Virus genome (UHGV): UHGV-0258057
Source of the DNA: a virus
DNA length: 14,263 nt
Reading direction: 5' to 3' (one strand)
Shown: piece after piece, positions 1 through 14,263 of the stretch
Position numbering within the stretch: position 1 is the stretch's first letter
How the letters are laid out: each line of letters starts with the position of its first letter
Program-made: the position numbers and the translations under genes
Notes under the pieces: generated by a model
Databases searched by the model: none
What the model was told of the DNA's origin: nothing
What the model saw: only the letters and a program-made list of their open reading frames with translations

Positions 1-113
1 TTCTTAGAAACCGATCACATACAGCTGCATTTATTAAGGTTATCATCCGTTTCGCTGAAAAACATAACCCATAAAATGCTAGCTGTACCAGGAACCACCT
101 CCTTAGCCTGTGT

Positions 114-140
114 AATCTCCCTTACACGGGCTTATTTTTT
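114..140. other. Putative P2-type attachment site core (prophage/host junction, attR side)
   Basis: The plus strand reads aatctcccttacacgggcttatttttt, the reverse complement of the 27-nt P2 att core as I recall it (AAAAAATAAGCCCGTGTAAGGGAGATT). It lies immediately distal to ogr, where P2 att sits. Confidence 0.5.
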
Positions 141-181
141 ACGTACAACAAATTGAAATAAAAGGATTTATTTCTGGTCAC

Positions 182-200
182 GTCCACATATTGACCACAT
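182..200. repeat. Two direct repeats G(T/A)CCACAT spaced 11 nt apart; possible integrase arm-type binding sites
   Basis: gtccacat (182-189) and gaccacat (193-200) lie between the att core and ogr; the reverse complement contains TGTGGAC/TGTGGTC. The function is inferred. Confidence 0.3.
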
Positions 201-204
201 CGAC

Positions 205-228
205 AAAAAAGCCCCTCGACTGAGGGGC
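205..228 (-). terminator. Rho-independent terminator downstream of ogr
   Basis: Perfect 7-bp GC-rich stem gcccctc/gaggggc with a 4-nt loop (211-228), followed on the minus strand by a UUUUUU run (plus-strand aaaaaa at 205-210), 14 nt after the ogr stop. Confidence 0.6.
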
Positions 229-241
229 TTCCTGTTTCTAA

Positions 242-460
242 TTACATCCACATAATTTGCTGCCCTGACGGCAACGGGTGCGGCCTTACGGCGTGGACTT
301 CTCCCGGCTTCACGATGTATCGCTGCACCGACTCATAAGTGATGAACGTGGCGCTGCAATTCACGTTCTGGCACTGGTGATAACGCTCTTTTGTCGTGTC
401 AGTGATATAGCGACTTGTACGCGCATGTGCGGCATGCTGGCATAAAGGACAATGAAACAT
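242..460 (-). CDS. ogr: Ogr late-gene transcriptional activator (zinc-finger), 72 aa
   Basis: Translation MFHCPLCQHAAHARTSRYITDTTKERYHQCQNVNCSATF... has the C-x2-C...C-x4-C zinc-finger pattern and the length of P2 Ogr. The ORF track opens 21 codons further upstream (to 523), but the MFHC start matches the Ogr family. Confidence 0.88.
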   Translation of the reverse strand: MFHCPLCQHAAHARTSRYITDTTKERYHQCQNVNCSATFITYESVQRYIVKPGEVHAVRPHPLPSGQQIMWM

Positions 461-541
461 CGCGAGCACCTCTTCCGGTTTTGTTGATGGTGCCATTTTA
501 GTTAATTTATCCTTATAAAACAAACAGATAAAACAAAAACA

Positions 542-1705
542 TCACTCATCACCTTCGGTTTCGTACTCCACATCAGAAAGCCTGACCTCAAGCTCCAAGG
601 ACGTCGTGAAGCCGCTATTATTCAGAAAATGTGTCACCTTAGTGATTGTCCAGTCCTGCTCGTCTATGACGCGCTTAAAGCCTGATACTTTGACCGGCGT
701 TTCCGTGTAAATATCTGCCCGACCGGTAGCCAGGCTGATGGAGAACTCCGCAACGCCCCGTTGCAGTTTATCCCACTTCGCCTGAGCGGCGCGCATGGCC
801 TGCGCTTTTGTGGCATATACCGTAGTCAGGGCAAAAACATTGTCAGCCTCACCAGCCATGTATTCACCTTCGCGCGCTTCCGGTACTTTTGGCGCTTTCT
901 TCTGCGTGACTGGTTTCGCTTTCGGGTGCTCCAGTGCGCGCAGGTGTTTCTCTTTCTTTTTGCGTTTCAGTTTTACCTTCTGCTTTTGCGGCTTCGGGTC
1001 TTTGGTGTGTAACCACTTTGCCGTTACGCCGGTATAGGCTCCACGATCAGCAATCGCAAAATGATGGCGGTCGCCGTCGCTGCGGGTTATGGTGACCTGC
1101 GGGATTTTTTTACCGCTGGCCGTCACCCCCTGCCCCGCTTTGAGAAACAACAGTTTTCCCATTTTTACCGACACCTCACCGCCGTTGCGTTCAGCAAGAC
1201 GGGTCAGGAATTTCGCATCGGACTCCTGCGACTGGTCGATGTGCGGGATTTTAATTCCGGCCAGTGACGGAGCGACACTGGCTTTCAGCCTGTTACGGGA
1301 GGCTATCTCCTCAACAATCGCACCGAGCGTGGTGTCATGCCAGGAGCCTTCACGGCGGGAATTGAGCGTCCCGCGAAAATCTGCACTCCGGGCGCGGATG
1401 GTAACCACATCCGGCGCGCCCCGGTGTTCAACCTCATCAACGGTAAATTTCCCTTTGCATACCAGGGCAAAACCTTTCCAGCCGATATACACCGTCAGGA
1501 CAGCGCCACGAACCGGCAGCCCGACCTGCCCGTCGGCATCGTTCAGTTCAATATCAAGCTGGTCAGCCTCAAAGCCCCGGTTATCCGTCAGGGTCATGCT
1601 CATCAGACGGTCGCTGATATTGCCGGTAATATCCCTGCTGTCGAGCATCAGCATGTAATCCGGCGTCAGCGTACTGCCTGCATCAAATGTCAGCGCATCC
1701 GGCAT
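542..1705 (-). CDS. D: Tail protein D (late control gene D), 387 aa
   Basis: A 387-aa ORF directly upstream of ogr in the operon; size and position match P2 gpD, and it has a lysine-rich central linker (KQKVKLKRKKKEK). Confidence 0.88.
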   Translation of the reverse strand: MPDALTFDAGSTLTPDYMLMLDSRDITGNISDRLMSMTLTDNRGFEADQLDIELNDADGQVGLPVRGAVLTVYIGWKGFALVCKGKFTVDEVEHRGAPDVVTIRARSADFRGTLNSRREGSWHDTTLGAIVEEIASRNRLKASVAPSLAGIKIPHIDQSQESDAKFLTRLAERNGGEVSVKMGKLLFLKAGQGVTASGKKIPQVTITRSDGDRHHFAIADRGAYTGVTAKWLHTKDPKPQKQKVKLKRKKKEKHLRALEHPKAKPVTQKKAPKVPEAREGEYMAGEADNVFALTTVYATKAQAMRAAQAKWDKLQRGVAEFSISLATGRADIYTETPVKVSGFKRVIDEQDWTITKVTHFLNNSGFTTSLELEVRLSDVEYETEGDE

Positions 1706-2184
1706 TATCCCGCCCCCGTCATACCTGTGAATCTGGTCGCCATACTGCCGGCCTTACCGATGAGCGATTCCGCCTGTTTACCGATATCGCCATAAAGCGC
1801 GGCCAGTGATTCATCAACGCGGGTGAGCGACAGCGTAAAATCAATTTTCCGGGGTGTGCCGTCTGCAAAGAAAATACTCCCTGTTTCACTCACCTTACTG
1901 ATGACATACATGCCGTAAATCATGCCGGTGCCATCCAGCAACGGCCACGCCCGACCTTCCTCTGCCATCAGCCTGAGCGTGGTCATCGTCAGCTTGCCGC
2001 CGGTCAGTTCGGGATAAAGCACACCGGCCAGCGTGATGTTTTCCTCACCCACACCGAGAAACTGAAAGGCATCCCGTTTGCCGATACGGGAATTTGACGG
2101 CCAGCGATAATCTGATTCACGCTGCATGGTCTGGTGTGGCAGCGTCTGGCGCATAAAAACAAACATACCTAACGCGAGCATCAT
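1705..2184 (-). CDS. U: Tail protein U, 159 aa
   Basis: A 159-aa ORF between T and D whose stop overlaps the D start by 1 nt; matches P2 gpU in size and position. Confidence 0.85.
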   Translation of the reverse strand: MMLALGMFVFMRQTLPHQTMQRESDYRWPSNSRIGKRDAFQFLGVGEENITLAGVLYPELTGGKLTMTTLRLMAEEGRAWPLLDGTGMIYGMYVISKVSETGSIFFADGTPRKIDFTLSLTRVDESLAALYGDIGKQAESLIGKAGSMATRFTGMTGAG

Positions 2185-2198
2185 TTTTCGTCACCTCC

Positions 2199-4646
2199 TT
2201 AACCGTCATGCATCATGCTGGCACGGGCGCGCGCACGTTTATCCCGCTCGTATTTTTCGAGTGCATCCTGTAACTGGCGGTCGAGCTGTGTCCCCGGCGC
2301 AGTACCACCCGTCAGGCTGATGTGATATTCGTTTTTACTCTGGTCCACATAAGAGCGGCCAGCCGGTGCCGTAACCGGCTGATAAGCCTGATAGCCTGCA
2401 TAAGAGCTGGTCGCCGGAATATAACCACCGCTGCCATACGTGGTGGCTTGAGTTCTGGCGGCGGTCTGGTCAAGTGTGTCTGACTCTTTGTTGATAACAC
2501 CGAGTTTTTCCAGTACCCAGTCAATTCCGCTGCGCAGTTTGTTGAACGCATTAAGCGGCAGCATCAGCGCGTCAGCCAGTGCCTGCCCGAACATGACGCC
2601 AGTATCACGGCAACGGTTCAGGGTGTCCTGGGTGGCTTTGACCGGGGCAATCAGGTTTTTAAACCACTGCCACGCGGCCTGTAACTTTTCGCCCAGCCAG
2701 TCAAACACCGGCTTAAGTGGCGTGAACAGTTCCCCCACCGGCGCAAATGCCGCTTTCAGCCCTTCCATCACACCGCCAAAGAATGCGCTGACAGGCTCCC
2801 AGTATTTACGGATAAGCAACGCCCCGGCGACAATGGTGGCCACCACGGCCACAACCGGCCAGCTAATCGCCCCGATGGCGGTCATAACAGCACTGCCAAC
2901 CGTCGTGAAGATTGCCCCCATTGCGCCTGCTGCCGCGATAATGGCATTGATGCCGGTGATAACCGGCCAGGCTACAAGACCAATGGCACCGATGATGCCA
3001 GTAAGCGCCAGCGCGCCACCGACAATGAGGCCGATGGTTGACGCCAGTGATTTGTTTTTCTGGATCCAGCCGTCGAGTTTTAACACATACTTTGTGGCCG
3101 TCTGAGTGAGCTTACGCAGTGCGCCTTCGTGCTGGTCAAACAGGTCAGTCCCCACCGCCTCATAAGCGGACTGAAACTCCTTAAAGTCACCGCCGAGGTT
3201 GTCCTGCATGATATTTACCAGTTCTGCGGTCTTTCCGTCTGAGGCTTTAAACGCAGCGGTCAGTTTGTCCAGCTTTCCGGTTGACGCGGCAGTCATCAGC
3301 ACAGCGGCGGCTGAGCTGGCCTCCTCCCCGAAAATGGTTTTCATGTATTCGGCCTGCTGGGCAGTACCGAGCCGGTTTTTCTCAAAACTGGCCTGCATTT
3401 CTTTCAGAATGGTAAATACTGGTCGGGTGTTTCCCTTGCTGTCTGAGGTTTTCACACCAAGCTCTTTCAGTGCATCCCACGCTTTTCCCGTCGGTGCCTG
3501 CAGGCGGCTTAACACGGCACGGCTTCCCGTCCCCGCCATTGAGCCTGTGATTTTTGCATCATGCAGCGCCCCGACCATTGCGGCGGTTTCTTCAATGCTG
3601 ACACCGGCATTTTTTGCCACAGGTGCGGCATAGGTCAGCGCATCGCTCATGCCGTCAAAATCGGCGGCGGTTTTGTTCATCGTCATGGAGAGAACATCCC
3701 CGATATGAGCGACCTTATCGTTTGAAAGCTGAAAGGCGGATTTCATCCCCATCAGCAGGGCGGCGTTTTCTTCCATCGTGCGGCGGTTCGCCAGCGCCAT
3801 ATTCAGCGTGACCGGCGTTGCCGCCTGAATGGCATCAACATCCCCACCCGCTTTCGCGATGATTATCTGTGCACCGGCCGCATCATCCGCCGAGGCGGCG
3901 GTATTGTCGCCGAGCTGGCGCGCCTGTTTGCGTAGTGCGGTCATTTCGGCGGAGTCTTTTGCCACTCCGAGCACGGCCTGCAATTCTGAGTTTTTCTGCG
4001 CAAACTCATAACCGGGCATCAGCAACTTAACTCCGGCCATCGTTCCCGCCGCCGCAATCCCCACACCGGCAGCGCCCACTGAGGCCATATTTCCGGCCAG
4101 TTCCTTTCCGGCCTGATAACGCTGTTTTACTGCGTTAAGTTTTGCCTGTTGTGCACTGACACGCGCCAGTGCGTCACGCTGACGGTTAAGCTGTGCGGTG
4201 GTTTCACTGATACGGTTTTTCAGTCCCTGCTCATCATGTGCAAGATTGCGGGTATTAATTCCCACAGCGGCCAGTTCCCGCTGCTGGCGTTTAACGGAAT
4301 CCGTCAGGCGGTTATATTTCGCCTGTAAGTCCTCCGCCGCACGCTTTGCGGATTCCAGCACTTTCGCCTGAGCACGTGTCGGACGTTCGGTATTTTTAAA
4401 CTGTGTGGCAAGGGCTTCGGCCTCCTGCCGAGCCTTTTCAAGTGCATGACCAGTCACGGCGAGCTGTGCACTGGTCTTGCGGAATCCCTCAATACGGGAT
4501 GCCTGACCGTTCAGCTCGCGCAGTGATTTTTGTGTTTCCCGGATATCCCCCGACAGCGATTTGCTCGCTGTGCGGATGGATTTAAACGGGCGGGATGCCT
4601 GGTCAACAGCCCTGAGCAATACCTGTAATTTTACATTGTCACTCAT
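2199..4646 (-). CDS. T: Tail tape measure protein T, 815 aa
   Basis: An 815-aa ORF with coiled-coil-like Ala/Gln-rich N-terminal region and Gly/Ala-rich hydrophobic central segments typical of tape measure proteins; same length as P2 gpT. Confidence 0.9.
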   Translation of the reverse strand: MSDNVKLQVLLRAVDQASRPFKSIRTASKSLSGDIRETQKSLRELNGQASRIEGFRKTSAQLAVTGHALEKARQEAEALATQFKNTERPTRAQAKVLESAKRAAEDLQAKYNRLTDSVKRQQRELAAVGINTRNLAHDEQGLKNRISETTAQLNRQRDALARVSAQQAKLNAVKQRYQAGKELAGNMASVGAAGVGIAAAGTMAGVKLLMPGYEFAQKNSELQAVLGVAKDSAEMTALRKQARQLGDNTAASADDAAGAQIIIAKAGGDVDAIQAATPVTLNMALANRRTMEENAALLMGMKSAFQLSNDKVAHIGDVLSMTMNKTAADFDGMSDALTYAAPVAKNAGVSIEETAAMVGALHDAKITGSMAGTGSRAVLSRLQAPTGKAWDALKELGVKTSDSKGNTRPVFTILKEMQASFEKNRLGTAQQAEYMKTIFGEEASSAAAVLMTAASTGKLDKLTAAFKASDGKTAELVNIMQDNLGGDFKEFQSAYEAVGTDLFDQHEGALRKLTQTATKYVLKLDGWIQKNKSLASTIGLIVGGALALTGIIGAIGLVAWPVITGINAIIAAAGAMGAIFTTVGSAVMTAIGAISWPVVAVVATIVAGALLIRKYWEPVSAFFGGVMEGLKAAFAPVGELFTPLKPVFDWLGEKLQAAWQWFKNLIAPVKATQDTLNRCRDTGVMFGQALADALMLPLNAFNKLRSGIDWVLEKLGVINKESDTLDQTAARTQATTYGSGGYIPATSSYAGYQAYQPVTAPAGRSYVDQSKNEYHISLTGGTAPGTQLDRQLQDALEKYERDKRARARASMMHDG

Positions 4647-5066
4647 TCGTGTTTCCGCTTCGCCGGAGCGCCTTTTCGCGCCATGTGATGAGTTCGGTCA
4701 GGCTCATGGGATACAGTTCTGATGGCGGCCAGTGAAATATCACTGCCACATCCGCCATCAGGTCATCGACCGACAGATTTTTCGGAAACGTCACTGAACC
4801 GAGTTCGGCGACAAAAAACCGACCACCTTACCGGCCAGCGCCACAAGGTCAGGCAGTTCCAGCGCGGCGACTTCCTGCTCGGTCAGCATCGGTGCCGTCA
4901 TGCGCGGCAGCACCTTAATCAGTGCATCGACTTCGGAGTTCGCGACCGCTGCCAGACTGACACCGCGCAGCGTCCCGGCATTGGGTTTCATCAGCGTGAC
5001 CTGTTCGATGACCTGCTCACCACGCTTGACCGGATTGTCCAGGGTAATCACATTTTCTTTGTTCAT
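4639..5066 (-). CDS. E+E': Tail assembly chaperone E+E', produced by -1 programmed ribosomal frameshift (142 aa)
   Basis: The minus-strand slippery heptamer GGTTTTTTG (plus 4811-4820 acaaaaaacc) lies in codons 83-85 of E. The -1 frame is open from there to a TGA at 4641-4639, which overlaps the T start codon, and gives 84+58 = 142 aa, the same as P2 E+E'. Confidence 0.75.
4791..5066 (-). CDS. E: Tail assembly chaperone E, 91 aa
   Basis: A 91-aa ORF between FII and T ending ...GKVVGFLSPNSVQ; size and position match P2 gpE. Confidence 0.85.
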   Translation of the reverse strand: MNKENVITLDNPVKRGEQVIEQVTLMKPNAGTLRGVSLAAVANSEVDALIKVLPRMTAPMLTEQEVAALELPDLVALAGKVVGFLSPNSVQ

Positions 5067-5122
5067 GGTTTTCTCACTTCTGAATCAGGGTTAACCGGTC
5101 AGCCTGGCTGACCGGATGAAAA

Positions 5123-5641
5123 TCACAGGCCGATATTGCGGCGGTGTTGCTCCAGCCGGTCGACGCCGTTCACCTTCTCAATCATGTTGATGGTGTCGAT
5201 TTCGACCAGCTCCTTACCGTCCATCGTCAGCCGGAAATAGGTGCAGACCACGGAGATTTTCGACTCAGTGTCTTCTCCCTGTTTACCCTCGCCGGTGTCG
5301 ATTTCTTTCTGACGTCCACGCATGACCACTTCGACGGCCACCGTTTCGCCGGTATCGTCACGCTGGTAAGAGCCTGCAAAACGAATCGGCACAGCATCCA
5401 CACCGGTTGCGGCGTAAAGCTCCCAGATAACCGAATCCGGGAAGCCCCCGAGCGACCACTCCATTGACAGCGCATCGTCATCAAGACCGAGGTCTACCGG
5501 TGCGCTGCCGTTCATCCCCGCACCGCGATAGTTTTCGAGCTTACGGGTCAGTTTTGGCAGCGTGACGGACTTTGCAACGCCCTGATAGCTGTAGCCGTTC
5601 AGAAAGACGTTCATTAACTTGAGTTTGCGCGGCATTGCCAT
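5123..5641 (-). CDS. FII: Tail tube protein FII, 172 aa
   Basis: A 172-aa ORF immediately downstream of the sheath gene; size and order match P2 gpFII. Confidence 0.88.
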   Translation of the reverse strand: MAMPRKLKLMNVFLNGYSYQGVAKSVTLPKLTRKLENYRGAGMNGSAPVDLGLDDDALSMEWSLGGFPDSVIWELYAATGVDAVPIRFAGSYQRDDTGETVAVEVVMRGRQKEIDTGEGKQGEDTESKISVVCTYFRLTMDGKELVEIDTINMIEKVNGVDRLEQHRRNIGL

Positions 5642-5653
5642 CGGTCAGGCTCC

Positions 5654-6844
5654 TTAATTGCTGTTAACCGAGGTGACCAGATTTGCCAGATATTTATCGG
5701 TAATACGCTGGCGCAGGGTCAGGTTTTCAAGAGGAGGCACCGGGGTATAGTCGTAGTCGATATACAGTTTTCCGGCCTTAAGGGTTTCCGCATCGTTGGA
5801 TTCTTCGCTGAACCAGCAGGTCGCATCCACGATATAGCCGTTTGTTTTCAGCTCACGGAATTTGGCATTGATGCCGTCAACGATGTCGCGAATCAGCGTT
5901 GCGGTGATGGGCTTGTCCACCGCCCACATGTGCGCCTCAGCCATCGTGTCGGCCAGCACCTGCGCGGTGCGGGTGTAGTTTTCAAAGAGGAACAGCGGAT
6001 CATCAGAGCAGGTACGGTTACCCCAGAAGCGGAAACCGTCGCGGCGAATCAGCGTTGTGACGCCTGACTCGTTAAGCAGGTCAGCATCGGTGCCGGACTC
6101 CTGCAAATCCCAGAATACAGATGCGCTGATGCCGGTAACACCGTTCACCCCGACATTGGACAGCGTTTTATGCCAGCCCTGCTCTTGGTCGATTTTAGCG
6201 CGCAGACCCAGCGCACGGGCGGTGGCATACGCGGTGGCGGTGGTGCTGCTGACCGTATCCCATGCGAGGAAATCCGGCCAGATGACCATCAGCTCACGCT
6301 GGCTGAAATTCTGGCGGTAGGCTTTCACCTCGGAAATGGTTTTGCAGCCCCATGCGCTGATATACCCGAAAGCGCGCAGCTTCTGACAGACTGATGCCAG
6401 TGCAACAGCAACCTCTTTGGTGTCCAGTCCCGGCACGCCGAGAATACGCGGTTTAACACCGGTTACCGACTCCGCCGCCAGCAGGGCTTTCAGTCCGGTG
6501 TACTGACCGTTTTCGTCGGTGGTGCCGATGATATTGGAAACGGTCTGCGCGAGTTTCGTTTCCTCGTCTTCGCCGGTGCCGTCTTCCACACGCACGACAA
6601 CGGTGACCGGTTTTGACTGGTCGGCGATAGCCTGCAACGATGCCGCCAGCGTGCCTTTTTTACCGGCCTTTGCAATCGCGCTCTGCACATTGGTAATCAG
6701 CACCGGTTTATTGAGGGGGAAGATTTCCGCATCCGCATCGCTGGCCGTGCAGACCATGCCGACAATGGCCGTGGATACAGTGGAAATGACACGGGTGCCG
6801 TCGTTAATCTCCAGCACCTGCACGCCGTGATGATAGTCACTCAT
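5654..6844 (-). CDS. FI: Contractile tail sheath protein FI, 396 aa
   Basis: A 396-aa ORF, first gene of the FI-FII-E-T-U-D operon; size and position match P2 gpFI. Confidence 0.9.
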   Translation of the reverse strand: MSDYHHGVQVLEINDGTRVISTVSTAIVGMVCTASDADAEIFPLNKPVLITNVQSAIAKAGKKGTLAASLQAIADQSKPVTVVVRVEDGTGEDEETKLAQTVSNIIGTTDENGQYTGLKALLAAESVTGVKPRILGVPGLDTKEVAVALASVCQKLRAFGYISAWGCKTISEVKAYRQNFSQRELMVIWPDFLAWDTVSSTTATAYATARALGLRAKIDQEQGWHKTLSNVGVNGVTGISASVFWDLQESGTDADLLNESGVTTLIRRDGFRFWGNRTCSDDPLFLFENYTRTAQVLADTMAEAHMWAVDKPITATLIRDIVDGINAKFRELKTNGYIVDATCWFSEESNDAETLKAGKLYIDYDYTPVPPLENLTLRQRITDKYLANLVTSVNSN

Positions 6845-6907
6845 CCGTTTAACTCCGTGGTTAATGGGTGCAACTATTTTCTGTTGGGCAGTGCATGAGA
6901 CGCTATT

Positions 6908-6922
6908 TGACCTGACTGGTCA
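6908..6922 (-). promoter_or_regulatory. Candidate dyad element of the Ogr-dependent late promoter upstream of FI
   Basis: The 15-nt palindrome TGACCtgactGGTCA is centred about 71 nt upstream of the FI start codon, in the position where P2 late promoters carry a dyad-symmetry activator site. I could not find an exact TGT-N12-ACA match. Confidence 0.25.
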
Positions 6923-6938
6923 GTGGATGAAACAACAG

Positions 6939-6971
6939 ATAAAGAAAAGGCGGGCAATCAGATTGCCTGCC
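6939..6971 (-). terminator. Rho-independent terminator closing the cargo operon upstream of the FI promoter
   Basis: A 10-bp stem ggcgggcaat/attgcctgcc (one G-U wobble) with a 3-nt loop at 6949-6971, followed on the minus strand by UUUUCUUUAUCU (plus 6939-6948). It lies about 150 nt downstream of the SIR2-like gene stop. Confidence 0.6.
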
Positions 6972-7123
6972 TTGATTTGTGCTCACTCATTTTCCGACTG
7001 ACAGTTTACATAGCCAAAACGCTATCAAATCTGACAGCCTGCTTTGAGCGAGGAACGGACTAAATGCTCATCTCAGCGGTCAAAGGATATTTTTCTTTGA
7101 CCGTTCTCTTTATAGAGAAAAGA

Positions 7124-8032
7124 TTATCTGTTAGTTTTATTCTGAATATCTTTGATTACATCGAGGTAATACTCTTTTTCCTTCCCTTTGAACACTAACC
7201 CGAAATTATGATTAATTATAACCCCAACACTTTTCAAAAGATCGATTTTTGGTTTGGAAGCAGCGTCATTATAATAATAACCAGGGATGTAATATGTCAC
7301 CTCATATTGCAAGCTTATTTTCTTTGCAATTCTAGTCCTTTCTCTAAATGTAAGTAACCACCAAAGATCAATTTCAACAAAATCCAAATTCAAGCCTAAG
7401 ATATATACATCCTTAGTAAAAAAATCATCGATCCAGCTATTACCAATATCATTTGCTTGCAACCGCTTTGTAAGCGGCTCGTTGAACGATTTATTGGAAT
7501 ACTGACTTCCGGTAGTTGTATACCCCCGCATGCTTTGCAAATAACCACTGTAATGCTCATAGCCAAGAATTATTGAGCTTGGGTTATTCACTGCTCCATG
7601 TATATGCCATATGTTTTTGTTTTTCACCTGATAATGCCTGAAAATATTGTATTTACTTTCTTTTATTACACCTTCATTTTTTAAATCATCAGGCTTGATG
7701 CTGTCGTCTAAACAATATTCAAAAGCTAAATCATAGTTTGTTGTTAAAATATTATTGCATTCTAATCCAATTATTCTTTGATGGATTTCATTTGGCTTTA
7801 TTGTGTTTATCTTTGATGCGATGGAATCTTTTATTTTATTTTCTGAAAATCCATTCGCTTGCTTATTTGAAATATTAAAATAAATCTCTTCATAGGCTAG
7901 TGGAAATGGTTTTTCATGCGTGTCAATTTTTATCCCATATGTTGCCCCTAGGTTATTTAAAACATCAAGCCAAGAATTTCCATTTGTAATATTATTTATG
8001 CCATTTCCAATAAGCAGTGAATAATCGCGCAT
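7124..8032 (-). CDS. Stand-alone SIR2-like (SIR2_2-type, predicted NAD+-hydrolase) protein, 302 aa; candidate defence effector
   Basis: Motifs in sirtuin-fold order: N-terminal glycine-rich LLIGNGINN, then ILTTNYDLAFE (TTNYD signature with the putative catalytic Asn), then WHIHGAVNNPSSIILGYEHY (HG motif with the following strand), then YILGLNLDFVEIDL. Strong RBS AGGGA 5 nt upstream; about 30% GC against about 55% in the flanking phage genes. Confidence 0.6.
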   Translation of the reverse strand: MRDYSLLIGNGINNITNGNSWLDVLNNLGATYGIKIDTHEKPFPLAYEEIYFNISNKQANGFSENKIKDSIASKINTIKPNEIHQRIIGLECNNILTTNYDLAFEYCLDDSIKPDDLKNEGVIKESKYNIFRHYQVKNKNIWHIHGAVNNPSSIILGYEHYSGYLQSMRGYTTTGSQYSNKSFNEPLTKRLQANDIGNSWIDDFFTKDVYILGLNLDFVEIDLWWLLTFRERTRIAKKISLQYEVTYYIPGYYYNDAASKPKIDLLKSVGVIINHNFGLVFKGKEKEYYLDVIKDIQNKTNR

Positions 8033-8262
8033 TTCTATCCCTTATGTTAGATACATTTTTTACACTATACTACTGATATTTATTCTAATACCAGTCATTG
8101 GCATGTTCGACACCGATAAGTTTGATCTTGCCTAGCAACTTATGTTTTCGAATATGCCCCCCCCATGAAAGTCTTAGACAACTATACCTATTAATATCCT
8201 ACAGAGTGCTCTTCGTAGTCAGAAAATGAGAACGAGATAACATCAGTTCATTGGTTTACTCC

Positions 8263-8499
8263 CTACGCAGTTTGTGAGTTAGCACCGTCCGCTTCTGGCA
8301 CGTAGGGGACCAACCAGCTGGTCCTCAGGTCCGATATGAGCGAGAAGCTAAAATTCGCAGTTGTTCCCAAAGTCGATGGAGGAATTTTTAACATTACAGT
8401 GTATTTATCAACGGGAAGCAGGTCACTCTCTATGGTTCTCGCATTATTTGTTAACAAAATAACATATTCTTTTGCTTCATCGATAGTATTGAATATCAT
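8263..8499 (-). CDS. Small hypothetical protein, 78 aa, middle gene of the cargo operon
   Basis: ORF with RBS GTGGGA 5 nt upstream of the ATG. The first ~58 codons are AT-rich like the neighbouring genes; the last ~20 codons read through a GC-rich hairpin element, so the true C-terminus is uncertain. Confidence 0.4.
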   Translation of the reverse strand: MIFNTIDEAKEYVILLTNNARTIESDLLPVDKYTVMLKIPPSTLGTTANFSFSLISDLRTSWLVPYVPEADGANSQTA

Positions 8500-8587
8500 A
8501 AGTTCCCACTTAACATCGATATCTGCGGTAACTGATTAACACAAAGAAATTCATCCAATAGCAGAGAATAACTTTGAGTTTTAGATT

Positions 8588-9430
8588 TTAAAAAACCTTC
8601 AGCCATAATGTTTCGAGCCTTGTGCCAATCACGCCTTTTCCAATGTTATCCAGCCCTCGAACCATTGCGTATAAGCCACCTAATATTTGAATCCCTTCCT
8701 TTACACCTAAAGACGAATAGTCAAAAGTTGGAAAGAGGACGTAATAAGACATAATTACCCCAATACAACACTCGAAAACTCCATAGGAAAGACGGAAATT
8801 TTCTCTGTACCAAAATAGTATGAGTCCTAAAACGGGTAAACCCATCATTGTCCCCCAAACTGTAATGGTAGATACCAGTACTTCCATATTGGAATAGACG
8901 ATGTTTGCGACTAGAGAAGCAAGCCCGCCGAGCACAAAACTGGCTTTTAGGTAACGCTTTTGAGATGAAACAGCTTTTTCTGCTTTCTCTTCTATTTCTT
9001 TATTTAGAAAATCGCCTTTGCTTTCATTTATAAACTCAATGCCAGTCATAGATGTAATATTCCGACTAGCAAGAAAATAAGACAAGGCACGATCATTGGT
9101 CACGACGCAAGGAACTTCTTCTCCTTGCCGTTCTGCGTAAGAAATAGCTATTCGAGCAATATCAAAGTCTGCCCCAGTCAAACGCTGAGCATTTCTATCG
9201 GATTGGAAGATGTCGTTTTTTATTTTTTCAGGCGCTTCAACTATGAGCACACCAGCGGGAATTGACGAGGCCACTAAATCAGTAATATCTGACCATTTGT
9301 TGCTTTTCCCTCTATATGAAAGCTCATGCATCACAGCTCTTGGGATAACTAGCTTCCGATTTCCAGCTCTAGACAATATCTCCGGATGCTGCAATAAAAC
9401 ATTAGTATCTATTATGTATCTACTTGGCAT
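8588..9430 (-). CDS. PIN-domain nuclease fused to a C-terminal ~3-TM membrane domain, 280 aa; candidate defence component
   Basis: The N-terminus YIIDTNVLL...KLVIPRAVMHELS...TNDRAL follows the PIN pattern (first-strand Asp, then Glu, then the C-terminal TND motif), resembling the YlaK/PhoH-like PIN. The C-terminal ~110 aa has three hydrophobic stretches (FVLGGLASLVANIVY..VLVSTITVWGTMMGLPVLGLILFWY; GVFECCIGVIMSYYVLFPTF; IQILGGLYAMVRGL). RBS AGGGA upstream. Confidence 0.55.
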   Translation of the reverse strand: MPSRYIIDTNVLLQHPEILSRAGNRKLVIPRAVMHELSYRGKSNKWSDITDLVASSIPAGVLIVEAPEKIKNDIFQSDRNAQRLTGADFDIARIAISYAERQGEEVPCVVTNDRALSYFLASRNITSMTGIEFINESKGDFLNKEIEEKAEKAVSSQKRYLKASFVLGGLASLVANIVYSNMEVLVSTITVWGTMMGLPVLGLILFWYRENFRLSYGVFECCIGVIMSYYVLFPTFDYSSLGVKEGIQILGGLYAMVRGLDNIGKGVIGTRLETLWLKVF

Positions 9431-9587
9431 AAGCTATCCCTGATACCTTAATTTATCAAATAAAACGGTATGTAAACATATAAAACATAACTTCACAACT
9501 CACTTATCACTGCAAGTTTCCCAACCAGGCAAGCCATGTGCTTAGATATCTGACCTAACGTTTCTAAATTGATGAATGTCCGCTATT

Positions 9588-9628
9588 GGCACAGAGCGGA
9601 CTGTCAGATTAGGCTTTACTCTGTGCCA
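9588..9628. repeat. 10-bp perfect inverted repeat with 21-nt loop, between the G stop and the cargo operon start
   Basis: tggcacagag (9588-9597) pairs with ctctgtgcca (9619-9628). There is no U-run on either side, so it is not a canonical intrinsic terminator; it may be a protein-binding site or the boundary of the cargo insertion. Confidence 0.4.
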
Positions 9629-9661
9629 TAGATATGTAAGCTCCCACCAGAGCTCATACAC

Positions 9662-10189
9662 TTATTGCGGCATTTCCGGCCATTCAGGATTTGCAGTATC
9701 CACACGACTGACAAGAACGCTGTAGCGTTCCCATGCCTCCAGTCGACTGCGCTCCTCATCTGTTGCCATATTCAGCCTGACAGCGCGCTCCAGCGGCAAA
9801 ATCACGGATTCGGCTTCGGAAAGCAAAGTTGCCTTTTGTGATTCTGCCAGTTGCTGCTGTTCGTCTGCCGTATAAATCCGCTTAATCACTGCACCATCCT
9901 TAAACATCCATTTACCTGAGTCATCAGCACGCCGGTTGGCAGTAATATCAGGAACCTCAACGACGCTAAAACCTTCAGGATTAAGCGTTGAAGCATCTCT
10001 GGTGATGGCGACAATAATATTATTTTCATCATAAACAATCTTTATTGTCTCTGGCTGAAAATTACTTACTTCCTCATACCAGTTTTTTCCGTCTTCGGAC
10101 CATAACCAGATAACATCAAAATTCTTTGTTAGCTGATATTGCTCTTTTGTTTTTGGATTACCTGACTTAATGTTCTTTAAATGCTGCAT
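9662..10189 (-). CDS. G: Tail fibre assembly protein G (Tfa chaperone), 175 aa
   Basis: A 175-aa ORF immediately downstream of tail fibre gene H; size and position match P2 gpG. Confidence 0.8.
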
Positions 10190-10192
10190 AAC

Positions 10193-12238
10193 TTATACCT
10201 GCGCAACGTTATACCATGTGCCATTGATGTATTTTTGTATTGGTCTGAATACTGCCGGATCATCGCCATCAACTTCACCGACAATACCAAGCCCCGTAAT
10301 TGCATGGCCTGATTTTTCATACATCACGCCTTTCTGCATGGTCTGCACAACACGTGTGCCAAGTCTGATATCTCTCACATAGCGGGAATCAAAGTTACCG
10401 TAATCCGAGGGATTAACACGCCCCGTAATATTTATGGTCTTATTACTTTGAATGCTTCCGGAGACAAAGCGCATAACATGGACGTTATTAGCATAAACAT
10501 CTAGATTACCATCGCCATTTTGTTTAAATCCGGTGTCGCTATCACCAAGAACAATAGAGTTCCCACCCAACGCGTTATTCGTGCCAAGTGCCAGCCCGCC
10601 ATCAATCCTGGCACCATTACCAACAGACACAACTCCTGTTCTTAAGTTGATACCGAATGGCCTTAATGGCCCGATATCCCCATTTTCACCCTCATTTTCT
10701 CGTGTAGGGATGATATACAGGTTTTCTTCAGAACGGCGAAAAATAGCACCAAAAGATGAATTAAATATCCTCAGTGCATTGACTGTAGATATTTTTACTT
10801 CACTGCTGAAAAGGGCTTTAACAAGAACATACAGAGCATCCCATTTAAGATGCATCAGGTCTTTTGTTGTGGTGCTCTGGCGACTTCTCCATTTGAAATA
10901 TTCATTGCCGTTGTCGCCTGTTTCAAACCACATATATGAATCAGTATCGCTGTCGGCATCATTTTTAAATCCAATCTTTGCCCAGTCAGTATTTCGAATC
11001 CAGGCAAGGATTGAGTCGTTTTCAAATGTAAGCCCACCGGACAAGGTATCGCCATTCTTTTGCACCGCGTTCCTGGCTCGGTTTTCCGTTTCCTGTAAAC
11101 CGAGATATTCGATAACGGCGGCAACGGTCGATTTCGCAAGAATATCTCGCCCGACTTTTGTCAGGATTGCCAGGCTGGCAACATCATTCCCCGTAAAATA
11201 CGGAAACCTGTCTGCCGCAGTAACAAGCCCCGCCAGCGCCGTCAAAGTGGCATCTTTCGGTTGCTTACCCGCAAGCGCATTAGTCATGGTGATAGCAAAA
11301 TTCGGGTCATTGCCCAGCGCCGCTGCCAGCTCGTTCAGCGTATTCAGTGCGTCAGGCGACGAGTCTACAAGGGCGGCAATCGCGGCCATAACGAAAGCCG
11401 TGTTTGCGATCTGAGTATTATTCGTTCCCTGTCGCGCAGTTGGCGTCGTTGGCGTTCCGGTCAGTGCAGGGCTGTTTAATGGCGCTTTTTGGTTCGTTTC
11501 ATCCATTACCGTCTTAACAGCTTTTGGTGTTGCGGCGAGCGTTTCAGACATGCTGTTGGTCGCACTACTTAGCTGGACAAGACCTTTTCGCGCTGTGGTA
11601 GCGTCCTGTGCGGTATATTTCCCGTTAGCAAGGTCATATGCGGCCTTAACCGCTTTCGGCGTTGCGGCCAGTGTTTCAGATATGCTGTTGGTCGCACTGC
11701 TTAACTGAGTAAAACCTTTTGCGGTCAGCGAGGCGTCAGGGTGACGTCGTGACTGTTCATGTTCTGCAATTTTGTCATCAACGTAATCCTGCGTTGCCAT
11801 CACCGTTGTGGTGTCAATGGTCAGCGCCACTGAGGCCACACTGCTGACGATGATGACCATGCGGCAGGTCTGCGAACGCCCTGAGCCTTCGGCAAGGGCA
11901 GGCTTATAACTTTCGGCCATGTTCGCCACGGCAATTAACGTTCCCGCATCATCGTACAGGCCAAGCTCACGCATCCAGAAACCGCCCACCTCCGGCGGAA
12001 TAACCAGCTCTGCGATAATATAATTACTGTTTCGTTTGTCCTGGCTGATTTTGTTCAGCGCATGTCGCCAGACTTCGTGGATAAGCCCGGTCTGTCCGGC
12101 ATCCGGGACAGGCAATTTACCACCGCCATCCCCGACGGCCATCGTGGTAATGTTGACCTTCCGCCCTCCCGGCGCGGTTGCCGCTGCCAGCTTTGCTGCA
12201 CCGGCAGTGGTGATAACGGTTCTGAATTTTGTGCTCAT
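10193..12238 (-). CDS. H: Tail fibre protein H, 681 aa
   Basis: Large ORF between I and G; contains a duplicated QLSSATNS(I/M)SETLAATPKAVK motif characteristic of P2 H/Stf-type fibres and a compositionally distinct C-terminal domain. Confidence 0.85.
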   Translation of the reverse strand: MSTKFRTVITTAGAAKLAAATAPGGRKVNITTMAVGDGGGKLPVPDAGQTGLIHEVWRHALNKISQDKRNSNYIIAELVIPPEVGGFWMRELGLYDDAGTLIAVANMAESYKPALAEGSGRSQTCRMVIIVSSVASVALTIDTTTVMATQDYVDDKIAEHEQSRRHPDASLTAKGFTQLSSATNSISETLAATPKAVKAAYDLANGKYTAQDATTARKGLVQLSSATNSMSETLAATPKAVKTVMDETNQKAPLNSPALTGTPTTPTARQGTNNTQIANTAFVMAAIAALVDSSPDALNTLNELAAALGNDPNFAITMTNALAGKQPKDATLTALAGLVTAADRFPYFTGNDVASLAILTKVGRDILAKSTVAAVIEYLGLQETENRARNAVQKNGDTLSGGLTFENDSILAWIRNTDWAKIGFKNDADSDTDSYMWFETGDNGNEYFKWRSRQSTTTKDLMHLKWDALYVLVKALFSSEVKISTVNALRIFNSSFGAIFRRSEENLYIIPTRENEGENGDIGPLRPFGINLRTGVVSVGNGARIDGGLALGTNNALGGNSIVLGDSDTGFKQNGDGNLDVYANNVHVMRFVSGSIQSNKTINITGRVNPSDYGNFDSRYVRDIRLGTRVVQTMQKGVMYEKSGHAITGLGIVGEVDGDDPAVFRPIQKYINGTWYNVAQV

Positions 12239-12248
12239 TATTCCTCAC

Positions 12249-12779
12249 TTATCCGGGGTAAACCGTAATTACATCGCCGTCGTAAGCCACACAACCGGCG
12301 AACAGGTAGCCGGGAATGTCCCGGGTAATGTTCAGGCCAATAAGGTGGCGACTTGCAGGTTTGGCATCAGCAATCAGCCGTTCCATTTCCTGATACATTG
12401 CCTCTGTGATGCCGCTTTCCAGTACACCAATATCAAGCCTGAAGGTGCCTGGCGGGTCACTGTTTTCCCACCACTCCGTCACGTTGATGAGATAGCCGAG
12501 CGGCTCCACCACACGCCGGATTGCGCCGATAGTGCCTTTATGACAGTGGATGAAATAGGCATCGCGGATAACGGCGCGTTTTGTCGCTTCCGGCCACTTT
12601 TCATCCCACCTGTCGACCGAAAACGCCCACGCCAGCCACGGCAGCAGATTTGCCGGGCAGGTGTCCGGGTTCCACAGCTCACGAATACTGACCGGCGTTT
12701 TTTCAATTTCCGCACAGGCTTTTGCGGCGGCGACTTCAAGCGGTGATGAGCCGGTCGACAGCAGTCGCGAATCACTCAT
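12249..12779 (-). CDS. I: Baseplate assembly protein I, 176 aa
   Basis: A 176-aa ORF between J and H whose start overlaps the J stop by 8 nt; size and position match P2 gpI. Confidence 0.85.
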   Translation of the reverse strand: MSDSRLLSTGSSPLEVAAAKACAEIEKTPVSIRELWNPDTCPANLLPWLAWAFSVDRWDEKWPEATKRAVIRDAYFIHCHKGTIGAIRRVVEPLGYLINVTEWWENSDPPGTFRLDIGVLESGITEAMYQEMERLIADAKPASRHLIGLNITRDIPGYLFAGCVAYDGDVITVYPG

Positions 12780-13680
12780 CCGAGCCTCCGGTCACGACGC
12801 TGTATTCGGTGCAGAAAGACGCCTGCGTACTGTTGAGCACAATGTCGGCCAGTGGTGCGGCCAGCTCGACACGCTGCACGCCTTCCACATGCAACGCGGC
12901 ATAAATGGCAGACAGACGGATGTCGCGCCCCAGCCGGTGCTGTGCCGTGATGTACGCTTCCAGCTTTTTCACGGCAGCAGCGCGGATGGGTTCGCTTTCG
13001 GGACCAGGGTAAAGGTAAAGCGTGGCGTTTATCTGGTATTCAACGATGGCGGCAGACTGCACGGTCACGCGGTCGGCCACCGGCCTGACGTCCTCGCCAT
13101 TAAGGGCGTTACGCACCACGGCCAGCAGGTCTTCGGATGCGACGCCGTTATTTTCACGTGACAGCACAGAGATAGTGACGCAGGCCGGAGACGGACTGGT
13201 GACAGAGATATCCGCGACACGCCCGTCGGCACTGCGGCCATGATACTGATAGGCTCCCACCGACCCGGCGACGCTTAAGCCCTCAAATGCCTGCTGAATA
13301 CGCAGACGATAATCGGTGTCAGATTCCATCACTGCCGGTGTCGGCGGAATGGTCGAATCATCTGCCGGGGTGATAATCAGGCGCGTGGTGTTGTAATTGG
13401 CACCAATTACATCAAGGTCATTACCGGCGGCACAAGCCAGCATCACCGCCCGTGCGGCCTCATTCACACGCTGACGCCAGATAAGCTCACGATAAGCATT
13501 TTCCTCCAGCAGTTTGACGAGAGGCTCAGATTCCAGCGTCAGGGTACGGGCGACCGCCTCCTGCTGGTCTTCCGGGTAAAGGGAAATCAGTGTCGCCTTG
13601 CGTTCGGCAAGAATGGTTTCAAAGTCCAGCTCCTCGACCACATCCGGTGCGGGTAGCTGATTCAGGTCGATAATCGGCAT
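12772..13680 (-). CDS. J: Baseplate wedge protein J, 302 aa
   Basis: A 302-aa ORF between W and I; size and position match P2 gpJ. Confidence 0.85.
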   Translation of the reverse strand: MPIIDLNQLPAPDVVEELDFETILAERKATLISLYPEDQQEAVARTLTLESEPLVKLLEENAYRELIWRQRVNEAARAVMLACAAGNDLDVIGANYNTTRLIITPADDSTIPPTPAVMESDTDYRLRIQQAFEGLSVAGSVGAYQYHGRSADGRVADISVTSPSPACVTISVLSRENNGVASEDLLAVVRNALNGEDVRPVADRVTVQSAAIVEYQINATLYLYPGPESEPIRAAAVKKLEAYITAQHRLGRDIRLSAIYAALHVEGVQRVELAAPLADIVLNSTQASFCTEYSVVTGGSDE

Positions 13681-13684
13681 GGTT

Positions 13685-14032
13685 TCAACTCACAGGAATG
13701 GTTAACGAAAGTGGCTGGCCGGTGTCGTTGTGCTGACCGGTTAACGTGACCGTCATTCGCCCGTCAAAACTGCGCTCAGTGGTGACGGATGACAGGGTGA
13801 CGCGGGGTTCCCATTTCAGTACCGCCATGTAACAGGCGACCTTAATCTGCAACTCAAGCGCCAGGGTCTGCGGCTGGTCAATCATTGACGCCAGCAACGA
13901 ACCGTAATCACGACGCATCACCCGTGAGCCGACCGGCGTGCGCAGGATATCGCCGATACTCTGGCTGATATGCTCAAGGTCAGTGACAGTCAGGCCATCA
14001 CAGCGATTCATTCCGAGATAACGTGCTGTCAT
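13685..14032 (-). CDS. W: Baseplate protein W (gp25/lysozyme-like wedge subunit), 115 aa
   Basis: A 115-aa ORF immediately upstream of J; size and position match P2 gpW. Confidence 0.85.
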   Translation of the reverse strand: MTARYLGMNRCDGLTVTDLEHISQSIGDILRTPVGSRVMRRDYGSLLASMIDQPQTLALELQIKVACYMAVLKWEPRVTLSSVTTERSFDGRMTVTLTGQHNDTGQPLSLTIPVS

Positions 14033-14263
14033 AGAGGACTCCCGGTTGTGCCGCCGCTGTCGCCGGGGTGTTTATGGGTATGCAGTATCCGCCGTGGCTG
14101 TCTGGAATATGACGTCAGCGCCACCGACATCACCAGCTCGTTTATGGCTATCCGCAAGACCATGACCAGCAGCGGACGCAGTGCCACCTATGAGGCCAGC
14201 CGCAGCGAGGAAGCCAGCCACGCCGACCTCGCCTGGGCGACCATGCACGCCCTGTTAAATGAG
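14033..14263 (+). CDS. Partial plus-strand ORF running off the window edge; possibly the 3' portion of a terminase large-subunit (gpP-like) gene left by a deletion
   Basis: The minus strand has stop codons in all three frames across 14072-14257, so gene V cannot be here. One plus frame is open from W to the edge and reads ...SGRSATYEASRSEEASHADLAWATMHALLNE, which resembles the conserved H-D-D-L-A motif near the C-terminus of terminase nuclease domains. Orientation fits P2, where P is transcribed opposite to the tail operons. Confidence 0.3.

Follow-up and report, generated by a model that had tools for sequence, protein, structure and literature searches.

Does the cargo that sits between G and FI, two tail genes of a P2-like prophage, encode one defence system of several components, or separate systems that share a slot? 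The question is raised by the window analysed here, a stretch of 14,263 nucleotides whose open reading frames (ORFs) all lie on the minus strand in the order of a P2-like prophage: ogr, D, U, T, E, FII, FI, then the insert, then G, H, I, J and W. The insert holds three co-oriented ORFs (Table 1), which the initial annotation had taken for one insulated three-gene system. On the basis of sequence comparisons, we find that it is probably made of two unrelated single-gene cassettes, one for a PIN-domain protein with a membrane bundle (PIN-TM) and one for a short SIR2 protein, and not of a three-gene operon. One exotic three-gene system is thereby replaced by two testable single-gene candidates.

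A variable insert in the P2 Z/fun hotspot

The flanks of the insert are common to P2, Wphi and L-413C and to 772 E. coli genomes, in which the cargo of the Z region varies. With G and FI identified by their PHROG matches, the variable DNA between them occupies the Z/fun position of a P2-like phage, as had been proposed. Vassallo et al. 2022 list this locus as their hotspot 2 and showed it to carry defence systems; the study names this second hotspot without describing any system that matches the present cargo (PMC9519451), and Rousset 2022 dealt with the A-Q hotspot, not with Z/fun. As in GenBank records AJ512680 and AJ512683, which label the G-side stretch 'left inverted repeat' and the FI-side stretch 'right inverted repeat', the slot is flanked by inverted repeats. 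It differs from the known P2 Z/fun locus in its cargo, which is not among the PD systems of PADLOC 2.0. The Z-region records are those of Nilsson et al. 2004. The cargo itself is rare: among 5,426 complete E. coli genomes, just 1 has it; the full 2.7 kb is 100% identical in E. coli ZH177 and in one IMG/VR contig.

At about 2.5 kb and 36–37% GC, against 56% in the backbone, the insert is indeed AT-rich, although not to the roughly 30% GC first stated, and it is not uniform: the SIR2 gene has 32% GC and the PIN gene 40%, and the two cassette halves are unlike (34.5% versus 39.1%). The three co-oriented ORFs were found as described, together with similar ribosome-binding contexts for the first and last of them (AGGGATAG-N2-3-ATG at both the PIN-TM and SIR2 genes), and the distance from the PIN stop codon to the start of SIR2 is 555 bp. 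Both the G-side inverted repeat and, on the FI side, a terminator-like hairpin exist as proposed, but they are not what brackets the insert; its ends are marked by two 33-nt repeats in inverted orientation (7028–7060 and 9578–9610), and a further copy is found within it at 8287–8310. Judged by the conservation of its surroundings, the terminator-like hairpin upstream of FI is an element of the phage backbone and not cargo.

Table 1. Features of the insert and its flanks, in the direction of the minus strand. L015, locus with the PIN cassette only; L017, locus with the SIR2 cassette only; L020, Pectobacterium locus.
Feature	Position	Strand	Remarks
G, tail fibre assembly	9662-10189	-	PHROG match, 1e-80
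Second hairpin, overlapping the G-side site	9627-9619 / 9596-9588		Inverted repeat, GGCACAGAG / CTCTGTGCC
G-side boundary site, A-type	9578..9610	-	Sense AATCTGACA-GTCCGCTCT-GTGCCAA-TAGCGGAC; palindromic arms, 6-7 nt core; exact core at 9578-9592
PIN-TM cassette 5' region	9431..9577	-	RBS AGGGATAG; 97.6% identical in L015, conserved in L020
PIN-TM gene, 280 aa	8588..9430	-	PIN_4 match (Pfam, 3.3e-11)
ORF78, 78 codons	8263..8499	-	Spans the degenerate C-type site and the internal A-type site
Degenerate C-type site	8329-8352		Inside ORF78
Internal boundary site, A-type	8287..8310	-	GTCCCCTAC-GTGCCAG-AAGCGGAC; 1 mismatch to core
SIR2 cassette 5' region	8033..8286	-	RBS AGGGATAG; 92% identical to L017, with no PIN gene upstream there
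Short SIR2 gene, 302 aa	7124..8032	-	Pfam SIR2_2, 2.8e-10
Hairpin directly 3' of the SIR2 stop	7075..7105	-	13-pair stem (fold); conserved in L017; part of the SIR2 cassette
FI-side boundary site, C-type	7028..7060	-	Sense GTCCGTTCCTCGCTCAAAGCAGGC-TGTCAGATT
Terminator-like hairpin with T-run, upstream of FI	6944..6973 (hairpin 6967-6953)	-	In the flank common to 772 E. coli genomes
FI, tail sheath	5654-6844	-	PHROG match, 5e-159

Two proteins outside the named defence systems

Profile searches with PADLOC 2.0, Pfam, NCBIfam and PHROGs, together with alignments, agree with the initial annotation both on the domains, a PIN domain with membrane helices and a short stand-alone SIR2 protein with TTNYD and HG motifs, and on the lack of a named defence system that fits them. 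In PADLOC 2.0 no defence model specific to either protein was matched: PIN-TM gave no match, and the SIR2 protein gave only partial, SIR2-domain matches to ThsA (1e-10), LmuA and PDC-S25. NCBIfam held no match for either protein or for the 78-codon ORF (ORF78), and the insert proteins found only weak, domain-level matches in PHROGs.

PIN-TM comprises a PIN_4-type nuclease domain (residues ~1–136) with conserved catalytic Asp residues, a long linker helix (144–180) and a C-terminal membrane bundle of three to four helices. This architecture is fixed across at least 442 clusters at 50% identity, with the membrane module at residues ~150–280, and in alignments the module, which carries the conserved motif GGLYxMVRGLDNIGKG, is better conserved than the nuclease domain. 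PIN_4 or NYN matches were found in 7 of 10 distant members; among the 442 clusters and these ten members the architectures are uniform and no fusion of the module to other domains was seen, and a structural search with the module returned no match. With an N-terminal PIN_4/NYN domain and the C-terminal module in about 280 residues, the window protein belongs to this unnamed family, a widespread fusion without an entry in PADLOC 2.0. Solitary members occur in Chlorobaculum, Aeromonas, Pseudomonas, Pectobacterium and Cellvibrio, and on an IncFII plasmid.

A VapBC type II toxin–antitoxin pair was considered and rejected: the VapC-type profile PF01850 reaches only 13.3 bits against a cut-off of 23.6, no small ORF lies between the G-side site and the ATG, and the fused membrane domain is atypical. 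Set beside both VapBC and the SMG6, Nob1 and Dis3 group of PIN_4 proteins, PIN-TM stands without a VapB-type antitoxin. Two PIN defence proteins reported with DefensePredictor (PMC13092281) differ by their descriptions, DS-3 in its split PIN and DS-5 in its DUF5830/AcrIF4-like partner, and the RefSeq accessions WP_097498779 and WP_088545455 as well as PIN_4 are all absent from the supplements of that study; a literature search found no paper linking 'PIN-TM' with anti-phage activity.

The second protein is, by its sequence and its AF2 model (pLDDT 87), a single defence-type SIR2 (SIRim) domain without a sensor domain. The best Foldseek matches extend over all 302 residues and are to DSR2, ThsA and KomC (E from 5e-8 to 1e-6, TM ~0.55). 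The SIR2_2 profile matches 30 of 30 members of the short-SIR2 family. In an alignment GNGINN, TTNYD (N99, D101) and WHIHG (H145) are invariant, and the Asn of TTNYD and the His of HG align to the catalytic residues of ThsA. The protein has the SIR2_2 Rossmann domain, the Asn and the His that characterize the defence-type fold, and NADase activity is predicted for it.

Several SIR2 systems are near relatives. Similar in layout is AbiH of Lactococcus lactis (PF14253), likewise a solitary defence-type SIR2 of about 300–350 aa on mobile DNA with no fused sensor, which has been described as a SIRim-only antiphage protein (bioRxiv 10.1101/2024.09.18.613514). Its profile matches the window protein at 5.4e-6, with 27.1 bits against a gathering threshold of 30.9 and over profile positions 114–244 of 260 only, and is matched at E<1e-3 by 6 of 30 members of the short-SIR2 family; by contrast, SIR2_2 matches the window protein better, the PADLOC AbiH model does not match it, and AbiH comes from another phylum and host. 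We therefore place the window protein as a borderline relative of AbiH, not as a member. ThsA of Thoeris shares the fold and the catalytic Asn and His but has a SLOG domain (TM plus Macro in the alternative form) and requires a TIR partner, ThsB; the window contains neither, and homologues do not have them as conserved neighbours; the ThsA matches span only profile positions 26–178 of 242 and 23–178 of 478, and the window protein has a single SIR2 domain, with no TIR ORF in the window. DSR1 and DSR2 are proteins of about 1,000 aa or more, and the ~700-aa C-terminal sensor of DSR2, whose SIR2 fold is alike, is absent from the 302-aa window protein, which has no PADLOC Dsr match at E<=1, whereas the library that gave this result detects a genuine Dsr1 at E = 0. 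SIR2-HerA (Nezha) and PD-T7-2 do not fit either, as the insert has no ATPase ORF, the PADLOC SIR2 model matches at no better than 0.0054, HerA and PD-T7-2 give no match, and no HerA-type or other partner is conserved across 80 SIR2 loci; the S. thermophilus paper treats SIR2-HerA only. KomC of Kongming is also short (264 aa) and is both a structural and a profile neighbour, but its partners, the deaminase KomA and the HAM1-like KomB, are absent from the window and do not recur beside homologues.

Elsewhere, homologues of the two genes lie beside genes for PD-T7-5 (1.7e-131), Dsr1 (E = 0), a retron reverse transcriptase, and OLD-TOPRIM and UvrD proteins (Gabija-like). A Proteus prophage carries the SIR2 gene next to PD-T7-5 and without PIN-TM; solitary SIR2 genes occur in Aeromonas and in a Salmonella ICE. 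Across the 80 loci no SIR2 partner gene is conserved beyond genus-level synteny, the largest neighbour cluster (10 of 80) being made up entirely of Chitinophaga. We infer a defence function because of the hotspot position, these neighbours, the fold and catalytic residues of the SIR2 protein, the PIN Asp residues and the fixed architecture of PIN-TM, and we regard the two genes as candidate single-gene abortive-infection cassettes.

It might instead be supposed that one or both genes serve lysogenic conversion or addiction rather than anti-phage defence; the membrane RNase could be a stabilizing toxin, and the SIR2 protein could serve the host as a deacylase or regulator. GenBank (AJ512680, AJ512683) does label Z-region ORFs 'lysogenic conversion proteins', and many short-SIR2 homologues of Bacteroidota, for example in Sphingobacterium and Chitinophaga, sit in genus-conserved chromosomal synteny and not in obvious islands, so that not every member of the family need be defensive. 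We nevertheless consider this unlikely for the present genes: the structural neighbours of the SIR2 protein are defence NADases and not deacetylating sirtuins, and both genes repeatedly adjoin validated defence systems on mobile elements, with which the hotspot context concurs.

Two probable cassettes and a reading frame without a family

The two halves of the insert are found apart in other phages. In one locus (L015), the PIN cassette is matched with 97.6% of nucleotides identical over window positions 9597–8287, and there is no SIR2 gene; in another (L017), the SIR2 cassette is matched at 92.1% over positions 8312–7040, and there is no PIN gene. PIN-TM is present in 0 of 80 species-level SIR2 loci and the short SIR2 in 0 of 38 PIN-TM metagenome loci, and about 12 distinct genomic contexts that were also inspected likewise showed no conserved pairing of the two. 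The initial annotation had itself named such a lack of co-occurrence as grounds against its three-gene reading. Two PIN-TM contexts have a SIR2-domain neighbour, the window and a locus (L023) in which PIN-TM adjoins Dsr1, and this pairing could hint at a functional link.

Each cassette presumably carries its own promoter in its 5' region. A scan for consensus sigma-70 promoters, run on the sense strand upstream of both genes, detected none; the SIR2 5' region contains a TATAGT −10-like hexamer and a G8 run (8153–8160). Since there is neither a consensus sigma-70 promoter nor a clear intervening terminator, read-through may lead to co-transcription in this prophage. Whether the hairpin that follows the SIR2 stop acts as a terminator is uncertain, because no U-run comes after it on the sense strand.

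ORF78 is, judged from its conservation, most likely not a gene but a non-coding stretch at the 3' end of the PIN cassette. It might alternatively form a two-gene module with PIN-TM, for example as a small antitoxin or regulator of a toxin, beside a solitary SIR2. PIN toxins are usually paired with antitoxins, the ORF78 region accompanies PIN-TM in L015, and as far as residues 1–59 also in the Pectobacterium locus L020, and four of the five changes relative to L015 fall at third codon positions (p ~0.045). Against this, L020 has ATA in place of the start codon and 11 non-synonymous to 2 synonymous codon changes, and no PIN-TM homologue at or below 79% identity has the ORF beside it. The C-terminus of ORF78 is translated from boundary-site sequence and differs in each context, the ORF follows the toxin gene whereas the antitoxin gene of VapBC is upstream, it has no PGAP annotation in ZH177, and in a database of 5.8 billion clusters it is represented by one cluster of 4 sequences. 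No family in Pfam, PADLOC, NCBIfam or PHROGs matches it. We give such a module little chance, and the idea of the small protein as a third component, put forward in the initial annotation, falls with the near absence of a family and the start codon lost in L020.

That PIN-TM, the 78-aa protein and SIR2 act jointly as one three-component abortive-infection operon is very improbable: the shared orientation and RBS context, the absence of a strong terminator between the genes, the complete conservation in ZH177 and the IMG/VR contig, and the Dsr1 neighbour in L023 speak for it, but the co-occurrence counts strongly disfavour it, each half is found alone (92–98% nucleotide identity), a boundary site and a gap of 555 bp lie between the halves, ORF78 is probably not a gene, and the L023 neighbour is of a different SIR2 family and on the opposite strand. 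What holds up is the fallback first offered alongside it, two stacked single-gene systems.

We therefore return to two cassettes, which would have been gained independently and stacked head-to-tail at Z/fun, each with its own upstream region. Their ends would be palindromic sites of about 24 nt, with an A-type site (GTCCGCTnT-GTGCCAA-nAGCGGAC) on the upstream side and, on the downstream side, a C-type variant in inverted orientation, at which cassettes would be swapped among P2-like phages, other phages, integrative elements and plasmids. The first would encode a membrane-anchored PIN endoribonuclease, its conserved membrane module coupled to RNA cleavage, and the second a bare SIR2 NADase that may stay inactive until a phage cue brings about oligomerization and NAD+ hydrolysis, as in ThsA, DSR2 and KomC. 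Expressed from the prophage, the two would be separate effectors of abortive infection or exclusion against superinfecting phages. Taken as a whole, this explanation seems to us rather probable. It raises the question of how a sensorless, NADase-like SIR2 protein is kept off and then triggered.

Boundary sites and a proposed cassette exchange

The architecture of the putative recombination sites is the most interesting by-product of the analysis. A 24-nt palindrome, GTCCsCT..GTGCCA..AGCGGAC, at the internal site is repeated on the G side, and the FI side has an inverted variant, the C-type site, which is 76% complementary to the G-side site and has a different core. The ends of homology fall at these sites. 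On the G side, the flank common to other P2-like prophages stops at about 9575, by the site, and the homology to L015 begins within it (9597); on the FI side, the homology to L017 stops within the site (7040). The two breakpoints in between overlap on the internal palindrome, with L015 homology stopping at 8287 and L017 homology starting at 8312, and both loci have an A-type site at the end that corresponds to the joint. By these breakpoints, the internal site is the joint between the PIN and SIR2 cassettes.

The same arrangement recurs elsewhere. Internal sites also separate cassettes in AJ512680 (L019) and L132, and the same C-type site terminates the Z-region inserts of L030, L093, L099, L117 and L132. 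Among exact core matches in IMG/VR, the palindromic left arm is present in 61 of 120, where chance would give about 1.3%, and the joints are combinatorial (32 left-flank and 39 right-flank classes); one right flank, for example, follows four different left flanks. The boundary sites offer a concrete sequence-level handle on how defence cargo is shuffled within P2 hotspots and across other mobile elements. As ordinary terminators they do not qualify, being hairpins without a U-run, although they may have a regulatory or terminator role. Going by the consensus sequences of dif, hix and gix sites, we take the boundary sites not to belong to these types.

A broader reading would make P2-like hotspots platforms for cassette exchange, on which a putative Rci-like tyrosine recombinase, encoded by the host or a plasmid, swaps defence genes between heterospecific A- and C-type palindromic sites, whole cassettes at a time and without disturbing the phage backbone. 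It would cover Z/fun and the slots that follow orf91 (old/tin), D, FII and a Gin-type invertase, would extend to slots in unrelated phages, integrative elements and chromosomes, and would count PIN-TM and the bare SIR2 as two new abortive-infection systems of one gene each. We regard this reading as speculative and hold it with low confidence; exchange at the sites by short-homology recombination is equally possible, and no rci-like or integron integrase gene was found in the window. If a recombinase does act on the sites, the diversity of the hotspots would have a mechanistic explanation, and there would be a rule for cassette limits, and hence for system membership, in thousands of prophages.

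In form, the sites resemble those of heterospecific lox-type cassette exchange, integron attC sites and the sfx sites of the R64 shufflon, on which the tyrosine recombinase Rci acts: a short site stands at each cassette boundary, its palindromic arms enclose a spacer of 6–7 nt, and the slot lies between two site types with different cores. The core of the sfx site is the 7-nt GTGCCAA (PMC4176322, PMC11852207). The right arm of the present sites agrees with the conserved TCCGGTnnnTGG at 5 of 12 positions, and the core agrees at 7 of 7.

An AT-rich insert in a defence hotspot

The 14.3-kb window covers the late genes of a P2-like prophage, which run in the order ogr, D, U, T, E, FII, FI, insert, G, H, I, J and W, all on the minus strand. 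The backbone has a GC content of 56%, and the stretch between G and FI one of 36% (SIR2 gene, 32%; PIN gene, 40%). The initial annotation's insert with three co-oriented ORFs is thus present, albeit less AT-rich than claimed. Among 5,426 complete genomes of E. coli, that of strain ZH177 is the only one to carry the cargo, and 772 have the flanks alone, which is the signature of a hotspot; three PD systems that have been validated, as well as fun, lie in the same hotspot (PMC9519451).

In ZH177, PGAP annotates the cargo only as a 'PIN domain-containing protein' and a 'SIR2 family protein'. The ZH177 prophage (L001, NZ_CM125652.1 1836284-1844973) is degraded, with a truncated FI joined to a D remnant and FII to U absent, and its 2.7-kb cargo is 100% identical, so that the putative defence cargo outlived the phage. 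Adjoining the hotspot, G and the 3' half of the tail fibre gene H (window 9900-11000) have 37-45% GC versus 55-60% in the remaining late region, which suggests a host-range module acquired separately.

Coordinates of genes and boundary sites in the window
Feature	Position	Strand	Description
FI	5654-6844	-	PHROG tail sheath, 5e-159
FI-side C-type site (C)	7037-7060	-	Inverted variant, other core; sense strand GTCCGTTCCTCGCTCAAAGCAGGC
SIR2 ORF	7124-8032	-	302 aa
ORF78	8263-8499	-	78 aa
Internal A-type site (A')	8287-8310	-	24-nt palindrome GTCCCCTAC-GTGCCAG-AAGCGGAC
Degenerate C-type copy (C')	8329-8352	-	Within ORF78
PIN-TM ORF	8588-9430	-	280 aa
G-side A-type site (A)	9578-9601	-	GTCCGCTCT-GTGCCAA-TAGCGGAC
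G	9662-10189	-	PHROG tail-fibre-assembly families, 1e-80

Two separable cassettes

The initial annotation had proposed that PIN-TM (a PIN domain with a membrane module), the middle ORF (ORF78) and the short SIR2 protein form one three-gene system. No PIN-TM relative lies within 6 kb on either side of the SIR2 gene at any of 80 species-level loci, and none of 38 metagenome loci with PIN-TM holds a short SIR2. The halves are found apart on two phage contigs of IMG/VR: L015 matches window 9597-8287 at 97.6% nucleotide identity without SIR2, and L017 matches 8312-7040 at 92.1% without PIN. A lack of conserved co-occurrence is what the initial annotation had itself named as evidence against its three-gene system. 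The operon hypothesis is therefore largely refuted, and what emerges is two separable cassettes, in line with the alternative of stacked single-gene units that the same annotation had held in reserve.

Lone occurrences support this picture. The short SIR2 stands alone in Aeromonas and within a Salmonella ICE, and no conserved partner gene was found in the neighbourhoods of SIR2 loci beyond genus synteny. In Aeromonas, PIN-TM is flanked by trpA and ydjM; in Pectobacterium it is part of an integrative element; and it adjoins OLD-TOPRIM and UvrD genes in an ICE of Chlorobaculum, a retron RT in Pseudomonas and PIN-TPR-GreABC genes in Cellvibrio. In Proteus mirabilis (L007 6954-8078), a PD-T7-5 homologue (PADLOC 1.7e-131) lies 38 bp after a short SIR2 (71% identity) where the lambda-like tail module ends, at the prophage end; here too, single-gene defence cassettes are stacked.

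An Erwiniaceae bacterium has PIN-TM (74% identity) on an IncFII plasmid (L023 5001-10161), convergent with a full-length Dsr1 (PADLOC E = 0), a second instance of PIN-TM beside a SIR2-domain protein that probably reflects defence-island clustering. In L017 (7109-8071), a 320-aa ORF without Pfam or PADLOC match is convergent to the SIR2 cassette and could represent one more uncharacterised moron at this end of the prophage.

Palindromic sites at the cassette boundaries

The PIN-only homology overlaps the SIR2-only one at 8287-8312, the stretch of the internal palindrome A', and the breakpoints are non-random: every cassette boundary in the window, as in L015, L017, L019, L020, L021 and L132, is marked by an A- or C-type palindrome of about 24 nt. 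The cores are GTGCCAA for the A type (9586-9592 and 8295-8301 in the window) and TTCGCTC for the C type (GAGCGAA on the other strand). The degenerate copy C' coincides with the intact terminal C-type site of the Pectobacterium element. From the positions of the four sites, the sense-strand layout is [A - PIN - C'] [A' - SIR2 - C], that is, two complete tandem units. In GenBank AJ512680 and AJ512683 (Nilsson et al.), the outer repeats are annotated as left and right inverted repeats, and an internal A-type site separates the two ORFs of AJ512680. Single-cassette P2-like contigs read A...C, and an internal C-type site is present in a 3.5-kb insert.

An exact-pattern scan of IMG/VR for the site core returned at least 120 matches. 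Among the matches listed, the left arm is palindromic in 61 of 120, against a chance expectation of about 1.3%, and at least 32 left-flank and at least 39 right-flank classes form combinatorial joints, the right flank ATTATAGATGGT being found after four different left flanks. Left flanks of the A-type site among these listed matches are the G end, an orf91-like gene (old/tin hotspot), gpD, an FII-like tube gene and a Gin/Cin-type invertase; on a Cellvibrio chromosome, the A-type site lies upstream of PIN-TM.

We conclude that cassettes are exchanged at A- and C-type sites, possible routes being a dedicated recombinase or short-homology recombination between the conserved hairpins. The 7-nt core of the A type, GTGCCAA, is identical to that of the sfx sites in the R64 shufflon, which the tyrosine recombinase Rci cuts (PMC4176322, PMC11852207); the arms are unlike. 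No recombinase gene was found in the 14.3-kb window. Among the IMG/VR matches listed, the commonest cassette after an A-type site begins with ATTATAGATGGT (10 of the 61 palindromic ones), and in L015 (7200-8009) it encodes, on the opposite strand, a 269-aa Cys-rich protein without Pfam or PADLOC match.

The encoded proteins and their putative function

The SIR2 protein matches Pfam SIR2_2 (2.8e-10), and its PADLOC matches are confined to the SIR2 part of ThsA. GNGINN, KPFPLAYEE, TTNYD (N99, D101) and WHIHG (H145) are invariant in a 30-sequence alignment, a PDB-sequence profile search retrieved ThsA, KomC and human FAM118B, and the ThsA catalytic Asn and His align with TTNYD and HG. Over its full length, the AF2 model (pLDDT 87) matches SIR2 domains, namely those of DSR2, ThsA and KomC. 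The protein therefore consists of a single SIR2 domain of the defence type, with no SLOG, HEAT-like sensor or partner.

PIN-TM matches PIN_4 (3.3e-11), with D8, D88 and D113 conserved in 29-30 of 32 relatives. Its membrane module, with the motifs GGLYxMVRGLDNIGKG and RLSYGxFE, has a mean column identity of 0.67 versus 0.54 for the PIN domain (51% versus 21% in distant members), and the faster evolution of the latter would be compatible with an arms race or a sensing role. Used alone as query, the module retrieved at least 442 representative clusters, nearly all of them about 280 aa long with the module at the C-terminus, and PIN_4 or NYN N-termini recur in 7 of 10 distant proteins. PIN-TM is thus a coherent, widespread and unnamed family, to which the window protein belongs.

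ORF78 is likely not a gene but the non-coding 3' stretch of the PIN cassette. It has no match in Pfam, PADLOC, NCBIfam or PHROGs, has no PGAP annotation in ZH177 and is missing beside PIN-TM homologues at 79% identity or less. In Pectobacterium its ATG is ATA, and differences from the window fall at all codon positions (11 non-synonymous, 2 synonymous codons). Its final residues are boundary-site sequence, different in each context, and a 5.8-billion-cluster protein database holds one cluster of four sequences. The sole hint of coding is that 4 of 5 changes relative to L015 are third-position.

Neither gene falls within Thoeris, DSR, SIR2-HerA/PD-T7-2, Kongming or VapBC by their membership criteria. 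AbiH, the closest single-gene precedent for the SIR2 protein, scores 27.1 bits, under the 30.9 Pfam cut-off. PIN-TM and SIR2 are candidate single-gene effectors of known domains in a known hotspot and do not amount to a multi-gene system of a new category. The architecture of cassettes and sites is more original than the two effectors, but part of it may already be in Nilsson et al. 2004. This leaves two candidate single-gene systems and a sequence-defined exchange site at several P2 hotspots and beyond.

The folds of the two proteins and their conserved catalytic residues are established, the genes repeatedly adjoin validated defence systems, and they lie in a defence hotspot. We regard a defence function for both as moderately probable, and the mechanistic details as less so. 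Expression of each gene would start in the conserved region directly upstream of it (147 bp before PIN-TM, 254 bp before SIR2), where a promoter scan found no consensus promoter, and each gene would protect the lysogen independently. PIN-TM may act as a membrane-tethered endoribonuclease whose conserved membrane module either detects disturbance of the envelope or is the lethal effector in its own right. For SIR2, triggered NAD+ hydrolysis seems the most likely mechanism. Its nearest structural relatives, ThsA, KomC and FAM118B, are activated by filament formation; a phage protein or a small molecule may therefore serve as the trigger by relieving auto-inhibition. Upstream of the SIR2 gene, a run of eight G (8153-8160), which in L017 is five G then T, could be a slippage-prone tract acting on expression.

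Follow-up and report, generated by a model that had tools for sequence, protein, structure and literature searches.

In type I Thoeris, the C-terminal SLOG domain of ThsA binds the gcADPR made by ThsB. In the Kongming system KomC acts together with KomA, KomB and a dITP signal (bioRxiv 10.1101/2024.12.20.629578), and the DSR proteins, of ~1,000 aa, bind a phage tail tube protein through a large C-terminal sensor (PMC11087589). AbiH of Lactococcus lactis (PF14253) consists of one gene with one sirtuin-like domain of ~300-350 aa and has neither a fused sensor nor an obligatory partner; it is carried on mobile elements, and the mechanism of AbiH itself is unknown (PMC13064643). A eukaryotic protein of the same fold, human FAM118B, has been described as a noncanonical, filament-forming sirtuin (PMC12700824).

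We have analysed a stretch of viral DNA of 14,263 nucleotides (UHGV virus genome UHGV-0258057), hereafter the window, in which a gene encoding a SIR2 protein of 302 aa lies in the cargo slot of a P2-type prophage. A first-pass annotation of the sequence had presented this protein as a minimal NADase effector activated in trans by a neighbouring small protein or by a PIN-TM protein. The part of that proposal describing an immune-clade SIR2 with catalytic Asn and His stood up to our analysis, while the part invoking trans-activation by the neighbours did not. With moderate confidence, we propose that this gene, a moron in the Z/fun slot, belongs to the immune 'SIRim' branch and suffices alone as an anti-phage module, aborting infection by NAD+ hydrolysis.

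The SIR2 protein and its family

The SIR2 protein passed the gathering cut-off of Pfam SIR2_2 (PF13289; 40.9 bits against 24.5), its only Pfam domain. The predicted structure showed with high confidence a sirtuin fold of Rossmann type, and Foldseek placed it nearest to the immune NADases KomC and ThsA and closer to immune NADases than to deacylase sirtuins, in a comparison of the kind suggested in the first-pass annotation. All 302 residues form a single compact domain, which supports the description of a minimal SIR2 protein with no fused sensor. The picture of a SIR2 fold bearing a short C-terminal extension was right as to size, but the supposed extension belongs to that same domain. The three motifs GNGxNN, TTNYD and WHxHG are all kept, as had been noticed at first reading, and G9, N10, N13, T97, N99, Y100, W142, H143, H145 and G146 were invariant in the 207 family members collected. 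Loss of these motifs in close homologues was looked for in the same 207 members and none was found, with N99 and H145, which align with ThsA N112 and H152, conserved in 100% of them. Taken together, these features identify the protein as a member of the SIR2_2, or immune 'SIRim', branch of the SIR2 superfamily, and it is almost certainly an immune-type SIR2 with a competent active site.

Neither Pfam nor the predicted structure revealed a recognisable ligand-binding domain (SLOG, Macro or SAVED) in the protein. The 207 members share no conserved Cys and hence no Zn module, so that a Zn-dependent deacylase was rejected. Foldseek returned no match among the viral structures of BFVD at E <= 0.001. 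PADLOC holds no specific model for the protein and gave only weak matches to ThsA, LmuA, PDC-S25 and generic SIR2, the match to ThsA being restricted to its SIR2 part (profile positions 23-178 of 478). NCBIfam gave no meaningful match for any of the three cargo ORFs, and PHROGs yielded for them one weak match, to a family of unknown function.

A search for homologues at E <= 0.001 yielded 1,443 proteins. The listed relatives were almost all 290-305 aa long with PF13289 as their sole domain (detected in nearly all of the 120 listed), and 205 of the 207 collected members measured 285-335 aa (median 296, range 271-379). The members belong to Enterobacterales, Vibrionales, Aeromonas, many Bacteroidota and Chloroflexota. 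This tight length of ~296 aa, together with the single domain, indicates that the minimal SIR2-only protein is a conserved and widespread architecture. In the literature on P2 hotspots, AbiH, single-gene SIR2 proteins, DefensePredictor, integron cassettes and Sir2-HerA classification we found no experimental test of the family; published work on a Vibrio 'SIR2-like' protein is not about this family and concerns Nezha.

Neighbouring genes were searched in the loci of 88 relatives, with 5-6 kb of flank on each where the contig permitted; an 89th locus (L001), the copy of the window's own island in Escherichia coli ZH177, was set apart from them. Clustering of the neighbours revealed no family common to loci beyond a single genus, and PADLOC, applied to 141 neighbours from 44 non-redundant loci, recognised many defence families, none of them in more than two proteins. 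The immediate neighbours included PD-T7-5 (in a Proteus prophage), Avs4, a type I restriction enzyme, a PLD-SNF2 helicase, PDC-M62 and DUF4297-HerA; a wider scan added MADS genes, AbiEii, DpdF and restriction-modification genes of types II and IIG. All these neighbours are given as raw counts, uncorrected for background. Such neighbours fit the enrichment of defence genes reported around the immune SIR2 clade (bioRxiv 10.1101/2024.09.18.613514). In a 16-copy integron array of Vibrio parahaemolyticus, two attC-like repeats enclose the relative and no other gene, in Salmonella diarizonae the relative is a lone insert within the transfer operon of an ICE, and in Dickeya it sits after a Phd/Fic pair. 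The family is spread over P2 and lambdoid prophages, ICEs, integron cassettes and chromosomes of Bacteroidota.

Two further settings deserve description. In lambdoid prophages of Proteus mirabilis (L002-L005 and L012; 5001-7078), a SIR2 gene 71% identical to that of the window occupies the moron site after tail-tip protein J and is followed, 39 nt on, by a PD-T7-5 homologue (436 bits); in the related phage contig L108 (5001-5909) that site carries a SIR2 unit of 92% identity and lacks PD-T7-5. The Proteus pair is a further case of stacked one-gene defences. In all ten Chitinophaga loci (L059, L063, L065, L067, L070, L073, L075, L082, L086 and L089) an AlkB-like 2OG-Fe(II) oxygenase immediately precedes the SIR2 homologue on the same strand, with a gap of ~16 nt in L059, and in Sphingobacterium (L051, L060, L062, L066, L068, L071, L084 and L085) that homologue follows a bacteriophytochrome histidine kinase. 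The synteny seen in these two genera is unlike the mobile contexts found in Proteobacteria.

Cargo of the P2 Z/fun slot

The window is a P2-type tail region in which every large ORF is on the minus strand (Table 1). Between G and FI the GC content drops from ~0.55 to 0.31-0.39, and homology to the P2 backbone stops at ~7060. The Z-region of P2 is said to have been described by Nilsson et al. in 2004. In phage records the same flanks border this 'Z-region', a slot where the genes found in one P2-like phage are unrelated to those in another, and inverted repeats of an equivalent kind, left and right, are annotated in phage record AJ512683. The P2 Z region is known to vary and to carry anti-phage genes (PMC9122126, Rousset et al. 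2022), and the SIR2 gene qualifies as P2 Z/fun cargo by its position between gpG and gpFI and inside the Z-region inverted repeats. When positions 6845-9661 were compared by BLAST with 5,426 complete E. coli genomes, the flanks were found in 1,019 of them and the whole insert in one, ZH177, in which the NCBI annotation reads 'SIR2 family protein' and 'PIN domain-containing protein' with nothing between.

Table 1. Features of the window around the cargo slot, with the DUF4297-HerA spans of three related loci
Feature	Position	Strand	Remarks
Tube FII	5123-5641	-	then tape-measure, U, D
gpFI tail sheath, downstream slot border	5654-6844	-	Pfam Phage_sheath_1 and Phage_sheath_1C; gpFI in P2 record
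FI-side arm of imperfect inverted repeat	7028-7060	.	33 nt, 76% complementary to 9578-9610
SIR2 mobile unit	7041-8310	-	segment X (~8139-8310), leader, CDS and 83-nt tail; moves as one block
13-bp hairpin just after SIR2 stop	7075-7105	-	inside mobile unit; listed on + strand by the scan
SIR2-only protein, 302 aa	7124-8032	-	GNGINN 9-14, TTNYD 97-101, WHIHG 142-146
SIR2 leader, ~106 nt	8033-8138	-	ribosome-binding site; presumed own promoter
orf78, 78 codons	8263-8499	-	'neighbouring small protein' of the first-pass annotation
PIN-TM mobile unit	8337-9597	-	CDS with 167 nt upstream and 251 nt downstream
PIN-TM protein (PIN_4 and C-terminal transmembrane region), 280 aa	8588-9430	-	Pfam PIN_4, 44.1 bits
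G-side arm of imperfect inverted repeat	9578-9610	.	pairs with 7028-7060; the arms bracket the cargo
gpG-type tail fibre assembly protein, upstream slot border	9662-10189	-	Pfam Caudo_TAP, 123.6 bits; annotation of identical locus
Tail fibre H	10193-12238	-	P2-type
DUF4297-HerA (other loci)	L010 2427-6001; L011 1218-4758; L105 1257-5001		

Some features of the surrounding phage genes are worth recording. The distal half of tail fibre H (10193-11000) has a GC content of 0.39-0.42 and the region around G one of 0.48, the proximal half standing at ~0.54; this composition suggests that the fibre end and G form a horizontally swapped receptor-binding/chaperone module adjoining the cargo slot. Between the cargo and the start of FI, in conserved P2 backbone, lies a terminator-like hairpin with a T-run (GGCAATCTGATTGCC CGCCTTTTCT; 6953-6967, minus strand) that would stop cargo transcripts ahead of the late FI operon. 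In ZH177 the prophage (L001 6607-8000) is decayed, with the genes from sheath to D deleted and the terminase and baseplate V truncated, and the SIR2 and PIN-TM genes are intact despite these broken phage genes. The case agrees with the report that defective P2 elements retain defence cargo (PMC13586616).

The SIR2 unit recurs as a block in the absence of the PIN-TM gene, being 97.4% identical over 1270 nt in a chromosomal islet of Klebsiella variicola (L104) and 92.1% identical in the lambdoid phage contig L108, after a tail-tip gene. Its leader is conserved in loci of Klebsiella, Rahnella, Pantoea, Yersinia and Dickeya, whatever lies upstream. A consensus scan for promoters and terminators found sites no more numerous than in shuffled controls, so no promoter is claimed; the hairpin behind the SIR2 stop, which lies within the block conserved with L010, L011 and L104, is a possible transcript end. 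The unit moves between prophages, chromosomal islets, ICEs and integron cassettes, with varied neighbours that are often known defence systems. The 8-nt string AGGGATAG constitutes the ribosome-binding context of both cargo genes (8035-8042 and 9434-9441, minus strand), in two units of separate history, and this sharing is probably a coincidence.

The PIN-TM protein contains 3-4 hydrophobic segments within residues 160-236 and conserves D8, D113 and a C-terminal GLYxMVRGLDN motif. Its 109 homologues, nearly all of ~280 aa, come from Proteobacteria, Chlorobi and Campylobacterota, and PADLOC gave no match for it. The PIN-TM unit is 95.6% identical in an integrative (mobilisable) element of Pectobacterium (L098), and positions 8287-9597 are 97.6% identical in the phage contig L111, where they occupy a moron site after a Gin-type invertase. 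Both copies lack SIR2, as do all the PIN-TM loci L098-L101 and L111, and distant homologues stand alone in the trpA-ydjM gap of Aeromonas. In the Pectobacterium element the unit runs directly into ~65 nt that share homology with the FI-side inverted repeat of P2 (6081-6144 against 6996-7059 of the window), and at its other end it reaches into the G-side inverted repeat. These matches suggest that the Z-region cassette, delimited by its inverted repeats, can pass between P2-like phages and a mobile element that is not a phage. Because the Pectobacterium unit abuts the P2-type inverted repeat directly, the window looks like a PIN-TM-only cassette into which the 1.27-kb SIR2 unit was inserted later. 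We consider the PIN-TM gene an independent co-cargo gene and not a partner of SIR2; it resembles a separate single-gene module, as yet uncharacterised, and may encode a membrane-anchored PIN RNase for defence or exclusion. The cargo as a whole consists of two independently mobile one-gene units, stacked in one slot.

The third cargo ORF, orf78, is most likely not a gene. It has no family match in Pfam, PADLOC, NCBIfam or PHROGs and is uncalled in all public records examined, and its only real homologue among 1.84 billion representative proteins is a 97% identical copy of itself. The frame runs from the tail of the PIN-TM unit into segment X and so straddles the junction of the two units; in the Pectobacterium copy (L098) the first codon is Ile, with no ATG, and the frame stops at 60 codons. 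The synonymous/non-synonymous ratio against that copy is similar to that of the bona fide PIN-TM gene, over a distance so short as to be uninformative. Should orf78 be anything at all, it would belong to the PIN-TM unit.

A different neighbour appears in Rahnella, Pantoea and Yersinia, whose SIR2 is 85-89% identical to that of the window. There, a DUF4297-HerA pair (PADLOC 540 and 927 bits) lies between segment X and the SIR2 leader, with the SIR2 gene 392 nt downstream of the pair. The homology breakpoint in Rahnella and Pantoea corresponds to ~8134-8138 of the window. It reflects a clean insertion of 3.3 kb there or else a loss of this stretch from the E. coli/Klebsiella lineage. Since DUF4297-HerA is already a complete known system, and since X-plus-SIR2 occurs without HerA in Klebsiella and in the lambdoid phage, we read this arrangement as further stacking, keeping partner dependence as a rival.

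Autonomy, proposed activity and alternatives

The occurrence of the SIR2 unit alone in Klebsiella and in a lambdoid phage, the single-gene integron and ICE contexts and the lack of a recurrent neighbour all argue for autonomy, and the gene is very probably independent of both PIN-TM and orf78. Some local functional synergy between the two cargo genes may exist. An anti-phage role is likely, and NAD+ depletion is a fairly probable mechanism for it. In the course of events that we propose, the gene would probably be expressed in the lysogen from its own leader. When a competing phage infects, the SIR2 domain would be acted on directly, with no dedicated partner, by a phage product or by a metabolite that infection induces; activation would probably proceed via higher-order assembly, by analogy with ThsA, KomC, FAM118B and Avs5, and the activated enzyme would hydrolyse NAD+, resulting in abortive infection. 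These four closest solved relatives have all been deposited as helical or filament assemblies, which makes assembly-gated activation our preferred guess for the switch. Direct sensing through assembly, argued from these relatives, is a tentative proposal. Equally speculative is the reading in which the bare ~300-aa SIR2 domain would be a complete immune system, with sensor and effector in one: the cue might be read by the helical sub-domain of the sirtuin or by the oligomer interface, leading to assembly-dependent NAD+ depletion. Two invariant stretches outside the NAD site, KPFPxxYEE and LGYEHYxGxLQxMRxY, are candidate cue-reading surfaces.

Among the alternatives, the one that survives best is that the sirtuin fold serves some other job, as a protein or nucleic-acid ADP-ribosyltransferase, as a deacylase, or in prophage maintenance or metabolic regulation. 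The genus-stable synteny with housekeeping-type genes in Chitinophaga and Sphingobacterium is atypical of defence islands and counts against a defence reading. We judge such another job to be unlikely.

It seems rather improbable that the gene is an effector-only cassette, incomplete alone and in need of an element encoded elsewhere, such as a DUF4297-HerA signal or complex or a conserved host factor. Its place downstream of DUF4297-HerA in Rahnella, Pantoea and Yersinia speaks for such a dependence, and so does segment X, which matches the region upstream of that pair, so that the pair could have been deleted here. A stand-alone effector reading a conserved host signal has also been reported (bioRxiv 10.1101/2025.06.19.660554). 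However, DUF4297-HerA is complete as a two-gene system and occurs in only three of the contexts examined, X-plus-SIR2 is found without HerA as described above, and the SIR2 protein has no recognisable domain of the SLOG, Macro or SAVED kind with which to bind a ligand. The single-gene integron and ICE contexts, across distant phyla, likewise oppose a specific unlinked partner.

The trans-activation suggested in the first-pass annotation would make SIR2 the effector of a two- or three-gene operon, in which PIN-TM and/or the 78-aa product sense infection. The genes are indeed adjacent and co-oriented, and they are together wherever the exact SIR2 allele occurs, the places examined being all the same P2 island; besides, minimal SIR2 NADases like KomC need partner proteins (bioRxiv 10.1101/2024.12.20.629578). 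Yet each of the two genes recurs without the other at 92-98% DNA identity, and none of the 88 other SIR2-relative loci contains a homologue of PIN-TM or of orf78. A gap of 555 nt separates PIN-TM from SIR2, which brings its own conserved leader; the GC content of the two genes differs (0.31 against 0.39), the SIR2 unit has the appearance of a later insertion next to a PIN-TM unit that in Pectobacterium abuts the P2-type repeat, and orf78 is an orphan spanning the junction. Such an operon is therefore very unlikely, and neither PIN-TM nor the small protein could be upheld as the activator.

That the gene is a remnant in decay, without function and merely a passenger of the hotspot, as the degraded prophage around it in ZH177 might suggest, is hardly credible, given an ORF intact in every copy examined, a tightly conserved family length, invariant catalytic and many other residues, and, in ZH177 itself, cargo intact amid broken phage genes.

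Comparison with described systems

We return to the reading of a self-contained single-gene module. As P2 Z/fun cargo, the insert shares with the described examples the gpG-gpFI slot and the imperfect inverted repeats; it differs in that two units are stacked, most of the listed examples being of a single gene, and the combination of SIR2 with PIN-TM is rare, with one occurrence in 5,426 complete E. coli genomes. The locus illustrates how a P2 hotspot builds its arsenal, with two one-gene units of separate histories in one cassette bounded by inverted repeats.

Several SIR2 systems were considered and rejected. Membership of the ThsA group was rejected on the lack of a SLOG or Macro domain and of an adjacent TIR (ThsB) gene, and that of SIR2-HerA (Nezha) on the lack of an adjacent, co-inherited HerA gene. 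The SIR2 domain of DSR1 and DSR2, also single-gene SIR2 NADase defences, superposes on the protein (Foldseek probability 1.00), but the 302-aa protein ends where the DSR SIR2 domain ends, and DSR membership was rejected. KomC (PDB 8zsf, 9v0g) is 18% identical in sequence to the SIR2 protein; a Kongming system was rejected, the cargo holding only PIN-TM and SIR2 and the partners KomA and KomB being absent, and no deaminase or HAM1-like gene was found beside the SIR2 gene or its relatives (cargo and the 88 other loci). Human FAM118B, ~19% identical, is eukaryotic and belongs to another cellular context.

If the gene protects alone, a SIR2 NADase domain can dispense with both a fused sensor and a signalling partner, and the question of how such enzymes stay silent and are then triggered is sharpened. 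For AbiH it has stood open since 1996, and it is relevant to the filament-forming FAM118 sirtuins of humans too. Should a bare SIR2 suffice, it would be the smallest self-sufficient NADase defence and a tractable model for the mechanism of AbiH; with 302 aa, a high-confidence structure prediction and more than 1,000 homologues, the protein offers a convenient system for study.

AbiH is matched by the SIR2 gene in its single-gene, sensor-less sirtuin-like architecture. Its Pfam model aligned with residues 66-226 at 27.1 bits, below the cut-off of 30.9, and PADLOC gave no AbiH match at E <= 0.1. On the basis of these two results we regard the family as separate from AbiH; the likeness, by analogy, would be one of architecture and says nothing on the trigger. 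Overall, the gene appears, from its sequence and surroundings, to represent a new family among the single-gene SIR2 defences, themselves a known kind; its architecture is closest to that of AbiH, and its structure to those of KomC and of the ThsA SIR2 domain.

Follow-up and report, generated by a model that had tools for sequence, protein, structure and literature searches.

A short GC-rich stretch separates two genes in an AT-rich island of a P2-like prophage, and the question is whether it is an RNA element that belongs with these genes or a trace of how they came to lie side by side. We analyzed the locus in a window of 14,263 nucleotides, which is the whole stretch of DNA presented, from the virus genome UHGV-0258057. 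Gene content, GC and Rfam matches identified the window as a P2-like prophage with cyaR adjoining, and its tail tube, sheath, tail-fibre, tail-fibre assembly and baseplate genes are all on the minus strand. The island (about 6900–9660; GC 0.37 over 6900–9660) lies between the sheath gene FI (5654–6844) and the tail-fibre assembly gene G (9662–10,189), a position that corresponds to the Z/fun variable hotspot of P2 in the NC_001895 annotation; Z/fun is a described variable locus of P2 (PMC9122126). It is laid out as an H2 remnant, a SIR2-like gene, an H1-spacer-H2 unit, a PIN gene and a terminal H1, where H1 and H2 are two kinds of 24-bp site described below. An identical island was found in one of 5426 complete Escherichia coli genomes, that of strain ZH177, in which PGAP calls the SIR2-like and PIN genes only. 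A retron msr/msd upstream of the 302-aa gene was considered and rejected, this gene being SIR2-like with no reverse transcriptase. The reading that we favour, with a probability of roughly 0.7, is that the GC-rich element is the junction of two independently acquired single-gene cassettes, made of recombination sites and lying in a P2-like Z/fun hotspot.

An earlier note on this DNA had described 8261–8324 as a tandem hairpin element, and its base-level description was accurate. By direct reading, ccctacg (8261–8267) pairs with cgtaggg (8301–8307), ggacca (8307–8312) pairs with tggtcc (8319–8324), and the palindrome cagctg is present at 8315–8320. The GC content of 8261–8324 is 0.61 against 0.37 for the island, the stretch overlaps the small ORF on the minus strand, and, in line with the view that it is not a terminator, no run of T follows either stem and a terminator scan of 6800–9700 was empty at 8261–8352. 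What failed was the claim that the stems stand out. The segment 8255–8335 folds like shuffled sequence; its plus strand reaches −23.9 kcal/mol where shuffles average −22.1 (z = −0.56), and the z-score of its minus strand is +0.62. Neither stem is kept in related copies: across 47 homologous junction units, the positions of the first stem pair in 34% of cells (36% with shuffled partners) and those of the second in 53% (54%). Rfam 15 at E ≤ 10 returned only spurious eukaryotic miRNA and snoRNA matches for the region and no match for the intact junction copies in two other loci (L018 and L009). ARAGORN found no tRNA or tmRNA gene in the window, on which ground an origin from a tRNA or att fragment was rejected.

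The suggestion that the element artificially lengthens the small ORF was borne out. The last 28 codons of this ORF are the repeat unit itself, PGAP makes no call at the identical locus, and in the homologous DNA of three other loci (L006, L077 and L082) the frame is interrupted by an in-frame stop. That stop sits at a recurrent ATCAAC...GGTCA motif, of which the window copy carries a point change. The ORF is thus probably an artefact. A coding explanation for the conservation of the region, through MSE.. peptides on the plus strand or the small ORF on the minus strand, was rejected because the reading frames are not preserved.

The conserved feature was found by homology. A sensitive BLAST search with 8100–8345 found matching DNA, intergenic and unannotated, in 68 genomes of E. 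coli; when the query was widened, many Klebsiella, Pantoea and Enterobacter plasmids were matched as well. Alignment of the matches gave the core GGTCCGCTATGAGCGAGGAGCGGAAGTT, which occurs in exact form 20 times in IMG/VR and 46 times in one-genome-per-species contigs, where by a rough hand estimate well below one match would be expected by chance. All of these were from Enterobacterales except for one tiny low-coverage Paenarthrobacter contig.

The unit around this core consists of two 24-bp sites with inverted arms GTCCGCT / AGCGGAC of 7–9 bp and with different asymmetric centres, TGGCAC in H1 (GTCCGCT-nnTGGCACnn-AGCGGAC) and GAGCGA in H2 (GTCCGCT-ATGAGCGAGG-AGCGGAC). The full consensus H1, GTCCGCTTC/TGGCAC/GAAGCGGAC, has perfect 9-bp inverted arms and an asymmetric 6-bp centre, which agrees with the anatomy of tyrosine-recombinase core sites, namely inverted arms around an asymmetric crossover region of 6–8 bp. 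The reverse complement of H1 equals H2 at 7 of 10 central positions, so that each site is an inverted repeat of the other. The profiles of both sites were built from few copies, and the invariance of their centres is circular because the search patterns fixed those positions. Shuffled windows give about two matches at E ≤ 1, and weak sites (E > 0.1) were accepted only with homology support.

All four sites in the window are on the plus strand and follow the order found in arrays generally (Table 1). The H2 at 7037 would be weak alone; every other sampled P2-like hotspot except R18C (L103) has a homologous H2 in the corresponding position. The H1 at 8287 retains the TGGCAC centre and all but one of the 14 arm positions. 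The H2 at 8329 retains the GAGCGA centre, 6 of 7 positions of the 5′ arm and 4 of 7 of the 3′ arm, and matches the core motif GGTCCGNTATGAGCGAGRAGC. The coordinates of the earlier note cover H1 and the spacer only, the conserved feature lying slightly to the right. The third recurrent motif, ATCAACGGGAAGCAGGTC, has 16 occurrences in the 1.57 Mb of collected loci, of which 8 lie 30–62 bp after an H2 centre. A sigma-54 promoter, suggested by TGGCAC, was rejected, the −12 TTGC element being absent at the required spacing by direct reading. Resemblance to the ERIC/IRU consensus extends to only about 12 nt (TGAGCGAGG.AGC).

Table 1. Features of the window; H1 and H2 sites are as assigned from sequence
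Feature	Position	Strand	Sequence	Basis and remarks
CyaR	52–137			Rfam; only match in the window reaching gathering
H2, degenerate 5′ arm	7037–7060	+	GCCTGCT-TTGAGCGAGG-AACGGAC	nhmmer E = 0.22; FI-side hotspot border, left end of SIR2 cassette
Cargo 1, SIR2-like protein, 302 aa	7124–8032	-		Pfam SIR2_2 2.8e-10; PADLOC ThsA-type SIR2 1e-10
Stretch of the earlier note, two chance stems	8261–8324	.		Direct reading, folds, junction alignment
78-codon ORF, probably spurious	8263–8499	-		No family match; not called by PGAP in the identical ZH177 locus
H1, one arm mismatch	8287–8310	+	GTCCGCT-TCTGGCACGT-AGGGGAC	nhmmer E = 3.6e-5; right end of SIR2 cassette and breakpoint between both cassettes
Spacer, 18 bp	8311–8328	+	caaccagctggtcctcag	Holds the second stem of the earlier note
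H2, decayed	8329–8352	+	GTCCGAT-ATGAGCGAGA-AGCTAAA	nhmmer E = 8e-9; left end of PIN cassette
Third recurrent motif	8407–8424	+	ATCAACGGGAAGCAGGTC	About 60 bp right of H2
Cargo 2, PIN domain and hydrophobic C-terminal half, 280 aa	8588–9430	-		Pfam PIN_4 3.3e-11
H1, intact	9578–9601	+	GTCCGCT-ATTGGCACAG-AGCGGAC	nhmmer E = 1.6e-6; G-side hotspot border

In the 47 junction units, the arms of H1 pair in 81% of cells (79% with shuffled partners) and those of H2 in 89% (87%), and G-T and A-C mismatches are symmetric (20 versus 22 and 10 versus 11). Since arm pairing equals the shuffled control and the mismatches show no strand preference, there is no sign of selection for an RNA or single-strand fold, and the conserved signal appears to be the inverted arms in double-stranded form, that is, DNA rather than RNA.

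The full H1-spacer-H2 unit was present in 813 of the 5426 complete E. coli genomes, at a median of 1 place per genome (range 1–3), and was never annotated; this copy number rules out a REP-like high-copy repeat. Across 90 non-redundant loci, which were ascertained through the motif itself, we collected 217 sites, and the sites were all co-oriented in 60 of the 61 multi-site loci. Pairs in which H1 is followed by H2 (n = 47) had a median gap of 15 bp, with 39 below 60 bp, whereas pairs in which H2 is followed by H1 (n = 57) had a median gap of 1231 bp and none below 60 bp. Arrays therefore read H2-cargo-H1-spacer-H2-cargo-H1. The spacers of the 47 units are 9–18 bp long, 18 bp in 20 of them, and by eye many of the 18-bp spacers resemble AGGCTGACTGAGCTGAAG. 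Cargo faces either way in the arrays. In phages it is mostly defence-like, and on the chromosomes and plasmids of Pantoea, Klebsiella and Erwinia it consists of small accessory units, among them pairs of a LysR gene and an oxidoreductase gene, a histidine phosphatase and metal-resistance genes.

The two cassettes of the island also occur apart. A copy of the PIN gene with 98% identity, and without the SIR2 gene, was found adjoining a pin-type invertase in an e14-like prophage (L097), where nucleotide homology to the window is restricted to 8287–9597 and the neighbours are different. The SIR2 gene was found without the PIN gene at 92% identity in a lambdoid tail-fibre region (L099), again with different neighbours, where homology is restricted to 7040–8293. 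The boundaries fall on the sites: at the internal H1, homology to L099 ends at 8293 and homology to L097 starts at 8287; at the outer ends, homology to L099 begins at the FI-side H2 and homology to L097 stops after the TGGCACA of the G-side H1. Because both exchange partners share the 24-bp consensus, such breakpoints can be resolved to the site and no finer. Outside this island, a histidine-phosphatase cassette common to Pantoea dispersa, Pantoea eucrina, Klebsiella grimontii and an Enterobacterales MAG has homology running from H2 to H1, and two further loci (L013 and L014) have cargo in common on different backbones, with similarity starting at H2. Inversion of cargo between H2 and H1 was rejected, as the histidine-phosphatase cassette has one orientation in all four species. 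No target-site duplications were seen at array ends in our reading of the alignments.

These boundaries also account for the hairpins. The first stem straddles the breakpoint: L099 shares its left half, which belongs to the SIR2 cassette, L097 shares its right half, which belongs to the PIN cassette, and each of these loci is without the complementary half. The hairpins are a by-product of inverted arms and of chance complementarity across the breakpoint, and for annotation of the window they carry no independent meaning. The SIR2 and PIN genes, each found alone elsewhere, appear from these comparisons to be separate acquisitions rather than an operon with an RNA partner. Of the interpretations offered by the earlier note, those of a recombination site or insertion scar, of ORF lengthening and of a non-terminator were thus supported, the first by the homology breakpoints and by the half-site pattern given below; a structured or regulatory RNA found no support in Rfam, folding energy, covariation or mismatch asymmetry, and an RNA partner of the system lacked both an RNA signal and a system, given that the flanking genes are not tied to each other.

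We sampled ten P2-like Z/fun hotspots (reference P2, a second P2 isolate, Wphi, 12474II, R18C, P22H1, P2-EC30, P2-EC48, P2-EC58 and the window), and both borders were detectable in 8 of them; a profile search detected only the H1 border in R18C and only the H2 border in P22H1 (L104). In reference P2, fun(Z) is bracketed by H1 at 15335–15358 and H2 at 17428–17447. The outer half-sites, where detectable, are near-constant, reading ATCTGACAGTCTGCTTTGAGCGA (...TTGAGCGA) next to FI and TGGCACAGAGCGGACTGTCAGATT next to G; the latter is present in 9 of the 10 hotspots, with one or two substitutions or a 1-bp deletion in four copies. The inner half-sites vary with the cargo. In this pattern, the outer half-sites stay with the backbone and the inner halves travel with the cargo. 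The borders coincide with features already on record: the FI-side H2 of the window coincides with the ‘right inverted repeat’ of the AJ5126xx GenBank records and the G-side H1 is the start of their annotated ‘left inverted repeat’, H1 and H2 being the inner ends of these repeats. Among known loci, the H sites also delimit fun(Z) of P2 and, in lambda, probably ea59-ea31. A profile search found no H sites in the P2 old/tin hotspot or in phage P4, which fits the report of a survey that P2 and P4 do not exchange genes (PMC13586616).

Three of the genome loci selected through the motif and the E. coli Nissle locus encode a 200-aa protein that consists of the PF00589 catalytic domain only and has weak Xer-like and invertase-like NCBIfam matches below cutoff (‘tyrosine-type DNA invertase’, E = 8e-6). 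Through this recombinase gene we retrieved five more loci of E. coli, together with six distinct loci belonging to Proteus, Providencia, Idiomarina and marine metagenomes. In 15 of 15 distinct loci from 11 genera, the gene fills the interval from an H1 to the H2 slot, the latter about 45 nt ahead of its start codon, and about 25 nt past its stop codon there is a half-H1, GTCCGCTnnTGGCACAG, with a GGCTGCTGTTGCAGCCC hairpin after it. In the nine Enterobacteriaceae-type loci, the H2 slot contains a recognizable half-H2 (...GTTGTCCCTTATGAGCGA); this side was not recognizably conserved in the recombinase loci of Proteus, Providencia, Idiomarina and the marine metagenomes. Across the nine, TGGCACAG and ATGAGCGA mark the two ends of the conserved part, and the outer arms vary between loci. 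With these half-site flanks, the recombinase gene fills the slot held elsewhere by the 9–18-bp spacer, and we infer that H1 and H2 are the core sites of this tyrosine recombinase of about 200 aa. The gene occurs in 863 of the 5426 E. coli genomes (16%); CFT073 is a further example, besides Nissle, of a strain that has it. Database clusters of its family number at least 7998 (E ≤ 1e-10), and the best 120 of them have 76–96% identity to the query and reach the Alteromonadales, and the matches listed were named only ‘integrase’ or ‘tyrosine-type recombinase’. No recombinase of the family is encoded in the 14-kb window.

On the strength of sequence, homology boundaries and orientation order, we assign 8287–8310 and 8329–8352 as H1 and H2 cassette-border sites. 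In the mechanism that we propose, the recombinase would act in trans and exchange strands within the 6-bp centres. H2 × H2 and H1 × H1 events, between molecules or along an array, would insert, excise, delete or swap cassettes, and the placing of heterospecific inverted sites around the cargo would disfavour excision or inversion by H1 × H2; the process would be the natural counterpart to cassette exchange with a pair of heterospecific sites. Such exchange fits the half-site pattern. Given that the internal H2 is decayed and H1 has one arm mismatch, the junction in the window is probably in part a fossil scar, and it may be inactive, the H2 having lost much of both arms. More broadly, H1, H2 and the recombinase of about 200 aa could form an unrecognized integron-like or RMCE-like exchange system for defence and other accessory genes, ranging over P2-like, lambdoid, P22-like and e14-like prophages, islands and plasmids in Enterobacterales and other Gammaproteobacteria; we advance this wider proposal tentatively, at slightly less than even odds.

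A serious rival is short-homology recombination, in which the 24-bp sites would be ‘linker’ homology patches shuffled by RecA, Red or RecT-like functions and the recombinase a passenger. It would give a similar breakpoint picture, as breakpoints coincide with shared sequence just as homology-driven exchange predicts. Many arrays have no recombinase within 5–8 kb, and PeSL-mediated shuffling is documented in T4-type phages (PMC2839356). We nevertheless consider it unlikely. A passenger would not be expected in the same slot and orientation, with module borders at both site centres, in 15 of 15 loci from 11 genera, and the sites have the anatomy of tyrosine-recombinase core sites, with 9-bp arms and a 6-bp centre in consensus H1. 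Moreover, 24 bp is at the lower limit for efficient homologous exchange.

Somewhat less probable still is that H1-spacer-H2 is a miniature non-autonomous derivative of a mobile element, H1-recombinase-H2, the ‘cassettes’ being merely the DNA between insertions. The replacement of the spacer by the recombinase gene, the inverted relation of H1 and H2, which agree at 7 of 10 positions of centre and loop, and the likeness by eye of many 18-bp spacers speak for this, but 1–3 copies per E. coli genome is unlike MITEs or REPINs, array ends showed no target duplications, the unit that genomes have in common is H2-cargo-H1 rather than H1-spacer-H2, and a lone H2 and a lone H1 bound the P2, lambdoid and P22-like hotspots. 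Action of the unit at the RNA or protein-binding level, as a REP-like stabilizer or insulator, an operator for a cargo regulator or a structured RNA, is very improbable. The arms can form 7-bp hairpins on either strand and might cap cargo transcripts either way, the centres are highly conserved (at positions that the search regex fixed), and the stretch is GC-rich within AT-rich DNA; against this stand the lack of an Rfam match, of folding excess, of covariation beyond arm conservation and of a terminator tail, and the homology limits at the sites and the half-site pattern would be left unexplained.

How anti-phage genes move among unrelated mobile elements is an open question. A survey of thousands of P2/P4 hotspots (September 2026) did not decide between transposons, homologous recombination and illegitimate recombination, and it mentioned no flanking repeats (PMC13586616). 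A defined pair of 24-bp sites and a candidate enzyme make the exchange question experimentally addressable, and the H sites, being recognizable by sequence, can serve to set the limits of cassettes and thereby to find new single-gene defence systems. The exchange system, if true, would explain why the P2 Z hotspot trades with unrelated elements and not with P4, which has no sites. A search of the accessible literature by keyword and motif text found no description of the wider H1/H2 system.

The nearest precedent is the P2 Z region itself, whose GenBank records stem from a 2004 study by Nilsson and colleagues that argues in its title for site-specific recombination. The Z-region records annotate the outer repeats, with whose inner ends our sites coincide, and not the internal H1-spacer-H2 composite. 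To these records our analysis adds the anatomy of the 24-bp core, the presence of the sites outside P2 and the recombinase linked to them, parts of which the 2004 study may already describe.

Among systems with short bordering motifs, the pdif modules of Acinetobacter plasmids are resistance modules flanked by XerC/XerD sites. Like H cassettes, they are discrete, have short inversely oriented sites and occur on many backbones (general mention in PMC9771954), but the H sites appear by inspection to be unrelated to dif, their junctions consist of two sites and a spacer, and the candidate enzyme is a dedicated small recombinase rather than the host XerCD. PeSLs are short conserved stem-loops that flank non-essential genes in the hyperplastic regions of T4-type phages, where modular shuffling and mini-circles have been described (Arbiol et al. 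2010, PMC2839356). They resemble H1 and H2 as short conserved motifs bordering shuffled phage genes; however, a PeSL is a promoter and terminator unit acting through homologous recombination, while H1 and H2 have no such features and are tied to a tyrosine recombinase. REP, BIME and REPIN doublets likewise place two inverted short palindromes around a short linker, but they are present in tens to hundreds of copies in core intergenic DNA, whereas the H unit is confined to accessory DNA, has no GTAG-type head and showed no RAYT association at the collected loci. The candidate recombinase shares the size class of about 200 aa and the catalytic-domain-only architecture with FimB/FimE-type enzymes; these invert one promoter segment between 9-bp repeats, while a given H cargo keeps one orientation to its sites and moves between replicons.

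A further analogy is with integrons, which also have co-oriented cassette arrays, short imperfect palindromes, a tyrosine recombinase and anti-phage cargo. Identity with integron attC, as with XerCD/dif, was rejected, there being by inspection no sequence resemblance to the consensus: the attC core boxes GTTRRRY / RYYYAAC are absent from H1 and H2, whose arms are GTCCGCT / AGCGGAC. An integron junction is a single folded attC of 60–140 bp, whereas an H junction comprises two heterospecific 24-bp sites, whose mismatches, unlike those of attC, have no strand asymmetry. The cargo of H arrays, unlike that of integrons, lies in either orientation and often includes several genes. The 200-aa, catalytic-domain-only recombinase differs from IntI, no IntI-like gene was noticed when the flanking ORFs were clustered by similarity, and the H system has no counterpart of the attI-Pc platform. 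In sum, we regard the H1-spacer-H2 junction as a newly found case of cassette-border recombination sites and the system beyond it as a probable novel form of site-specific cassette platform.

Sites of the H1 and H2 type, the 24-bp inverted repeats that probably act as recombination sites at cassette borders, were also found in phage lambda (L028, corresponding to NC_001416 19000-29000). An H2 site was detected together with a weak H1-like site, and the 3' flank of the latter agrees with the H1 flank of the e14-like prophage carrying a PIN cassette (L097). Judged from these sequences, the two sites would bracket ea59-ea31 as one b-region cassette, the content of which is an AAA ATPase and an HNH endonuclease.

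The 200-aa tyrosine recombinase, the candidate enzyme for these sites, belongs to a family of at least 7998 database clusters at E<=1e-10. The best 120 of these clusters matched the E. coli recombinase query with 76-96% identity and span Sodalis, Proteus, Providencia, Idiomarina and Pseudoalteromonas; by this sequence comparison the family is very conserved. The catalytic domain is the sole domain of the protein, for which no specific name was found in any source.

Coordinates of the detected features
Feature	Location	Strand	Remark
CyaR sRNA	window 52-137		100.7 bits
Third recurrent motif, (GTGT.T)AATCAACGG.GAGCAGGTCA	window 8407-8424		
PIN_4 domain	residues 5-121 of the protein from window 8588-9430	-	
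200-aa tyrosine recombinase genes	L075 7125-7727; L079-L083 8001-8603; L084-L095 8001-8603/8612		
H sites around fun(Z)	reference P2 (L105, NC_001895) 15335-15358 and 17428-17447		
H2	lambda 27318-27344 (L028 8319-8345)	-	between ea59 and attP
H1-like site, weak, GTCCGCTCCGGCACATAGCAGTCCTAG	lambda 24330-24349 (L028 5331-5350)	-	between ea31 and ea47; E = 0.81

Of the 16 copies of a third recurrent motif in the collected loci, 8 lie 30-62 bp to the right of an H2 centre; the motif was also present without a nearby H2. A point change in the window copy turns TAA (+ strand) into TAT and opens up the small, spurious reading frame. The H2 centre itself contains an ATG, for example at window 8336-8338 and in L004, L005 and L006. 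Short + strand ORFs from this ATG begin with MSE(E/K) and extend over 67 codons in the window, as against 10-23 in the other copies. The H1 centre GGCACAGAG recurs inverted 22 nt downstream as CTCTGTGCC in the P2 backbone (window 9591-9631), where the pair forms a 9-bp stem within the annotated 'left inverted repeat'; this stem is kept in all of the P2-like phages sampled.

Among the cargo genes, the PIN protein has a C-terminal half that by eye is strongly hydrophobic, which suggests several membrane helices as read from the sequence. PADLOC returned no match for this protein, which may be a candidate for a single-gene defence system not described so far. Window 8157-8164, which lies upstream of the SIR2 gene at a distance of about 125 nt from its start codon, consists of eight consecutive C (G8 when read on the - strand) and may be slippage-prone; no C run of six or more was found at the corresponding place in the 92%-identical SIR2 cassette of a lambdoid tail-fibre region (L099).

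An identical island was found in only one complete E. coli genome, ZH177 (L001, NZ_CM125652.1 1837345-1843912), in a degraded prophage. This prophage lacks the genes for sheath and tube that the window carries, and its SIR2 gene adjoins truncated pseudogenes for 'phage tail protein' and late-control D. CyaR, located at the window's left end, adjoins the ogr/D end of the prophage there; we take the CyaR vicinity to be a known P2-type integration neighbourhood.

H sites also surround fun(Z) in reference P2, and none were found in the old/tin hotspot of the same genome (NC_001895) or anywhere in P4 (L106). Their absence from P4 and from old/tin parallels the published finding that defence genes are not exchanged between P2 and P4 (PMC13586616).

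Follow-up and report, generated by a model that had tools for sequence, protein, structure and literature searches.

The variable Z/fun region of P2-like coliphages, which Nilsson, Karlsson and Haggard-Ljungquist are said to have described in 2004 as having left and right inverted repeats, is the natural point of reference for the locus described here. The 2004 study appeared in Mol Biol Evol 21:1, records of this region are available in GenBank (AJ512676-AJ512685), and the Z-region records annotate the borders of the cargo as 'left' and 'right inverted repeats'. Discrete, promoter-poor single-gene cassettes of an accessory or defence type, which are separated by short imperfect palindromes and occur in unrelated contexts, are found as the attC cassettes of integrons and as the pdif modules of Acinetobacter. 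In pdif modules, the flanking sites are present in inverted orientation. A further comparison is offered by the shufflon of R64, a system of Rci-type tyrosine recombinases, for which the sfx core was reported to be 5'-GTGCCAA-3' (PMC4176322, PMC11852207).

The DNA that we analysed is a stretch of 14,263 nucleotides from the virus genome UHGV-0258057, hereafter referred to as the window. All genes in the window that were judged to be real are located on the minus strand, and together they make up the late region of a prophage of the P2-like (Peduovirus) type. This region includes the baseplate J/I genes, the tube and tape-measure genes, the tail fibre gene H (10193-12238, minus strand), the tail-fibre-assembly gene G (9662-10189, minus strand; Pfam Caudo_TAP) and the sheath gene FI (5654-6844, minus strand). 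The interval between G and FI is occupied by a 2.5-kb block with a GC content of 30-45%, as compared to approximately 56% in its surroundings. On both sides of this block, the sequence shows 88-94% identity to P2, WPhi, L-413C and the 'P2-EC' Z-region isolates and records, and the cargo is positioned at the known variable Z/fun site between the tail-fibre-assembly gene G and the sheath gene FI. The flanks alone were matched in 959 of 5426 complete E. coli genomes, with a different cargo in each, and the exact cargo of the window was present in just one complete E. coli genome, that of ZH177. In ZH177, PGAP calls the PIN and SIR2 genes and no gene between them. The cargo encodes three items, all on the minus strand. 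These are a 280-aa protein with a PIN_4 domain and a C-terminal transmembrane part (PIN-TM; 8588-9430; Pfam PIN_4 E = 3.3e-11) in the first cassette, an ATG-started ORF of 78 codons (8263-8499), which is a mosaic relic frame and most likely a pseudogene remnant, and a 302-aa SIR2_2/AbiH-like protein (7124-8032; Pfam SIR2_2 E = 2.8e-10, AbiH E = 5.4e-6; PADLOC ThsA-type SIR2, E = 1e-10) in the second cassette.

The borders of the cargo are marked by two 24-nt inverted-repeat sites on the minus strand. An L-type site, GTCCGCT-CTGTGCCAAT-AGCGGAC, is located on the side of gene G (9578-9601), and an R-type site, GTCCGTT-CCTCGCTCAA-AGCAGGC, on the side of gene FI (7037-7060). These outer sites match in position the inner ends of the repeats that are annotated in record AJ512683 as the left and right inverted repeat, respectively, and they lie within a 33-nt inverted repeat (7028-7060 and 9578-9610) that is 76% complementary. 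Moreover, homology to related loci breaks off at the repeat sites, with breakpoints at 9597/9601, 8337, 8287/8312 and 7040/7046. The locus thus shares with the P2 Z/fun region its position between G and FI, the similar flanks, the low GC content of the cargo and the matching outer borders, but it differs in containing two tandem cassettes. This arrangement creates a third, internal junction that is crossed by the ORF. Read in gene orientation, the junction consists of an R site (8352-8329), an 18-nt linker (8328-8311) and an L site (8310-8287), and its 66 bp correspond to codons 50-71 of the ORF. The same layout of R site, 18-nt linker and L site was observed at positions 5486-5551 of locus L003, where 13 of the 18 bases of the linker (5510-5527) are identical, and in at least 12 viral contigs. 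Within the cargo region, the pattern GTCYSYT-N10-AGCRGRC was found at exactly three places, namely 7037-7060, 8287-8310 and 9578-9601. This cannot be attributed to chance, because the window contains 6 strand-matches to the pattern where 0.13 are expected, and none of 200 shuffled sequences contained 6 or more. One further match with a single mismatch, GTCCCCACCGCCTCATAAGCGGAC (3148-3171), is located within the tape-measure gene and is probably due to chance.

With respect to the core sequences, the sites resemble those of the R64 shufflon. Like the sfx sites, the sites in the window lack symmetry, one of the arms beside the 7-bp core being different from context to context, and the core itself matches, as it reads GTGCCAA in the site at 9578-9601 and GTGCCAG in the site at 8287-8310. 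However, the conserved arm is AGCGGAC rather than TCCGGTACGTGG, and the sites bound exchangeable cargo rather than invertible pilV segments. Assignment to the shufflon sfx sites was rejected, as the right arm TCCGGTNNGTGG is absent and the window contains no Rci-like gene. The similarity to sfx is a resemblance only. The likeness to attC cassettes and pdif modules concerns the overall organisation described above, but the sites show no similarity to dif/XerCD sites and the crossover appears to take place in the central core and not at a G|TT point. Membership of the integron attC sites was likewise rejected, since the R''/R' boxes (RYYYAAC ... GTTRRRY) are absent and no integron integrase is encoded in the window.

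In an earlier note made from the sequence alone, the small ORF was regarded as a middle gene and compared to the small proteins between effectors in defence operons. This framing is not supported, because the flanking PIN-TM and SIR2-like genes each occur without the other, and in each case the homology ends at the junction sites. The loci L003-L005 and L161-L168 contain the PIN-TM gene without the SIR2 gene. They share positions 9597-8287 of the window at 99.3% identity, diverge right after ...GTGCCA(GA/AG)AGCGGAC, and carry a frame of the type found in protein cluster P0001, with the tail RADIIDGICRK. Conversely, locus L160, a lambdoid prophage, contains neither the PIN-TM gene nor the ORF, but shares positions 8312-7040 of the window at 92% identity. 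Its SIR2/AbiH-like cassette (3216-4493) is located downstream of the tail-tip J gene and has its own L and R sites, and the homology to the window begins directly past its own site, GTCTGCT-TTGTTCCAAG-AGCGGAC. In locus L026 the homology ends at position 8337, inside the loop of the decayed R site, after which L026 enters a P2-like right flank. Both cassettes together, with the same bounding sites (9601-7046), were found in a non-phage chromosomal setting in locus L008.

Homologues of PIN-TM fall into 109 clusters with identities down to 32%, and neither PADLOC nor NCBIfam contains a model matching it. This protein looks like the product of a stand-alone mobile gene and is a candidate single-gene defence effector. 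The multi-transmembrane PIN-TM protein is conserved from Escherichia to Chlorobaculum, Arcobacteraceae and Dechloromonas, and it is always about 280 aa long. In L161-L168, which derive from E. coli and Shigella assemblies, a serine invertase of the Pin/Gin type and an invertible tail-fibre segment immediately precede the PIN-TM cassette, and the segment is present in opposite orientations in L165 and L166. This setting represents a second prophage hotspot with the same border sites. Two observations concern the SIR2 gene. The untranslated leader of its cassette contains a run of eight C residues on the plus strand (8157-8164; G8 in gene orientation), which is G5 followed by TAC in the L160 copy and could be a slippage-prone or sequencing-sensitive spot. 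In a metagenome copy of the same cargo (L013, 2225-3128), the SIR2 gene was called as two pieces of 79 aa and 241 aa, which suggests a frameshift or an assembly error.

We subsequently consider the ORF itself. The 78-aa reading frame and its break in composition, which had been pointed out in the earlier note, are both real: the frame starts with ATG, and its GC content rises from 0.36 in codons 1-57 (8499-8329) to 0.59 in codons 58-78 plus the stop codon (8328-8263). The RBS that had been rated as good is present, but its strength is moderate; the Shine-Dalgarno-like motif TAAGTGGGAAC ends 5 nt upstream of the ATG and is carried as an inherited element by the 88-nt spacer (8500-8587, minus strand) that extends from the PIN-TM stop codon to the start of the ORF. 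Six segments can be distinguished along the minus strand. Codons 1-25 (MIFNTIDEAKEYVILLTNNARTIES; 8425-8499) represent the kept N-terminus and start codon of a conserved family of hypothetical proteins of about 295 aa, and codons 26-49 (8353-8424) correspond to the former 3'UTR of a 295-aa gene. These are followed by codons 50-57 (8329-8352), a decayed R-type site, TTTAGCT-TCTCGCTCAT-ATCGGAC; codons 58-63 (8311-8328), the 18-nt linker CTGAGGACCAGCTGGTTG that joins this site to the L site; codons 64-71 (8287-8310), the L-type repeat GTCCCCT-ACGTGCCAGA-AGCGGAC that delimits the SIR2 cassette on its 5' side; and codons 72-78 with the stop codon (8263-8286), the initial 24 nt of the SIR2 cassette leader. 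Segment by segment, the GC content of the ORF amounts to 0.28, 0.40, 0.46, 0.61, 0.67 and 0.50. The length of the ORF cannot be taken as evidence of a gene, because 8% of the shuffled sequences with the composition of codons 26-78 contain no in-frame stop codon, and because an antisense ORF of 77 aa is located nearby (9210-9443). An ORF of 67 aa on the plus strand (8336-8539) was dismissed, as it showed just a sub-threshold chance match to Pfam.

The origin of the ORF became apparent from loci in which the same start region opens a much longer reading frame. In L027 and L028, the PIN-TM proteins of which are 86% identical to that of the window, and in L032 (Pectobacterium polaris), this region opens an ORF of 295-301 aa. 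The ORF of L027/L028 encodes 301 aa and begins with MFSGEV-MKFDTIDEAKEYVVLLTNRARTIE..., and L032 contains a pair consisting of the PIN-TM gene and a 295-aa gene, as is the case in L027. The spacer in front of the intact gene measures 88 nt in L027 and 82 nt in L032. In the alignment with L027/L028, positions 9580-8428 of the window match up to codon 24, after which about 890 bp have no counterpart in the window. The match then resumes, with positions 8422-8333 of the window aligning to positions 5252-5339 of L027, beginning 80 nt past the stop codon of its long ORF. In L032, the sequence GTGACCTGCTCC was found 79 nt past the stop codon of the 295-aa gene. This match to the 3'UTR of L032 places the junction at ...ACCATAGAGAGT|GACCTGC... 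and shows that 891 bp were deleted. The deletion junction, AGT|GAC, is located at 8425/8424 and displays a GT microhomology. At the position of codon 33 of the window, L027 has an in-frame TAA. The closest diverged copy, L026 (P. carotovorum; 95.6% DNA identity), also carries the deletion, but its ATG has changed to ATA and a TAA lies in frame immediately upstream, which leaves it without a start codon.

The proteins of about 295 aa form a family of 120 clusters, with identities down to 39%, that is present in Pectobacterium, Serratia, Proteus, Shewanella, Vibrio, Aeromonas, Halomonas and other hosts, and that is also found without PIN-TM. Searches with the ~295-aa, SIR2 and PIN-TM proteins yielded no NCBIfam matches. 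The structural model of the ~295-aa protein is all-helical and confident (pLDDT 84), and invariant residues of the family include E83-W84-R85, R182-N183...H188-N189 and W217-S219-G221. Aligned to the family, residues 1-25 of the ORF correspond to the N-terminal consensus MxFNTIDEAKEYVVxxTNKAxTIE, and tblastn revealed 81% identity to the L027 protein over 26 aa. No alignment with the family was obtained for the residues after position 25. The comparison with homologues that had been proposed to find the end of conservation therefore places it at residue 25, and the view that some 58 codons are protein-like has to be narrowed: these codons do have a low GC content, but descent from coding sequence applies to codons 1-25 alone. 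The N-terminal segment of the family is thus present in the ORF, and the helical body with the invariant residues has been lost through the 891-bp deletion. By its sequence, the ORF is to be classed as a fragment of this family (P0113/P0114 type) and not as a member. Downstream of the 295-aa gene in the Shewanella loci L033-L035 (approximately 4889-4960), a long imperfect palindrome, GCCAGCACGGGGACAAAGTT...AACTTTGCCCGTGTGACGGGCGTTAT, was noticed, which is a candidate integron attC site.

Altogether, the 78-codon ORF is very probably the stump of a deleted gene for a protein of about 295 aa, the frame of which runs by chance through non-coding DNA, the junction and the next cassette. The ancestral cassette contained the PIN-TM gene, followed after 82-88 nt by the ~295-aa gene of the widespread all-helical family. 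As the three-way alignment shows, the Escherichia/Shigella lineage then underwent an 891-bp deletion, through which everything from codon 26 to codon 295 was lost together with the stop codon and some 79 nt of the 3'UTR. The surviving start codon and RBS thereby came to open a frame that meets no stop for 53 further codons and that crosses the former 3'UTR, the 66-bp R-linker-L junction and the initial 24 nt of the adjacent SIR2 cassette. The GC-rich 'hairpin element' is this inter-cassette junction, with border sites of the P2 Z/fun inverted-repeat type. Whole cassettes are presumably swapped between prophages and chromosomes through recombination that takes place in the 6-7-bp cores of the sites. 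The 78-aa peptide may still be translated, although presumably without a selected function. The suggestion of a recent fusion or insertion has in this respect been borne out, in the form of an internal deletion combined with read-through over the border of two mobile cassettes. As in other truncated gene remnants with a fortuitous ORF, the start codon, the RBS and 25 codons of a real gene have been kept, an internal deletion has occurred, and the frame continues to the first chance stop codon. In contrast to such remnants, the read-through here also crosses a mobile-cassette boundary, so that the C-terminal residues differ with the genomic context.

Several features count against a relic, namely the open frame in the Escherichia copies, the usable RBS, the predictions of gene callers and a 3:1 excess of synonymous changes relative to L161, the latter being based on tiny counts. 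These features would be accounted for if the 78-aa product were a genuine small protein that acts with PIN-TM and/or SIR2 as an antitoxin, regulator or trigger, as the earlier note had proposed, or a newly born micro-protein. Indeed, the frame is uninterrupted in each of the three Escherichia variants examined, those with a different 3' tail among them, although these are nearly identical copies; the RBS has been kept; the ORF is always found 88 nt downstream of PIN-TM in the Escherichia copies, whichever tail they have; and automatic gene finders have called it in many assemblies, 66 blocks of the assembly collection being represented in the index. Nevertheless, we consider it unlikely that such a protein exists. 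When 5.8 billion protein clusters were searched with a word index, only one other cluster was obtained, P0001, which is 97% identical but has a different C-terminal tail, and an exhaustive phmmer search of 1.84 billion representatives returned P0001 and two Ig-repeat surface proteins (P0111 and P0112), which are spurious matches with a pairwise BLASTP E-value of 2.9. For the 78-aa protein as such, the absence of homologues named beforehand as speaking against a function was thus what these two very large searches revealed. No Pfam or PADLOC family matches the ORF, and no ORF-like sequence was found, also by tblastn, downstream of PIN-TM in 10 distant genomes, in L030 or in several metagenomic loci, where the neighbouring genes are unrelated. 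Of what would be expected from a small accessory defence protein, neither homologues in diverged copies of the system nor a stable linkage to both effector genes nor, in the closest diverged relatives (L026 and L027), a preserved start codon and open frame was found. The start codon is lost in L026, and in L027, which has kept the parent gene, codons 26-49 correspond to 3'UTR with an in-frame stop. The C-terminal 8-11 residues are set by the cassette that follows (EADGANSQTA versus RADIIDGICRK). Nei-Gojobori estimates for codons 1-49 gave 5.5 non-synonymous and 1.5 synonymous changes relative to L026 (ratio 1.03), and 1 non-synonymous and 3 synonymous changes relative to L161 (ratio 0.09), both with very small counts and the latter with too few to rely on; the dN/dS of PIN-TM in the comparison was 0.26-0.48. 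It should be noted that the copies that keep the ORF are all at least 97% identical and therefore provide little information on selection in either direction. The AF2 single-sequence model of the 78-aa product had a pLDDT of 42, which is weak evidence by itself, and PGAP left the ORF uncalled. The antitoxin, regulator or trigger role thus finds no support, and it is reasonable to assume that a functional product, if any, would be shorter than 78 aa.

A second alternative is a reversed polarity, in which the small ORF came first and an insertion of about 890 bp into it gave rise to the ~295-aa genes found in L027 and L032. In principle, a deletion and an insertion result in identical pairwise alignments. 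However, the small ORF is restricted to one near-clonal sequence type, and an insertion would have had to bring an uninterrupted in-frame extension of 270 codons. The long gene is to be regarded as ancestral, and the 78-codon frame as its stump, because the ~295-aa family is widespread, has a conserved N-terminus, occurs without PIN-TM and yields a confident model; a reversed order of events is very unlikely. The remaining alternative concerns the GC-rich part of the ORF, which contains the palindrome GGACCAgctgGTTGGTCC and the 24-nt hairpin-type site, and which might mainly represent an RNA-level signal, such as a terminator, mRNA stabiliser or attenuator, rather than a recombination border. 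This part is palindromic and located between two genes, and the palindromes that border the P2 Z region might double as transcript-end structures. Yet, its single-strand folding was no better than that of shuffled sequences (z = -0.12 for RNA and z = -0.86 for DNA), and the hairpin element described in the earlier note is consequently present as a site and a palindrome, but not as an unusually stable fold. A retron-like or structured RNA was rejected on account of this folding energy. No intrinsic terminator was detected in a scan of 8263-8352, where the stem is followed by GGTGCTAACTC and not by a T-run, and there were no matches to Rfam (at permissive E-values) or ARAGORN in 6800-9700 that would point to a non-coding RNA or tRNA. 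Moreover, the breakpoints of four independent comparisons fall within the two 24-nt sites of this element, and the same sites bound cargo in many contigs. A primary role as RNA signal is therefore quite improbable, and a secondary one is possible. The stump of a ~295-aa gene read through a cassette border accordingly remains the preferred explanation for the ORF.

The border sites are members of a 24-bp site family, GTCYGYT-N10-AGCRGAC, with 7-bp arms and a 10-nt spacer, that was observed in loci L039-L158 in addition to the window. A scan of IMG/VR for CTNNGTGCCANNAGCGGAC identified at least 120 contigs with L sites and at least 83 different left flanks. Variable cargo is enclosed by these sites in at least 120 IMG/VR contigs, the conserved surroundings of which, from phages or chromosomes, are of at least five different kinds. 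Two heterospecific core types can be distinguished, GTGCCA for L and TCGCTC for R. In contigs that share their left context, the left arm and 'GTGCCA' are constant; the two bases that follow, the AGCGGAC-proximal side and all sequence downstream vary with the cargo. The R sites behave as the mirror image of the L sites, with the break within 'TCGCTC'. A constant arm and core that are joined to varying cargo imply that the crossover probably occurs in the 6-7-bp core between the 7-bp inverted arms, as would be expected for a site-specific recombinase. As the cores of L and R differ, we infer that the replacement of a cassette would involve an L x L event paired with an R x R event, and that L x R recombination would not give rise to inversions or deletions. 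No recombinase was consistently found near the sites: a 200-aa tyrosine recombinase encoded in L003 lies near only 1 of the at least 120 site-bearing viral contigs listed. In about 19 viral contigs (among L169-L199), the P2-type flank motifs TAATCTGACA...TGTCAGATT are just 24-25 nt apart (GTCCCCCGTTTTAAATTACCGTGTC). These contigs, which have a short palindrome but lack the GTGCCA core, may represent unoccupied or alternative sites in other P2-like phages.

The site sequences had no match in the literature that was searched, and the same units occur in P2-like, lambdoid and invertase-associated prophages as well as in chromosomes. We tentatively consider that the sites could belong to an uncharacterised general cassette-exchange platform, in which units with L and R sites are joined through 66-bp tandem junctions; this would imply a dedicated trans-acting recombinase, possibly of a shufflon-like type, but we hold this broader proposal to be somewhat less probable than its negation. 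In a minor variant of the proposal, the junction-spanning 78-aa peptide may be a newly born functional micro-protein.

With regard to the locus itself, the ORF is most likely an ordinary relic and not a component of a defence operon, and it should not be counted as the third part of a 'PIN-TM / small protein / SIR2' defence system. The locus rather consists of two independent single-gene cassettes and debris, which alters the design of cloning and testing, as each cassette is to be taken alone and with its own borders. More generally, short ORFs that extend across the borders of mobile cassettes can mimic the 'middle genes' of operons in defence islands. Of greater interest are the border sites, a by-product of this analysis. 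They mark the exact limits of cassettes in prophage hotspots and could serve for an automatic delimitation of cargo. If the sites indeed form a general exchange platform, the locus-specific observation of Nilsson et al. (2004) would become a general mechanism by which the defence genes of prophages are shuffled.

What the first reader, a model, noticed from the sequence alone, without database searches (positions are those of the whole stretch)
8588..9430. PIN nuclease anchored by a C-terminal multi-pass membrane domain
The YlaK-like N-terminal PIN domain is followed by about three predicted TM helices. A membrane-tethered PIN RNase is an unusual architecture; it could act as a membrane-localised effector or sensor, in the way TM effectors do in CBASS or Pycsar. 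As the first gene of the cargo operon it may be the upstream component of the system.
Basis: partly seen in the sequence, partly recalled or inferred. Interest (0 to 1): 0.7.

Follow-up and report, generated by a model that had tools for sequence, protein, structure and literature searches.

The report
Membrane-embedded PIN RNase, stand-alone defence candidate
A P2-like prophage carries, in a known anti-phage hotspot, a self-contained gene for a predicted RNA-cutting (PIN) enzyme fused to a strongly conserved, uncharacterised four-helix membrane domain; it looks like an untested one-protein phage-defence system and does not depend on the SIR2 gene beside it.

Summary

The architecture is not a one-off. 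The membrane domain defines at least 1,809 clusters at 50% identity, and nearly all of the best 150 have the same ~280-aa layout. It has no Pfam, PADLOC or PDB counterpart, yet it is more conserved than the PIN domain. About 10% of clusters have lost PIN catalytic residues but keep the membrane motifs.

The "first gene of a cargo operon" reading fails. The cargo is two stacked, independently mobile single-gene cassettes. The PIN-4TM block (8337-9597) is 95.6% identical to a Pectobacterium element that lacks SIR2. The SIR2 block (7041-8310) is 97.4% identical to a Klebsiella locus that lacks PIN-4TM. No neighbour is conserved across about 25 contexts.

The locus is the P2 fun(Z) defence hotspot, and relatives sit beside Gabija, a retron and toxin-antitoxin modules. 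The best reading is an unvalidated single-protein defence or abortive-infection candidate. The mechanism is inferred, not shown.

The parts
8588..9430 (-). PIN-4TM gene (280 aa plus stop codon)
   Evidence: ORF list and translation; 109 homologues, nearly all about 280 aa and full length; purifying selection.
9023..9430 (-). PIN_4 nuclease domain, residues 1-136, predicted cytoplasmic; catalytic D8, E36, D88, D113 and T111
8951..9022 (-). Charged linker helix, residues 137-160, continuous with TM1
   Evidence: AF2 helix 144-180; K+R-rich (3.6 per 15 residues) and poorly conserved.
8891..8950 (-). TM1 (residues 161-180), the least conserved span, anchor-like
   Evidence: Hydropathy; conservation 0.32; linker+TM1 omega 0.11-0.33.
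8798..8860 (-). TM2 (residues 191-211) with W192-G-T and the cytoplasmic-end R209
   Evidence: W192 112/123, R209 122/123.
8732..8794 (-). TM3 (residues 213-233) with R213, the invariant Y216, G217, the membrane-embedded invariant E220, and G224
   Evidence: Y216 123/123, E220 123/123.
8660..8704 (-). TM4 (residues 243-257), short and Gly-rich (Q-I-L-G-G-L-Y-x-M-V)
8591..8659 (-). Conserved cytoplasmic C-tail (residues 258-280) with the R258-G-L-D261-N262-I-G-K265-G motif, W276 and F280
   Evidence: R258 121, D261 113, N262 120 of 123; K+R 5.4 indicates a cytoplasmic location.
9431..9597 (-). 5' non-coding region that travels with the gene (presumed own promoter and RBS)
   Evidence: 95.6% nucleotide identity to Pectobacterium L021 over window 8337-9597. 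No ORF here, and no consensus promoter called in this stretch.
8337..8587 (-). 3' non-coding region that travels with the gene; it ends at the junction repeat CTCGCTCA (8337-8344)
9578..9610 (.). Left arm of the imperfect inverted repeat that brackets the hotspot cargo
   Evidence: the repeat finder I1, 33 nt, 76% complementary. Z-region records annotate left and right inverted repeats.
7028..7060 (.). Right arm of the inverted repeat; contains the second CTCGCTCA copy (7045-7052)
7041..8310 (-). Separate SIR2 cassette (CDS 7124-8032, 302 aa, SIR2_2/AbiH-like); not part of the PIN-4TM unit
   Evidence: Pfam SIR2_2 2.8e-10; PADLOC ThsA SIR2 portion 1e-10. 97.4% nucleotide identity to Klebsiella variicola L029, which has no PIN-4TM.
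8263..8499 (-). ORF78: an open frame that spans the junction of the two cassettes; probably not a gene
   Evidence: No family hits; not annotated in RefSeq; its ATG is ATA in Pectobacterium; absent from all other loci.

Best explanation
The gene is a self-contained, horizontally mobile, one-gene module. It encodes an inner-membrane protein whose N-terminal PIN_4 endoribonuclease domain and conserved C-terminal tail both face the cytoplasm, joined by a four-helix membrane domain. In this window it is one of two independent cassettes, the other being a ~300-aa SIR2, stacked in the fun(Z) defence hotspot of a P2-like prophage. Its most likely role is a single-protein anti-phage system of the abortive-infection type. 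In that model the membrane domain is an obligatory functional partner of the nuclease, not a passive tether. Its invariant polar cluster (R209, R213, Y216, E220, R258, D261, N262) lies at the cytoplasmic face next to the PIN domain. It would keep the RNase sequestered or auto-inhibited at the membrane and release or activate it when infection perturbs the membrane or the entry machinery, after which the PIN domain cleaves single-stranded RNA. Shown here: the architecture, topology pattern, conservation, autonomy from SIR2, mobility and genomic company. Inferred: the defence role, the RNA substrate, the trigger, and coupling between the two domains.
For: Architecture and fold. Four-span N-in/C-in topology. 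Fixed two-domain family: the membrane-domain profile finds 1,809 clusters (399 at E<=1e-10), and almost all of the top 150 are about 280 aa with the domain at about 155-280. PIN_4 is detected in 90 of 123 representatives, and divergent members still match a family PIN HMM. Both domains are under purifying selection: PIN omega 0.10-0.18, TM2-C-tail 0.02-0.11. The catalytic tetrad is complete in the window protein and in 87 of 123 representatives. Membrane motifs are near-invariant and are retained at 11-13 of 13 positions in the 12 representatives with two or fewer acidic catalytic residues. Autonomy: a 1,262-bp block containing only this gene is 95.6% identical in a Pectobacterium integrase/relaxase element. 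No neighbour is conserved in 19 genome loci. There is no upstream antitoxin-like ORF. Defence context: the G-FI interval is the P2 fun locus, called a second defence-enriched hotspot by Vassallo et al. (PMC9519451). Gabija lies directly upstream in Chlorobaculum and a type II-A retron lies beside the gene in Pseudomonas. HigB/HTH, RelE/HTH, ParE/Phd, PD-Lambda-2, DRT-type RTs and transposases occur nearby elsewhere. Distribution is patchy: 1 of 5,426 complete E. coli genomes. Precedents: the membrane sequestration of a defence nuclease in SNIPE (bioRxiv 10.1101/2025.11.03.685801) and the PIN-based single-protein defence DS-3 (PMC13092281).
Against: There is no experimental evidence for defence, nuclease activity or membrane insertion. 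There is no hit in PADLOC v2, and the protein is absent from the DefensePredictor tables that could be searched, some of which were truncated. It is absent from the 50,697 phage records. Some contexts are plain housekeeping, such as the trp operon in Aeromonas. Neighbourhood enrichment was not tested statistically. The higher conservation of the membrane domain, and its retention when the PIN site decays, fit a membrane effector at least as well as a nuclease effector. The catalytic-residue counts depend on a MAFFT alignment of divergent PIN domains.
Confidence: 0.5

Rival explanations
1. The membrane domain is the killing effector and PIN is the sensor or trigger. The conserved four-helix domain oligomerises into a leak or pore, or otherwise damages the membrane, and the PIN domain mainly recognises (and perhaps cuts) a phage RNA to switch it on. 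This is closest to the first reader's 'TM effector' idea, but with no second-messenger step.
For: TM2-TM4 and the C-tail are the most conserved and most constrained part. They carry an invariant membrane-embedded Glu and Arg residues. 12 of 123 representatives have lost two or more catalytic acidic residues yet keep the membrane motifs. Transmembrane effectors are common in abortive-infection systems (discussed in PMC9122126).
Confidence: 0.2
2. SNIPE-like direct defence. The membrane-resident nuclease waits at the inner membrane and cuts incoming phage nucleic acid at the point of entry, so the cell survives. Membrane anchoring provides the self/non-self discrimination.
For: SNIPE shows that this logic exists: a TM-anchored nuclease that becomes toxic when the TM is removed. 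Here the PIN active site is placed at the cytoplasmic membrane face by a rigid helix continuous with TM1.
Against: PIN_4 relatives (SMG6, Rrp44 PIN, PhoH2) cut single-stranded RNA, and SMG6 does not cut ssDNA (PMC5499597). Most coliphages inject dsDNA. There is no DNA-binding module equivalent to DUF4041. The strongly conserved membrane domain is not what one expects for a surface that tracks fast-evolving phage entry proteins.
Confidence: 0.12
3. Two-gene PIN-4TM + SIR2 system, in which PIN-4TM is the upstream sensor or partner of the SIR2 NADase.
For: The two genes are adjacent, on the same strand, with no terminator-like site detected between them. They are always together in the E. coli/Shigella prophage lineage. 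SIR2_2 proteins also occur within two or three genes of distant PIN-4TM relatives in L017 and L019.
Against: Each gene occurs alone at 95-97% nucleotide identity elsewhere. The SIR2 block is a discrete 1.29-kb insertion flanked by a CTCGCTCA repeat. There is no SIR2 near PIN-4TM in 22 of about 25 contexts, and no PIN-4TM near close SIR2 relatives. In L023 SIR2 is split while PIN-4TM is intact. In L017 and L019 the SIR2 proteins are of different subfamilies and are separated from PIN-4TM by unrelated genes.
Confidence: 0.05
4. Not immunity. The protein is a selfish toxin or addiction factor for mobile elements, or a membrane-localised RNA-processing factor, that merely hitch-hikes in variable regions.
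For: There are no functional data. Some copies sit among housekeeping genes. Other membrane PIN proteins (COG4956) are widespread and have unknown, probably housekeeping, roles. PIN domains are classic toxin-antitoxin toxins.
Against: No antitoxin candidate is conserved. The distribution is sporadic with near-identical copies in different genera. The gene repeatedly sits next to validated defence systems and in a validated prophage defence hotspot.
Confidence: 0.13

Closest known systems
PIN_4 / COG1875 nucleases (SMG6/EST1A PIN, Rrp44/Dis3 PIN, bacterial PhoH2/YlaK PIN)
   Same: Sequence profile, fold and the four-acidic-residue active site. The expected chemistry is metal-dependent ssRNA endonucleolysis (PMC5499597).
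   Different: There is no PhoH ATPase, exosome or NMD module. Instead the PIN is fused to a C-terminal four-helix membrane domain that has no Pfam family.
SNIPE (membrane-bound GIY-YIG nuclease defence system)
   Same: It is a single-protein defence in which a nuclease is held at the inner membrane. The logic of membrane sequestration to prevent autoimmunity is a plausible model here.
   Different: SNIPE has one N-terminal TM, DUF4041 and a GIY-YIG DNase. Here there is an N-terminal PIN RNase-type domain and a conserved C-terminal 4TM domain. There is no homology between them, and PADLOC and Pfam show none of the SNIPE domains.
PIN-based defence systems DS-3 and DS-5 (DefensePredictor)
   Same: These are prophage or island-borne PIN nucleases whose catalytic residues are required for defence. 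DS-3 is a single protein with no antitoxin.
   Different: DS-3 has a split VapC-like PIN. DS-5 has PIN_12 plus a DUF5830/AcrIF4-like partner. Neither is described with a membrane domain.
COG4956 (YacL-type) membrane PIN-TRAM proteins
   Same: They combine a PIN domain with four transmembrane helices and have no known function.
   Different: The domain order is reversed (TM at the N-terminus), they have a TRAM domain, and the PIN belongs to PF01850. The window protein scores below the PF01850 threshold (13.3 bits against 23.6) and has no TRAM.
VapBC type II toxin-antitoxin systems
   Same: Both involve a PIN-fold RNase on mobile DNA.
   Different: There is no VapB-like antitoxin gene upstream or any conserved neighbour. 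The protein is twice the size of a VapC and is membrane-integral.
Transmembrane effectors of CBASS / Pycsar
   Same: Both have a multi-pass membrane module in a defence context.
   Different: There is no cyclase and no nucleotide-binding sensor domain in the cassette, and no PADLOC match.

Membership tests
PIN domain-like superfamily, PIN_4 (PF13638) | Profile match above the curated threshold | tested here: met
   44.1 bits against 21.9, E=3.3e-11, residues 5-121; 90 of 123 family representatives also hit PIN_4.
PIN domain-like superfamily, PIN_4 (PF13638) | Alpha/beta/alpha PIN fold | tested here: met
PIN domain-like superfamily, PIN_4 (PF13638) | Four conserved acidic active-site residues | tested here: met
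   D8, E36, D88 and D113 align with the Rrp44 catalytic positions; all four are acidic in 87 of 123 representatives.
PIN domain-like superfamily, PIN_4 (PF13638) | Metal-dependent nuclease activity | not testable with these tools
   Requires a biochemical assay.
PhoH2 / YlaK | PIN fused to a PhoH-type P-loop ATPase/helicase | tested here: not met
   NCBIfam PhoH2 scores 14.9 bits against a cut-off of 680, residues 4-40 only; the PHROG PhoH-like hit covers only residues 3-44; the C-terminus is a membrane domain.
VapBC type II TA | Adjacent, co-oriented antitoxin gene conserved with the toxin | tested here: not met
   There is no ORF in the 231-bp upstream region. No neighbour is conserved in 19 loci. 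ORF78 downstream is not conserved.
CBASS / Pycsar (TM-effector types) | Cyclase gene in the operon and an effector with a nucleotide-sensing domain | tested here: not met
   There is no PADLOC hit for the protein. The mobile unit contains a single gene.
SNIPE | N-terminal single TM + DUF4041 + GIY-YIG nuclease | tested here: not met
   Pfam and PADLOC scans show none of these domains. The resemblance is in logic only.
COG4956 (YacL-like) PIN-TRAM | Four N-terminal TM helices, PF01850 PIN, C-terminal TRAM | tested here: not met
   The TM helices are C-terminal. PF01850 scores 13.3 bits, below the 23.6 cut-off, and there is no TRAM hit.
Thoeris (for the neighbouring SIR2 gene as a putative partner) | ThsA (SIR2 + SLOG/STALD) together with a TIR-domain ThsB | tested here: not met
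   The SIR2 protein matches only the SIR2 portion of the ThsA models, positions 26-178. There is no TIR gene in the cargo.
Anti-phage defence system (generic) | Measured protection against phage | not testable with these tools
   Only contextual evidence is available: the fun hotspot and adjacency to Gabija and a retron.

The most novel reading that the evidence does not exclude
PIN-4TM is the founding example of a widespread, uncharacterised one-protein immunity family. In this reading its conserved four-helix domain is a new kind of membrane module, either a sensor of phage-induced membrane or entry events or a co-effector. Its invariant cytoplasmic-face R/Y/E/R/D/N cluster would gate an attached PIN RNase, directly coupling a membrane event to RNA cleavage without any second messenger or partner protein.
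Probability: 0.3. Interest if true: 0.75.

Novelty: new variant of a known kind. Interest (0 to 1): 0.55.

Why it matters
If the gene does defend, it adds a compact (about 1.3 kb) single-gene system to the catalogue, built from a known effector fold and an unknown membrane domain. Membrane-resident nucleases have only just been recognised as a defence strategy (SNIPE). A PIN/RNA version with a highly conserved multi-pass domain would give a tractable model for how events at the membrane are coupled to nucleic-acid cleavage. The work also corrects the annotation: many copies are called 'twitching motility protein PilT'. It defines a Pfam-less domain present in more than 1,800 protein clusters. 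It shows base-pair-level stacking of independent defence cassettes at the P2 fun(Z) hotspot.

Full report
WHAT IS THERE. The window is the tail module of a P2-like (Peduovirus) prophage, with all genes on the minus strand: baseplate J/I, tail fibre H, tail-fibre assembly G (9662-10189), sheath FI (5654-6844), tube, tape measure and gpD. Between G and FI lies a low-GC island, 0.28-0.41 against about 0.55-0.60 in the sheath and tube genes on its other side. It holds three ORFs: the 280-aa ORF of the finding (8588-9430), a 78-aa ORF (8263-8499) and a 302-aa SIR2_2 protein (7124-8032). The G-FI interval is the classical Z/fun variable region. Its flanks match deposited 'Z-region' records that annotate left and right inverted repeats. 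Here the cargo is bracketed by a 33-nt imperfect inverted repeat at 7028-7060 and 9578-9610. Vassallo et al. describe this fun locus as a second defence-enriched hotspot of P2-like phages (PMC9519451). The hotspot analysed by Rousset et al. is the other one, gpA-gpQ (PMC9122126).

The C-terminal 120 residues are hydrophobic, with three strong segments and a fourth that is shorter but conserved. AF2, whether run on the whole protein or on the domain alone (pLDDT 85.5), predicts four long helices after a charged helix that continues into TM1. Across 123 divergent relatives the K+R counts alternate 3.6 / 0.6 / 2.8 / 0.6 / 5.4 in the successive non-membrane segments. This is the positive-inside signature of a four-span, N-in/C-in protein.

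THE FAMILY. A word-seeded search found 109 relatives, almost all 275-290 aa and aligned end to end. They come from Enterobacterales, Pseudomonas, Aeromonas, Vibrio, Hydrogenophaga, Arcobacteraceae, Chlorobaculum and others. A genome scan added Paenibacillus, Dyadobacter, Ignavibacteriota, Bacillota, Acidobacteriota and Reyranella.

An exhaustive HMM search with the membrane domain alone (residues 156-280) against 1.84 billion cluster representatives found 1,809 clusters at E<=1e-3 and 399 at E<=1e-10. Nearly all of the best 150 have the domain at about 155-280 of a ~280-aa protein. Of 123 full-length representatives, 90 hit PIN_4 on their own. Of the two distant members with no Pfam hit, L017 matches a family-specific PIN HMM (E=1e-8). 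L020 matches only marginally (E=0.057) and may be a degenerate PIN. The architecture is therefore fixed and widespread, not a local fusion.

WHICH PART IS CONSTRAINED. Mean column conservation in the 123 representatives is 0.32 for PIN, 0.25 for the linker, 0.32 for TM1, 0.50-0.53 for TM2-TM4 and 0.55 for the C-tail. Y216 and E220 are invariant. R209 (122/123), R258 (121), G224 (121), N262 (120), Y254 (119), R213 (115) and D261 (113) are nearly so. Given the topology, all of these polar residues lie at the cytoplasmic face, and E220 sits about one turn into TM3.

The PIN catalytic positions are well but less strictly kept: D8 117, D113 107, D88 100 and E36 94 of 123. All four positions are acidic in 87 representatives, three in 24, and two or fewer in 12. 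Those 12 still keep 11-13 of 13 membrane-motif residues.

dN/dS at moderate divergence is 0.10-0.18 for PIN, 0.11-0.33 for linker+TM1 and 0.02-0.11 for TM2 to the C-terminus. Both domains are therefore functional. TM1 behaves like an anchor, whereas TM2-TM4 and the tail behave like a domain with a specific job.

IS IT PART OF AN OPERON WITH SIR2? No. In the E. coli/Shigella prophage lineage the two genes are always together. That lineage is rare, with the cargo present in 1 of 5,426 complete E. coli genomes.

In Pectobacterium a 94%-identical protein sits in an integrase/relaxase element without SIR2. Nucleotide identity of 95.6% runs over window 8337-9597 only, which is the gene plus 167 bp upstream and 251 bp downstream. 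It stops at the octamer CTCGCTCA (8337-8344). The Pectobacterium sequence then continues with what in the window lies after a second CTCGCTCA (7045-7052), inside the right repeat arm.

The intervening ~1.29 kb is the SIR2 block. Window 7041-8310 is 97.4% identical to a Klebsiella variicola locus that has SIR2 but no PIN-4TM. Close SIR2 relatives in Yersinia and Proteus also lack PIN-4TM. The ~300-aa SIR2 family is large in its own right, with 1,393 proteins at E<=1e-10.

Across 19 genome loci there is no relative of the window's SIR2 or of ORF78, and all-vs-all comparison of 147 neighbours finds no conserved partner of any kind. In one E. coli copy (L023) SIR2 is split in two while PIN-4TM is intact. 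ORF78 spans the cassette junction, and its ATG is ATA in Pectobacterium, so it is most likely a by-product of the junction. The cargo is thus two independent single-gene cassettes stacked at the hotspot.

One caveat remains. SIR2_2 proteins of other subfamilies lie two or three genes from the two most distant PIN-4TM relatives. In L019 the order is HigB/HTH, PIN-4TM, MTase, ParA-like ATPase, SIR2. In L017 it is SIR2, a kinase-like 802-aa protein, PIN-4TM. I read this as defence-island co-localisation, but synergy is not excluded.

GENOMIC COMPANY. In Chlorobaculum the gene lies inside a conjugative element, directly after a bona fide Gabija pair (GajA E=8.5e-182, GajB E=2.5e-250) and before a RelE/HTH pair. 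In Pseudomonas it lies next to a type II-A retron (RT 7.5e-124, NDT 1.2e-83) in a DUF927/MvaT element. In Halarcobacter it follows RES and DUF6414 proteins. Elsewhere its neighbours include ParE/Phd, PD-Lambda-2, DRT-type RTs, Cas1, MADS components and transposases. In Aeromonas it is a lone insertion between trpA and ydjM. No sequenced phage in the INPHARED set carries it, and one plasmid does. I did not test enrichment statistically.

HOW IT MOST LIKELY WORKS. Established knowledge of PIN_4 enzymes (SMG6, Rrp44 PIN, PhoH2; PMC5499597) predicts a metal-dependent endonuclease acting on single-stranded RNA. The protein has no antitoxin, no partner and no signalling enzyme, so regulation must be built in.

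The most economical model has the four-helix domain and its cytoplasmic polar cluster holding the RNase inactive or sequestered at the membrane. Infection would then release or activate it, through membrane perturbation, the entry machinery or a phage membrane protein. RNA cleavage would follow, probably with an abortive outcome. SNIPE shows that membrane sequestration of a defence nuclease prevents autoimmunity, and DS-3 shows that a lone PIN protein can defend.

The main rival reverses the roles, making the membrane domain the effector and PIN the sensor. It draws real support from the conservation asymmetry and from the catalytically degenerate members. A SNIPE-like cut-at-entry mechanism is possible but fits the RNA-type PIN poorly. 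A non-immune role (addiction or membrane RNA processing) cannot be excluded without experiments.

COMPARISON AND NOVELTY. The protein is a member of the PIN_4 family: the profile, fold and active-site tests were all met. It is not a member of PhoH2, VapBC, CBASS/Pycsar effectors, SNIPE, COG4956 or Thoeris; in each case a defining feature was tested and not met. It is absent from PADLOC v2 and from the literature I could search. It is annotated only as 'PIN domain-containing protein' or, wrongly, 'twitching motility protein PilT'.

I rate it a new variant of a known kind: a membrane-held or PIN-based single-protein defence candidate with an undescribed, highly conserved membrane domain. Interest is moderate (0.55). 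The architecture, autonomy and conservation pattern are solid and give testable predictions, but the function is entirely inferred.

Noticed in passing
window 7041-8310 (CDS 7124-8032, - strand): The ~300-aa SIR2_2/AbiH-like protein is its own mobile single-gene cassette. It is 97.4% identical to a Klebsiella variicola locus and belongs to a family of 1,393 proteins at E<=1e-10. It matches only the SIR2 part of ThsA/LmuA/Dsr models, so it is a candidate stand-alone NADase defence gene.
   Followed up: partly
window 8337-8344 and 7045-7052: The SIR2 block is flanked by a direct repeat, CTCGCTCA (imperfect over 12 bp), and the second copy lies inside the right inverted-repeat arm. This looks like a recombination footprint by which cassettes are stacked at the fun(Z) hotspot.
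   Followed up: partly
window 8263-8499 (- strand): The 78-aa ORF spans the junction of the two cassettes. It has no homologues, is not annotated in RefSeq, and its start codon is lost in Pectobacterium, so it is probably a chimeric non-gene.
   Followed up: yes
L001 (E. coli ZH177, NZ_CM125652.1): In the only complete E. coli genome with this cargo the prophage is decayed. Its gpD-family (late control D) and tail-protein genes, baseplate V gene and terminase gene are annotated as truncated pseudogenes, and the sheath-to-tape-measure genes seen in the window are missing. Both cargo genes are intact, so the cargo has been retained in a 'grounded' prophage.
   Followed up: no
L023 7399-8307: In one E. 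coli copy of the prophage the SIR2 gene is split into 84-aa and 216-aa ORFs, while the PIN-4TM gene is intact.
   Followed up: no
L019 5059-10022; L017 1488-6348: Distant PIN-4TM relatives sit in same-strand, tightly spaced gene rows that also contain a SIR2_2 protein. In Dyadobacter the order is HigB/HTH, PIN-4TM, MTase, ParA-like ATPase, SIR2. In Pyrinomonadaceae it is SIR2, a kinase-like 802-aa protein, PIN-4TM. SIR2 proximity therefore recurs in 3 of about 25 contexts and is unexplained.
   Followed up: partly
protein database entries P0001, P0003, P0040, P0047, P0071: Many members are named 'twitching motility protein PilT' or 'rRNA maturation endonuclease Nob1/FCF1' by their sources. These are annotation carry-overs from the PIN (PilT N-terminus) name, not evidence of function.
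   Followed up: no
P0062 (Aeromonas relative): The precomputed annotation lists an extra Pfam accession, PF26425, beside PIN_4. The local Pfam scan did not reproduce it, so its identity is unresolved; it could be a recent model covering the C-terminal domain.
   Followed up: partly
window 6947-6973 and 7075-7105: There are two stem-loops downstream of SIR2. One is a canonical GC-rich hairpin followed by TTTTCTTT on the minus strand, which is probably the terminator that insulates the cargo from the late sheath operon. No terminator-like site lies between PIN-4TM and SIR2.
   Followed up: no

Follow-up and report, generated by a model that had tools for sequence, protein, structure and literature searches.

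At the right end of this virus genome (UHGV-0258057, 14,263 nt, the whole of which we analysed and call the window), a piece of the terminase gene P lies beside the late gene W. Two questions arise from this locus: how the two genes were brought together, and whether the complete tail genes and defence cargo to their left are held in place by selection. A preliminary description had suggested that they might be, in an element domesticated and kept either for its cargo or for use as a structure derived from the tail. The evidence presented here argues, with high probability, for a plainer reading: a P2-type prophage at locI, seen here as its left arm, that has lost about 8.55 kb in one internal deletion and is defective for particles and for tails.

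Integration site and retained genes

By its sequence, a P2-type (Peduovirus) prophage sits at locI of an Escherichia chromosome, and the window covers its left arm. Positions 1-600 share 98% identity with the region downstream of trhP in E. coli TB06052, and P2-like prophages at other chromosomal sites match the window from position 154 onward only. The string AATCTCCCTTACACGGGCTTATTTTTT at 114-140, which we take to be identical with the P2 core, stands beside ogr and the trhP-side host flank. Our reference for comparison was the intact Peduovirus HQ103 (NC_070908), with its annotation. The retained features are as follows.

1-153: chromosomal DNA of the host towards trhP/yegQ, at the P2 attachment site locI, assigned by homology
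114-140: P2-type att core, an exact string at the boundary of host and phage homology
242-460, minus strand: ogr, late-gene activator, 72 aa, intact (PF04606 Ogr_Delta, E=2e-21)
542-6844, minus strand: P_F operon D, U, T, E/E', FII and FI, all full-length open reading frames with the lengths found in HQ103
7124-9430, minus strand: cargo between FI and G, made up of a SIR2-like protein, a 78-aa ORF and a PIN-domain protein
7124-8032, minus strand: SIR2-like protein (PF13289 SIR2_2; weak ThsA/LmuA-type SIR2 matches in PADLOC)
8263-8499, minus strand: 78-aa ORF with no family match
8588-9430, minus strand: PIN-domain protein (PF13638 PIN_4)
9662-14032, minus strand: G, H, I, J and W, full-length open reading frames (W matches PF04965)

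The genes follow the P2-like (Peduovirus) order ogr-D-U-T-E-FII-FI-(cargo)-G-H-I-J-W, and the retained late genes are all full length (12 of 12). Ogr is 100% identical to its HQ103 counterpart; the P_F operon proteins are 92-100% identical, and this range covers the retained proteins generally, with the exception of H. The tail-fibre gene H (10193-12238) is the most divergent late gene, with 81% protein identity to HQ103 and a length of 681 vs 669 aa, the one departure from HQ103 lengths; its exact protein sequence is on record in one contig only. The completeness of the W-to-D module, of ogr and of the SIR2/PIN cargo, as first described, is thus borne out in each part.

The junction between V and P

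Window positions 13000-14087 align with HQ103 11100-10013, which comprises J, W and the final 59 nt of V. Positions 14086-14263 are a 100% match to a stretch of gene P (HQ103 1457-1280). The V-side and P-side alignments overlap by 2 nt, a TA at 14086-14087, and this part of the window reads as follows (the slash marks the end of the shared TA).

14029-14087, minus strand: V', the final 18 codons and stop of the spike gene V, aligned with HQ103 10071-10013
14086-14087: deletion junction, TA common to both parents (V ...GCAGTA/CC; P ...ACGTTA/TCC)
14087-14263, plus strand: P', codons 514-572 of the terminase large subunit, 100% identical to HQ103 1457-1280

The translation of V', ILHTHKHPGDSGGTTGSPL followed by the stop, agrees with the C-terminus of HQ103 gpV. 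That of P' matches residues 514-572 of gpP, a gene of 590 codons; the frame ends at the window edge with ...EEASHADLAWATMHALLNE, runs on past it, and codons 573-590 are expected beyond, with Q, cos, a second cargo hotspot, A, B, cox, C, int and attL to follow. Close relatives of this plus-strand ORF carry PF17289 Terminase_6C; the ORF is the end of the large terminase subunit at its C-terminal nuclease domain, which bears out the resemblance to a terminase nuclease-domain motif noted at first. An intact prophage has V, R, S, X, lysis genes, L, M, N, O and P between W and Q; here W is followed by 55 nt and then by P codon 514. Relative to HQ103, nucleotides 1458-10012 are missing (8,555 bp), an interval annotated in that phage with P codons 1-513, O, N, M, L, X, holin, lysozyme, lysA, lysB, lysC, R, S and V codons 1-192. 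Going by P2, the interval also contains the late promoters P_P, P_O and P_V; in P2, P_V sits upstream of V, and hence within the missing segment.

V' reads leftward on the minus strand, P' reads rightward on the plus strand, and both are the 3' parts of their genes. Because of this arrangement, the junction is explained by a simple deletion from the order W-V-S-R...O / P-Q, and the same orientation rules out an inversion. An adjacent deletion mediated by an IS or transposon was also rejected, V abutting P directly with no mobile element or element end at the junction. The preliminary description held that V was missing upstream of W and that a deletion ran from inside P to the W start. Codons 1-192 of V are indeed gone and the deletion does begin inside P; the last 18 codons and stop persist, however, and the deletion ends inside V, 55 nt short of the W start codon. 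All seven minus-strand stops adduced for the loss of V are present (lower coordinates 14072, 14115, 14130, 14142, 14148, 14188 and 14255). Because about as many would turn up by chance in the three frames of a 231-nt stretch (roughly 3 per frame), they prove nothing on their own, and homology is the decisive evidence.

An intact counterpart of the window exists. The ENA metagenome contig k141_12816 (ERZ27308756; L127 22046-8152) has a complete late region, with P, O, N, M, L, X, lysis genes, R, S, V and W through to ogr, and is 100.000% identical to window positions 193-14087 over 13,895 nt, without a mismatch or a gap right up to the junction. The P_F operon is included in this identity; the contig also carries the SIR2 cargo and the H protein of the window residue for residue. 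With 0 substitutions over 13,895 nt between window and intact phage, the deletion has therefore gained none since the two separated. The event is apparently very recent, and the window and k141_12816 look like a parent and product pair of the deletion. There is no further decay in the window prophage, while several other remnants carry two or three deletions.

The exact junction is absent from 5,426 complete E. coli genomes, from the GTDB species representatives and from the JGI metagenomes, and its 52-aa junction ORF was not found in the gene index; the V10013/P1457 junction (HQ103 coordinates) is known from one sequence only. The deletion allele is new, and its kind, the defective P2-like prophage, is well known. 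Comparable junctions of V' or of another gene with P' occur in the complete E. coli chromosomes AST46, 1916D18, ZH177, 700481, TB06052, FT130 and W13-16. The window belongs to the same family as the cryptic or defective E. coli P2-like prophages (K-12 ogrK-yegZ at locI, AST46, 1916D18, ZH177, 700481 and FT130), and the FT130, TB06052 and K-12 remnants occupy the same attachment site. Like these elements, it has an internal deletion from the late region into P of the kind that leaves Q in place; unlike them, it has the V10013/P1457 allele, which is in no other record searched.

A junction that is unique among the collections searched, that has an identical intact phage on record over 13.9 kb, and beyond which the window extends for 177 nt only could be a chimera produced by assembly or sequencing from an intact prophage, with V and the head and lysis genes really present. 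We regard this as unlikely. The 2-nt overlap is too short to mislead a k-mer or overlap assembler, and the junction falls, to the nucleotide, on a site at which real deletions are found in four assemblies that are independent of one another and include two closed chromosomes; a random join would reach the same P site with a probability of about 1 in 1,000. Because four other prophages share the exact P-side break, among them those beside pflB and fieF at two different chromosomal sites, we read the junction as an in vivo event and not as an assembly error. It is also conceivable, with a probability close to negligible, that the 8.55 kb segment was moved and not lost, having been excised and reinserted or having become part of a larger rearrangement elsewhere. 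The available sequence stops at the window end, with Q, cos and the right arm outside it, and this leaves room for such a history, but the orientation of the junction is of the simple-deletion type, and in every analogous remnant inspected the segment is plainly lost and Q comes straight after P'. A simple deletion is the reading that we carry forward.

Recurrent break sites in gene P

The P-side endpoint of this deletion recurs in other remnants, and it is one of three positions in P that do so. Below, a site is named by the HQ103 coordinate of the T of its TA, and ^ marks the inferred break.

H3, site 1457 (GACGTTA^TCCGCC), five different partners: V10013 (this window), V9797 (E. coli 1916D18), a divergent V allele (E. 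coli 700481), T20032 (isolate prophage beside pflB) and FI16658 (isolate prophage beside fieF)
H2, site 1504 (CGCTA^CACG), at least eight partners: V9796, V9519, two tail-fibre-segment sites, P2093, Q498, a further Q site and site 2119
H1, site 2119 (GCCTA^CCCG), at least nine partners: V10006, D21912, D21672, J11016, N4800, S9167, M5590, P2377 and site 1504
Sites 1400 and 1394 in P: one junction each

Of the 42 TA dinucleotides in P, three account for most of the junctions; over these three hot spots there are at least 20 distinct partner sites. The partners mostly share TA, or slightly more, with the P site (0-4 nt of microhomology), and the break lies just before the TA in some junctions and just after it in others. 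Two junctions at H1 (those of L135a and L137) have no microhomology at all. Going by such junctions, the P side and not the pairing seems to set the place of the break, and the partner then seems to be picked by minimal pairing. The junctions are a sample, steered in part by the choice of protein queries. Among closed genomes, P is found in 1,668 records, and in 47 of these the best copy has <80% coverage; in an evenly spaced listing of P matches from closed genomes, two rows begin well inside P, at TA sites 2119 and 1400. In IMG/VR, 120 of 120 loci are intact at the P-side sequence, in a collection that is enriched for whole phages and says little on remnants.

Clustering is seen on the partner side too. 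The V-side endpoint 9796/9797 has been joined to two different P sites, in ZH177 and in 1916D18, and the V-side endpoints 10006, 10013 and 10019 belong to AST46, to this window and to the gut-metagenome remnant L130, respectively; the interval 10006-10019 of V in HQ103 corresponds to about 14081-14094 on the window side. In J, 11016-11023 has been used twice, with different P sites (P0052 and P0065). Remnants with two or three separate deletions occur among L130, L132, L135, L136 and L139, and examples of such multiple deletions are ogr-D'/V'/P'-Q within 3.2 kb and D'/M'/P' in FT130. Deletions from P to Q likewise begin at site 1504. From the sequences compared, this pattern suggests stepwise erosion that reuses the same sites. 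In L131-L133, where an invertible fibre segment goes with a Cin/Pin-type invertase, P1504 is joined to the end of a tail-fibre-assembly gene inside the segment, and the junction yields an in-frame TAP-N::P' ORF (P0006).

The deletion in the window joins V nucleotide 10013 to P nucleotide 1457 at the 2-nt TA microhomology, and the overlap points to RecA-independent illegitimate recombination, by end joining or template switching, as the way in which this could have happened. Short-homology illegitimate recombination in E. coli is similar in its 2 nt of junction homology and in the lack of a mobile element. It differs in one respect: the plain short-homology model does not predict reuse of the P side, because here the P-side endpoint recurs to the nucleotide in independent events, some of them with zero microhomology.

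Several processes that might choose such sites were tried and rejected. Against all TA sites in P, the similarity of H2 and H3 to REP/RAYT-like sites is at background, as are the scores for cos-like or att-core-like secondary sites. Among possible single-stranded hairpins, H1 lies between two small stems, and H2 and H3 are unremarkable. Cleavage by an HUH enzyme of the IS608 type (TTAC^) would place the break after TAC and not before or after TA, and IS621-type recombination has a CT core, not the TA shared here. Pseudo-sites of a Din-family invertase, with the consensus AAACC-NN-GGTTT, were sought by eye; the junction flanks displayed have none, and the window encodes no invertase. For a one-sided deletion by CRISPR-Cas3, there is an AAG 6 nt upstream of H3, yet no PAM near H2, and nucleotide precision is unexpected of Cas3. 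For RecBCD, no Chi is correctly placed. Site-specific recombination as a class (Int, Din invertase, IS110/bridge or HUH) fits poorly with a crossover that shifts around the TA, with partners that share no bases and with an att-core similarity near background.

We offer only tentatively the idea that P has at least three nucleotide-precise fragile TA sites (2119 GCC-TA-CCCG, 1504 CGC-TA-CACG and 1457 CGT-TA-TCCG), and that a specific breakage or recombination activity, and not random decay, might inactivate these prophages. Applied to the window, a site-preferring break or recombination at H1-H3 would have started the deletion, and the free end would then have been joined with 0-4 nt of microhomology. 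Such an origin is possible but, to our minds, doubtful, and it would refine the mechanism of the simple deletion without contradicting it. The number of partners at each of the three sites, the large share of junctions that falls on just these three of the 42 TA dinucleotides in P and the H1 junctions that lack microhomology speak for it, and so do the two inside-P starts of the evenly spaced listing, both at TA and one of them at H1. Against it stand the background-level REP, cos and att-core similarities and hairpin strengths, a break before or after TA that is unlike the action of a precise recombinase or HUH nuclease, and a sampling that was not exhaustive. We found no description of hot spots in P in the literature.

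Consequences for the element and its cargo

By its gene content, the element would be defective. The deletion removes the divergent P_P/P_O promoter region, 513 P codons, the head, lysis and tail-completion genes, P_V and 192 V codons, and the prophage should form no heads, lyse no cells and finish no tails. We expect no virions from this element by itself, in agreement with the preliminary description; SOS does not induce prophages of the P2 type. Expression of G, H, I, J and W would probably be lost along with the P_V promoter, and we saw no sigma-70-like site in 13600-14263 that could serve as a replacement promoter for W-G. Three parts may still be able to act, namely ogr, the Ogr-dependent FI-to-D operon and the SIR2/PIN cargo, and the residual DNA could donate tail-fibre and cargo alleles by recombination.

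The same retained genes might be taken to speak for a remnant under selection for its defence cargo, or for a tailocin-like structure: the W-D tail genes, ogr and the SIR2/PIN cargo are intact, and defective P2 elements with conserved defence genes have been described (PMC13586616). We consider both very improbable. With 0 of 13,895 nt differing from an intact phage and a junction private to the window, intactness needs no selection; because the window is nucleotide-identical to that phage over the 13.9 kb left of the junction, the intact W-to-D genes reflect youth and not selection. Complete tail genes next to a deletion do not speak for domestication where an intact phage of identical sequence is known, and the proposal of a remnant kept for its cargo was to that extent an over-reading. 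A tail-derived structure, for its part, needs V, X, R, S, the lysis cassette and P_V, all of which fall in the deleted interval. R-type pyocins, the model tailocins, retain homologues of V, X and the lysis genes. The window resembles R-type tailocins derived from P2 tails, such as the R-pyocins, in its sheath, tube, tape measure, baseplate wedge and fibre homologues. It is nevertheless not a member of that class: 18 codons of V are left, the deletion has taken X, R, S and the lysis cassette, and the W-G promoter is gone, with nothing promoter-like seen upstream of W in its place. No tail particle would be expected from what remains. The window is better read as a recently deleted prophage in which the cargo has simply not yet had time to decay.

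The SIR2-like, 78-aa and PIN_4 genes of the cargo may form a candidate undescribed two- or three-gene defence system; the PIN-domain protein has no match in PADLOC, and the same SIR2/PIN cargo is annotated in E. coli ZH177 and also lies on L127, the contig of the intact phage. Conserved defence genes are already known from other defective P2 elements, in which the cargo is intact while the core decays, with no obvious pattern in core-gene loss (NAR 2026, PMC13586616). The window is like these elements in having a defective P2 backbone with intact hotspot cargo, here SIR2-like and PIN genes, and differs in that conservation of its cargo is explained by the age of the deletion and not by stabilising selection. 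Other remnants have a second cargo hotspot past Q, which holds reverse-transcriptase genes in FT130 (L139 5309-6856) and W13-16 (L140 5478-6178), and OLD-like, HATPase or methylase genes in others; here too the core decays around an intact cargo, in line with PMC13586616.

Taken alone, the window is ordinary, one more defective P2-like prophage that changes little. If the fragile sites in P are real, it would be a zero-age example of their use, standing beside its intact parent and free of later mutations. It would then become testable how bacteria or phages disable P2-type prophages yet keep their defence cargo.
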